A stretch of DNA of 64,000 nt from Podarcis vaucheri (lineage: Eukaryota). Made by a program: the position numbers and the translations under genes. This document shows positions 1 through 64,000 of the stretch, piece after piece. Each line of letters starts with the position of its first letter. Position 1 is the stretch's first letter. The notes below the pieces were generated by a model. That model saw nothing but the letters and a program-made list of their open reading frames with translations. It had not been told where the DNA came from and searched no databases. Location of the stretch: the NCBI GenBank assembly GCA_965113315.1, contig OZ220369.1, one strand, 5' to 3'.

Positions 1-59
1 CTGTTCTCTTTCTGAGCTTCTGCAGGTGATCCTGAGAATCAGGTCTCTTAACACATATA

Positions 60-301
60 CAGTGGTACATCGGGTTACATATGCTTCAGGTTACATACGC
101 TTCAGGTTACAGACTCCGCTAACCCAGAAATAGTGCTTCAGGTTAAGAACTTTGCTTCAGGATGAGAACAGAAATTGGGCTCCGGTGACGCGGCGGCAGC
201 AGGAGGCCCCATTAGCTAAAGTGGTGCTTCAGGTTAAGAACAGTTTCAGGTTAAGAACGGACCTCTGGAACGAATTAAGTACTTAAGCCGAGGTACCACT
301 G
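60..301. mobile_element. Tc1/mariner-type MITE
   Basis: TIRs CAGTGGTAC...GTACCACTG flanked by TA on both sides; internal CTTCAGGTTA repeats; second copy at 30879-31086. Confidence 0.8.
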
Positions 302-730
302 TATAGGATTGCCCAGTTTAGGGTGAAGTCCAACAGACTATAATGGCACTTACTCCCAGCTTAGTGGATACAGAATTATGGCCCAAACAAGAACAAATAT
401 TCTCACCGCTGCAGTGACAGGCCTCCTAGATGTTGCTGAACTTCATCTCCCATCACCCTCCACTATTTGCTATGCTGCCTGGTGCTGACGGGAGTTAAGA
501 GTCCAGCAACACTGAGAAGGCCCCATGTTCCGCAGTCCTGCCTTGCTGGACACCGCAATGGGATCAAACTCAGAAAGTCTGTGGCACAACCCATCAAACT
601 ATGCACCAGCGCAAGGGTGTTGCCGAGAGAGCTGTGTGCCTCCTTTGCAATGGACTTCACATTCTCGGCATCCAGATTCTCATGTGCTACTTCCTTAAAA
701 CTTCAAGAGAGCGAAGGGGTCGGGCAATAC

Positions 731-800
731 CTTGCAAAGCTGGACAAAGAGGTAGGTAGCTCCGGCTTGGACACACCTCCAGAAGGCATTATACTCTGAC
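731..800 (-). CDS. TMEM147: TMEM147 coding exon 2 (70 nt); gene continues beyond the window start
   Basis: tttcag|G TCA GAG TAT...TGC AAG|gtattg encodes (L)[23 protein letters not shown], matching vertebrate TMEM147; phase 2 joins exon 1. Confidence 0.95.
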
Positions 801-1414
801 CTGAAAGGGGCAGAAATAAAAAAGACAGCACTTTGTGGGATGGGATATTTCTGAAGCAGAAGGAGCTCTCTTGTTAATGGCTGTTTCCCCCCCGCCAGAG
901 CTTTTATTTCTTGGTCCCTGGCCCCACAGAATGAGATAAAAGGACAGTACTGTGTCCAGATGTTTTGGACTCCAGTTCCCATCAGTCCTGGCCAGCATGG
1001 CCAATGACTGGGGATGAGGGGGGTTGTAATCTGAAACAGCTGGAGGGCATCAGAGTGGGGAGGGTTCACATAACTGCATGCAGACCATAATAAGCTAAGC
1101 CCTGCTCTGAATTAAAATTAATGAACCAATGTTAGCCATGTCTATTAGTTTCAGTGGGTGCGATTTGAGTAGGACCAGTACTTTATTTACCACCCTTTAT
1201 ATTTTGGAAATATGGTTTGTTTACTTGCTACGCATTTGGGCACCTCTGAAGGTATCATAACCAAATTTCGCATGCAGCGCCTGAGATCAAGCACAGAGTG
1301 CTCATCAGTGTTTGGATACAATCTGACGCTCTCTCGAATCAAGAGAGTGGGCTGAGCCTTTGGAACGGCACTGATATTTCTGCTTCTTAGAATTCCCAAG
1401 CAACAACAAGCTTG

Positions 1415-1595
1415 AGGCTGCCAGTGGTTTACAAAAGGAGCACATGCAGAAGATCCCAAGTTCAATCCCTGGAATCTCCAGGTAGGAACGGGGGAGAGAG
1501 AGAGAACCCTTCCCGAAACACTGGAGAGCTGCTGCCAGTCAGTGTGGGCAATACTGAAATGGATGGACATATAAGGCAGCTTCCTGTGTTCCTAC
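1415..1595 (+). mobile_element. Degenerate tRNA-derived squamate SINE
   Basis: B-box-like GTTCAATCCC head followed by body ending ATAAGGCAGCTTCCTGTGTTCCTA; inverted relative at ~5430-5610. Confidence 0.55.
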
Positions 1596-1730
1596 ACATT
1601 AAAAGGCACCAGTCTCTGTTTTGTATACCCCACAAGCCCTACTAAACAAATGAGGCCACACCATCCCATGCAAAGCCTGCTCCCATTCTAGCTTTCCATC
1701 CACTATGTGCCCCTCAAAATGCACTGCTCA

Positions 1731-2076
1731 TAAAGGTAAAGGGACCCCTGACCATTAGGTCCAGTCGTGACTGACTCTGGGGTTGCGGCGCTCACCTCGC
1801 TTTATTGGCCGAGGGAGCCGGCGTACAGCTTCCGGATCATGTGGCCAGCATGACTAAGCCGCTTCTGGCGAACCAGAGCAATGCCGCTTACCTTCCCGCC
1901 AGAGTGGTACCTATTTATCTACTTGCACTTTGAACTGCTTTCGAACTGCTAGGTTGGCAGGAGCAGGGACCGAGCAACTGGAGCTCACCCCGTCGCAGGA
2001 ATTCGAACCGCCGACCTTCTGAAAGGTCGGCAAGCCCTAAGCTCTGTGGTTTAACGCACGGTGCCACCTGCGTCCC
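1731..2076 (-). mobile_element. Sauria SINE, near full length
   Basis: Minus strand has a tRNA-like head with GGTTCGAAT B-box and an (ACCTTT)n tail; TSD CACTGCTCA at 1722-1730 and 2078-2086. Confidence 0.9.
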
Positions 2077-2195
2077 ACACTGCTCACAAAGGGTGAAGCA
2101 AATTTGTCCCAGCTTGGCCAGAACCTCCCTACATCACCCCCAACAATGCACCTCACATTCCCACCACCCCTCAAACACACACACCCAACACTTAC

Positions 2196-2272
2196 AGGCC
2201 GCTGCACTTGTAGGTGATGAAATAGGGGAAATAGGCGAGGGCAAAGCAATTCCCAAAGTGGAAGAGGGTCAT
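2196..2272 (-). CDS. TMEM147: TMEM147 coding exon 1 (77 nt)
   Basis: ATG at 2272; [25 protein letters not shown](L) matches the TMEM147 N-terminus; donor CT|gtaagt. Confidence 0.96.
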
Positions 2273-3300
2273 CTCGCAGCCAGCCTGGCGGGTCGAGACT
2301 CGAGGTCGTCCCACCTGCCGCCTCCGGAAGGAAGGAAAAGGGAGGATGAGAAGCACAGCAAAGAACCAGGCGCAGCCTCCCCCACATCCTGACCCACAAC
2401 ACGGAGGCAAGGGGTCCCGACTCCCCCACTCGCGAAACCCATTTGGGGGTTGCTAGGCTCCAACTCGCGCCCACCCACCTCCTGCCCAGGGATAATGATG
2501 GGAGTTGCGAGTCCAGCGACCCCCGGAAAGCCGCGGGTTCCCCTGCCAGGATTGTAAGTAACCTCGGGGTCGGGGAAAGGGAGACCCGTCACAGAATTGT
2601 CGGGTTGGAAGGGACCCTGACGGTGATCTAGCCCAGGGATCCCAGCGAGATCACCCATGACAGGTGGCCATTCAGCCTCTGCTTCAAAACCTACAAGGAA
2701 GCCTCTGCTTCGGCTGTGGGAAAGCGAGCATTTACCCGGGAGCAAGCCCCATGGAACTGAGGGGACTTACTCCTGAGTAGACGGGTCTAGAGGCTTGACC
2801 CGCCCTCCACTCCCGTTGATCCCCCGGTACTTACTGATCTCACGTCTTCCCTGCTTTCCCCCTCTGCATCTGCGCATGCGTGCAGCTTCGCGCCCCTCTC
2901 CCTCCCTTCCTTGAACCATCTTTGCATCATGGGGTTTGTAGTTCTGTCGAGTCCCTGTCTATCCTGCGTTCGGAACGGGCGCAATACAACTCCCAAGGTG
3001 CACCGCGCGAGCGGCGCCCCAAGGGCATGGCGGGCGTCGTAGTTCTTCATTCGCAAGGCGATCGCTCGCCTTTAAGAGCGTGTTGTTGCGCAAAGTTGTT
3101 GGGCGGCGAGCGGCGCCTTCCGGCGATATCCGTGAACTGTCGCTGGAATCAACAGAAAGGCTCGATAGATTCATTGCGGCGACAGTTGCGTGCTGGGAAT
3201 CGTAGTTCTCCGCCGCCCTTTCTGGAACTACGGGCGCAATTCACTTGGCAAAACCAGAGAGTTCCTGCTGCTACACAGACTGCGCCTGTTGCACGCGTGT
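2270..3300. promoter_or_regulatory. TMEM147 CpG-island promoter with a ZNF143-type motif cluster and an NRF1-like site
   Basis: CpG-dense; TGCGCATGCG at 2871-2880; ACTACAnnnCCCA-type motifs at 2923-2942, 2983-3002, 3024-3043 and 3187-3206. Confidence 0.75.
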
Positions 3301-3462
3301 CCTTTGTGCAAAAACGCCACATATTATACTTCTTGCATTTCGGCCCCAGTGATCAAATGCTTACATTTTCCTCCCCTCTCTTCTGCACATCACACATATC
3401 AATGACCTCTTCTTTGTTCATGAAAGCATTTGTGAACCGCCCTGAGACCGGGTATAGGGCGG

Positions 3463-3463
<1 letters not shown>

Positions 3464-3547
<84 letters not shown>
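3464..3547. repeat. (TAA)n microsatellite, probably a LINE tail
   Basis: Long uninterrupted TAA run after a GTGAACCGCCCTGAG...GGGCGGTAT LINE-type 3' end. Confidence 0.95.
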
Positions 3548-4341
3548 TGCTGCAATAAATATCCACTGGGCCATGAAGGTCACTGGGCGACCTTGGGCTG
3601 GCCAGCCTCCCTCAGCCTAACCTACCTCTTGGGGTTGTTGTGGGGATTAAATGAGGAGGGAAAGAACTATGTACATCACACCTTGAGCTCTTTGGATGAA
3701 AAGGTGAGATATAAATGCAATTAATGATAGAAGTGGTTTCTAAGCTTTTGATGCAGTTTACCATGGGGGTGATAAATGGTGCGTGAGAACAGCCGCAGAG
3801 TGAGGGCCAGCCAGTTTAAAAAGTGGAAAGCTTTTCAAGTCAAGCCTACGAATTTATGATGGCAAGGAATGAAACTTGCCAGGTCTGTGACTGTTGCATT
3901 GCCCATTTCCTCTTGCCCTCAGCCCTTCCAAAGCCAAAGACAACTAAATCCATCCCTGCGTGGCCAGATGTTCTCTGCTGATGCCGCAGGAGCTGTGTGG
4001 GATTCTCTCTCTTCCTTATGCCTAATCCCCTTGCATAAACAGAGATTATCTCTGACCCTTTTATTAAGGCGGAGAGGGAAGGATCGGAAGGGTGGGGTCA
4101 GAGAATAGACTGGCGCAAAGACGGACCCTTCTCTTTCTGCTTTTACTAGACAGTTTTGCTGTGTCCATGCTGGGATCCCTTCACCCCCTTGGAACAGATT
4201 GCTTGATTTCCTGTTGAACTAAACCACCAGCCACCCAACACCAACAAAAGTGTCCTTTGAGGGCAAGGTGCTGCTTTGTTTGCAAAACATCCGGAAAGGA
4301 GATTCAATTCAACCCTCCTAAACTGCAAATCAGCTGGTTGA

Positions 4342-4344
<3 letters not shown>

Positions 4345-4388
<44 letters not shown>

Positions 4389-4868
4389 TTATTATTTGTA
4401 CCCCGCCCATCTGGCTAGGTTTCCCCAGCCACTCTGGGCGGCTTCCAACAAAGATTAAAAATACATTAAAATGTCACACATTAAAAACTTCCCTGAACAG
4501 GGCTGCCTTCAGATGTCTTATAAATGTCGGGTAGTTGTTTGTCTCTTTGACATCTGATAGCAGGCTGTTCCACAGGGCGGACGCCACTACCAAAAAGGCC
4601 CTCTGCCTGGTTCCCTGTAGCTTTGCTTCTTGCAGGAAGGGAACCGCCAGAAGGCCCTCGGCACTGGACTTCAGTGTCCGGGCAGAACGATGGGGGTGGA
4701 GATGCTCCTTCAGATATACTGGACTGAGGCCGTTTAGGGCTTTAAAGGTCAGCACCAACACTTTGAATTGTGCTCGGAAACATACTGGGAGCCAATGCAG
4801 GTCTTTCAAAACCAGTGTTATGTGGTCTCGGCGGCCGGTCACCAGTCTAGCTGCCACATTCTGGATTT
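4345..4868 (-). mobile_element. L2 (CR1 group) LINE 3' fragment with (TTA)n tail
   Basis: ORF2 C-terminus AARLVTG..DHIT..LKDLHWLPV.FR.QFKVLVLTFKALNG. Confidence 0.9.
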
Positions 4869-7800
4869 AGTTGTAGAGCAAACATTCATTGATGAAGGGC
4901 TGGGCCTGTAGCTGTTTCGAAAGTTGCCGCTGAGGGATGGCCAAACGAGAGGAAATGTATCACACACACAAAAGTGTGTCCAAATTGCAAATTCTAATCT
5001 AATCTGGGCTGATGCGGGTTTAAATATAATTGCTGTAATTCAGGCAGACACTTTATTTATTTACTGCATTTACCTTTTTGCGCCAAGGAGTTCAAGATAG
5101 CGTAACATGGTCCTCCCCTTCTTCACAGCAGCCCTGAGAGGTGGGTTAGGCTCAGAGGCCGTGAATGGCCCAAAGTCGCCCAGTGAGCTTCATGGCTGAG
5201 TGAGGCTTTGAACCCTGGTCTCTCAGGTCGTAATAACCCACACTTTAACTGCTACACCACACTAGCTCTCAAGAGGTTAGGTTTCTGCTAGAGTTTCAGG
5301 CAGAGTTATTTCCATTACCTGTTGGTGCTTTTAACTGAGCTAAAATTCCCTTCACCTGTGACCAATGGCCATGCTGGCTGGGGCAGATAGGAGTCAGGCT
5401 CCAGCAGCACCTGGAAGTTAGAAATGTAGGACACTTCCTTAGATAGAGTTAGCCCATTGCTCTATCCAGCTCAGCAGCAGGTATGCTGACTGGCAGCAGA
5501 TTTCCAGGATTTCAAAGGTGATGTACTTTCCCAGTCCCACCTGGCAATGCCAGTGACTGAACCCGGGGCCTTCGGCAGATGCTCTGCCACAGAGCTACAG
5601 CCCTTCCCAAAACATGGTGGGTTTCAAACTGCTGGCAACCCTGTTGGTTAATAAAATCTCCCAGTATATCCTCAAGGAACAGACACCTTCTTGCTCCTAA
5701 AATTTGTGCAGAGCAAACTTACAGGCGTCACCAGTTTGTGATAGTGGTAGCAGTAGGACATGCTTGGAGAAGGACAAGAATTAAGGGCACTGCGAGCATC
5801 TCCCCGTTATCATTTGTGAAATGTTGGCAGGTATGTGATCTCAAGCACAACAGGCCTTTGGTTACCAACAGGGTAGGAGAATCCAGTTTAATTAGGTTGT
5901 TAATCCTCTAATCTGCTCCATGAGCCCAACTGGAGGCAGTTTTGGTCAATGGGGATGTAGCAAGAGATTTGCTGTTGTGATCATGGATCAGGAGCACGTT
6001 CAGCTCCTAAATCAGCTGCTCCACTTTAGTGATTTTATCTCTCTGCTAAAGGACCTCATCATCATCCTCCTGCTGACGTGATCTCGTAAGTGGATGAGGC
6101 ACCGCCCTCCTCCTCCCACTCCTCGGGAACAGCAGCACCCAATGAGACAGGGTGACCTTGAACAGAACAGAAAGGGTTGGCTTGGGTGCAATGAGAAGAG
6201 ATGCCTCCAGGTGGCACTATGGATGAAGAGTTTCGGCATCCACATTTGGGCGGTATGATTCCATCACAAATATTAGGCTGTATACTAAATCATACTGAGG
6301 AGCCCATATTTTCCAACTGCAAAGAGGGCACCTGGACAGGGATTTCAACCTTGATCGCCAGTTTTCACCGGGAGCCTGGAAGACCACAAACACTGTCGGG
6401 GGAAAGATACAGTGCTGGGATTTCTTCCAGCCTGCTGTTTTGCATTTGTTCTGAAAATTCAAGAATAGATCACATGAAAACACAGGCTTTCACCTGTACA
6501 TTAAGAGATCTTGCATTATGGGGAGGAGGAGGAGTTGCAACAGGTCTGTGGGTTTCTCTAGAAAAGGAAAGAGGGAAGCATGTTCCTTGCAACAACGTTA
6601 GTTGCCTATGGCTTAATCCAAACATATTTGCATGAAATGCATGCAAGAGCGGGGATTGTGCAGTTGGGGAGACCTGGCTTTGCAGGCATTCTGGACAGGT
6701 CTCTGGCTTCATCCTCCAGCAATTCCCTCAATCACAACAAGGTAGCCATAGAATCCTGCCTTTGATCTGTCACAGCAGTTTTCAGCCACAATTGACTGAG
6801 CAAAGCAAACAACTCAACAGGGAGTATCAGATCTGAGAGCATTCCACACAAGTTCAAATGAATCGTGAAGCCTAATGAGAAGTGCTCAAGCAGGATAAGA
6901 TCGGAACAAGATGGTACAAGCACCATCTTCTGCCCTTGGTCGATCAACGCAGCATACAGGTTTGCCCCTCTGACCAAAGTGAAAACTAGAAGCCACTGGA
7001 CTAGGATATAAAAGCGTATTCCTTGGGTTGTGGCAAATCTCTGACTCCCTACTTGAAGAATATCAAGGGGAAACGGAACTGTCCTACTTGGTTCACAGCT
7101 AGTTATCCTTTGTGTAAGCTGAAAGGTGCCCAACAAAATCACAAAAATGAAGATAATAAAAGCAAACAAGCAGCAGACAAAATTGTGAAAACAAGGCAGC
7201 AACTAGAAATCATACAACAGGTATGCTTCCCAAGCTGGGTAGGAGGTGGGGTCAGATAGCATACAAACAGCCAAATACTATTAAAAGCCAAAGAGACTAG
7301 GACAGATTTTGTCTCCCATCTGGATAGGGACATAAGCAGTGACCTTACATTTAAATCAGACTACTGGTCCATCTGCCTTAATGTTATCTGTTATCAGTCT
7401 CCCACAACCTGTGGGGATCCTCCGGCCTAGGGAGTTTGCCCTCATGGGACTTGCTTTACGCTCTGCCCCAAGTGTTTTTGCCTAGTTGGAAGGTGTCCTT
7501 GAATTCTGGCAATGCTTCTTGCTTCCCTGGGTGGTAGGGTAGTGTGTGTGCATGTAGAAACAAGCCCACAGTACAAAGTAAAATCTACAGCTGCTGCTCT
7601 GCCCATTGCTGCCTCTGGCCTCACTCACTGGTAGATTGTGTCCCTCAGAAGGTTGCTGAGAGGAGTATGAGGCCCTCAGGCTGGAAGGCAGATACCTATT
7701 CCTGTTGTAGTGCAAAATATCTGAAGGGCAATATCTCCCGTCAGCTTTGGGAGGAAGCATCACCTGAGAATAAGAGATGCTGAGCACAGGGGGTGCCCAA

Positions 7801-7974
7801 ACTTTTTTCAGAGAGCCAAATTTGATGAAGTGGAGATAAACTGCCACATGGCCCCCCAAAACGGACTTTGGACATGCCTGACATACATCGAGGGGAGGCC
7901 GTGGCCCTCATGCCCTAAGCTCTAAGTGCTTCTCCTGCTATCAGTTTATTCCATTCTAGCCTTATTTTTACTGC

Positions 7975-8090
7975 AGGGATAGGGAACTTGTGGCCTTGCT
8001 GATGATGTTGGACTCCATCTGCCATCAGCCGCAGCCAGCACGACCTTTGGTCAGGGATTATGGGTGCTGTAGTCCAACAACATATGGAGG
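7975..8090. mobile_element. Short palindromic MITE-like repeat (representative copy of a family with 10 or more copies here)
   Basis: Inverted arms GATGTTGGACT...AGTCCAACA; relatives at ~416-530, 955-1050, 17850-17975, 33700-33810, 37470-37600, 38720-38860, 44850-44930, 51825-51955 and 54355-54470. Confidence 0.65.
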
Positions 8091-9444
8091 GCCATCCATG
8101 CAAAATCTTCCAGGAGCACAAGAGCATCAAACCCCCCCCCAAAAAAAAAAAGCCCAGATGTGATCTTATCCTTCTTACCCTTCCCACCTATTTTGGTTTG
8201 GATGCTGAAACTCAAATGCAAGCGAGTTCACACAAGATGCACAATAGAGAAAACTGTCTGCTCTAACTTTCGCATTGGACTGTGCAAGCCGCGCACAATG
8301 TGTTAATAAGGCTACAGTTTTCAGAGAATTCCATCCCATGCTGGAGGCAGGAAATATTTGCCAGAACTGCCAGCTCACAAAGACAGGGCTGTAACAATGG
8401 GCTGCGTTGAGGCATTTCACTTGGCTTGGCAAGGAGCTCATTCCCAAGAACTGAGAGCCTCTGTCGTTGACATGACTTTGCGTTTGGACGCAAGCTCTCT
8501 GCAGACACTGGATAGCTCTGTTGAGAAAACTAACCTGCAGCAGGCAGGACAACTTCATCTGAAGGTTGTTTAGGACGCCAATGCTTGCATAGCCAGTTAG
8601 CAACCTTTAAAAGGTTACAAAACAGCAGAACTAGAACTAGATGTATGTCCATTCACATACACAATAAGTGCAGCATGAGTCTTTGCCTGCCATGCGGAAA
8701 ATACCTGAAGGCAGCTGCTCAACATATTTGAAAGTGTTCCTCTAGTCCAGGTGTCAGGTATCTTTTTCAGCATTCCTTTGTGGGAAATCTTCCGAGGGTC
8801 GCATACAAGACTTCCCCCTTTGTACCACAGGCTCCATTACAGTTCTGCCAAAGCCAGGCCGCACCCCTCACTAGCTCACATACACATCCCTAACTCTCCA
8901 TCCAGGCAGGCAAGAAGCTTCACCACAGCTCAAGAACTCATCTCAGCAAGGCAAAAACACTTGGAAAATGTGAAGTAGAACCAGTGAGGGGTGGGGCTTG
9001 GGGAGAGCCTCACGGGCAATGTAAGAAACTTGGAGGATAGAGGCTCCCTACCTGCTTGCTCTGCTCTCAACACTGGGTGGAATCCAAGGGTTGTTCCCGC
9101 TAACACAAGATCCCAGTCCTCATGAGGAACTTTTCAGAAGGCTACAGTGGGCAATATGGATTAGCAGAGGATCAGGGTCCTCCCTTGCGCAAGAGGAAGC
9201 ACTTTTTGCTAGAGTGAAACGCAGCCCTGGATACAACAACAGTGACCAGCCGGCTGCCTTTGGAAGATTATAAGCAGGGCATGTGGAAGGTCAGCTCTGC
9301 ACTGGCCTGCTCCCCTACTTTGTGGCTGGCCAGAGTGCCCTCTGGATGTTGTTGGACTAGAGTCCAACATCTGGAGGACCATATTGCTAGCTATTCCTCT
9401 TCCACAGCTCTACATCCTGTGGACGTTCATGTATCTATTGCCTG

Positions 9445-9640
9445 GTCGTTGTTGTTTAGTCGTTTAGTCATGTCCGACTCTTTGTGACCCCATGAACCAG
9501 AGCACGCCAGGCACTCCTGTCTTCCACTGCCTCCCGCAGTTTGGTCAAACTCATCCTGGTAGCTTCGAGAACACTATCCAACCATCTCGTCCTCTGTCGT
9601 CCCCTTCTCCTTCTGCCCTCCATCTTTCCCAACATCAGCA
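9445..9640 (-). mobile_element. RTE Bov-B LINE 3' fragment
   Basis: LMLGKMEGRRRRGRQRTRWLDS...WRALVHGVTKSRT plus a (CAA)-type tail. Confidence 0.9.
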
Positions 9641-10557
9641 CCCAAATCTCATGACATCTGTTGCAGGCAATATATGTGCCCAGGAAATGCTGAAATTGTC
9701 CCTGAGCGACCTGTCTGAAGTGGCAACTGTCCCTGGTCACTCTTCCCTTTTTTTGCTGCTGCCATGTTATATTGTGAATCCATCTTGGCTCTTTAGATGT
9801 TGGGGGAAGACAACTCAATGCTATCGGTAGGCCCCACACCAAAGACTTCTCCCCGCCCCCCTGCAGAAACAATGGCAGCAGTTTTTACAATATGGAAGAA
9901 TGGAATCCACCTTATGTAGAGCCAGGGAGTGATTACTTCCATCAGCCATGCAGCCTTTCAAATAAACTTGGCATACTTTGAAATCTGGTGCAGCTATGAG
10001 CTAGGTTCAAATTCCATCTCACTAGGGCTAGCCTGGGTTCACTCTTTTGGTCTTAGCTGCTCTCCTGCAATATCTACACTGTGGGGTTATAAGGATTGAT
10101 GGGTGTATTGCAAAATGGTATGAACTATCAAAAGTGTTATAGCCTTCTGAAAGGCTTGTGATTCTTATGCTAGGAAAAGATCATAAGTTATGGCTACAGA
10201 GGTTTATAGAAAAGCCCAAGTTAGGAGTTTGACAGCCTCCTTGAGGGAGGTATATGGACTTTTACCAGGTAGATACTCTGAACAGCAGTACCTTTTACAT
10301 TCTCATGGTGGTAGTGCAAAAAGTTAAAAAGGTCAGTGGTAGAGCTTGTGCTTGCATGCAGAAAGGTCCCACGATCAGTTTGCAGCATCTCCAGAGAGCC
10401 ACTGCCACTAAACAGAATGCACCAGATTACAGCAGAGGCAGGCAGCAGGTAGACCTGGCCCTGCTTAAAAGATTGCTGGATGATTTTTGCAGATCAGCTC
10501 CTGTTAAGCCACAGTAATAGAACATTTTCCCCCCCTCCCAATTGGTAGTAATTCAGA

Positions 10558-10588
10558 TGGGTGGGTGGGTGGGTGGGTGGGTGGGTGG

Positions 10589-10621
<33 letters not shown>

Positions 10622-10622
10622 G
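10558..10622. repeat. Compound microsatellite (GGGT)n(GT)n(AT)n
   Basis: Read directly; the (GGGT)n part could form a G-quadruplex. Confidence 0.9.
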
Positions 10623-11111
10623 ATTTAGATCATCTCACAGCTCCTTCCAGCAGTCACTGGTTCCGCCGCCACCATCATTTGCACTTGGGCTGTCCTCCAA
10701 CCATCCAGCCACTATTTTGCACTTGGTTCTGACTGGTGGACCTCAGGATTTGAATAGAGACCAAGTAGATCCCACAAGCTTTAAGTCTGCCCATGTTTGA
10801 GCTTGAGGGACTAATATAAAAGCTTGATATAAAAGGCAGCTTCCTGTCTTCCCTAAGTTTCTCAGCAAACTATAGCTGAGGAGACAGATTTTACACAAGT
10901 CCTACACATAGATTAATGGCAACCAGGTTTCTGATCTTTGCAAAAAGTGAGCATTTTAATCAGAATGCTCCTTCGATAGAGACATTTAGGAATGCTCAAA
11001 AGGTGTCCAGTTGATACACAGGTGTGGTCAAAATGCACATTTCAGCAGACCCACAGGGAGCTAAAATAAAAGCCCAGGAAAACGTTTCCAGGTTCACATA
11101 ACTTCAGTGGT

Positions 11112-11117
11112 TTTATT
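11112..11117 (-). terminator. GAPDHS: Probable GAPDHS polyadenylation signal AATAAA
   Basis: AATAAA on the minus strand ~320 nt downstream of the stop codon. Confidence 0.65.
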
Positions 11118-11434
11118 TCAATGCTTACGAGATCTCAAGGACACTACAGCCACACAAACCAATGTGTAACCCCAAAAGCTAGACTCTTTCTCCAGGGGGA
11201 AATTCGGTGCATTTGTCTTCACTACGTTTTTAAAGCTCATACAAGCTGCTGTGGAAAGCAGGATTCACACTCACATGTACACACATACACACAAAGCTTT
11301 ACACAGTGACAAAAGGTGCAGTGTTCAGGGTTCTGTGGTTGAAGCGAAGAACTGGCCAGGAGATCAAACCTATTGACTAAAGGGGTGAGAGGCCACTCTG
11401 TTGGATAGCCTGGAATGCAGAGTGTGGGCAGTGC

Positions 11435-11510
11435 TCATTCGTGCTCCTTGCTGTACATGTGCTTCAGGAGATCTACTACACGGCAGCTGTAGCCATATTC
11501 GTTATCATAC
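11435..11510 (-). CDS. GAPDHS: GAPDHS last coding exon (76 nt including TGA)
   Basis: (W)YDNEYGYSCRVVDLLKHMYSKEHE*; acceptor ctatag|. Confidence 0.95.
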
Positions 11511-11652
11511 CTATAGAACGGAAAGAAAATTGCATCTAAGTAATGTTCATAGCCCAAATGACTCAATCACACAAATCCACAGTTCCCAAGTGCCTCTGAC
11601 AGTGAGCCAGGAGATAATCAGTACCCCAGTTTTCAATTATAGAAGCACCTAC

Positions 11653-11881
11653 TAGGGCTGAACAATATAGTGTCCCAAACCGGTTTGAAGCCCATATTGT
11701 GATATTGGTTTCATAGTTTTTGATCTGGTAATATATCACGAATCATGAGATGTGGGTGGGTGGGTTTGCTTTGCAAAAATCACATTGTGGGCAAAACTTT
11801 GAAGTCAGCCTCTACATAGCTCTATCCTTATTTCAGACATTGTGGCATATCAGTATATTCCGATGTTGAAAACCAGCCCTA
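11653..11881. mobile_element. Old hAT-like MITE
   Basis: Terminal TAGGGCTG...CAGCCCTA inverted ends; TSD degenerate. Confidence 0.5.
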
Positions 11882-12174
11882 ATGTCTACGACATATACAA
11901 CTCCCTCTCTCATGTAGACACAACAGAATCTGGTTATACAAATATTGAGCCTAGTTGGTAAGTTGTTCACAGCAGATGACAAAACCAAAATGTTCCAATT
12001 GCCTCAAGTCATCCCTGCTTGGTCAAAATTGGGTGTTCCTTGCTAGCTTTCAAAGGAAGCAGCATTGCTACCTGAGCAAGGCCAAGTCAGGATGGCAAAT
12101 TCTCCTTCTGAGAAGGACTTATCAGGCGACACACCAACTATGCTCCAGTGTGGAAAAACACCTGCTCATTCTTA

Positions 12175-12330
<156 letters not shown>

Positions 12331-12605
12331 TCATCACAGATGTCAACCTGGTACCCTGGGATTCCAGCCTTGTGAGATGTTGATAAGATGCTCTAGCAGG
12401 TAAAGACTGTTTGCCCAGTCCCTCAGGTTATGCTATACTTATACTTTAAGCAGAGCATCCCACATTTTATTTTACTAGTGAATGAATGGGAGCGACTTTT
12501 GGCTAAGTGATTAAAAGTTTGGATGTTGGATTCCACAGTCAAAAATATACCTCAGCTTTAAATGCCACACCTGGTGTAGAATAAAACAGCTTTTTGCTAA
12601 AAACT

Positions 12606-12939
12606 ACAGTGGTGCCCCGCAAGACGAATGCCTCGCAAGACTGAAAACCCGCTAGACGAAAGGGTTTTCCGTTTTTGAGCTGCTTCGCAAGACGATTTTC
12701 CCTATGGGCTTGCTTTGCAAGACGAAAACATCTTGCAAGTGTTCCAATTTTTTTTCGCTCCCCCCCCCCTTTTTCTAAGCCGCTAAGCCGCTAATAGCCT
12801 TTTAGCCGCTAATCCTTTAATAGTCGCTAAGCCTTTAATAGCCGCTAAACCGCTAATAGCACTAATCCGCTAAGCCGCTAATACCGCTAGACGGAGAGAC
12901 TCGCAGAACGGATTAATTTCGTCTTGCGAGGCACCACTG
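12606..12939. mobile_element. Tc1/mariner-type MITE with an internal short-repeat array
   Basis: TIRs CAGTGGTGCCCCGCAAGACGAA / TTCGTCTTGCGAGGCACCACTG, TA flanks; internal TAAGCCGCTAATAG-like units. Confidence 0.85.
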
Positions 12940-13071
12940 TAACTTAGAATGTAACTGCTTCCCCCAGCAGCGTAAATCAAAGCAGGCATTATTATTTTTC
13001 TGATGAACTGCATTGCCTATAAGTGGCTCAATGGTGTGCCTTGGGATTTCTCTCCCTCCACAGCTTGTTCA

Positions 13072-13278
<207 letters not shown>

Positions 13279-13414
13279 TCATTAAAGGGGGGGGGGATTA
13301 TCCTGGAGGATTACTACTAAATAGGAGCCAAAATTATAAACACTTTAGGAGAGTGGTTCTGCACATTAAATTCTTAGCACACCTGTGCTCTATGCACTGC
13401 TCTTGGGAAAACAT

Positions 13415-13650
13415 GGCAGAGGGCCTTCTTGGAAGTGGTGCCCGCCCTGTGGAACACCCTCCCATCAGATGTTAAGGAAATAACTATCTGACTTTTAGAG
13501 GACATCTGAAAGCAGCCCTGTATAGGGAAGTTTTTAATGTTTGATCTTTTATCATGTTTTTAATATTCTGTTGGGAGGTGGCCAGAGTGGCTGGGGAAAG
13601 CAAGCCAGATTGGCAGGGTATTAATAATAATAAATAATAATAATAATAAT
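13415..13650 (+). mobile_element. L2 LINE 3' end
   Basis: Same family as 4345-4868 (AGGGCCTTCTTGG...GCAGCCCTGTATAGGGAAG) with a (TAA)n tail. Confidence 0.8.
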
Positions 13651-13964
13651 ATGTTGTTGTTGTTATTATTACTGTTGTTGTAAGTCATGAAAAAAGTGCC
13701 ACAATTGTTCTGCTAAAGATTGCTAATCCATTTCATGGCAATTTAATGTATGGGCCAAGTGTTTGGGCTCTCATCAGAAAGCCAGGGCAGAAGGTCTGGG
13801 GAAGAAATGTTGAGAGACCTCAAGCAACTACCCTAAGAAAATAATGCTGGGCAATGTCATGTTTCTCTCTTCTGCATGAGCACAATTAACATACCTTGCC
13901 AATACTGCTTAACCTGTTTTGTAGTCAACAAACAGCTGCAATAACTACAAAGACACAGGAACTA

Positions 13965-14198
<234 letters not shown>

Positions 14199-14759
14199 TT
14201 AGAGTAGACTCTGGTCTAACAAGCAATATCTGAGGTTTTCTTGGAAACCTAAACTTTTGCTTTACATGTAAAAACATGGGATTGACTCACACGAGATGCA
14301 CATGTGTTAACTTTATGGGAGAGCAACTCTAATCTTGACTGGTGACAGGATTCAGAGACCTAAAAACTAAGCTGCACGCTTGTAGTAAAAATGCCCTTTT
14401 TGCCCCTCAGCAGGCAGTTTGTGAAAGCAAAAGTGATTCACAAGAGCGTCAACACTTCTATAAGAAACAAAGAATCAATACATGATCACACAACAGCTGC
14501 AGACAGGATTCAACTTCCCAATCATTTTATCTAGAAGCCTGGCCTCTAAGGACTGGATGGCACTGTTAGAATATTGTTTTGAATCCTCAAACAGCCACCA
14601 ATTTGGATAAATGCTTTTTTATAGTTGGTAACTGAAAGCTATAGTTGTGCATTGTGTAGGAATTTCAGTTTCTTCTAGACCACACTGTCTATAGGAAGGC
14701 ACCAGGGTGATAAAAGGTTTTGTCAGAAGTCCTGCTCTTGAATGCAAGCTCCATTCTCA

Positions 14760-15002
<243 letters not shown>

Positions 15003-15351
15003 TCATGCCCCAAGCTTTGATTGTAGTGTCCCATTTTCCAGGCTTCTCTCTTAATCTGGGTATCTTGAACAAGTTTGTGTAAATCATCAGCTTTCCAGGT
15101 AGGCTAGAAGCTCCCGCAACCATCAGGGGATATGCTATGAATTACTATACCTCCCCCATTAGCACCTTGCTTTGCAACACAAGCTCAGCTATTCTGCAGA
15201 AAAAGAGAGAAAGCAAGGCCATCTTGTCACCACCCTGCCAACCCAAACTCCTCTACCCCCAGGGAGGACTGAGCCCCCTACCTACATGATTGTTCTTTTG
15301 CTGGAAAGCATCCACAGAGACCCATCCCTAGAGTGGCCATGCAGCAAACTA

Positions 15352-15611
15352 CCATATTTTTTGCTCTATAAGACTCACTTTTTCCCTCCTAAAAAGTAAG
15401 GGGAAATGTGTGTGCGTCTTATGAAGCGAATGCAGGCTGCACAACAATCCCAGAAGCCAGAACAGCAAGAGGGGTCGCTGCTTTCACTGTGCAGCAATCC
15501 CTCTTGCTGTTCTGGCTTCTGAGATTCAGAATATTTTTTTTTCTTGTTTTCCTCCTCCAAAAACTAGGCGCGTCTTATGGTCTGGTGCGTCTTATAGAAC
15601 GAAAAATATGG
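15352..15611. mobile_element. Tigger/pogo-like MITE
   Basis: TIRs CCATATTTTTTGCTCTATAAGAC / GTCTTATAGAACGAAAAATATGG, TA flanks; internal hairpin; second copy at 47048-47306. Confidence 0.8.
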
Positions 15612-15653
15612 TACTTCTCAGAAGACGAAACGCTGGGGTGGAAAGGAGCCTTA

Positions 15654-15911
<258 letters not shown>

Positions 15912-15953
15912 TTAGAAACCAAGCATCCGTGGAGGGAGTCCAGCACAGAGTCA

Positions 15954-16211
<258 letters not shown>

Positions 16212-16946
16212 TCATGTACCTGCGGGACTTGGCTGCTAATTAACCGTCTTTAAAACTATTCATCAAGAGCTTAGTAAAATTGAGGTATGAATAAACTGAT
16301 CCTCTCTGCACTGACGAAATGCTTTTAGAGTCCATATATAACTGTAAAGTGTAATGAATGGGTGCTTTTAAGTATTCCAGTGAGGACTAAATGGTAGAGT
16401 GTTGCTTTTTACAATCCCTGATACGATCAATGGGCTAATGGCAAAGTCAGTCCCAGACAGGTTCACATCTATGTACGTAGGAGGACCCAAGAGAGGTGGG
16501 AAGCAAAACAGGATATTTGTAACATTTTATTCTGGCCTTCTCCAAAGAGGTTTTCCACCCCCAAGTTCTTCTAACAACCCCGTGAGGTGGGTTAGGTTTC
16601 AAAAAGAGTGACTAGTTCAGTGTCATGTAGCCACAAGGTTGATTTGAATCTGTTTTTCTCCAGTCCATCTGTTACAACACACCGGCTCTCTGCATTCAAC
16701 TCTATCACAGCCTGCTGCAGGATGATATGCATTTTATCGTGCCCGTGAGAAAGAGATGTAGTCTTCTGTGGGGATAGGGATGGTGCACAGGTACACGCAC
16801 AATCCTTGCATCTGTCACATTTTTGGTGCAGTTTTTGGGCCAGTCATCAGTTACACAAACCTTGGAAAAATCTCAGAAGCCTGCTGCAGTTTATTGCCAA
16901 GAATGGGTACGCCTCTAGTCAAGACCCTGACTTTTATCCCCACTTA

Positions 16947-17054
<108 letters not shown>

Positions 17055-17515
17055 CTAAAGGAGGAAGAGAAGCGTCAACCGCAACCATATTGTGCCAGGC
17101 AGAGGGCACTGGATTTACTTATTTTTGCTTTCTTGGCTAGAAATAAAAGCTTATGCAGAAAGCATGAGGATGGTACAGATCACCCCAACCCAATACCCCC
17201 TTATTGTATCCATATGTTAATATGCCTTACATACAGTAAGTGCAGAAATCTGTACATTTCCAATTTTCTGATTGCGGTTTCACACACTTCACCTCTATGT
17301 GCACTGGGATTTACTTATGTAAACTAACATGCAAATGGGGTATAAATGTGTCTGTGTACATTTCACTTGATATGGTGCCAGGATGCCAAGGACCAACCAG
17401 CATAATCTTGACCATTCACCACCACCACCACCACTCCCTAAAACCTTCCTTTTCAGTCTACCAAGGAAACAGACTAAGGGCCATTGTACATTTGGAGTTC
17501 AGTCAGACACCATTA

Positions 17516-17665
<150 letters not shown>

Positions 17666-18759
17666 TCAGCCCTTTCTACATAACTAAAGCAAGCAGAATA
17701 TGTTACTTGAATAGGCCTTCTTCTAGGCAGCAATTAAGGCTTCCACAACATTAAAAAGCCTTTTTTCCCACTGAGACCCATAGTTGACATCAGGATGCAG
17801 AGCATGAGCAATTAAGCTCAAAACCTTGCTAGAAGCCCATGGGTGCTTAGGAGTAGCCAACCTGGTACCTTCCAGATATTGTGATTTGCAACTCCCATCA
17901 TCCCCGATTACTGGCAATAATCGGCTGAGGAGAGTTGAACTCCACAATATCAAGAGGGCACCATGTTGGCTATCACTGAAATGAGCATTCAGAGACTAGA
18001 TATTCCTGCTCTGCATTTTGCTTTCTTGCACAAGAAGCCACCTTTTGGTTAACCAATCTAGAAACTGTGTTCTAGAGGGTTGCTTGGAACCTTATCAGAA
18101 AGCTCTCCAATGACAATGATTAGTAAAGATGATCAGAAGTTTGATGCAAAATGTTGCTCATCAATAGCTCTATTTCTCTGCAAGATTCAGCACAGGAGAA
18201 CATTGGGTCTGTTGTAGCATGAATGCATGCTCTATACATTCTGAGTGACTGTGAGGCTCAAAAGACATGAGTCAAGCATGTTGCCTGGAACAAGGGTCGT
18301 CAGAAGGTAGATCTGGATCTACTGGCAGATTACTGGAAGATTTACAATAGACTGTTGAGAATTCCAGATGCCCCAGTTGTTTCACTACAACAATGAACAC
18401 CCACACAAATTAAGACGTTAAGAAACCCTAATCTGTAGTAACTCAAATACAGACTAGTACTTTTATGTGCTACTCATCCTAGAGTATTGCTCATAGGGAG
18501 CTGGCTCTACTTTAAAGCCACCATTTTGCACATGGTTCTGCACAGTGAACCTCATCATTGTAGTGGGTCCAACAAGCCTGATGTCTGATCACACTTGTCC
18601 AAGAGCAGGCCCGCCCAAAAATCCTCTGCAACATGCAAGGGTTTTGTGGTGGACATGTACGAAGCTCCTCAAGCAGACAACTAGTGTAGAAAAAAGATTC
18701 CTTAAAAGCACAAAGTTTGAAAATCATAATTATGATCCAATCCTTCCAACTCCCTGAAA

Positions 18760-19350
18760 ATGGTATTCATAGACCTGTCACCTTTAATATTGGAGGTAAT
18801 GCACTGCGCCACTGTGACTAATAGCCACCGATAGCTTTCTATCCCATGAATTAAGTCTAAACCCCCATTAAAATTGGTGGCCATTATTACATTTTTGTGG
18901 CATCAAGGTTCATAATTTATAACTATGTATTGACACATATTGTACTATGCGAAGGACTTCCTTTGGTCTGTCCTGAATTATCGAACATTCAGGCTCATTA
19001 AATGTTCCTGGGTTTGGTTATTATGAGGAAGGGTTTTTAAAAAAAACCTTCTCTCTATCCACTTTCCCCACACCAGGCATAATTTTATAATTTTCATCAT
19101 GTCCCTCTGCTTACTTGCCTTTTTTCCTACACTGAAAAACCCCTCCAGATTTTGTAACCTTTCCTCACAAGGGAGTTGTTCCAGCCTATATTATTTTGCT
19201 GACCCTTTTCCATCTCTACAATATCCTTTTTGAGGTACAGCAACCAGAACTGTACACAGTACGGTGTTCCAAGTGCAGCCTCATCACAGATTATTGTAAC
19301 AGCACTAGGATGTTGGCAGTTTTATCTTCAACCCCTTTCCTAACAATCCC
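18760..19350 (-). mobile_element. Degenerate CR1 LINE fragment
   Basis: CR1-typical CCAGAACTGTACACAGTA...CCAAGTGCAGCCTCA segment; approximate boundaries. Confidence 0.6.
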
Positions 19351-19463
19351 TGGTAAGGAACTCCTGCCAGTTTCTTCACTGAGCTATCTGCCCACTGTAT
19401 TACCGTATACTGTGTTACAACAAACAAACCAGCAAGCAAATGCTCCTTTTGAAAAATCCTTAC

Positions 19464-19664
19464 CCATTGATCCCAACATGAAATTCCGCCATACGTTTCG
19501 GAGGTGGTGGTGGTGGAGGTGGAGGAGGAGGAGGAGGAGGTGGTGGAGCTTCTGGTTCTGGCTCTGGGGTAGGCGGTTCTGGCTGTGGGGTAGGTGGTTC
19601 TGCCTCGGGGGTAGGTGCCGGCTCTGGAGAGATTTTCGGAGGAGACCCTTCACTTATCTCGAGC
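19464..19664 (-). CDS. GAPDHS: GAPDHS Pro-rich exon (201 nt, phase 2-2) with internal ATG at 19492
   Basis: ttccag|G LEISEGSPPKISPEPAPTPEAEPPTPQPEPPTPEPEPEA-P16-KRMAEFHVGIN(G)|gtaagg; joins FGRIGR in frame. Confidence 0.93.
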
Positions 19665-20940
19665 CTGGAAGCATCAGAAAGGAGTAAGCATGCTGGCTTG
19701 GACAGAGGCAACTAAAGATCATATTGGCTAAACAGATTTTAATTGGTTTAAGTCATTCTCACTCCCCAGAACTAGAAGTCTATGGTAGGGGATGCCAGTA
19801 AAAATCATCCCCCTCCCTAGACTACCATTTCCAAGATTCTTTAATGGGCCATCATACTCCCATGTGGGTTAACCCAAGGAAATTCATTATTCCTGCTCCC
19901 CCCCCCCCCCAACATTCTTTATTCGACGGTTAGATCATTTATACAAGGCACGAAGATTTAACTTAAGGACTTTTCTAACAAGGATGGACTTCATATTGTC
20001 CTATGTTTCTCTCTCCCTCCCAGCGACCTTGGTTTACAATGATCTACACTGTGACATGTGACTCAAAACCATTGCACAGTGTTGCAACAAAAAGAGGAAG
20101 AGACCCGCTACTTAAAAAGAATTTCCAGATACCGTACTGGTCTACATACAAATTCTAGGCTTATGCACACTTCTTCTCGTCCTGTGCCGGGGGGTCTGAG
20201 TGGTCTTCCACTTGTCCCACACTTTCCAGACATGGGTCTGAATGGTTTTGCCTTGCCCCACCAGTTTCCCCCGGGAAATTCGCTCTTTAGCAATACAGTG
20301 GAAGAAATGACAATCTGCAGAAACCTCAATTGCCGATTGTTTCAATTCACCACTAAAGACTGGGTTTCCCAAGGGGAAAGGCGGTGGGGCAAACGGAGTA
20401 TGCCACAAGCATTTTGTTCTATGACAATTTCTGCTCCAGGGTTGAGTTCAGGAACTTGAGCTTCAACTTTGGACCAGAGGCTGGCTGTACACAGCAATGC
20501 TTTGATGGCTTCTGTGACATCATGAACCCCCTTCACTTCCATTAATTCCAGAGTCAGCTTAGCAGTTGCTCATATTGATATTTTTTTTAAGCCTTACATG
20601 TGATGCTTTAAAAAGATAGCCACCTAAAGCACAGGGGGAAGACGCATGACTAATCAACATTTACACTACTAGTATTCCTTTATTACAAAGATAGGAGAAA
20701 GCTTGGCTTACCATGCAGGAAAAATGAGCTCAACTTTCAATGGGTCTAACTCTGGATAAAATGCACAGCTACAACACACTCATTACAGGAATTATTTCTG
20801 GTGACCAATGCATATTACATGGTTTGCATTGAGCCAGGCAACTTGAGTTTCAAAATGGGATTTACTGTGTAATTAGGAAGCTTGTTTGCTCATTCCAGGG
20901 CAAGAACAACGAAATTAATGTAAACTTCCGATTTAGTATA

Positions 20941-21190
20941 CAGTCGTACCTTGGTTGTCGAACAGAATCCATTGTGGAAGTCCGTTTGATTTACGAAAAT
21001 GTTCAACAATCAAGGTGCGGCTTCTGATTGGCTGCAGAAGATTCCTGCACTCAATCAGAAGCCGCGGAAGTTGCCTCAGACATTTGGCTTCCCAAAAACA
21101 TTTGCAAACAGGAACACTCACTTTTGGTTTGCGGCATTTGGGAGCCAAAATGTTCGAGTCGCAAGGCGTTCAAGATCCAATGTATGCCTG
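20941..21190. mobile_element. Tc1/mariner-type MITE (older)
   Basis: TA-CAGTCGTACCTTGG left end with a degenerate right TIR ending CTG-TA. Confidence 0.65.
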
Positions 21191-22085
21191 TACATATCTC
21201 TGAGAGACTGTCCACTCCTTAATTTGCCAGTAGCTTTGTTTTGTTCTTGGATTAAACCAAGCATCCCGGAATAAGATCTTAAAATTGCTGCCTGCTAAGC
21301 TACTTCTGACAGGCCACATGCCCCAAAGGCTTGGAAATGGCAAACAGCTTCACTAATTATGTCATGATGCACCTCCTGTAAGACCACATTACACAGGACA
21401 GCCAAGTGGGGAACCCCAGTAAGTAACAATACATACCGTCACAAAGCAAAATAGCCTTGTAGACTGAAACCTGGAGGGAGGCCAAATATTTTAAGACTGA
21501 AGGGGGCCTCCAAGTCAAGGTTAACCAGAACACACAGTTTTCTCCGGAGTGAGATTCACTTTGCTATGCTTCTATGTAAAGTAGATGAATCCTTGCCATA
21601 GCAAAAGCTAGGATACATGAGAGCATAGCTGTTTTCTGTAGTTTCATCCAAGAGTTGAAGATTCCATCACACAATACACTGAGGCAAGCAAAGATAAATG
21701 GCAGTTCCAAAACATTCCAGTATTCCTGGCCACACTAAAGAGGGCTGGTCGCCTAGGATCACTAACCCAAACGACAACTTTGGGTGCTTCTGAACATGTA
21801 AACAAGCCTTCAATATGGAGAACAGTGAAAAGGTTTAATAAAAAATATTTTCATATCCAGATAGAACATGCTTACTTAACCAAATTTCAGTAAGCGCACA
21901 CTACATGCTAAAGGAAGTTCCTAAATAACTTACATCTGCTTGGGAGAATCTCACTTGGAGAAAAGTTCTCTTAAATGGGTTTCACTGAGGTTCTGGATAT
22001 TGCCTTACCCATTGTTGAACCTCATTTACAAATGAAGTTTAACAGACATAGAACAGGGTGGCTTTCAAACCATATATTGTGAACC

Positions 22086-22155
22086 TTTACTGTTATTTTT
22101 ACCACTATATATCTTACCTCTTTACTATTATTTTTACCACTATATATCTTACCTC
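22086..22155. repeat. 35-bp tandem duplication
   Basis: TTTACT(G/A)TTATTTTTACCACTATATATCTTACCTC x2. Confidence 0.9.
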
Positions 22156-22238
22156 TAGTTACATTGGCTTTACCAACTCACGGAGAAGGCTGCCGGTATT
22201 TAAGCATTCATCAGAACCCCCTCAAGAAATTTGCTTAC

Positions 22239-22303
22239 CTGAAAACTTTGACACTAACTGATGTGCCGCCACAATCCGGTGGCGGTGAGCAACTGCGATT
22301 CAT
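22239..22303 (-). CDS. GAPDHS: GAPDHS putative first coding (cassette) exon; whole exon 22239-22335
   Basis: Acceptor tttctag|, AGAATGA start, MNRSCSPPPDCGGTSVSVKVF(R), strong CAG|gtaagc donor in phase 2 matching the Pro-rich exon; locally retains CpGs. Confidence 0.72.
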
Positions 22304-25300
22304 TCTGCTGGCTGACCTATCTACCGTTTCTCTACCTAGAAATACTGAAAGAGGATTTCAGGAGGCTGGTTAACTTCTGCTCGGCTAAAGCTTGCTGCAG
22401 CTATTATCAAAGATTCCTTTGCTCCCCAGCATTTCTGTTTTTTCACCACCCATTCAAAACTGTGTTCTTAATAAGAATCAGGGACTTCTGGCCCAAAAGT
22501 GGTTATAAGAACAAAGAGCATCGGGGTAGTGGGGAGATAAGAAGGTCTGGCAATTTTTAGAAGTGCACCTCCAAATGTTCTCCAAGTAACTTGCTTTCCT
22601 GGAAATGTTAGTCTGAAAGACTAGTTCCTACACTGGTAGCAAAAAAAATGTTATTTAGAGGGATTACCAAAATTCAGATTGAAACAATAGATTTTTGGAG
22701 CCATCTTCAGAAGAACCACAGTCCAGTTCTACCCTACTGAGCAGATATTAGGAAAAAATCGTCAAAAATATCCCTGAAGATGAAGAGTAGCAACAGAAAA
22801 ATGCCTTATTACAGCAGCTCATTGACAGTTCCGAAAATTGTGAAATGGCTTTTTGTTATAACTTCAACAATGCAACATATACCATATTTTTTTATATATA
22901 CTGCTTGTATGCCAAAATGGCAATAGCAATACGACACAGAGGTGATTGTATCAGTTGCCTATCAAGGTCTTTTCAGCTTTCAATCTACTTTTTTGCTTCA
23001 GCATCCTGTGCAGAACCCAAGAATAAGTGGAGAAACGTTTGCCCTGGGGGGCATAGCAGAATGCTAGACAAACAAGGACAGCTATTTGCACAGTGCTCCT
23101 GCCCAGACCAGAAAGCAGATGATAGCCAAGGTTATATATGAATCAAGAGAGCACAGCTTCGCATTTGAAGACAGTTACATAAGCATGACTATCTACATTT
23201 GTGTTCCTGAGCCCCTTCGTTTGCATTCAGCAGGATGACTCCGCAAGTTTGCTTTATGTCCTGTTGGCCCCATTTGTATTGAGTCTAAGCTACAGGTTTA
23301 TATAACCATGATTATATGGTTTGTTACAAGCAGAACAAGTTGCTTCCCCTGGTCATTTTAACCTAGGCTTCTGCCAACGGCAAATAGGAAAATACTCATA
23401 AAATACAAAAAGGCAGAGAAAAGAATAAATACAGTGTCTTACCATCCTGAGGTTCCAGTATTAATTTCTCCCGCTGAGTTATAGTGGCTTTGCAATACAA
23501 AACCAGTATCACATTTGTGTCTCACCACTTCAACCTTGAGCAGGATCACCTTAGTCATATATTATCTCTTATTTGTATAAAAATGGATACTGGATGACAC
23601 TTCAAAAATGCAGATGATGCTAGTAACACGTTAAGGTGGGGGTTTTCCAACCTTCCCTGCTACAGCCACCATCAACCATCAATTATTTCTAGCAACGCTG
23701 CTTGCCAGACTTTCAGCTCCACTAGTGATACTTAGTGGAGCCATGCTTTAGAGATGGTACCTCTTTTGCCAACCAAGTGCTTCCCATACAAGGAGATATT
23801 AAAATGAATCAAACCAAGGAAAGAAAGAAGCAAAGATCTTAGTCAAATGATATTTCATGTAGAAATCCTGCATTTTCCCTGATTTTGTTAAAATGTTGCA
23901 TGCCAAACAATAAATATCTTGGCAACCGCAATTGGAAGAACAGAAGCCATTTTGTTTCAGAACAGCTCAGGTCTGCAACCTCCCAAGCGTATTATTTCTA
24001 AATTGCTCGGTACAGAAAAACCTTTCTATTCCTTGGCAGACAGCCCCATGGAATTTTGCAACCCATTGCAGATTTTACAACGCATTTTCACAACAGTGTA
24101 CGGTAAAAAGGGGAACTTAGCAATAGCAATTTTGCAGCATTGCTGTGAAAACGACATTGGCCTAAGCATCAATTATTTTGCCGCCGTTATTTGGTGTTCT
24201 TGGATCTTCCGGTTTACGCAGCTTCCATGAATGCAACAGCTTGGAACTGTATGACAGCCACAGAAGTTTGACAAAATGAGTATTAACCAGATATATTTTC
24301 TTCTATTGCTTCATTACCATTTTGGCCTTCCATACGTGTACCTAGTACATCACGACAGAAGCAACAGTCCATCACCGAAGTGAGTACATTCCCATCCTTC
24401 TGCAGACATCTAATTGCTGCAGTGACGCTCTGTGGCCAACAGCAGAGTCCCAAACCCATCCAAGAGTACATTAAGCAGCAACCACAGCCTAGAGCAGCAT
24501 CGGCAGGCACATACAGTCCCTGAGCATTTTACAACCATCACGTCCTAGCTGCAGATGCTGTGACCTTGAGACTGTATTGGTGCAGCAGAAAAGTCTGCCC
24601 ACACCCTACTCCTATGCCGTTAGATGTGCCAAAGCTCATAGGTGCCAATGGTCTTAGTCAGACCTAGAGCTAGTTGCACAGTCTAATCATGCTATACATT
24701 TCTCAGTATAAACCTATGGCACCCATTGCAGTGTACCCTTGCTAACAACCGGGATCCAGATTTTCAGTTAGAAAATGGGCTCTTATCTCCTTCCTGCATT
24801 CCTGGAACAAACAGTTTGCATTTGACCTCTACTGACCAAAGATAGGAAGTCTGTTTTTTTAGCCTTTAGTCTAAGCCTAGGCATGTTTCCCTTCTTGTTG
24901 TTTGTGGGGAGCCTGGAGCAAGATAACAGTTAGCTGTCTGCTCATATTAGCAATTGAGACTTACAACCTCCTTCACAGAAAGACTATATACTTGATCTGT
25001 GGATCACCTCTACCGAAGGTCCATCTATTCGCCTGCTGTAGTCAATAATGCAGGCTTGCAACATATTCATGGTCTCATTTCCAATGTCTCAATATTTCAT
25101 TATGATTGCAGTTTTAAGCAGACATTGTGTGCACTTAAATTTTGAGCTACAGCTCCAAGAAAGTAGATTTTTTCGAACAGGCTATCAACGTATAAAAAGT
25201 GTAGAATTAAAAAAAATGCTTTATATTCTGCCAACAGGGCACTGGATGAATTTATAATGGTGCAGCATATTTGCAGAGTCTCATTCTTGCAATGAGCACA

Positions 25301-26399
25301 CGGTTCTGCAGCCTAGTTTCTACCAAAAATAAGAGTCAGATTAATTTCCCTTCTAACAATGGCATTATTTGCAAGGAAGTAGCTTTTCAGTTTCTGAAAT
25401 CCCTGAGGGAGAATCCTGGCCATCTTTCAACTGCTGCTCTCTGGAGCGTGCCTGGCTGCACGCAGACATCACTGCTTCCTAATCTCACCGATGTGGTGCG
25501 ACAGTCACATGAACAGGACGGATCCATACAATTAGCAGTTGATCTGGAAGAAACCAACTCGATCGCTAGGTAACAGGGGTCTTTGCTTTCCTACCTCTGC
25601 AAAAATCCCTAAGTATTGAAAACTACCCAGCCAGGGTAAAGGCAATGTATATAAACATGAACCAGTTCCTTCTCTCACCTGGAACTGATACAGCAGAACA
25701 AATCTCTACAACTTATTATATTTTGGTTTATGCAAAATATATACAATAAAAATGATGTGATATTATTCCTCAAAGGGGATGAGCAGTTTAAAAAAAAGAA
25801 ACCTGGGCTTATACCTACAGAAGGGAGTAGGTGGGACAGAATTTTTCATTAAATTCCTTTTTTATTAAAAAAAAACCACAGTAAGGGAGATGCTCCTTCC
25901 ATTGATGAAGAAAAGTAAAAAGGCAGTAAAAAAGCTCATCTAACAGTCCTCAAAATGGAATGGTCCAGGCTTGACTCTTCAGTGGTTTTTCTGACGCAGT
26001 TGCATTTCTAGAGAGATCCATGGTACAGAGGCAGATGAATCTGCATCATCATCTCCTACTCTCAGTTGTTTAGTGCCTTCTCTAGCAGCAGCTGAAGCTT
26101 CCCTCCTGGCGCCCGACTATGGGGGAACCTTCCTTGGTATCCAGCATTCTTGTCACTGCAAATACTTTCAAAGCAAGCCCTAAAGCTTCCTTACAGCACC
26201 CTTACCATTCACCCATCAAGGGCAACATTCTCTCTCCAAACTGCTGCATTGTAGCATCAAGCAAACCTGCAATCCTGTAATTTATTCCCCTTTACACCCC
26301 AACCTTTCCTCCAAGGAGACCGAAGTGGCACACATGGCTCCCCTTCTCCTCCCACTCCGTCCAAATTTAAGCCCTGAAACCACCTTGTGGGGTAGGTGT

Positions 26400-26620
26400 G
26401 TTTGTGTTTATTATCTTTATATACTACTGTTTCTTCCAAGGAGCTCAAGGTGGTGTGCATGGTCCTCCTTCCCCATTTCATCCTCACAACAACCCTCTGA
26501 GGTAGGCTTAGGCTGAGAAGTGGTGACTGGCCCAAGGTCACCCAATACAGTGGACTGAGTGCGGGTTTGAACCTGGTTTCTGCCATGTCTTAGTGAAACA
26601 CTCTCACTGCTACAGCACGC
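26400..26620 (-). mobile_element. Old tRNA-derived SINE (MIR/Squam3-like)
   Basis: CCTCACAACAACCCTCTGAGGTAGG...GCCCAAGGTCACCCA core; relatives at ~3580-3720, 5060-5270, 16520-16690 and 61960-62120. Confidence 0.6.
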
Positions 26621-27639
26621 TAGCTGAGCTTCCCCTTGCCCCACACCTCCTGTCCTCCAAGTCCCCAAACCAGTCCACTACAACAGCACCCTCCACCATC
26701 TATGCCCTAAAGCCATTTAGGGACTGTTCCTGTCCACAGGCCTGCCCACTCCCCACCCCCCAGCCTCCTGCTATCTGCTTCATAGCACTGCAGAAAGAAG
26801 TATCGTGTTGCTAAGGAGTTGACTCATGCTTCAGAGCTCTCCTAATGCTCTAGCTCTTGAAGGCAACTCCCCGCAACAACCACACGTACAATCGACCCCA
26901 CCCCAAAACATGACCCCTTCTCTGAAGACGACACACATCCACTTTGCCCCATGCCTCTCTTGCCCCCTCATGCAGCCCTTCTCAAAACTGTACAGAGCCA
27001 AGCTCACGGTGGTCTTCTGGGGTCAACCCCCAACATAGCGCAGTCCTCTCAGACATCTTCTCTCCTTCCGCCTCCATTTTAGTTACCCAGCCACAGTCTA
27101 TTTCTTAACTGGAAAGATGCCTAAGCCACCTTTTCAATACCTCAGCCCACTAGTGTGGTTTTCAGGGGTTAGAGCGCCAGATTAGGGACCTAAGAGAGCA
27201 GGTGTCCAAGTGGTGGTTCAGCTGCTCACTTTAGGGGGGGCTCTTCCCCCCCCCAGCAACTTACCTCACAGGGTTTGTGAGCTGCCGAAGCAGAACCATG
27301 TGCACCTTGAGAACGAAAAAACCCACACATATGTACGGAAAGAATGAATAAAAGTCATCAGAAGGCAACGAGCAATTTAAAAGCACTGAATACGGAGGAT
27401 ATAAATGCATTAACAGGCAAATAAATGTCAAGACCATCGATTTTTAAATTAAACAATCCCCATTCGCCCAGCCTTGCAGCCCCCACCCACCCACCCAGCT
27501 AGCATCCTCTATAGGGCGCCCCTTCCCCCCCCCCAGCATCCTCTATACGACACCCCCCACCCCACCCCACCATGGTCGACTGGACAACCCAGACCACCCC
27601 CCAGACCCTCTAGGCCCACCCTAAAGCCCCCTCTCCAGC

Positions 27640-28140
27640 CGCAGCATCCCGCCCCACTCACAAGTCTATCCAAGCGACAGACCAGATGGCGTCGAACAAG
27701 CGAAAGCAACGGCCGGGCTGCAGCTTATATACCCTCTGCTGCCAGGCAACGCCTAAGCTCCCGCCCCCGCCTCCTCCTCCCCCCTCCCCGAACGCGCTCT
27801 TGCGGCACCTGCGCGCACGCGCGCCTGCGCTTGTTCTACTTAGCAAGTCAGCCCGAGGCGGCGCGTGCGCTCGCGCGCCCCCTCGCTCGAAGCCCATTGG
27901 TACCCGGCCCCATCCGCGCACAACGGCCGCGGCGCGCGCTTCCCTCCTTCCCGCATGCGTAGTTCTGCCCTCTTGGGCATCTTTCGCGGCTCGGGGTTTT
28001 TTTTGTGTGCGCACCTGCTGCCCAGGTGAGGGGAAGAGAGAGCAGGGAGGAAGGAAGGAAACCAGGGCCGCTGGGCATTCTTTGTTTTCTGTGGCCTCCT
28101 CCCCTTGTGCATCGTTGAGGCGCCTTCACACGTGACGGGT
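27640..28140 (-). promoter_or_regulatory. GAPDHS CpG-island promoter
   Basis: TATATAA at 27725-27731 (minus), GC boxes, GCGC-rich NRF1-like tracts, CCAAT at ~27896-27900, CACGTG E-box at ~28128-28133, YY1-like CGCCATCT in exon 1. Confidence 0.75.
27662..27706 (-). other. GAPDHS: GAPDHS putative non-coding exon 1
   Basis: ATG-free, starts ~25-30 nt downstream of TATATAA (TSS approximate), ends at donor CTT|gtgagt. Confidence 0.7.
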
Positions 28141-29639
28141 TTCCTTTTTTAAAAAGAAAAAGAAAAGCTACCCTTTACCTTAGGAATGCAGCTGGTGTGC
28201 TCTGTCGCGTGGAAGAAAGATATGGGGGTACCTTGAAGGCTTAGCAACGAATATATTTCACATTATTAATGCCCCCCTTTCCAGCCAGAGGAGCTTATGT
28301 GATAAAGGAATTAAAACGTCTAAAAACAATTCCTATCCAGTTCCAAACTTTTTTGTGGGGTGGGAATAAGAAAATCAAAGTGTTTAGTCAATGAAAGATG
28401 TTGGAAAGGGTGGGGTGGAACTGGCTGGCATCTGGAAGCCTTGTGCTCATGTCTTCTTTTAAAACGTACCTCAGGGCAGAAGTTTCTGAGAATGTTCAAA
28501 AGTCACGAGCCTCACAATCATAGCTGTTTGAAATATTTGCTTGCCAAATCCTCAAGGAAGATGATTTAGCAGCAGTTATATGTGGCTTGATTGCAAATTA
28601 TTATGGCATGAGCTTTTGAGGCCTATAGCCTGTGTTAAAGTGTTGGCCTGGATTATAGTATACTGTACACAGATGCCCTGTGTGTGCATTGTTAAAACCG
28701 TGTTTATAGAAGACAATCTTACTCAGCTACGAGTGATTGCCAAAGAAGAAAGGAGAAGAAAGCAGCAGACAATGAGGTCGGAAGGAAAGGCAATGCAGAA
28801 AGCACAGGGGGTGATAATTATTGCACTGATGCATTCTGAGGTGCAGGTGTTCCTCATCGACACTTTCATTATTAACCCTTTGCTTAACAGCCTCAAGAAA
28901 AGTTCTGATGAACTCAAAAGCTTGCTTTGCAACACTTCGGTCATAATAAAGGAACTTGGGAGCTATTTCATAATAAAAGTAGCAGTTTAACCTTTAGGTA
29001 TGTGTGCTAATGTAACCTCCCTCTGCTTAGCTTAATTGGTGGGTTTTTCTCTGAGAAAAGCTTATTGGCATGCAGAGGATTGGCAAAAAGTATCCCAAGA
29101 GATGGCATCACCCCTGTTGTGAAATAAATCAAATGCTTAGAAGCTGGCCCGCTGCTCCACTACCTGATTGCATTATTAACAGCAGTCATGCAGAATAAAC
29201 ATAGAAAACCATTCTGATGTTTAAGCAGTAGTCTGATAGCTATAGTCAACCAGAAATTGCATGTAGGCAAATACATGGAATGCCAGAAAGGTGAGTAAGT
29301 GGACTGGCAGAGGAAAAATGAAGTGATTCATCATCCTCTGCCAACAGTGCTGCAACCATACAGCCTGCCAGATGACAAAAACTCCCTCTTCTGCACCATG
29401 CAGAGGCAGATGCAGCAGGTTGCCGGAGGAGGGACAGAAACCCTCTGCCAGCTCCCAGCAGCTTCCTAAAAAAAAAAAAAAAATTAAAAACGGAAGGCTG
29501 GTAGCTTTTGTGGGCTAATTTCTCAGCTGCTTTTGAGAACACTAACCATGGTTTCCTTCTGGAGCAACTATCCAAGTTAGGGGTAGGTGGCATTGCTTTG
29601 CAGTGGTTCATGCTTGGGGAGTGTTCCTCAGCCCCATAG

Positions 29640-30700
29640 AGCCTTCATTGTGGGGTTCAGTTTTATCCCCTATGCAGTTTAACATCTACATGAAACCTCT
29701 GAGTGGGGTTATTGAGTTTTGGAGTACATTGTCAGATATATGCTGATGACATACAGCTCTGCTTCTCCTTTACATCTGCAGGTGTGGCAATGGATGTGTT
29801 TGGACCGTTGTCTTGATAATGGACTGGATTAGAGCCAATAAACTGATGCTCAATCCAAGCAAGACAGAGACATTGTTAGTGGGCAGTTCCCTTGACCAGA
29901 TGGCTGGGTGTGTGGCCTGCTGTTGCTGGGGTTACACTCCTTCGAAGGAGCAGGTACATAGCTTCAGGGTATTTCTGGATCCTTTGCTTCATTGAGGCTC
30001 AGGTGGTGCGGACTGCATTCCATCAGCTTTGGTTAGTGGTCCAGCTGCATCCCTACTTGGGCAGAGATAGTTTAAGTTCTGTCATCTATGTAACCTCTAG
30101 GTTACATTGCTGCAATATGTTATACGTAGGGTACCTCTGAACATGGTTCAGCAACTGCAACTAGTGCAGAATTCAGCGGCCAGGTTACTCACTGGGGCAA
30201 GACGATTTGAGAATATTACATTAATCCTGGTCCAACTGCACTGACTGCCAATTAACTTCCAGGCCCAATTCAAAGTGCTGGATTAGACCTATAAAGCCTT
30301 AAATGGCTCAGGATTGCAATACCTCAAGGACTGCCTCTCTCCATGTGAACTGACCCAGACTCTGAGGCCTTTTTATGTGTCTGCTCCATGAGAAGTCCAT
30401 ACAGTGGCAACATGAAAACGGGCCTTTTCTGCAGTGGCTTCCCATTTGTAGAATGCTCTCCCCAGGGGGGCTCACCTGGCACCTTCATTACATTTCTTCA
30501 GGTGCCAGGTCAAAACATTTCTCTGTTACCAGGCCTTTGGCTGATTAACATTCTATGGCCTTTTAAATGTGTAGTGGGAGGGGGCTTATTGCTTTGTTTT
30601 TGCTCCAATACGTATTTTGTGTTCTCATTTTGCATATTTATGTTGTGAACTGCCCTGCTGTCTTCAGTACACAAATTTAAGAAATAGTAAAATAATAATA
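29640..30700 (+). mobile_element. Degenerate L2 LINE fragment (RT domain to 3' end)
   Basis: YADDIQL motif at ~29738, ANKLMLNPSKTE, LQLVQNSAARLL; frameshifted. Confidence 0.88.
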
Positions 30701-30704
30701 AATA

Positions 30705-30876
30705 GGTTGCTATAAATGAAGAGCTGTTTGACAGTGGAACAGTCTCCCTCAGGAGGTTGTGGACACTCCTTCCTTGGAGGTTTTTAAGCAGAGGTCATAT
30801 GGCCATCTGTCATGGATGCTTTAGCTGAGAGTCCTTCATTGCAGCAGACTAGGCAACCCTTGTAGTTCTATGATTA
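30705..30876 (+). mobile_element. CR1 LINE 3' end
   Basis: CAGTGGAACAG...TCCTTCCTTGGAGGTTTTTAAGCAGAGG...TTCTATGATT terminus; inverted relative at ~2590-2710. Confidence 0.7.
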
Positions 30877-30878
30877 TA

Positions 30879-31086
30879 CAGTGGTACCTTGGGTTAAGAA
30901 CTTAATTCATTCTGGAGGTTCGTTCTTAACCTGAAACTGTTCTTAACCTGAGGTACCACTTTACCTAATGGAGCCTCCCGCTGCCGCTGTGCCGCCACCA
31001 CACAATTTCTATTCTCATCCTGAAGGTACCATTTCTGGGTTAGCAGAGTCCGTAACCTGAAGCGTCTGTAACCTGAGGTACCACTG
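30879..31086. mobile_element. Tc1/mariner-type MITE, same family as 60-301, inverted
   Basis: TA-CAGTGGTACC...GGTACCACTG-TA. Confidence 0.8.
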
Positions 31087-34000
31087 TACTGCAATTGCAG
31101 AATAATAATTATTTTTTAAAAAACCAGGAAGATGGAGGAAGAGGCAGAAATATTCATGGCAAATTAGGTAAGTATTTTACCTAAAAGATTACTGTCACAC
31201 TCGAAAGAGGGAAGGGACAAATAAATGCAGACGCTGAGTTAGATTAAATGGAACCGACACATATACTAGGTAAAAAAGGATGAAAACAGCAACAGCGGGA
31301 TGCAGACCCACAGGGGTGGTGGTGGAAGCCACAGAAGCAGATGAAAGCTGCAGGAGTTCTTTCAGGCTGCTATTGCCTCCCTGTTTTAAGTTGCTTTCCT
31401 CCATTCAGTCAGCCACAAGGGAGCAACAGAGGCGGGCACCGCATCCGTGCTGACGTCTCCTTCGGCAGGATGAGCCAGCACTATTGAGCCATTAATAATT
31501 GAGAAGACGGGAGCAACAGGGTGGGAGGGGGGAGGACCACAGAAGCAGCTGCCTGCCTCGATGTCTTTGAAAAGGCCTCAAGGAGACGTCTGCCTCCACG
31601 CAACCAGTATGGAGACACAACCGATGGCGATGGTGAAGAATGTGATTTATTTAAAGGAGAGCATCTTCAGCGTACAACAAAAACTGTACCAGGCACACCT
31701 CTGTGGAAAGGGGGTTCCTCTCCCAGGTCTCCACCACCCAAGCTTCTGAGAACTGTGGAACCACTCATGAGAGGGCCTGTAGGGAAGGAGATTTTACTAC
31801 ACACAGAAAACTACCCCATTTGTCATTTTCGAAAGCTCAGGTTTCAATTGGTTGGGATAGTCTCTTTCCAGGCCCTAACCAACATATTTCCCAAGTGGAA
31901 AGCGAGAGAGTTGGCTAGGCTTGTGTCCTCATGCCATCAGCTCCTAGAAAAACAAAGCATCAACAGACAATGGAGTTTGCTTCTGTTTTGTTGTTGTGTC
32001 TTTTGCATCTTTATCATAGGTAATTTTTAATTTTAAGCCACCATAGAGTTCCTTGGCAGAACATATATTCCAGTAAATATATGGAATATATATTGATCAT
32101 ATAGTCCAATAAATCAATCTTTGTCTTATGCAATTTGGGATGCTGGAATGAGGTCCGTATCTCTTTGCTGTTTCCCATGACAGACAAAATCAGACTCAAT
32201 TATGTAACTTTGATAAGTAAGACAAGTAGCATCCTATACCCTCTTACCTGGGAGTAAGTCTTGGCTGTGACTCCTGGAAGACCAGCTCCCTGTCTTGCAG
32301 GCTTTTTCCACCTGACCTAGGAGGGCAGGGCCTAAACTGACTCCAGCTACAAAAACTGAGGCTGCTGAACAGACCCTTGGGCTAGGGTATTGCTTAGAGG
32401 GCTTTTTGCTGTTACTTATCTTTTTGTATCTGTTTTTTTCTTTATTTTTAGTTCTTATGATCTGTGGAAATTGTTGACTTGCTTGTGTACTTTCTGATGT
32501 GTTTTTAATTGTTTATTACTATTTTTGTTGTGTTTGTAATTATTTAATTGAGCATGGTTTTAACTATGGAAGGGTGGCATACAAATAAAATATATGTATT
32601 TATGTATGTATGCATGCTTTGTGGCTGAAGAGGGGTTTGTTTGTTTTTTAACCAGAACCTCCAGCAGGTGTCAAGTATCTACCTCCTCCTTGAATTAAAA
32701 GTACCATTCCTTCCTTCCCCCAGTGAATGGGGTGCAAAAGGAAGAAGAGAGGTTGTGGTGTCAGAATCAATAACTGTGCTTGTAAGAACTCCTCTGCCAA
32801 GGCCACCATCAACCCTTGAGGTGTTGCACAATGCCCCTTCCCACCCTGCCTTAACCACTTTCCTTCAAAGCTGCCAACTTTGGGAAATGCCATGCAATGC
32901 CCTTTTGCCCACCCCAGTCCTCTTCAAAGACACCTCAGTGCCGCCGAGGAAGGGGTGGGCGCAGCTGGAGTCTCTCGATGTGTTTCAACTCTGCAGCTTC
33001 TTTGCTGCAGATTGGTCAGGAGGCCCGGGGCAGTAGTAGAGCAGCACTAAAAATAGCTCATCAGGAGCTCCAGTGGAGCGTGCGAGAGAGAGAAAAGGCA
33101 ATGGAGAAAGAAGGAATCACATGAGAGAGAAAGAGGTGAAGGCAGAAAGCAAGTCTGATGGTGGAGGGTACACATGCAATATTCTGGGTTAACTAGGGCA
33201 TTAGCATAAAATGAATGCAAACATATAGATTGGGGGGAAGGGTACCATCTAAATTTATAACTTGTGCTAGGCATTCAACATCAAAAGCATCCAAAGAAAA
33301 CCACATTTTACAAAATAAAATGCACTCAAAATAATAACACCACTTTGCGTTTTTGCTCAGTGTGCTTACTTCATAGCTACTTTAGGCTTCAGTATATTTT
33401 TTTCATAAAAGGTAACACAAACCATTCTTGATTTAATTCTCACTCTATAGCTATTTTTTGTGGGGAAGTGGTGATGAAGCCATTGGCAAACCATGAGCTG
33501 AGCTTCTCAGATGTCACAAAAGGACAGGACAAGTCAAGGTTTGATGTTTTATTGTGTTTTTATATTTTGCTGGAAGTCACCCAGAGTGCCTGGGTAAACC
33601 CAGCCAGATGGGCAGGGTATAAATAATAAATTACTATTAAAATTATTAAACAGATAGTGATCTGGCTTGAGCTGCCGATAGCCTACAACAGGGGCAAGGG
33701 ACCTGCCAATGTTGTTGGACTACAGTGCTCCTCTTCCCTCACTATCGGCAAAGTTGGGTGGGGTCATTATGGGAGTTGAAGTCCAACAACATCTGGAAAG
33801 CCATATGTTCCCTCATTCATGGAGCATTAGAAGACAATGGAAGCCTAGGGCAGAAGTAGGCTAGGACCCAAGGCTGCAGCAGGATGTTTTAAACTTAAAT
33901 GAAGGTTGAGATTTTTTTCTTTAAAATATATAGCATTATAGAAATGAAACTAATAATAATAATGAATCTGAAAATGGCCAAGGCAAAAGCAGCAAGATCT

Positions 34001-35529
34001 TTCATGCCACACATGGCTTTCACCCTTCACAATCGAAACCTGGGCACATCTATGCACATTGCATAGTTCTGCTGCAATCTTTAAAACGGTGGAAACGTCT
34101 TTGTTATGGCTAGGCCTTTTCCCAGCAGCAACTCAATAAGATTCTATTTCTATATGTCTGCTAATGGGTGATATGTGATAGAGGTCAACACACCACTCTC
34201 TCTACTAATGGTTGTACCATTTTCATTATCCTTTCAGCATCAGGTACAACATTATTTTTCAAGTGGGATCAAGTGGGGGGGGTGGGTTGTGTTGGTTGCA
34301 TTTGTAGAGTTTCCAAATTTCATCAACCACATTGACAGTCCACCTGAAAAGCAGCATATAAAAAGTTTAAAATGTGACCATCGGTAAATATACCTCCCAA
34401 GGCCTTTACTGTTTTGGGGTGAAGTAGTGAAAGCCTTTTTATGTTCTCCCTGGCGGTTGCTCTTGCAAAGTTTTAAAACAAATACACATTGATATCTGCA
34501 AGCAGAGGGCCTAACAGCTGCCCATCTCCTCCTTGACCTGGAGTTTAGTGACTCAGCATTTTAAATAATTCAGCTTGGTGAGCATCAGGCAGAGGAAGGA
34601 TGCCGGAGTGCACTAGGGGATTTAGGATAATTTGTTCTAGAAAAGCAAGACTAAGAATAGAAATACTCTACTGGGAGTAGCTGTTTGCATTTCTGATTAT
34701 TTCATTTGTCAACCCAAACCCAAATGCCACAGCAGCCTCCACAAGTATACAACTACTGGTGCCTATGATCTGCATTGCAATGTTGGTTTGTGCAATATAA
34801 AGGGGAGAGTACAACACAGCCCTTTCCTGCCGTCTTGAACACTGTGCGGCAGTGGAAGCCAGTAAGGGTTTAAAGGCTGCAGTCAGTAATCTTAACATCC
34901 GCTCCCTTGCAAGGGTTGCTACTGGTTTACTTTGAGCAGTCAAATTCCTGCACCATTTCAAAAATACACACAAAACCATACAATCAAAAAAATATTTCTC
35001 CTCCATTAAAGCACCTCGGTGTCAGAAGAAGCTGCTTGTGTCAAGCTTCCTCACCTGTGCAATGAAGAAAGGTACAACGTGTATAGGATTGCAGTCTAAC
35101 TGTGCAATCCAAGCCCAAGATTTGCTGGGAAGAGCAAGCTTGGCACAAGCACATCTGAGGCTGCTCAAACTCTATTTTAAAGGCTTGTTTTCCCTGCACT
35201 AGGCTCAGGCTGGCTTAGCCAGGAGTAATCCCACTCCTGAACAAAGTTTGGAATAGGGGTAACTTGCACCACCTTAAGTGCTGCTGGCTTCCTATATTGT
35301 TAGGACTTGTAGCCACTGTATGACTGACACAAGCCCAAATAAAACCAAATAAATAAATCTGAACTTTTCACCACATCCATATTTTGTGGCACGCTATCAA
35401 TCAAATATTGCCCGCTATTAGGTTCCATGGCATGCAAAGCAATCGAAAACTGTCAGATATAATCCTGGCTGACGTGCAATCAGATATATTGATATATTAA
35501 AGCACTACTGCATGTCAAATACTGGACAC

Positions 35530-36070
35530 AGCTCTGCTTAAGAATACAAGTGTCAAGGTCCATATAGTCCAGCATTCTGTTCTCGCAATGTGCCTATGGG
35601 AAGCAGGCCCTGGGTGCAACAGCACTCTCCCACCTGTGATTCCTAACAACTGGCATTTAGAGGCTTACTGCCTCCCAACAGGACAGGTAAAACATCACCC
35701 TAGCCTCCTTGAATTTTTCTAATCCTCTTTTAAAGCCAGCCAACTTGGTGGCCATACCTCTTTTGGGGGAATGAATTCCATACTGTAACTATGCACCATA
35801 TAAATCAGCAATTTTGTCTGTCCTGAATCTCCCAGTATTCAGCTTCATTAGTAGATGGCCCCATGTTCTAGTATTATGCAAGGGAAAGTAAACTTCCCTC
35901 TACTCATGTTCTCCGCATCATGTATAATTTTATGCGCCTCTATCCTGCTACCTCTTACATACTTTTTCTCTAAAAAAAAGCAAACTCCATACCATTCCAC
36001 ATAGGGAAGACTCCCCATCCCTACAACCTGTTTCCGAATCTTTTCCAACTCTCCAATATCCTTTTTGAGG
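35530..36070 (-). mobile_element. Degenerate CR1 fragment
   Basis: Homologous to 18760-19350 (GTCTGTCCTGAAT...CAGCTTCATT); approximate boundaries. Confidence 0.55.
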
Positions 36071-37401
36071 GGAGTCTTCGTTGCAAGGATAGCCCTGCTG
36101 CAACCAGCTGCTGCTTAGTTGCGTCTGGTTTTAGTCGTAAAAGTTTTATTATGAAGCAGGCGTTTGTGTGCAGAGACACACCAAAATATTGGAAGGGCTG
36201 TGCGCTTCTGTGGGCTAATACTGCTAACAATGCACATCCTAGTATTTAATACTCTTCATTCAAAAAAGTAACCCAACCAAAATCACACATCCTGGATTGA
36301 GAGGGCATCTGCGGCCTGTGGCCTCTGTTGTCTCTGGCAGCAGAAGCTTTGGGCTGCATGCATCTCTTTGCAGCGCTTGGTCACGCAACACGACATGTGA
36401 ATGTGCCAGCCCAAAAGCTGTCCCTCTCATGGCCAGCCTGGAAAACTGCACGCTCCAGCATTTCACTACGCCACCCCAGCAAGCACACATTGCACAACCA
36501 TCACTTCCAATATAGTAAGCCCAGTGGTTGCTGCTGTTGATTTGCCACCTGCTGGGCAGTTTGAGAACATCAAAGCTCCTCCGCTTATTTCCCCCACCGC
36601 TCTGCAACCATCACAAGGGATTCAAACTAGACATGGAAGATGGCGTTTTGTTTTTAAATGAAAAGCGTTTGCAAGAGGCTCCAGATATGAGTGGAAGGGA
36701 GAGGAAGAAAGGAAACTGAGCCTTTTCTGCTCTAGGTCAAAGTATTTTCTCCAGAAGTGGAAAAGCAGCTGTGATCCGTAGATTTTGAGTGGGGGAAAAG
36801 GCACAGGAGGAAGGCCTTAATAATAACCTCTCTCCTCCCCCTGCAAGCCTTTCCTCCTCTCAAGGCTTCTCCTATGGCAAATTTTTACAAGTTCCTAAAA
36901 TGGGTGTCCATTACAAACTTTACACCATCCTCAAACCGGCTTAAATATCACTGCTACCACTGGCAGAGGATCTTCCATAGGAAGTTGAAAACACAGTTTG
37001 CAGCAAACAGTTGCCTTAAAATGACTTAATACTGTGGTCTCTAAAATGGAAAATGTCAAGGCAAAAAAAGATATAATTCTCAGCACTACAGGTATAGAAC
37101 TCACAATTTTGTTGGGGGGAGGGGGAGAAATCTGTAGTATTCAACATTGCATGACCCCTTAATTTATGCTGTTATGTTCAGCCTTTAATTAGTGGTGGCC
37201 TATGTGCACAAACATGAACATTTATGCAACTAACTTCAGAGCTGCTTTAACTCCCCTCTCAAATGCTCTACATGTGTTTTTTTTTAAAAAAGAAACCTCA
37301 GAATAATTAAAAATAATAATACACAAAAGCTAGTAAGAGGGATGCTTTTTACCCACCCTTTTCCAACATCACATCCTAGTCAAGAATTCAATCCTACTCG
37401 T

Positions 37402-37407
37402 TTTATT
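37402..37407 (-). terminator. LSR: Candidate LSR polyadenylation signal
   Basis: AATAAA on the minus strand ~0.9 kb after the stop; an alternative ATTAAA lies at 36245-36250. Confidence 0.4.
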
Positions 37408-38281
37408 TTCATTTCTATAAAACAGCAATCTCAACAAAATTATAAGCTCTTTGCACTCTAGAAACAAGGGTTGGGAGCCTGTAGTGATGCCGCTGTTGTT
37501 AAGATTCCTGTCAGCCCCAGCCAATGCAGCAAATGGTCGGGGGTGATGGAATTTGTAGTCCAGCAACACCTGCGAGGCTACAGGTTTCCCACACCTGCCT
37601 TACAATATTTACAGCACTGGCAGTCTATACATTGTTTACAAAAGGAAAAAATCTTGCACACAAAACATGTATAAACCACTTTCATAAACCGCTTTTGAGG
37701 TGGTGGTTGTTGTTTTTTTTACAATCAAGCGGTACATAAATTTTATAGAATAAAAAATAAAATGAAAAGAAAAAATGTGTTTGAAGCACTTCAAAAACTT
37801 ATGTGGAAAATGTAGTTCTGGTAGTTTGTATTTGGAATCATCTTCAAAATTTTTCAAAAGGGTAAAGGGAGAGGAAGATCTCCTTTTGGCAGAATAAGAT
37901 CACTGGTTTCCATTTCCAGTACAGTACTGTAGGATCGCTTTCAAGTGCCCTCCTGAACACTACGTAAAAAATAAAACTAGGCCTGAAATTTAAAAGGAGC
38001 ACCCAAAAAGGAGCTTAAAAGTTCTCCTGCAGTGCAAACTCCTTTAGATTCTCAGCTGATATGCAATGAAGTTAAACCTAAGGCACCAAGAGGTCTGTTT
38101 CTCAAGTTTTGTCCAGTCGACCAGTCCCTGTTGTCAGCTGGGCATACACAAAAGCTCCACTTGCTCCACTTTATAGACTCCAGGTGAATAAAGCTCATAT
38201 CAACAAGCCAAGCCGCAGTTGCTGTAGCTGTCCAAGGCACAGGACTTCTCTCATCCACCCAAGGCAGAGGTATGGAAAGGG

Positions 38282-38317
38282 TTAAACTACCAAACTTTCC
38301 CTGCTGACAGCATGGTT
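38282..38317 (-). CDS. LSR: LSR last coding exon (36 nt including TAA)
   Basis: ctacag|NHAVSRESLVV*; conserved PDZ-binding C-terminus. Confidence 0.93.
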   Translation of the reverse strand, partial: NHAVSRESLVV

Positions 38318-39071
38318 CTGTAGGGCAAAAAGAAAGTCAAGCTTTAGTAATACAATTTAAGACATTTATATCTCACCAGATCTTTAGAACAACCAAAGGC
38401 TGTTAACACCACAAGATGTAACAAAAACACCACAAATAGAAGATACACACGCTTTTATTGATCAAGATCCAAACATGGGCCCCCTAAAACACCTTTGCAC
38501 AGCTTCCTGAGCCTCAATAATAAAGACAGATACTGGTGGGTCTCCAATTCTACTATCTTGGAGCCACTAACCAGAAAGCTAGTTTTAGTCTTCTTTAAGC
38601 AAAATTCCCATAGCAGATCCTACAAAGCCGTAGCTGCTGGATAATCTTCCCCTATAAAGCTGACTGAACCACCCCAATCACTTCAGTTGCTCTTATCAGT
38701 ACAATGCTGGGTCAGCCCCAAGAACAGGTGTGGGGAGACTGTGGCCTCCCTAGACATTACTAGACTCGAATTCCCATCATCCCTGAAGACCGGCTATGCT
38801 GGCTGGTGTGGATGGCAACTGGGAGTCCTGCAACACCTGAAGATACCCACTCCTACCCTGGACCATCTCCTCTGTTGAACCTCTTCGTCCAACAGCAGCT
38901 CAATCTCCTCAGGAGAAAGAAAAGAATTGCCCTTGAGGGCCTCATTCCTCCACTCCGCTAGCAACGTAAAAGGATCCAGCAGTCAACTGAAGGCCATGTT
39001 TCATCTGAAATGCCAAGGCAATACTATCATGCACCACGTTAGCAGGGTGCTCTCCCTACCCCCCTACTCAC

Positions 39072-39700
39072 CCTCCGGAGCTTGCGGTCATTCTTGCCAC
39101 GGGAAGAAACAGACTCTGTCTCTGTGTACGGAGGTGGTGGCGGCGGCGGAGGGAACCCATTGCTATCGTCATCTCCGTTTCTCCTGTTGCCAAGTCTCCC
39201 ACTCGATGTACTGGCATGATCCCGGTCCTCACGGCCACCTGCCTTCTGCTTCCGCCGCAGCGCTTCCTGCAAGATCCGGTCATCGTAGTGTGATCGGTCC
39301 AGGTCCCTCAGGTCATCCCTGCTCCGGCTGCGCCGTCCGCCATAGCGGTCATAGTCGTCGCGGGAGTCCGGGGAATAGTCGCGGCGGTGCCACTCGTCAT
39401 CATCGGAGCCACGTCGGCCGCGGCTCCTGGGCCGGTCTGGATAAGGGTCCCGGTCCAAATCATCCAGAGCATCCACCGAGCGGGATCGGGGCCGCCGGCC
39501 ATAGCCTCGTGGCGGAGGGTCCTCGTAGTGGCCGCGCCGCAAGGGGGGTAGCAAGCGCCTGGTCTCGCTGCTCCGCATGCTCTCCTCTTCCACGTCACTG
39601 ATGGGAGACATGGCCTGGCCGCGCAGCCGCCCCAGCCCCTGCCGCAGTTCGTAGCGCCGATCGTCCTCATGCAGAGAGCTCAGTTCGCTCATCACGGAGG
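39072..39700 (-). CDS. LSR: LSR exon 9 (629 nt), Arg/Asp/Ser-rich cytoplasmic tail
   Basis: MSELSSLHEDD...RSRSVDALDDL...RSRSRDDL...PPPPYTETES; ag/gt boundaries. Confidence 0.95.
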
Positions 39701-39866
39701 CTGGAAAGTAAGTGCGAGAGAGGGTCAAAAGCTTCTAGGCCACCGTGCTGCAAATGAATCATCAGCTAGTTATCATGCTCTCCTAAAAAACAGCTGTCCC
39801 CGAGGGCTCCTTTTGGGGAGCCCCATGGTGTGCTTCCACACGTAAAGAAGGACCCAACCAAAGTAC

Positions 39867-39998
39867 CTTTCTCAAGCCTCCCATTAGGCTGGCCTGGGCG
39901 GGTGGGGTCAAAGTTGGCCAGCTCCTTCTCCATATAGTAGAGCACCCGCATGGAGTCATCCTGCTGGTTGGCTTGGATGCGGTAGCCGCTGCGCACAG
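39867..39998 (-). CDS. LSR: LSR exon 8 (132 nt)
   Basis: VRSGYRIQANQQDDSMRVLYYMEKELANFDPTRPGQPNGRLEK. Confidence 0.96.
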
Positions 39999-40240
39999 CT
40001 GGGGAAGAGACACCAGGAGCAGGCTTTAGGACAGAGGCCCATTTCCCCATTTGCAGGGAGCCAAATATCATCCATGGGACAAAACGCAGCAAACAGGGCT
40101 ACAACCAAGAAAATGCAGTTCTGAACTGGAAAGAGGCAATAGGTGTCCCTTCTCCTGCACCCTGCCTCTCCCAGTCTTTTGATCTGTAGCTGTCTCCCAG
40201 CCTGCCTGCACAGCCTACAGCAGATGAAGGGGCAGGGGGC

Positions 40241-40431
40241 AGGAAAGTGGGAGAATAAACGACAACCTCATCACCTGCTTCAGCAGATTTAAAAATAAAG
40301 GAGGAACCTCCAGGATGCAACAGGCACTCTGTGAACAAGGAAAGTGGGAGAATAAACGACAACCTCATCACCTGCTTCAGCAGATTTAAAAATAAAGGAG
40401 GAACCTCCAGGATGCAACAGGCACTCTGTGA
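40241..40431. repeat. Perfect 94-bp tandem duplication (period 97)
   Basis: AGGAAAGTGGGAGAATAAACG...GGCACTCTGTGA at 40241-40334 and 40338-40431. Confidence 0.92.
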
Positions 40432-41685
40432 TGGGAAAGGTCCTCCCAACACAGCCTGGAAAATTCTCGCCTCTGCTGAGCATGACGTTTCTCCCCAAGA
40501 GGCAGTCGTCGTCTCCATGAATCCCTTTCCAAGGCTTTCTAAGTGCAAATGGCAGGATAGCCTGACTCCCTCCCTCGGCAATCTTCGCGGAGCTCTGGCC
40601 CAATGGTTGCCAGTGGCTTGAATTAATTAATTTTATAATGAATGGTTTTAGAGTGTTGTTTATGCTGTACTTTTGTACTGTTTTATTGTTGTTGGCCGCC
40701 CTGAGCCCGGCTTCGGCTGGGGAGGGCGGGATATAAATAAAAATTTTTATTATTATTATTATTATATATCTGTGGCACTATGACCCTAAACCATGCAGCA
40801 GCAAGTATTCAGCACAGCTATGTTTGGAACACACAGTCCAAGCAACAGCTCAAACTAGGTGTGCTACAGAACTGAGTATCAGTACAAAGAGGGCAACAGC
40901 ACCCTGCCTATGTTCTTTTGCCACCTCTGTTCCAAGCAAGAGTTTTAAAAACCTGTCCACTTTCTGCTGGTCTTTCCATTTTCTGGCTTGTTTTTGCTGC
41001 TGCTGCATTTTTAGCTTTCTTTTCTGGCCACATATTTGCATTTCGGGAACTTGAAGACTCTATATAGGAACTTGTCCACCCAATATGGTCAGCAATGGCC
41101 CACTGGGGGAATTGAACTCTTCCCAGTTAAGATACTTTGGTGGGGGGTGGGGTGCTATTCCTCCAAGTGGCACCATTGCTGGCCCTGCTCAGCATAGAAG
41201 AGGTAGCAAAGAGCTGCCCAGGATCTTGCAAGTGCCCTTCCTGGGCACTAAACAGGACAATATCTCAGAAGCCTATGCGGTACCCTCTCATACTATCCTG
41301 AGAAGTGTGCATCTGGAAGGTGAGAAGGAAATCCTAAGCAAACTCACTACATGAGCAACTTCCTGCTCTATCTTTATTAATTAGCAAGCAATTCTGCTTC
41401 TGTGCAGCAGAGGGAAGCATTAGCCCTCAATATCCCTCTCCCCACACCCTATAATCTTTCAACCTCAGTTGCTTGCAAATACAAACAGATGGATCACACA
41501 AAAGCATAATTCCCCATGTGAGCTCATAAGCAGCTCCCCCACAATAAAGCAGGTTAGTTCAGCCAATGGTGAAGCACTTGCCCACCCAAAAGGTTGCCTG
41601 CTGTCAATACTTCATTTTTATATGCCCCTCAATGAAGGTCCAAGCAGACAGTTCTGCTTCTATCTCCAATACACACATTTCTTAC

Positions 41686-41745
41686 CAGCATTTGCAATAC
41701 TATCTGTATCCCTCAGGAGGGGCACCTGGGAGCTGTTCCCACCAA
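41686..41745 (-). CDS. LSR: LSR exon 7 (60 nt)
   Basis: (V)GGNSSQVPLLRDTDSIANA; not in the ORF track; resembles mammalian GGQGSYVPLLRDTDSSVAS. Confidence 0.92.
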
Positions 41746-42883
41746 CTGCAATGAAATAGACAGCAAGGATTGTCAAAGAACTTTAGTATTCAGCCATGAG
41801 AATGACTGCTCAAGCCTACACTCCTCAATCCTGCAAACTTGTGCAAGCAATATCAGGTCATTCTTGCAGTTCTGGGGTTCATTGTTGTACCCTATAAACA
41901 AGTCCCCTTTTACTTAGCGTTGCCTGTCAAGCACCTGATGCCAGGTGATTCGGCACTTCGAAGTCTCAAAAGCTGGGCCTTCAAAGCATGACGCACAACC
42001 AATTCTGGAGGCTTCAGCTCTACTTCCTATTAGTCACTGGGTGGCAGAGGTGAAGCCTGCCTTCTTTTGCCAATGCACAATCATTAATTCATTCATAATT
42101 TTATTTGTATGCTGCCTTTACATAGGTTCAAACAATGTGCAAGGCGGCTTATAAAAAAAATCAGATAATTACAAACATGGCAAAAGTAGGCATAAACAAA
42201 TAAAACACAAATTGGACAATAAATCATAGTAAATGCTAAAATAAAGATAGTAACACCACCCCTCAATAAACCCTACTCAGCTGTCTATTCAGCAGCCTCA
42301 GCTTTTGTAGCTGGAGTCAGTCCGGGCTGTGCCCTCCCAGGCCAGGGGGCGGGGGAAGGCCTGCAAGGCAGGTATGAGGACTCACAGCCCAGATGGTCTC
42401 GGGCCTCTTCATTAGCCTCATATTTTGTAGCTGGAGTAAATCACTTTAAGGCCCCTGGTTGTGCACTGGCAGCCACTTCTCTACTTGCCTGACCCCTGAC
42501 ATCACACACCAGGCGTGGGTAGTTGGGTGCGATAGGGGGGCAAACAGCCTGAAAGGCCACATCTGACCGGCAAGTCAAAGGATCCTCACCACCTGCTCTG
42601 CCTGAAGAACTCCAGCGAAGGAGAGCCCACCCCCACCCCCCTCTAAATGATTGTTTCCAAAGCCGAATGTGCGTATCACTGTGTTGAGCAAGACAGCGGC
42701 TGCCCAAATAGTTGCAGGAAGTGAGGAGCCAGCTCTATCACCCAGCAGACCAGGGTTAAGCCCAAATGAGAGCTCACAAAACTCAGGCCCTGGGCTAGCA
42801 CAAAGCCTTTTAGAACTGTCAATTCAGTCCAGCAGGGAACTAGCTCTGAGGCAGCAAGGATTTGGCTAGTAGAAGCCACTTAC

Positions 42884-43054
42884 CTGAACTGGCTCTGTCG
42901 TAATCCACTCCATAACCATTGTACATGGCAGGCATTGGACCCATGGGGATCACAGTGGCTGGGGGCCCCTGCTTCAGATGGTTACTGGATGCATAGAGGG
43001 TGGGTGCATAAACACTGGGGGCCCCTGAAGTTGCAGCTTTCCCTGCAAGGTAGA
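42884..43054 (-). CDS. LSR: LSR exon 6 (171 nt)
   Basis: (L)YLAGKAATSGAPSVYAP...IPMGP..YNGYGVDYDRASS. Confidence 0.95.
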
Positions 43055-43470
43055 CTGAAGACATGCTTGTGTTAGGGATTACAATATATTAATCCTGGAA
43101 AAGAGGAATTCTAAGCCAAATGTTCAGAGCATTCCTCCAGCAACATTCAGGGGAATCACAAATTCAGGCTCAGCGATAACATTTGCCCTGCTCCGCTTTT
43201 CATCAGGGCAAATGCAGGCAGGGTGGCTTCCATATTGCCCATGTTTCCCTTGCAGAAATATGCTGATATAATGCAGCATTAGGTAGTTTGGGGGAAGTTA
43301 GGGACTGCTTATATACAGAGCCAAGGGTGTTTTACTAATAAGCCTGTGGGCAGTCACACAAAGATGGGAGAACTTGTCCGCGGGTCAGGCAGAAGGTTCA
43401 TGGCAGATCTGAGAGCAGAAGCTGCTCTGCCTGCTCTCGCAGTTCAGGGGAAGAGGAGAACAAGACTTAC

Positions 43471-43617
43471 GTGCTTCAGGGCAGCAGCACTTCTCAGAGC
43501 AGCAGGGGCATCGGACGTAGCAGCAGCAGGTGTGAGGGCAGCACTGACACCAGCAGATCCCAAAGAGCATTAAGACCAGAAAGAACCCTAACACCACCAG
43601 GACGACAAAGAGCCAGT
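43471..43617 (-). CDS. LSR: LSR exon 5 (147 nt), transmembrane helix and Cys-rich domain
   Basis: (D)[48 protein letters not shown]. Confidence 0.97.
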
Positions 43618-45105
43618 CTGGGAAGAAAGGGGGGTGGGGAGGGAAAAGTCCTTTTGAGACAGAGCCTATGAATCAAGTTCCATCTAGAGAGAAGGGCTAG
43701 GCCATCTTGGCAGCTTCTATACTGAGTCAACAAGCTTCCGTTAAGGAAGAGAATGCCAGTTGTGATACCTGGCACTCCTTGCCCTAATATACAGCTCTCA
43801 CAGTGCGACAGCCTTAGCAAACTGACAATTCCAGCTCCCTCCTCACACCAGCTCCTGCATCGCCCAGGTCCAGAAGTCCCTCCTCTCAGTCCCTAACTGA
43901 TCCTGTTGAATGCTGAGTGCATTCCAACAGGTCCTCTTGAATCCTGGATCCCAAAGGGCTGCTAAAAATCTAGACATTCATTCTATATCTATCCCATTCA
44001 TTGCACTGTTCTGTCTCCTACAGGATCAGGACCTCACCCCCCTCCCTTGCTGTTCCTAAGCAAAAGGACTGCTGCACCAAGATTGCTTTGCAGAGGCAAA
44101 ATCCCTCCCATGTGTCAGTGATGTGGAAGTCCAGTGTCAACGCTGAACCTACACCTAACAAGTCGCCCAGGGAAGCAGAAGCCTTCAGTGTGCCATATTT
44201 TTTGCTACTCTCGTTCCTTCTCTTTCTATTGGGCGCTTTATCCACTGCTTTTATACATGGTTCTTTAAACTCAAGGGCCCTACAGCTGCAAAATGAAATA
44301 TGATCCTAGACTGGCAGACCAATTTCCATATATTACCAACACAGGATCTGGGATTAGCCCAACAGATGAAGACCGCAGAACTTGCAGTATGGAGTGTGTT
44401 CTCTTTCAAACTCATACACACCACAACTCAAAGATGGACAAGGCCTCATGGCACAGATTTCTCCACCTAAGTCTGTCAAATGCAGCAAGCTCTCAAGTGC
44501 TGGTGTCCATCATTCATGCTTTGAAGCCAGCCTCAGCAGTCCTCATCATCTAACGATAGTTTTCCAGGATGAGTTGGTTGTGTTCAGCTGGCTAGAGCGT
44601 GGTTTTAAGTATAGCTCTCCCACCAACTTCTAATAGAGTGTTAGGGGACTGCCTTTCTGCTTCGCAAGCAGTTGCGTTCTGTGTAGGATACCAGTGTGGT
44701 TCACCCTTCCCTCTCATTAGCTGCTGGGGCTGAAAGGACTTGCATAGCAGCAGCCCCTAAACAAGTCCTGACAAACCAAAGCTGGGGACCCTTTGCTTAT
44801 GCCCTCCAGCCAAAGAACATCAGAACAATGCACAACCCAGCCTTCACCTTCCCAATGTTTTGCACTACAAATCCCAGCACCCCAGCCAGTATGGCCAGTG
44901 ATCAGGGACAATGGGGAACTCCAATACAAAGTTTATTGGGGGTGCTAGTGTTAAGACACAACAGCAACCCCTGTGCATACCATCATCATAACAATATCAT
45001 GTGCAAATGAACACCAAGGTTTGCTATGAAGTTACACTCAGCAGGTAAACTGCAGCCAGTTCCAGCTTGCCCAAATGTGTTTTCTGCACAATCCAGATGC
45101 TGGTA

Positions 45106-45109
<4 letters not shown>

Positions 45110-45151
<42 letters not shown>

Positions 45152-45270
45152 ATTATTTATACTCGGCCCATCTGGCTGGGTTTCCCCAGCACTCTGGGAG
45201 GTATCCAACAAAAGATTAAAAATACATTAAAACATCAGTCATTAATAACTTCTCTAAATAGGGCTGCCTT
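45110..45270 (-). mobile_element. L2 3' tail with (TAA)n
   Basis: Matches the 4345-4510 sequence. Confidence 0.75.
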
Positions 45271-45684
45271 TTTACACTTGACTTTTTGTTTAGGTGCACA
45301 CCCCCAGTGTATGTGTGAACCACTCCTAATTCAGTTACAGGCCCAAGGGACCCTGAATTGCACACTGCACTTAAGCCTGCATCTCTACAGCAGGGACATG
45401 AAATGACAGGTTCTCTTGTACATCACAGTTAGAGGTAGGTGGTGGGTGGGTAGGGGAGGTTGGAAGAAACGTAAAAGAAGCCTACAGAGTTTTGCAGCGT
45501 TAGCAAGTTAACAAAAGAAGTACCCTAAGAGACAGACATTTTGGCCTCCTTTCCAAACCCAGGCACGCCTACTGCTACCCCGACAGATTCAAGGATAGGA
45601 CATATTAAAGAACAAAGGAGTATTATCCACCCACCCCTCACAACCCCAGGAAAGACAGCATGGAAAAAGAAGCAAAGCCAGTAC

Positions 45685-45741
45685 CTTCCATATGCCCTAT
45701 CTGAAAGCCTGGCAAAAGCTCTGAGACACCGGAGGATTTGC
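45685..45741 (-). CDS. LSR: LSR exon 4 (57 nt, alternative exon)
   Basis: (G)KSSGVSELLPGFQIGHME compared with mammalian GRTSGVAELLPGFQAGPIE. Confidence 0.92.
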
Positions 45742-47047
45742 CTACAGAACAAACAAAAACACAGGGAAAAGAAAGTTACTAAATACAGCTGGCTGCTCCT
45801 GGAGGCAGGCACTTCTGGGCCAGCTAAAGCAGTGGTTGGGAACCTAGGGCCAAATGCAGCCCCTTCCAGGCCTCTGTCCTTGGGACTCACCCCAGACCCA
45901 CACCGTCCCTGCTCTGCGCTTTTCTCAACAGCTTTGGCTTGGCTAGAATGTCTCCTCTGACTATCATAATGCTCTGCGCTTGCACGAATGATGGGAGAGG
46001 TGTGTGTGTGGAAAACAAGAGACTTCTGCACAGCTGGAACGAAGCCCACTGTACAAAGGCTAAACCATCCAGGACGCTGTGCTGGCATGTGGCCCCTGGA
46101 AGGCTGTTTATGAGGAAATGTGGCCCGCAGACTGAAAAGGAACCCTAGAGGGGCAAATGGTTATATCAGAAATTCCATCTGCAGTGATTTATCTGTGATG
46201 CACAGAAGCCCTTATTTAAACGCTGCAGTCAAGAAGTGATGAGCCTGCAATTGTTACCTTGTCCTAAGATAAGCCCACTGCTTTTGTCTTAAGGAAATGG
46301 AGAAGGCAGAGAGGTAAGGACTAACATTCCTGGGTGGGTGGGTGTTTGTGTGTGTGTCCCCATCCGCCCCCCTGATGGAGCAACTGCAAGCCAGGCACGC
46401 ACTCTCACCTACAGAGTGGAATGTTTGGGAAAATATTTCCTTTCCCAGGCCCTGCTGTAAGCAACCGGCATTTTTTCAGAACATGCAACCCTGGCACAGC
46501 CAGGCACATCACCCTGCTGCAGTTCCTGAGCATGGGGGCAGAATATGGTTTCTGACATAAAAAAAAATAGAGGAAAAAGAAGAGTACAGGAACTGACAGG
46601 AAGCAGATACGTTCCACAGAGAGGGTACTATCTGGAAGAAAGCAGGTCTCCCAGTTTTAGCCAACTTGGGAGTAGAAAACCTCAAGACAATACTACACAC
46701 AGTATGAAATAGCTGCCTGCACAGAGGCGTCCCAATATATTCCCTGCCTGCTCTGCTCCCTCTGGTGGGACAACTCCTAGAGCCCCCCAGAGAAATGGAT
46801 TGATGTAAAGAACATAATTGCGTGGGATGAGAACCAGGTCACAGATCTGAACATGTTAACTTGGCAGTCAGGCAATGCCAGAAAGTTGCTCAGGAGCCTG
46901 CAGGATAGGACCAATGATCTGCCTAGTTGAAATCTTGATTCTAATACTGGCCACACAGATGACTTTGAGAAGCTCACCAGGGCATAAAGCCAGTAGCCCT
47001 CCCATGTTGTTGTTTTTTGCCCTCAACGTACAGTACACAGAGATATA

Positions 47048-47306
47048 CTGTATTTTTTGCTCTATAAGACTCACTTTTTCCCTTCTAAAAAGTAAGGGGA
47101 AATGTGTGTGCGTCTTATGGAGCGAATGCAGGTTGCGCAGCTATCCCAGAAGCCAGAATAGCAAGAGAGATCACTGGTTTCACTGCACAGCGGTCCCTCT
47201 TGCTGTTCTGGCTTCTGAGATTCAGAATATTTTTTTTCTTGTTTTCCTCCTCCAAAAACTAGCTGCGTCTTGTGGTCTGGTTCGTCTTACAAAGCGAAAA
47301 ATACGG
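47048..47306. mobile_element. Tigger/pogo-like MITE, second copy
   Basis: Homologous to 15352-15611; TA flanks. Confidence 0.8.
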
Positions 47307-48689
47307 TACTTGCTCTGGACATTGAGGTTCCATTTAGCCAAGAGCCATGAGTGCAAAAGTTAAGTAAAAATCACAACACAAATTGCAAAATACAAATTAA
47401 AGAACGCAGACATACGAAAAAGAACAGCAGCAGTTTGAAAACAAACTCACACTGGGTCCCAAGGGCACATTGCCCCCTTGGTATACAAAAGATGTTAATA
47501 AACAAAACAGATAAGATATGATGCGCCACACTTTTAATCCCTGCCACTGCAGGAAAGTCCATTCATGTTCATTTCCTCTCTGCTTCGAAGATCTGCTCAC
47601 AGCACACAACCACCAGCAGCGTGTTGGTGCACAAAATTCAACACTAAGGATCTGTGTTTGGTTTTGTTTTTTTAATAACAAAACAAACTTCTAGTCCTAA
47701 TGTATGTAACAAGGAGCCTGAAAAGTACACAGGCAAAGCCTTATGAAATAAATCCAACTACAACGGACCTGGAAGGAAGAGGGTGAGTGGGATTAAGCCA
47801 AGCAACATATTAAGTTGCCTTTCACCCAGTTAGACCACTGATCCATTTCCGACCATCAACAATTCCCCAAGTCCACAGACAAAACAAAAGGGTTGTCCCC
47901 AGCCCTGCTACCCAAGACAGTCTTAACTGCAACTACTACTGCATATACACAAGGTCCCAAAATCAATCCCTGGCAACTCAAGCAATAATATTTCCAGCAG
48001 GTAGCATTAAGGCTTGTGTGCCCTTCGTAGCACACAATCATTGAAAAAGGCAGAAACACGCAGAATAAGCAAAATTCCATGCATTTTGCTTAAGTAACAA
48101 TATACAAGAATAGTATTTTTTTAAGCTCCACAAAGGACACAAAATTCCTCATGACAGGGGCCAATGTTACAGGGCAGGGTGACGCGGCACTGCCCACGAT
48201 AAAGGGACACTTCAGAATGCCAGTCTCCACCCGCCCTTAGAACTGGTTCCTCCAGTACAGTATCACAGACGTGCACACACACACACACACGAGATTTTGC
48301 AAAGAAAGAGTCCTGTGTGCATAGCAAACAAAGATCAACCTGCACCCTGGCTCCAGTCCAGAGACCCTGCTTTGTTCCCAGAACACACACACACACATTG
48401 GCGAGTATTTACAACTGACTACAAGAGGACACCTGAGTAGCAAATTTTTGTGTGTCTACGAATGGGTGTCCCAGATAGGGTGTGGCATAGGTTGGGAGTG
48501 CGAGGCACCCAGAGCTATAACAAAGCTGGGCATAAAGCAGTGGGGCTGATATGGCAGGCAATCAAACAGAAGGAATTATATGCCTGCCTGGATACAGCCG
48601 GTGCTAAGACAGGAAGCACAGTGCTGGGGTCCCAGAAGCGGTTTCTCAGGCTGCTAGTGCAGCACACAAATCAGGCTAAGGCAGTAGAG

Positions 48690-49004
48690 AAGGTCGGCAA
48701 AGTTTTCGTGACTTGGGCCGGTTCACAGTACCACAGATGCCGCCATGGGCCAGAGTGTGTGCGCATGCACGCATGCACGCTATTTCCGGCACGCCTTCCG
48801 GCATGGAGGAGGCATTGCACAGCTTCCCACTGGCTGCAGGAGCTTCAGGAAGCCAGCCAGTATTGCAGAAGGCGGTCCCCGCTCTGTTCCACACCGTAGC
48901 GCGGCACATGGGAGCTGACCGAGTGGGCGGCGGGGGTCCATGGGCCAGTTAAACAACCCCCATGGGCCGCTTGTGGCCCATGGACCTTAGGTTGCTGACC
49001 CCCG
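48690..49004. mobile_element. Non-autonomous hAT element
   Basis: 8-bp TSD CAGTAGAG (48682-48689, 49005-49012); ends GGTCGGCAA...TTGCTGACC. Confidence 0.75.
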
Positions 49005-49504
49005 CAGTAGAGCCTGGGCAACAGAATGGACTGCACCAGTTCAGACCCTGAGTTATTGAGGTGGGGAGATAAACATTTTGGATGCTTCCTTACATTTAAA
49101 AAGTCTGAGTGAAAACTAGCACAGCACCTCTCTTCTCTCCTGCGTTGTTTTTCTCCTTGGTGTATTTTTGTAACCCAGCAAATCTGGGCTAGCAGCAACA
49201 AAATAAAAGCTACCACCTGCAATATGAACTACATCACCTCATTCTTCTGTGGATGAACCCAAACCCCTTATCTTGCTCTGAGTGGGTGGGACTTGGAAAG
49301 CAAAGGTACATGCACCAGTTTTGCAGGGCAAACTAAGCTTGACAACCATCCAGATCTTCCTTTCCTCCTGGGGATTTACCCAATAGGCCAGCTAGTCTTG
49401 TGCGAGAGCATCCTCCCCTACGAAGCCTCCCACAGCATGCAATTAAGCTGCCCTGATCTGTCCTGAGAGTTTCCTGTGTGCTCAACAGCAGCCTTGTCAC
49501 TTAC

Positions 49505-49624
49505 CCAAAACAATGAGCTCAGCGTAGGCCTCATTGTTGCCTTGCAAGTCTTGATTGGAAGTCACTGTGCAGTAGTACACCCCACTGTCTCCCCAAGCTG
49601 TCTGGTCAATGCTGAGGTCAGCAT
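49505..49624 (-). CDS. LSR: LSR exon 3 (120 nt), C-terminal half of the Ig V-set domain
   Basis: (N)ADLSIDQTAWGDSGVYYCTVTSNQDLQGNNEAYAELIVL. Confidence 0.96.
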
Positions 49625-52184
49625 CTAGAGGAGAAGGATGAAAAAGAAGGCAGAGAAGAAGAAAAGGGTATCAACCCAGATGCTAAATGTCAGCTCCTTG
49701 GATATATGAATGTTAAGCAGAGTCACAGCATCTTCTCTCAAGGTATATTCCTACATACAAAACCATAATATTGTTCTAAAGAAAAATCCGCTGGTTATTA
49801 TAAACTGTACCATCAGTTTGGTTTTTGTCATGGGAATCTATGAGCATCGTAGGGAAGCTGCAAACCATTGCTCATGAAGAGAAACCATACGGATACCTAC
49901 CTTTCCAACCATTCATTTAAGGAAATTTACCTATATGTAAGAACTGGAAACTGCAGCAAGGTGGGGGTATTTTGTGCACAAGTGATTAATAGCACCTGTC
50001 TCTGAAAGCGAGCTCTGGGCCCTAGAGAGAAGCTGTGCCCCAATTTCAGCCTGAATTATTTTCAAAAGCTTATCCTAGCTTTTGTGCTGCAAGGAGATCA
50101 GAAATAGGCAACCATACTGGGCCTCTCTCAATTGGTGGAAGACTCATTGTTCAAGAGGAATGAGAAAAGTAAAAAAGGAAATCTCTTGCAGAGGCGAGCC
50201 ACCCCACCTTGCCAGGGGAAAAAGTCCTGGGATTAAGCCAGAAACTGACAGAGGGGCTTCTCCAGGAAACACATTCCAAATTCACAATTAAATTGCCCAG
50301 CAACATCTTGCAAGAGGGCTTGACTGGGCAGGAGGTTGTCCCTGCTACACCTTCTTTTACAGACAAGAGACACAATATAAGGCGGCTCTCCTCCTTGCAC
50401 TCAGTGAAGCAGCAGTCCAAGGTCATAAAGGGTCGAACACCCATACTATTTCTGCAGCAGTGTCCCTGTCTCCAGCATCCAAGAACAGCCCAATCAGACA
50501 AAAAGGAAGCTTCTTAGCCACTGTATGCTCGAAAGCCAAACATTTATGAAAACCGAAAACACAGGGCTATTCAGTTTTTTTTAAAAAATGGTGTGCAAGT
50601 TCTTCTACACACATTTGAACTTCATGTAGAGCACAAGCCACTATACTGGAGCACACCAAATCATTTGCCCCTGTGTGTGCATAGAAAATAGATCTAACAG
50701 GAAGGGAGCACATGGAGATCGGCATTGATTGTTGCAATGTACCTCTGAGGACGATGATGATGATTATGGTAAACTTGTATAATCTTAGAAGGGGTGTGGC
50801 TTGTGACCATGATGAAGGGACCCTGGACTTCTGAAAATGTTACACTACTGACCAATCTCTGTGCCTGGCTGAGGATGGAGGTCTGCAAAGATGAAGAGTT
50901 GTGCAGGTAAGCACTTCTATTTAGTAGGAGGGTACAAGAAGGGAGTATCCAATGCAGCGGTAGTTCACACTGGGACCACTCACCAGAAGGAGGGGGGAAA
51001 GGTTGTTTTGAGACTTTTGCTGGATTCTCTGCCCAAAGTCTCAAGGAAAAAAATATTCCCTGTACAAAATTCCATCCATCAACAGTGGTACTTCCCTTCT
51101 TAAAAGGGAAGTTACAACTTTAGCACATTGCATTGGATGCTCTCGCTATGGTTAGGTAAGGGCTATTAGCAGATGCTTGTTTTTTCCTTCTTTGAATCAT
51201 ACCAGGATACAGAAATGGCTGAACATGAAGTAGAATTAAATCGCAAGCAGGCAAGGACCAGCCCACAGGATGTACTGAATCCCAAGTATTTATTTTTTCC
51301 TCATCTGCACAACTCTGCACTGCTGTTGTGTGGCAATTCATGGGCCAGTTATTCTCCCTTCTCTGGAAAGTAGACAGCTTTGGCCCATCAAGGCTCTCCA
51401 AAGGAAAAGTCAGTGTGGAGAATGAATGACTCAATCCTGTAAAATATAGGAGGCGTGAAATAGGGCGAGAGACAAGGAAGTGCAAGGAAAAGGGTTTTCT
51501 CTCAGCTGGTTTGGATTCTGGTCCTCCTTCATTTGCTCCAAGGCTTCTGGCTGGGCCAAGTTAACAACAATTAGTTGGGTAGATCAAGCCACCAACACCT
51601 AAGATCACAGGGAAACCACTTCCTCACTTCCTCATACAGCCCAAAATAACATGCAATTATTCCCCATGTGCTAACTCACCTGGTGGCAATTTATGCCTTC
51701 AACTTCTTCCACTTTAACAAGTCCACAGAGGCAGCATTGGGTGAGGGAGAAGGAAATTGGTCACATACACATTCTAGCGCAGTTGCTGATGCAACAAGTA
51801 CTGCTCACTATCTCCGATTGTAAAAACCAGGGATAGCCAACATGGTGCCCTCTAGATGTTCTCTCCCATCAGCCATAGTGAGAATGCCCGACAGTCAGGG
51901 ACGATGGGAACTGTAGTCCAAGAACATCCTAAGGGCACCATGTCAACTATCCCTGGTACAAACAGCATCTCTGCTGTTTTGCAGGAATGAGAAACTGGGT
52001 CTTTTCAGGCAGGGAACCCGCAGCCTTGCTATAGGGGTTCACAGCTGCATAAATAAAATAGGGTTTGTTCTGCACCAGCACTCAGGAATGTTTCCCCATA
52101 ACAAACCAATATATGTGCAAATATCAGATACACTGGCAGTGGCAATACAAGAGTTGATGGGTTGGCCTCACTTTTCCAGAACTG

Positions 52185-52430
52185 CTTTCCGGGTCATGAC
52201 TAAACTGCTTCTGATGCAACAGGACACTGTGAAGAGTGCCAGAGTGCACGGAAAAGCCATTTACCTTCCTGCCGCAGTGGTACTTGCACTGGCGTGCTTT
52301 TCAACTGCTAGGTTGGCAGGAGCTGGGACAGAGCAACGGGAGATCACTGCATCATGGGGATTTGAACCGCTGACCTTCTGATCGGCAAGCCCAAGAGGCT
52401 CAGCAGTTTAGACCACAGCGCCACCTGCAT
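52185..52430 (-). mobile_element. Older partial Sauria SINE
   Basis: CTGCTAGGTTGGCAGGAGCTGGGAC...GATCGGCAAGCCC...CACAGCGCCACC. Confidence 0.8.
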
Positions 52431-53555
52431 AAGCCCAGGAGATACTAGGGACATGCTCAAGCACAGCAACATAGAATCATAGAATTGTGGAGTTGGACGG
52501 GACCATTAAAAACCTATATAGATGGGTTTTGCAAATACACATGTGTATTCTTTCCCCACCCTCTCCTGTTCCTTACTGAGCAAATGTTGCATCACTCTTA
52601 AGATTAAAATTCTGTACAAAGGCCAGGACCACACCAAGGTCTTGAGCCACCACTTCACCATCCCTGTTTCGAGTGCACCAACACTTGGAAATCAGCAGAA
52701 TATCAGCATATTCTACAAACCAATTGTTTCCAAAACCTGAACATCAGCCTAAGCTGCACCAAGTTTTTAAGTAGACCTTCTGTGCTTCCTGAAATAACTG
52801 CAATTAGGTGCTTAGAAAGTGCTGCGAGGATGGAAAGTGCATTGCAATTATTTTTTTAAACTGCTGGTTATGGTGCTGCTGAAGGTTTCACAACTAAATT
52901 CACTCTGCCCATTACTAAGACGAGAACTATGCAGAGCTTAAGCAGCAGGGGGAAAACAGCACAGGTGTCCAAAAGGGTTGTTTTGGTTTTCTGCAATGTG
53001 AGTCAGACCTTAGTGTAGCAGGAGAGAAAAAACCCCTGTTATTACACTGCAATCTTTTCCATGGGTTTGCAGGGAGGCAAGAAAGAGAACATGCCTGTGA
53101 TGACTCCAAATCTGGCGATCGACACTTGTTTTGAAACATGTTATCACAAGCCGTAGGTTTTTGCCATGGACTTTTGACCTGCTGGAACAGTAAATGCTGT
53201 TTATTCCTGTTTTGCCTCTCCTCTTAAGTCTTTGCTGATGTCAGAGTTCATAAGAGAGAGAGAAAAAGAAAGCAGCAGTACTTGCCAGAATTTAGTAGGG
53301 TTGATTTTGTTAAGCACAACAGCAGGAACGAGATAGTGAAAAGATTGCAAAATGGTTGCTATTCTTGGTCCCAATTTGCAATTATTTTTATTTGGTTTAT
53401 TTTATTTTAAACGAACTAGGGCTGCAATATATACAGCTTAATCCTATGCATGCTTACTGGGAAAACAGTCCCAATAATAAGACAATCTTTGGCTTAGAGG
53501 GAGCGAGCAAAGGTGCAGATACCCAGAGCAGAAACTTTGCTTCTTCCCTGCTCCA

Positions 53556-53807
53556 GAGCCAGTGTGGTGTAGTGGTTAAGAGTGGTGGACTCGTAATCTG
53601 GTGAACCGGGTTCGCGTCCCGCTCTTCCACATGCAGCTGCTAGGTGACCTTGGGCAAGTCACACTTCTCTGAAGTCTCTCAACCTCGCTCACCTCACAGA
53701 GTGTTTGTTGTGGGGGAAGAAGGGAAAGGAGAATGTTAGCCGCTTTGAGACTCCTTCGGGTAGTGATAAAGCGGAATATTAAATCCAAACTCCTCCTCCT
53801 CCTTCTT
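53556..53807 (+). mobile_element. Squam3-type tRNA-derived SINE
   Basis: A-box TGGTGTAGTGG, B-box GGTTCG, body, and (CTC/CTT)n tail; CCAGAGC on both flanks. Confidence 0.8.
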
Positions 53808-54904
53808 CCCAGAGCTAGTTCATGGTTTGCTTTAGAATAACGTGCATTCCCAGGCTGATGGTCTGTAAACCTCAGGCAAACCATAAGCAGCATACAAAGT
53901 GCAAACCTTGATTACAGCTCTTCATTTGCTCGGAGTGAGACAAACCATGAGGCTGGCTTAGTTCTGGCCGGTGTGGCAACAGCAGGAATGGCGCTGGAGC
54001 AAAGCAACTGCCATTTTCATTCCAGTTAACCACAAACATGGACTCTCCTGCAGAGTCATAGTCTGGCTTGGTGTTATGCGTGAACCAAGCCTCACCACGG
54101 CCAACAGGGTTCACACTCGACTTATTGTACTTAGGACTACAACCTTAAATCAGACTAAAAAGGTGTCTTGATTAATCTGTTGGAAGTCATTTTGAGACAA
54201 TTAAAAAACAACAACAACAGAAGGCATTCTCCTCTCTGCAAGAGAGAAAGGGAAAATGCCTCTAAGATTTTACTTGCTGGAAAAGACAGGTACAACACCA
54301 AGTATGATTCCTTTCTCCTTAGAAAAGAATCTTCCATTCTCTCTCCTTAGCGCAGGAATGTGGGAACCTGGGCCCTCCAGATGCTGAAGGATTCCAACTC
54401 CTGGCAGCCTCAGCGAACATAGGCAATGCTCAGGAAGGATGCAAGTTGGCAGTCCAGCATGTTCCCTGCCCCCTGGCTTAGTATTTTGCTGCTTTCAGAA
54501 GTCATGCTATCAACCAGTGAACTGCACTGTTCTCCAGTTGTGCAATACCTGCCAATATCCTCAAAAAGCAGTTAACAGGGTTGTTGGGGTTTAGAAGTAG
54601 AAGAACTGGATTCAAAGCCCTTTCATGTGTTTTACGATGGATAAGATGTATTTTGTAGTGGGCCCCAACCAGTTCATTTGCTGGTTGCAAGAATACTTTA
54701 GGGTGTTAAAAAAAACAACAACATTCAATCCATACAGAAGCAACAACTCAAAACCTACATAGAGTGAATGCAAGCGAAACATAAAGAGAGTATATTGCTT
54801 AAGTACTCCAGGGTTTGTACAACCGAGGGTGGTGGTTTTGACCTTTCGAAAACTTTAGAAGATTTGGCCCTACACATCTCAGTGCCATGTTCCATCAATT
54901 ACAA

Positions 54905-55380
54905 CAGGGGTCGGCAAATTTTTTTAGCCGCAGGCTGGTCCGCTGTCCCTCAGACCTTGTGTGGGCCGGAGAAGCAGCATCAGGGAGTAGGAGCTGGAAG
55001 AAGAGGCGAGGGGGGCAAGTAGCCACCACCACTGCTTTTTCCTGTGGGTAGGCAGAGCGAGCTCATCCGCTCCGCTCCCTGGTCCACAGGAGCACCAGGG
55101 TGGCGGCGGAGGGAAGATGAGCGGCGCAAAAGGGCTGGCTCCGGAGGGGCTGCTTAAAATGGCGCTCAGCCAGCCCCTTTCCTCCTCTAGGTAGGGCAGG
55201 GAGAAGCCAGGAGGAGGGAGGGAGAAGGTGCCGTCACGGTGTGTGTGTGTGTGGAGGGGAATAGAATGGCACAGGGGGGAAATGGCGCAGCCCGAACGAA
55301 CAGAATCCCCAAGCCGATCCACAGACAGTCTGCAGGCCGGATCCTGATTCGGCCTGTGGATCTTAGTTTGCCAACCCCTG
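54905..55380. mobile_element. Non-autonomous hAT element
   Basis: TIRs CAGGGGTCGGCAAA / TTTGCCAACCCCTG; perfect 8-bp TSD AATTACAA. Confidence 0.88.
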
Positions 55381-57068
55381 AATTACAATCAGATTTCTGA
55401 CACTCCCCAATCCTGCCATATCAAGTACCTGCTGCCTGCAAATCTACCAGCCCAAGCAGAACATTTTTCATTGAAGCCTGTGATTTGTCAAACTGTTAAG
55501 TGACTCAAGCACCTATCACCCAGTCTCTCTCTCCACCACAGAAGACTCCTAATACACACAATAATGTGAATACTGCTGCAACACCACAATTTCTCTTTAG
55601 AAGCTTAGAGGCATAGCATTCTTTGACTGTATGCTCTCACACTGAATTCTTGGCACCTCCATTTAATCTCAAGTATCTGGGCTGAGAAAGACCCAGGAAG
55701 GGGAGGCTGTTACCAACAAGAGTTAACAAAAACTCAGCTATCTAGGCTATTGATTTTGGCTTTAACATGGATTACCGGGAACTCAAGCACTGAGTTTACA
55801 TGACAAAATCAGTCTCTTGTCAAGTATGGCCTGTAGAGTGCTGCTACACAGAACTCTGGGGACTGCACTGCCTGCAAATTCAGCTTTTGTAGCTTGAGGC
55901 CAAATAATCAAAAATTCAATTTCCCAAAGGCTTTTAGGATTAAGTTTTCTCGCAGAACTGAAATGCTCTCTGCACATTAAGCGGTTGTATGTTAGGCTAG
56001 GGGAGGAGTTGTCCTAGCCAGGAAGCACAGCTAATCATTCCAGCACTTGTAAACTTATTGTTCTCTAGCTCCAGCCAACAGAGAAACTGGGGCACAGGAA
56101 GGTGTGGAATCTGGTCGCACCCAGTTGTAATCCTGGCACTTTGCCTTTCTTCTTCCTTGTGCTACAGATAAGACGTAGGTTTAAAAAAAGCCCCATGAAA
56201 CTCAAAACAGAAAGCCTGGGGGAAAAATACTTCAGAAGTGAGACAGTGCTTTATATGTGTTCAAAGCACTTCACATAATGTTACCCAATAATCATTACAA
56301 GAGTCCTGTGATATTTTTATTTTATTTATGTGAAAATTTTCATCCCATCCTTCTAGGGCTTATGCACCACTGAAGACACCTAAACATTTGACCAGGGGTG
56401 GTGAACCTCAGGCCAAATGCAGTCCTTCAACCCTCAGGCTATGCTCCTCCTCTGGCCCAAGTTATTTTGTCTTTAGAATGCATATCCTGCTGTTCTCACC
56501 AAAGGAACCTATGACACCTAGCAATCTGAGCCACAGCAAGAAGACTGCAAACACAGCAGCCTGCACCAATGAAACTGACAGAATCACAGGACAGCAGGAA
56601 CTGGGTACCAAAAAATCAAGACTAACAGCAGAATAAAGCCACCGTGAAGCTGTACCAAGCTGTGAATCTGTAGCCACAAATAAGCCACAGTGTTTTAAGA
56701 TCATGGCCTTTGTCTCCAAGATAAGCCAGACCTGACTGAAAGACACTTCCAAAAAAATATCTTCCATTTGTCCAGCTTCCAGATCTTGGCTTCTGTTCCA
56801 TGAGCCTGACCTGTCTACATCCTTAACTTTTATCATCCTGTGCTCACTTAGAACATTGCTTTCTCTTCATACATACATACCTGCATTGAGAAAGCCAATC
56901 TGATGCCACAGTTGGCCTATGGGACTTTGATCTAGGATCAGATCGCCGCCCAAACAAGAAGCTCTCTGGGTGACTTTGGCCCCAACATTCCCAACCTAAC
57001 CTACCTCACAGAGCAGCTGCTATTAGGGTTCTTGGAGACAGCCACCACTCCTGTTGCTATTTACTTAC

Positions 57069-57410
57069 TATTGGTGATGGTGATGCGCCGGCCCTGGTAG
57101 AAGTCCCCAAGGGTCACTGCATTGCCTTGCTTGGTAGCTACAACCCGCACCGTCCTGGAGTTGTCCTGACACTCCACGTATGGGTTGTACCCGGGGTTGT
57201 TCTGCTGCAGCTGGTTGGTGATCTGGCTGTCCTGGCCGCTGGGGTTAAAGGCATCTGCCAGGCGGCTCCGGCAGTAAGACTTGTACTTCCACGTGACAAT
57301 AGGTGGTTGGGTGGCCGAAGTCTGGTAGTTGCACTGGAGAGTGACAGGTTGAAATAGGATGACCACGTTGAATGGGTTCTGCACTGTGACTTGCATTGCA
57401 GAGGCAGGAT
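57069..57410 (-). CDS. LSR: LSR exon 2 (342 nt), Ig V-set domain
   Basis: (D)PASAMQVTVQNPFNVVILFQPVTLQCNYQ...WKYKSYCR...VATKQGNAVTLGDFYQGRRITITN. Confidence 0.97.
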
Positions 57411-59109
57411 CTGGAGATAAGAGCAGACAGTCAGACAGGACGACATCGTAATGAGCAGAAAAGTAGTAGAAAATGCCACAGAGCTCCCTCCTGGAATGTT
57501 TCTCCACCACAGTCAATTACTACGACCATTGCACACTAGAATCCAGGACGACTGTGAATAATCCTGCCTTATCCTCTTAGCAAACGCCCCTTACGCTTTT
57601 TAACAAATTCATTTCAGGGGCATGCAGTCAGCCCTACCACCTAGTTAAGCCTGCTTCCCTGCTTCATCTTTCAAGAGGAAATAAACATTTAAGTCTCAAG
57701 TGTGGAAATCAGACATGGTGTTTGCAAGCTCAGTGAAAACACAGCATTTTCTGTAACTAAATGCTGGCCATCTAAACATGTCAAATGTTGGTGGACAAGG
57801 CAGGAAATATCCCACAGCCTAGCCTCCTGGGAATCTGATATATCTTTCTACACGTGAGGTGAGCTAGAAAGCTTTGCTGTCACAAATGCAGAAGCAAATT
57901 TATTAAGCCAAGGGTTTTTATCACTACTTCAACAGGGAACAAGAACTGACATTAGCACAGAGTAAGGAAATGCACTCTCACAGGCAAGAGAACCATTATG
58001 CATTTAATTTCATTCATACCCTTAACCTGTTTCTGGCTAACAGACAGAAAAGAAAGCCAGAGAGTTGTTATCGGCATCTTTCAAACAAAAAGAAATGCAG
58101 GATTGTGGGGTGAAAGAGAGAGAGAAATGAACCACATGAGCCTTTGTTTCTAGTCTGTCTTCAAGGAATCTTTCTCAAGACGATCTCTTTCCTTGACTCA
58201 CCAGGCTTTATTTTATCTCAAATATTTATATACCACATTTCACACAAAAAACAAGCACAAAGGTTTGAGAGTAACATTTTCTCCAACGCTCTGCATTTTA
58301 GACACTTTCACAACCCAGCTGCCTACTTTCTCTAAACCATAGGTGGGAGACCTCCAGCACTAATCTGGCCTACCACAGGACTCAATTTGACTTGCAAATT
58401 TCCCACAAATCATCCCCACCTGCTCTACACCTGAGCATTTTTTTTTCTCCTCCAAAGGAAATGCTTTGGATTCAAAACACTGGAGGAAGCACTCTGAATC
58501 CAAACTGCTTCCTCTGCAGAGAGCGGGAAATGCTCCATTTTTAAATCAGCTGATTGGTGGCTACACCAAGCCTCTTTGAAGATGCACTCCCAGCACCAAT
58601 CAGCTGAATGGTGCTGGAAGTACCTCTTCAAAGGAGGTTGCAGTCACTACTGATCAGACGTCTCAGCAACCTCCATTGAACTTTGACATGCGTCAATCAC
58701 AACTGCATCATTAAGATAGCCGGAGGCCTTGCCCAGCACTCAGCCTGCAAGGGGTGGGGGCAATTTAGTCCACCACCAGCCAGTTCCTCACCCTGCTCTA
58801 AACACAGAACTAGAGCTACACATGCTAAACCAGGAGGGCTAATCAGTAACTGAAAAACAGCCTGAAGAAGGGGAAACTTGCAGCAGCTTCTGGGTTACAG
58901 AAAATCGTTTCCCATTCTGAAAGGAACAAATGACTTCCTATCGATGGGCTGCTAACCCAGCATAAGTTATTCTCATCTTCCCCAGTAATCCAACTGACTC
59001 ATTAGCCAAGCCTTGTAAATAAGCCTACATGGAACTTGCAAATCCACAAAGACATACTTGCAGTACATTAGCCACACAACAGTTTTTCCAGTTCAGCAGA
59101 GCATTCATA

Positions 59110-59473
59110 AAGGTAAAGGTAAAGGTACCCCTGCCCGAACGGGCCAGTCTTGACAGACTCTGGGGTTTGTGCGCCCATCTCACATCTATTGGCCGGGGGC
59201 CAGCGCTGTCCGAAGACACTTCCGGGTCACGTGGCCAGCGTGACAACGCTGCTCTGGCGAGCCAGAGCCGCACACGGAACGCCGTTTACCTTCCCGCTGG
59301 TAAGCGGTACCTATTTATCTACTTGCCCCCGGGGGTGCTTTCGAACTGCTAGGTGGGCAGGCGCTGGGACCGAGCAGCGGGAGCGCACCCCGCCGCGGGG
59401 ATTCGAACTGCCGACCTTTCGATCGGCAAGCCCTAGGCGCTGAGGCTTTAGCCCACAGCGCCACCCGCGTCCC
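59110..59473 (-). mobile_element. Young full-length Sauria SINE
   Basis: (ACCTTT)n tail; CpGs intact; 12-bp TSD AGAGCATTCATA. Confidence 0.93.
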
Positions 59474-60043
59474 TTAGAGCATTCATACTTGCACCTAATT
59501 TAGGGGAGCAGCTATTCGCAATACTACATAAACATACCTTCCATTTTCTTCCAATCAAACCAGTCAACATTCTAGCACTTAAATGAAGTGATGGGCCACA
59601 GCTACTTCTTAATTTATTCATAACACTTGTCAACACCAATTGCTACCTATTATTTATTGATGTAAACCTCTAAAATGTATTCTGTACATTTATCTATCTT
59701 CAGTACATATTTTTTTATTTTATTGCTATGGCTAGTGGCTGATGCAAATAAAATTCTTCTGATCTGATTACCAAGTCATGCAACAACCACTGTTCATAAT
59801 CAACCCTGAAACTCAAAACTCCAATAGGAGTCTCCCGCCCCAAGTATTTCACCTTTCCACATATGCAGCCAAGCTGGCATGCATAAATACTTCATGTACT
59901 GGCTGTGCTCAGACACCATGATAATCAATTATGGTTGTATCTGAACTCTGAAATATGCTTAATGTTAACTATGGTTTGTTAAAAGAAGCCAGTTTGGTTG
60001 TGTAGTAAAGTAAAATTAGCTTATTGTAAACAAATCCTAGTAA

Positions 60044-60185
60044 CAGATAGGTAGCCGTGTTGGTCTGCCATAGTCAAAATAAAAAAAATCCTTCCAGTAG
60101 CACCTTAAAGACCAACTAAGTTAGTTCTTGGTACCAAGTTAGTTCTAAGTTAGTTCTTGGCTACTGGAAGGAATTTTTTAATTTT
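60044..60185. mobile_element. Truncated, internally inverted Penelope-like element
   Basis: GGTAGCCGTGTTGGTCTGCCATAGTC...CTTCCAGTAGCACCTT start; inverted GCTACTGGAAGGA; 12-bp direct repeat AAATCCTAGTAA on both sides. Confidence 0.65.
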
Positions 60186-62439
60186 AAATCCTAGTAAGTT
60201 AAACACATTTTGTTCGGGTCAGATATCAACCAAAAACAGGAGCATAATTTTTTGACCTCTTCTTCAGGGCCCAACCAGGGAAGGATAGGGAAGGCCATAC
60301 CTTGTCCTGTCACAATAAACTAGGGGTTCTGGTGCCTGTCAGTACCAAAGAACATTGGCTCAAGTCATGGATCCTCATGATTTTTACATCTAATCAGTTG
60401 AAAATCACAGAACAGGTATATCTGTGTAAAAAGAGGTGACCTTGGATGTGATGGTAGTTTGAGGGGGCCCCTTATAAAAAAATTTGAGGATCCATCAGGA
60501 AATGTACCTCAGAGCTATGTGTCTGTGCCATGGTAGCTCCAAAAGCACCATATTGGGGGGGACGACGACTCATGAAACAATTATACAATTGCAAGAGGGA
60601 CCACTTTATTTACTGAATTCAACTTGTGAGGGTTTTTTTTGGGGGGGGGGAGGAAGGCACACACAATTCTGTGTCACTCCAACCTTCTTTCCTAGCACTC
60701 AAATTTCTCTCAACTCCCCCCCCCCTACCCTAGCCATTCTCTTTTCCTTCTCCCAGGTGGCTCCCCTTTCACTCCTATCCTCTCAGTCATTTGCTTTCTG
60801 TTTAGCTTCTCAGGTAGCAAACAGTCTAGAAAGGCAAAGCGTTCCCGCAAACCAGCAATATCCACACAAAAAACCCCTGACAGATCAAGGTTGTTTTTAT
60901 TAGGTGCCTGAAGGATATTTACATTGTCCACTGCACTAGTACTGTATTTTTAATCCAAATTTCCTTTTCATCTAAAAAAGCAAACCCCTGTCCACTGCTT
61001 GCATCAACTTTCTTCCTTTTATTTGCTCCTGTGGTTTCGCCTGAAGGGGGGTGGGTTGGTACAGAGATCAGTTTCGGCAGGCGTGTCATGGCTGCCACAG
61101 CAGCTAAGATGAGACATCACCCGAGAAAAAGAGAGGAACGGAGATGACCACATTTCCCACAAGCTGGGTCTGAGTAGAGTCCAGGCTTCTAAGCAAGACA
61201 CCCACCACAAAAGTGACATCACCTGCAGCAGAACAACTATCCCTCTCTCTAGGTCATGAAACCAGGATTACAGAAAAGGGTTAAGGTTTGAGCAAAAACA
61301 ATTATCAGTCCCTTCCTGGGTGTTTACTTTGGAGGAAGGCCATTAAATGCAAAGCACACACCCTGCCATGTGGTAGACCTAATCCCAGCCAACAGTGGGG
61401 GAAAGGGTATAAAAGCATGCCTAAATTTAAGCCACCAATGGGTTGATCCCAGTCTTTTCCCCTGGAGCAAATGTTTTTATCTCCCATGGGGCTGGAAACG
61501 TGTTAAGGTACTTTTCTCAGCAAGCAAGGATTTATTATGTTCCACCAACTATTAAACACTGTTGAAATTCCAATAAGATTCCCTGATGCTGGACATTACT
61601 ACCTTTCCTTCTATCCTTGAAAACACAGACACTTTCTACAACACCTAGATGGGGTTACTAGGCCCTATTTTGGCCCCTGTTCCTTTAAATCTCCCAATGA
61701 GCCTCCTCTCCCAACAAACTGAGAGAGTCAAAGTCAACAAGGCAGATCATTGGGCTGTAACCAGACAAACCTATATGCAAAGAAAGACACAGACAATCCC
61801 TCAAGCTGAGAAAGGTTGTTGCCTTGCCGGAAGGGAACCAACAAGACAACTTGGTTTTTCAATCCAAGAAGGTTGGCCCAGGAACTGAAGAGAAAAGGCA
61901 TGTATTTTACATCCCAGAGGTACAGGAAGCAGATTAGGGAAAACTGAAGCTTCTTGGCCTCCCTACAGGACCAAATTTCAAATCACTGGGAGACCTTGGG
62001 CTGGTCACCACCCCTAAGCCTAACGTACCTCACAGGGTTGTTGTGGCAATTAAATGTGGGGAAGGAAGAGAAAGAGAGAAAACTCTGTACACCACCTGCA
62101 ACCCTTTGGAGAAAAAGATGGGAGCCAAATACAGTAGATAAATCATCGCAGTTACCAACTTCCTTATCTTTCGACAACTACGAAACAGCTAGAAACCTAA
62201 CAGGTGCTGATTTCCCTCATCACTTCCATAATAAGAAAAAGGCTTCACTCTGCTAATGTCTGCCTGTCGGAAACCCTATTTTCTTTTTTGTGAAAGGGGG
62301 GTGGGTGCAGAGAAAATAGCAGTCATATACCCTTTCTTCACCAGGAAGCCCACACCTTGGAACAGGTGGGTTTCCCAAGTTGCGAAATATCCCCATAACC
62401 TTTGGAAGACAGAAACCCCCCTTTGAGCTCTCCAAACCA

Positions 62440-63500
62440 AACCAAACAAAAGGTCAGCGCGAAGGAGAAAGGAGCGCGAGCCCTTCGCCCAATCAGCTCT
62501 CGAGTTGTCTCCCCCCCCCCGCCGCCAAAAAAAACCAGAAGACCCCGGACGAGTTTCCTCTAGAGGAGGGTGGAGGGGCAAGGTAGAAGGGGGTATCGCC
62601 GCTCGCGCTGTAAAGCAAACAAACAAAAAACTTTTAAAAGTTCTTTTTACCTAAGATCCAGGCGCTCCCCAAGAGCCACAGCAAGGGCAGCATGGCCGGC
62701 CGAGTCTCCATTTCCCACCCCGCTGGCTTGAGAGACGCGGGGAGGGGAGGGGTGGTCCGCAGGCAAAGGAGGGGGAAGCGAGAACTCCGTCGGATCCTTC
62801 ACTGCTTCGGCCCCTTCTTCCCTCCGCGGACGCTTCAGCCGAATCCTTCAGGAACAGCCGCGTCCCGCGCAAAGCTCCCCGAGTTACGTCCGACTGCCGA
62901 GCCCCTCTCTGGGCTCTCGCTCTCTCCGCGCGCCTCAGGTGCAGCGCTCGCTGTGGGTGCCTCGCCCAAACGACGGAAACTACCAACTCCCATAAAGGAG
63001 GAGAAAGGGGGGTGGCGTGGAGGAGAGACGCGAACCTGCTGAGGCGCTTTCCGGCCACGGAAAGGCTTTCGGTGTGGTGTGGAAGCCCGTCCGTTTGCCG
63101 CCTTTGGGAGTCTCTTTTACTGCAAGGCAAAAAGTAAAGCTCACCTGTACCTTCACGACCCCCCCCATCCCTTTTATGTAGGTGGTTCAGCCCCCCCCCC
63201 CGAGGCCGTATTGAGGACGAGCCGGCCAACTTAAAAGGGTGGGGGAGGATGCGTCCAGCTATTAAACTTTACTGCATCCACCTCCCCCCCCCCTTATATG
63301 GAAGTGAACTTGCCCAGGTGCTGCCTTGGCAGGCGGAGGGATACAGAGGGCAGATTTAAAAAGCGCAGGGAACGTGATTGGTGGAGGACGGGTTGGTCCA
63401 AGAGGGTAGGGAGCGGGTTTCAGCCACTTTACTGTACCTGTAAAGCGCGTTCGAAGCGCGTTATTCCCTCAAAGAGTCCTGGGCGCTGTAGTTCCCCCAT
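62440..63500 (-). promoter_or_regulatory. LSR CpG island / promoter
   Basis: CpG-dense region spanning LSR exon 1. Confidence 0.7.
62651..62711 (-). CDS. LSR: LSR coding exon 1, signal peptide (61 nt)
   Basis: GAAATGG Kozak; METRPAMLPLLWLLGSAWIL; G|gtaaaa phase-1 donor matching exon 2; total CDS 1755 nt = 584 aa plus stop. Confidence 0.88.
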
Positions 63501-63599
63501 CGCAGAAGTACAGTTTCCAGCAACCCTTAACAAACTACAGTGTCCAGAGTTCTTTGAGGGAAAGAACGTGCATTACAAGTACAGCTGAGACTCAACTTA

Positions 63600-63963
63600 A
63601 GGTAAAGGTAAAGGTACCCCTGCCCGAACGGGCCAGTCTTGACAGACTGTGGGGTTTTGTGCGCCCATCTCACATTTATTGGCCGGGGGCCAGCGCTGTC
63701 CGGGGACACTTCCGGGTCACGTGGCCAGCGTGACATCGCTGCTCTGGCGAGCCAGAGCCGCACACGGAACGCCGTTTACCTTCCCGCTGGTAAGCGGTAC
63801 CTATTTATCTACTTGCACCCGGGGGTGCTTTCGAACTGCTAGGTGGGCAGGAGCTGGGACCGAACAGCGGGAGCGCACCCCGTCGCGGGGATTCGAACCG
63901 CCGACCTTTCGATCGGCAAGCCCTAGGCGTTGAGGCTTTAGCCCACAGCGCCACCCGCGTCCC
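63600..63963 (-). mobile_element. Young full-length Sauria SINE
   Basis: Nearly identical to 59110-59473; 13-bp TSD GAGACTCAACTTA. Confidence 0.93.
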
Positions 63964-64000
63964 GAGACTCAACTTACACAGGCTTATATTGCAGGGATAA

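Follow-up and report, generated by a model that had tools for sequence, protein, structure and literature searches.

A start-codon exon very probably decides whether a proline-rich exon of Podarcis vaucheri GAPDHS is coding sequence or 5' leader

The closest described system is GAPD-2 of the lizard Anolis carolinensis, in which testis ESTs contain a 103-nt exon that is skipped in those of regenerating tail and embryo (Kuravsky et al. 2011, BMC Evol Biol 11:160, PMC3224139). As in Anolis GAPD-2, exon 1 of the gene described here is non-coding, the Pro-rich domain begins in an exon 2 of about 100 nt that also provides the first ATG, and a second ATG directly follows this domain, so that skipping of exon 2 would strip the domain from the protein. 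The two differ in the length of the exon (97 nt in Podarcis, 103 nt in Anolis) and in the host, a lacertid and not an iguanian lizard; moreover, the Anolis tissue pattern rests on ESTs whereas the Podarcis case is known from sequence. In mammalian GAPDHS, the enzyme of the sperm fibrous sheath (structures 3H9E and 5C7L), the same core is found, showing 76% identity between canid GAPDHS and exons 4-12 of the lizard gene, and is likewise preceded by an N-terminal stretch that is rich in Pro and about as long as the lizard one; the motif of lizard exon 2 aligns with a short hydrophobic motif just past the initial Met of the mammalian protein. A truncated somatic form of mammalian GAPDHS is reported only in tumours (PMC10499166). 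The gapdh-2 proteins of fish and coelacanth resemble the lizard short form in start position, in the pattern M-x-E/D-L/F-x-VGINGFGRIG and in length (335-337 aa), and are annotated with neither a Pro-rich extension nor an upstream start-codon exon. Mammalian GAPDHS is not known to have an upstream non-coding exon and is generally described as expressed in testis only; unlike in the lizard, the Met directly before the core is missing in many mammals.

The window, i.e. the whole stretch of 64,000 nt analysed from the Podarcis vaucheri assembly GCA_965113315.1 (contig OZ220369.1), contains a 12-exon GAPDHS (GAPD-2) gene of this wall lizard on the minus strand, running from 27706 to 11435 (Table 1). 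Every intron has AG/GT ends, as seen by direct reading of the sequence and with a coordinate-based script. The promoter island has a GC content of 68% and a CpG o/e of 1.07-1.21, against only 0.28 in intron 1, and no ATG occurs from the TATA box at 27731 through the end of exon 1 at 27662, in line with the first-pass annotation, which had proposed an ATG-free first exon under a TATA/CpG promoter. The 5' end of exon 1 at about 27706 is an estimate from the TATA spacing. A Rfam search of the window gave no match, and neither did searches of Pfam and the ESM Atlas with the ORFs neighbouring GAPDHS.

Table 1. Features of the GAPDHS gene in the window.
Feature	Position	Strand	Remarks
Promoter CpG island and TATA box	27600-28000	-	tatataa at 27731-27725
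Exon 1, non-coding, ATG-free	27662-27706	-	donor gtgagt at 27661/27660
Exon 2, 97 nt, putative cassette	22239-22335	-	AG acceptor, gtaagc donor, phase 2
Exon 3, 201 nt, Pro-rich	19464-19664	-	predicted coding with exon 2, 5'UTR without it
Exon 4, NAD-binding GxGxxG motif	17525-17621	-	Pfam Gp_dh_N, E=1.6e-7
Exon 5	16948-17054	-	Pfam Gp_dh_N, E=8.5e-10
Exon 6	16008-16098	-	Pfam Gp_dh_N, E=8.3e-5
Exon 7	15655-15773	-	39/39 residues same as Podarcis proteins
Exon 8, catalytic Cys motif NASCTTNC	14784-14865	-	Pfam Gp_dh_C
Exon 9	14005-14156	-	Pfam Gp_dh_C, E=2e-20
Exon 10	13096-13258	-	Pfam Gp_dh_C, E=4.2e-17
Exon 11	12176-12273	-	Pfam Gp_dh_C
Exon 12, coding part	11435-11510	-	TGA stop at 11437-11435
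Candidate polyadenylation signal AATAAA	11112-11117	-	about 320 nt past the stop; predicted from sequence

The encoded enzyme is complete. Positions 8-100 of Gp_dh_N fall on exons 4-6 and positions 1-156 of Gp_dh_C on exons 8-11, collinearly and in an uninterrupted frame, and the catalytic S-N-A-S-C-T-T-N-C is present, exon 8 being preceded by a split Ser codon. Compared with solved structures, exon 10 matches testis-specific GAPDHS first (82.8 bits) and somatic GAPDH with 74.6 bits, and the core is 97-99.7% identical to lacertid proteins named testis-specific GAPDH by NCBI, reaching 99.7% for the Podarcis muralis protein and 99.4% for that of P. raffonei over exons 4-12; for the RefSeq isoforms of Zootoca, Lacerta and P. 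raffonei the core identity is 96.6-99.4%. In these sequence comparisons, orthologues of GAPDHS come out closer to the gene than somatic GAPDH does. Among protein representatives, exon 10 as a query returned mostly genomic-ORF fragments together with canid GAPDHS and no full-length squamate protein; exon 3 alone, a low-complexity sequence searched within a length window that excluded full-length proteins, returned no homologous proteins. The Ensembl/UniProt model P0281 of P. muralis uses the same exon 1 donor, its ...WIDL running into exon 4.

The arrangement of start codons gives the gene two reading options. Exon 2 holds a single ATG (ATG1, 22303-22301, context agcagaATGa), from which it encodes MNRSCSPPPDCGGTSVSVKVF and two bases of an Arg codon, and an in-frame TAG lies upstream of ATG1 in exon 1. 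The first ATG of exon 3 in any frame is ATG2 at 19492-19490 (KR-MAEFHVGING; context aaacgtATGg). On joined exons, a script yields an ORF of 416 aa with exon 2 and of 337 aa without it; these lengths were counted on the spliced joined model, whereas searches and identity counts were run exon by exon. The longer product has an N-terminal extension of 79 residues, 34 of which (43%) are Pro, and in the modelled mRNA lacking exon 2 the first ATG is found at offset 217, i.e. at 19492. The earlier reading of the 97-nt exon with its ATG and phase-2 donor is thereby reproduced to the base, as are the absence of an ATG from the Pro-rich exon before 19492, the sizes of both products and a short form that begins at the same position and with the same pattern as fish GAPDH-2.

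Comparison with relatives extends this picture to the level of proteins. The RefSeq long isoforms X1 of Lacerta agilis (409 aa) and X2 of Zootoca vivipara (411 aa) share all residues of the exon 2 peptide (21/21), and the motif across the exon 2/3 joint, SVSVKVFRLE, shows no substitution in any of the long forms compared from gecko, pythons, turtles and crocodilians; the isoforms of sister species are computed models, and exon 2 was compared as a peptide. The first-pass annotation had made its reading depend on the ATG and frame being conserved in related lizards, and in these two lacertid genera they are. A chance origin of exon 2 is rejected because peptide and C-terminal motif are conserved across the compared sauropsids, and exon 2 thus represents a genuine coding exon. 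The Pro/Glu repeat of exon 3 matches other lacertids at 55-56 of 66 residues, with a longer poly-Pro run in P. vaucheri. Pairs of a long and a short (336-337 aa) isoform are annotated in Zootoca and other sauropsids, and the records of Lacerta agilis and P. raffonei comprise one form each, the long and the short one, respectively. The short forms Zootoca X1 and P. raffonei X2 both have 337 aa and begin with MAEFHVGING, as ATG2 predicts. The sauropsid proteins were retrieved with a cleaner subset of the MAFFT alignment as query. An N-terminal search with Lacerta X1 gave two clusters only, with Pro-rich candidates dominating.

Four RNA runs with coded tissues were aligned to positions 19400-25399, a stretch which ends short of exon 1; they stem from a relative with about 5% intron divergence and not from the individual that provided the window. 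Exon 3 is expressed from the minus strand, the first mate of the raw reads of run X23 lying on the plus strand, and it is spliced to exon 4, since a loose end at 19464 in run X9 is identical to the 30 nt with which exon 4 begins. In X9, exon 3 is covered at a depth of 9-13.5, and the match of the depth-13.5 contig stops exactly at the acceptor 19664. Exon 2 has depth 0 in all four runs of the relative's RNA, where a coverage hole alone proves nothing. None of the junctions 27662>22335, 22239>19664 and 27662>19664 was seen among the reads and contigs listed for the four runs over the aligned stretch, and the loose ends listed did not include one at 19664. The coverage of exon 3 together with the depth of 0 at exon 2 fits an mRNA devoid of exon 2 in the X9 sample.

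We consider it very probable that exon 2 is an ATG-bearing cassette deciding whether the Pro-rich exon 3 is coding or 5'UTR, with the long form as the putative testis/sperm anchor and the short form presumably made elsewhere. The proposal that the ATG-bearing exon toggles exon 3 is supported in its structural part and agrees with the Anolis paper and with the annotated isoform pairs. According to this model, transcription would start from the TATA/CpG promoter in the short ATG-free exon 1. With exon 2 spliced in, scanning ribosomes would reach ATG1 first, which has an A at -3, and translation would cross the exon 2/3 joint and read exon 3 fully, thereby placing the extension of 79 residues on a complete GAPDH. 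With exon 2 skipped, exon 1 together with 172 nt from the start of exon 3 would form an AUG-free leader of 217 nt and ATG2 would be used, producing the 337-aa enzyme; this AUG is the ancestral one at which gapdh-2 of fish and coelacanth begins. By analogy with the Anolis ESTs and with mammalian GAPDHS, the long form would be made in testis and tether GAPDHS to the sperm tail, a soluble short form being made elsewhere; a somatic short form would carry an N-terminal peptide of the acetyl-AEFHVGINGFGR type. Sister-species annotation and the Anolis paper suggest that both mRNA forms exist, and from the same kind of analogy we infer tissue specificity and sperm anchoring in Podarcis vaucheri.

In mammals, the ATG-bearing GAPDHS exon is the first exon. 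A corresponding alternative for the lizard is that exon 2 acts as an alternative first exon, transcribed from a separate testis-specific promoter that lies within intron 1, the two products then arising from alternative promoters and not from splicing. We regard this as unlikely, although the exon 1-exon 2 junction was not seen among the reads, exon 1 lying outside the aligned stretch, and MAFFT pairs sauropsid TSVSVKVFRLE with mammalian TNVTVVQLLR, so that the exons may be homologous. What speaks for splicing is that exon 2 is preceded by a pyrimidine-rich tract followed by a canonical AG acceptor, that the Anolis ESTs of testis and of tail/embryo differ only by an internal piece of 103 nt close to the 5' end (PMC3224139), and that turtle models of 416 aa extend N-terminally beyond the exon 2 peptide with a sequence weakly resembling the translation of Podarcis exon 1. 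A CpG island is also absent upstream of exon 2 (o/e 0.36), though testis promoters need none.

Even less probable, to a degree that makes it hardly credible, is a constitutive exon 2 with the 337-aa form being an annotation by-product or resulting from leaky scanning to ATG2, in which case no splicing switch would exist. ATG1 has no G at +4, as leaky scanning would favour, but the A at -3 provides a good context; the skipping junction was not read directly, but the exon is physically missing from Anolis ESTs (PMC3224139), RefSeq annotates short isoforms separately in many species, and the X9 sample covers exon 3 and not exon 2.

Exon 2 as a cassette is, as such, already known: the switch was published for Anolis in 2011, as the first-pass annotation had correctly pointed out, and Zootoca has annotations for both products. 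The added value of the present analysis is modest, namely an exon map for a Podarcis genome and a start-codon exon which is strongly conserved across lacertids, together with a hint that the arrangement and SVSVKVFRLE date to the sauropsid or amniote ancestor. Turtles and crocodilians show the same pairs of long and short isoforms and the same motif, GAPDHS-type proteins are present in tuatara and emu, and the mammalian N-terminal TNVTVVQLLR aligns with the sauropsid motif in MAFFT. The two-start architecture may thus be ancestral to amniotes and not specific to lizards, consisting of a fish-type AUG behind a former 5'UTR turned Pro-rich domain and of an upstream start exon ending in SVSVKVFRLE; for us, the arguments for and against such an origin are evenly balanced. 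According to the view of 2011, GAPD-2 survives among amniotes only in lizards and mammals (PMC3224139), and an amniote-ancestral origin, if true, would revise this view. It would also suggest that a specific conserved peptide, beyond mere proline richness, contributes to the function of the sperm anchor. In the gene of Podarcis, one exon would have two roles, coding or 5'UTR, set by a small upstream start-codon exon, and a sperm-specific anchoring domain could have arisen from a former leader sequence.

Based on exon-by-exon counts over exons 4-12, with identities of 99.7% to a Podarcis muralis protein and 99.4% to P. raffonei isoform X2, we identify the gene in the window as GAPDHS, in its Podarcis orthologue. 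The corresponding identities are 97.8% for Lacerta agilis, 96.6% for Zootoca vivipara and 92% for Anolis sagrei and pythons, and the sequence is distinct from those of Anolis carolinensis and Gekko gecko (supplementary alignment of PMC3224139). Pfam searches with the single exon translations returned Gp_dh_N followed by Gp_dh_C in the expected order, exon 8 encodes the catalytic NASCTTNC motif, and exon 10 finds its best match in solved testis-specific GAPDHS chains (82.8 bits vs 74.6 for somatic GAPDH). A profile search with A2, an alignment that combines a canid GAPDHS with exon 3 and four core exons from the window, retrieved sauropsid proteins named testis-specific GAPDH by NCBI.

The 5' part of the gene and its candidate polyadenylation signal are compiled in the table; the nine exons beyond exon 3 were placed from the ORF list and junction sequences. 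A coordinate-only script found AG/GT ends at all 11 introns. The region 27600-28000 has a GC content of 68% and a CpG o/e of 1.07-1.21, that of intron 1 being 0.28. Inclusion of exon 2 makes the ATG at 22303 the first one; it is preceded by an in-frame TAG within exon 1 and opens an ORF of 416 aa carrying an N-terminal extension of 79 residues, 43% of them proline; with exon 2 left out, a 217-nt leader lacking any ATG precedes an ORF of 337 aa from 19492. These ORF lengths were counted on the joined spliced model, and every search and identity count was done exon by exon. Sequence reading and script thus bear out all coordinates, phases and protein lengths of the first-pass annotation.

Features of the 5' part and 3' end of the Podarcis GAPDHS gene
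Feature	Position	Strand	Remarks
TATA box (tatataa)	27731-27725	minus	within GC-rich stretch
Exon 1	3' end 27662	minus	short, ATG-free; followed by gtgagt donor
Exon 2	22335-22239	minus	AG acceptor after pyrimidine-rich tract; gtaagc donor; sole ATG at 22303
Exon 3	19664-19464	minus	proline-rich, 201 nt; first ATG of any frame at 19492
Candidate AATAAA signal	~320 nt past stop	minus	

This architecture would allow splicing to select the start codon. Upon inclusion of exon 2 its AUG, with A at -3, would be the first to open a frame and the whole of exon 3 would be translated as Pro-rich N-terminal extension, while upon skipping the same 172 nt of exon 3 would act as AUG-free leader and a fish-type enzyme would start at the ATG at 19492 (ATG2). 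By protein comparison exon 2 is a real exon. Its peptide (MNRSC...SVKVF) agrees at 21/21 positions with the long RefSeq isoform of both Lacerta agilis (409 aa) and Zootoca vivipara (411 aa), and in the adjoining Pro/Glu repeat of exon 3 10-11 of 66 positions differ from these two species. Of the 21 residues, 14 are retained in the gecko Heteronotia; in pythons, turtles and crocodilians it is the C-terminal part that is conserved, and SVSVKVFRLE, ten residues across the exon 2/3 joint, does not vary in any of these groups compared. The ATG and its frame, on whose conservation in related lizards the proposed start-codon switch had been made to depend, are therefore conserved at the protein level.

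Both predicted products are present in annotations. Pairs of a long (392-416 aa) and a short isoform (336-337 aa) are annotated in Zootoca, Python, Alligator, Crocodylus and several turtles; among the proteins found, Podarcis raffonei, Sceloporus, Crotalus and Tiliqua have the short form, and Lacerta agilis and Heteronotia the long one. The lacertid short forms begin with MAEFHVGING, matching exactly the prediction for ATG2. A search of sequencing runs gave one organism with all the sampled words, probably the source of the DNA, and a relative with RNA runs that shares about half of these words. Four runs of the relative were mapped to 19400-25399, a 6,000-base stretch with exon 1 outside, the tissues being coded and the poly-Pro stretch 19495-19575 being skipped as a repeat. 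Coverage of exon 3 comes from run X9 (contig depth 9-13.5) and from the raw RNA-seq data of X23, where the first mate of three reads lies on the plus strand, in keeping with a minus-strand RNA. At 19464 a loose end of X9 equals exactly the reverse complement of exon 4 over its first 30 nt, confirming the exon 3/exon 4 splice, and the match of one X9 contig ends exactly at the acceptor 19664. Within this stretch and these coded tissues, exon 2 has a depth of zero in all four runs, which by itself proves nothing, and no 22239>19664 joint was seen. The pattern fits exon-2-less transcripts in the sampled runs, weakly so because the tissues are coded, coverage holes prove nothing and exon 1 lies outside the mapped stretch.

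The Podarcis muralis Ensembl/UniProt model A0A670IL01 (P0281, 406 aa) joins the exon 1 donor at 27662 to exon 4, skipping exons 2 and 3, which supports this donor. An ORF of 118 codons crosses promoter, TATA box and exon 1 (27658-28014, minus strand); an equivalent ORF underlies P0281, and this reading through the TATA box is almost certainly an annotation artefact. The junction of exon 1 with exon 4 may reflect a genuine minor isoform. The length of exon 3 is a multiple of three and its two boundaries have the same phase; its skipping therefore leaves the frame intact, and the Crocodylus porosus UniProt model P0262 shows an exon-3-skipped join (SVSVKVF-S-FGRIG).

The main rival to the cassette reading, exon 2 being an alternative first exon with its own testis promoter as in mammals, is improbable in view of its AG acceptor, of turtle models extending upstream of the exon 2 peptide, and of Anolis ESTs in which the cassette exon is present in testis and absent from regenerating tail and embryo (PMC3224139). 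Translated, exon 1 (..LFDAIWS.., 27662-27706) shows a weak similarity to the start of the turtle 416-aa isoforms (MLSFDAIQT.., P0297, P0300). The match, too short for significance, hints that turtles and lizards share a conserved exon 1, which turtles splice to exon 2. For the cassette product, the Anolis ESTs together with the sperm-tail anchoring of mammalian GAPDHS summarised in PMC10499166 lead us to infer that the long form would be anchored in the sperm tail.

The poly-Pro run of exon 3, a (CCN)n microsatellite at 19495-19575, comprises 16 Pro and exceeds its counterparts of Lacerta agilis and Zootoca in length. The relative's runs contain only about half of the exon 3 words sampled, and the microsatellite is probably length-polymorphic between species. 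In intron 2, contig depth over 20937-21180 rises to hundreds or thousands in every run, between flanks at zero; the segment shows many variant letters and chimeric joints and is probably a multi-copy repeat, a SINE or other transposon fragment. Two long minus-strand ORFs (57061-57516 and 39039-39728), without match in Pfam or ESM Atlas, may encode parts of an LSR/ILDR-type receptor, namely its Ig domain and its Arg/Asp-rich cytoplasmic tail; GAPDHS lies in human 19q13.12, and such a neighbour would fit synteny. The minus-strand ORFs 4474-4857 and 9468-9872, with no Pfam match at E<=0.01, look like the C-terminal regions of LINE retrotransposons.

The start-codon cassette is a correct rediscovery of a known switch, given the Anolis publication and the RefSeq products in Zootoca, of the same family (both forms), and in another Podarcis (short form). 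Kuravsky et al. 2011 (PMC3224139) described for Anolis carolinensis GAPD-2 a second exon of 103 nt that bears the ATG and decides whether the proline-rich domain occurs, the next start codon following directly after this domain, and left the Gekko case undecided; a 2023 review repeats the Anolis switch (PMC10499166). The first-pass annotation had rightly pointed to this cassette exon, the switch being the same in the window and differing only in exon length (97 nt) and host lineage. According to the 2011 paper, GAPD-2 has survived in lizards alone among reptiles and birds, which is at odds with annotations of GAPDHS-type proteins for emu (Dromaius), tuatara, alligators, crocodile and many turtles (proteins P0266, P0258, P0251, P0254). 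The annotated sauropsid proteins suggest that the two-start architecture and SVSVKVFRLE are common to turtles and crocodilians, a suggestion we hold evenly balanced because it is based on computed models and short motifs. MAFFT aligns the sauropsid motif with mammalian TNVTVVQLLR; in the library searched we found no paper on the wider sauropsid architecture or motif or on this alignment. The lacertid short forms share their start pattern with gapdh-2 of carp, pipefish and coelacanth. ATG2 is thus the start codon of the ancestral gene, and the Pro-rich portion of exon 3 sits where the leader once was.
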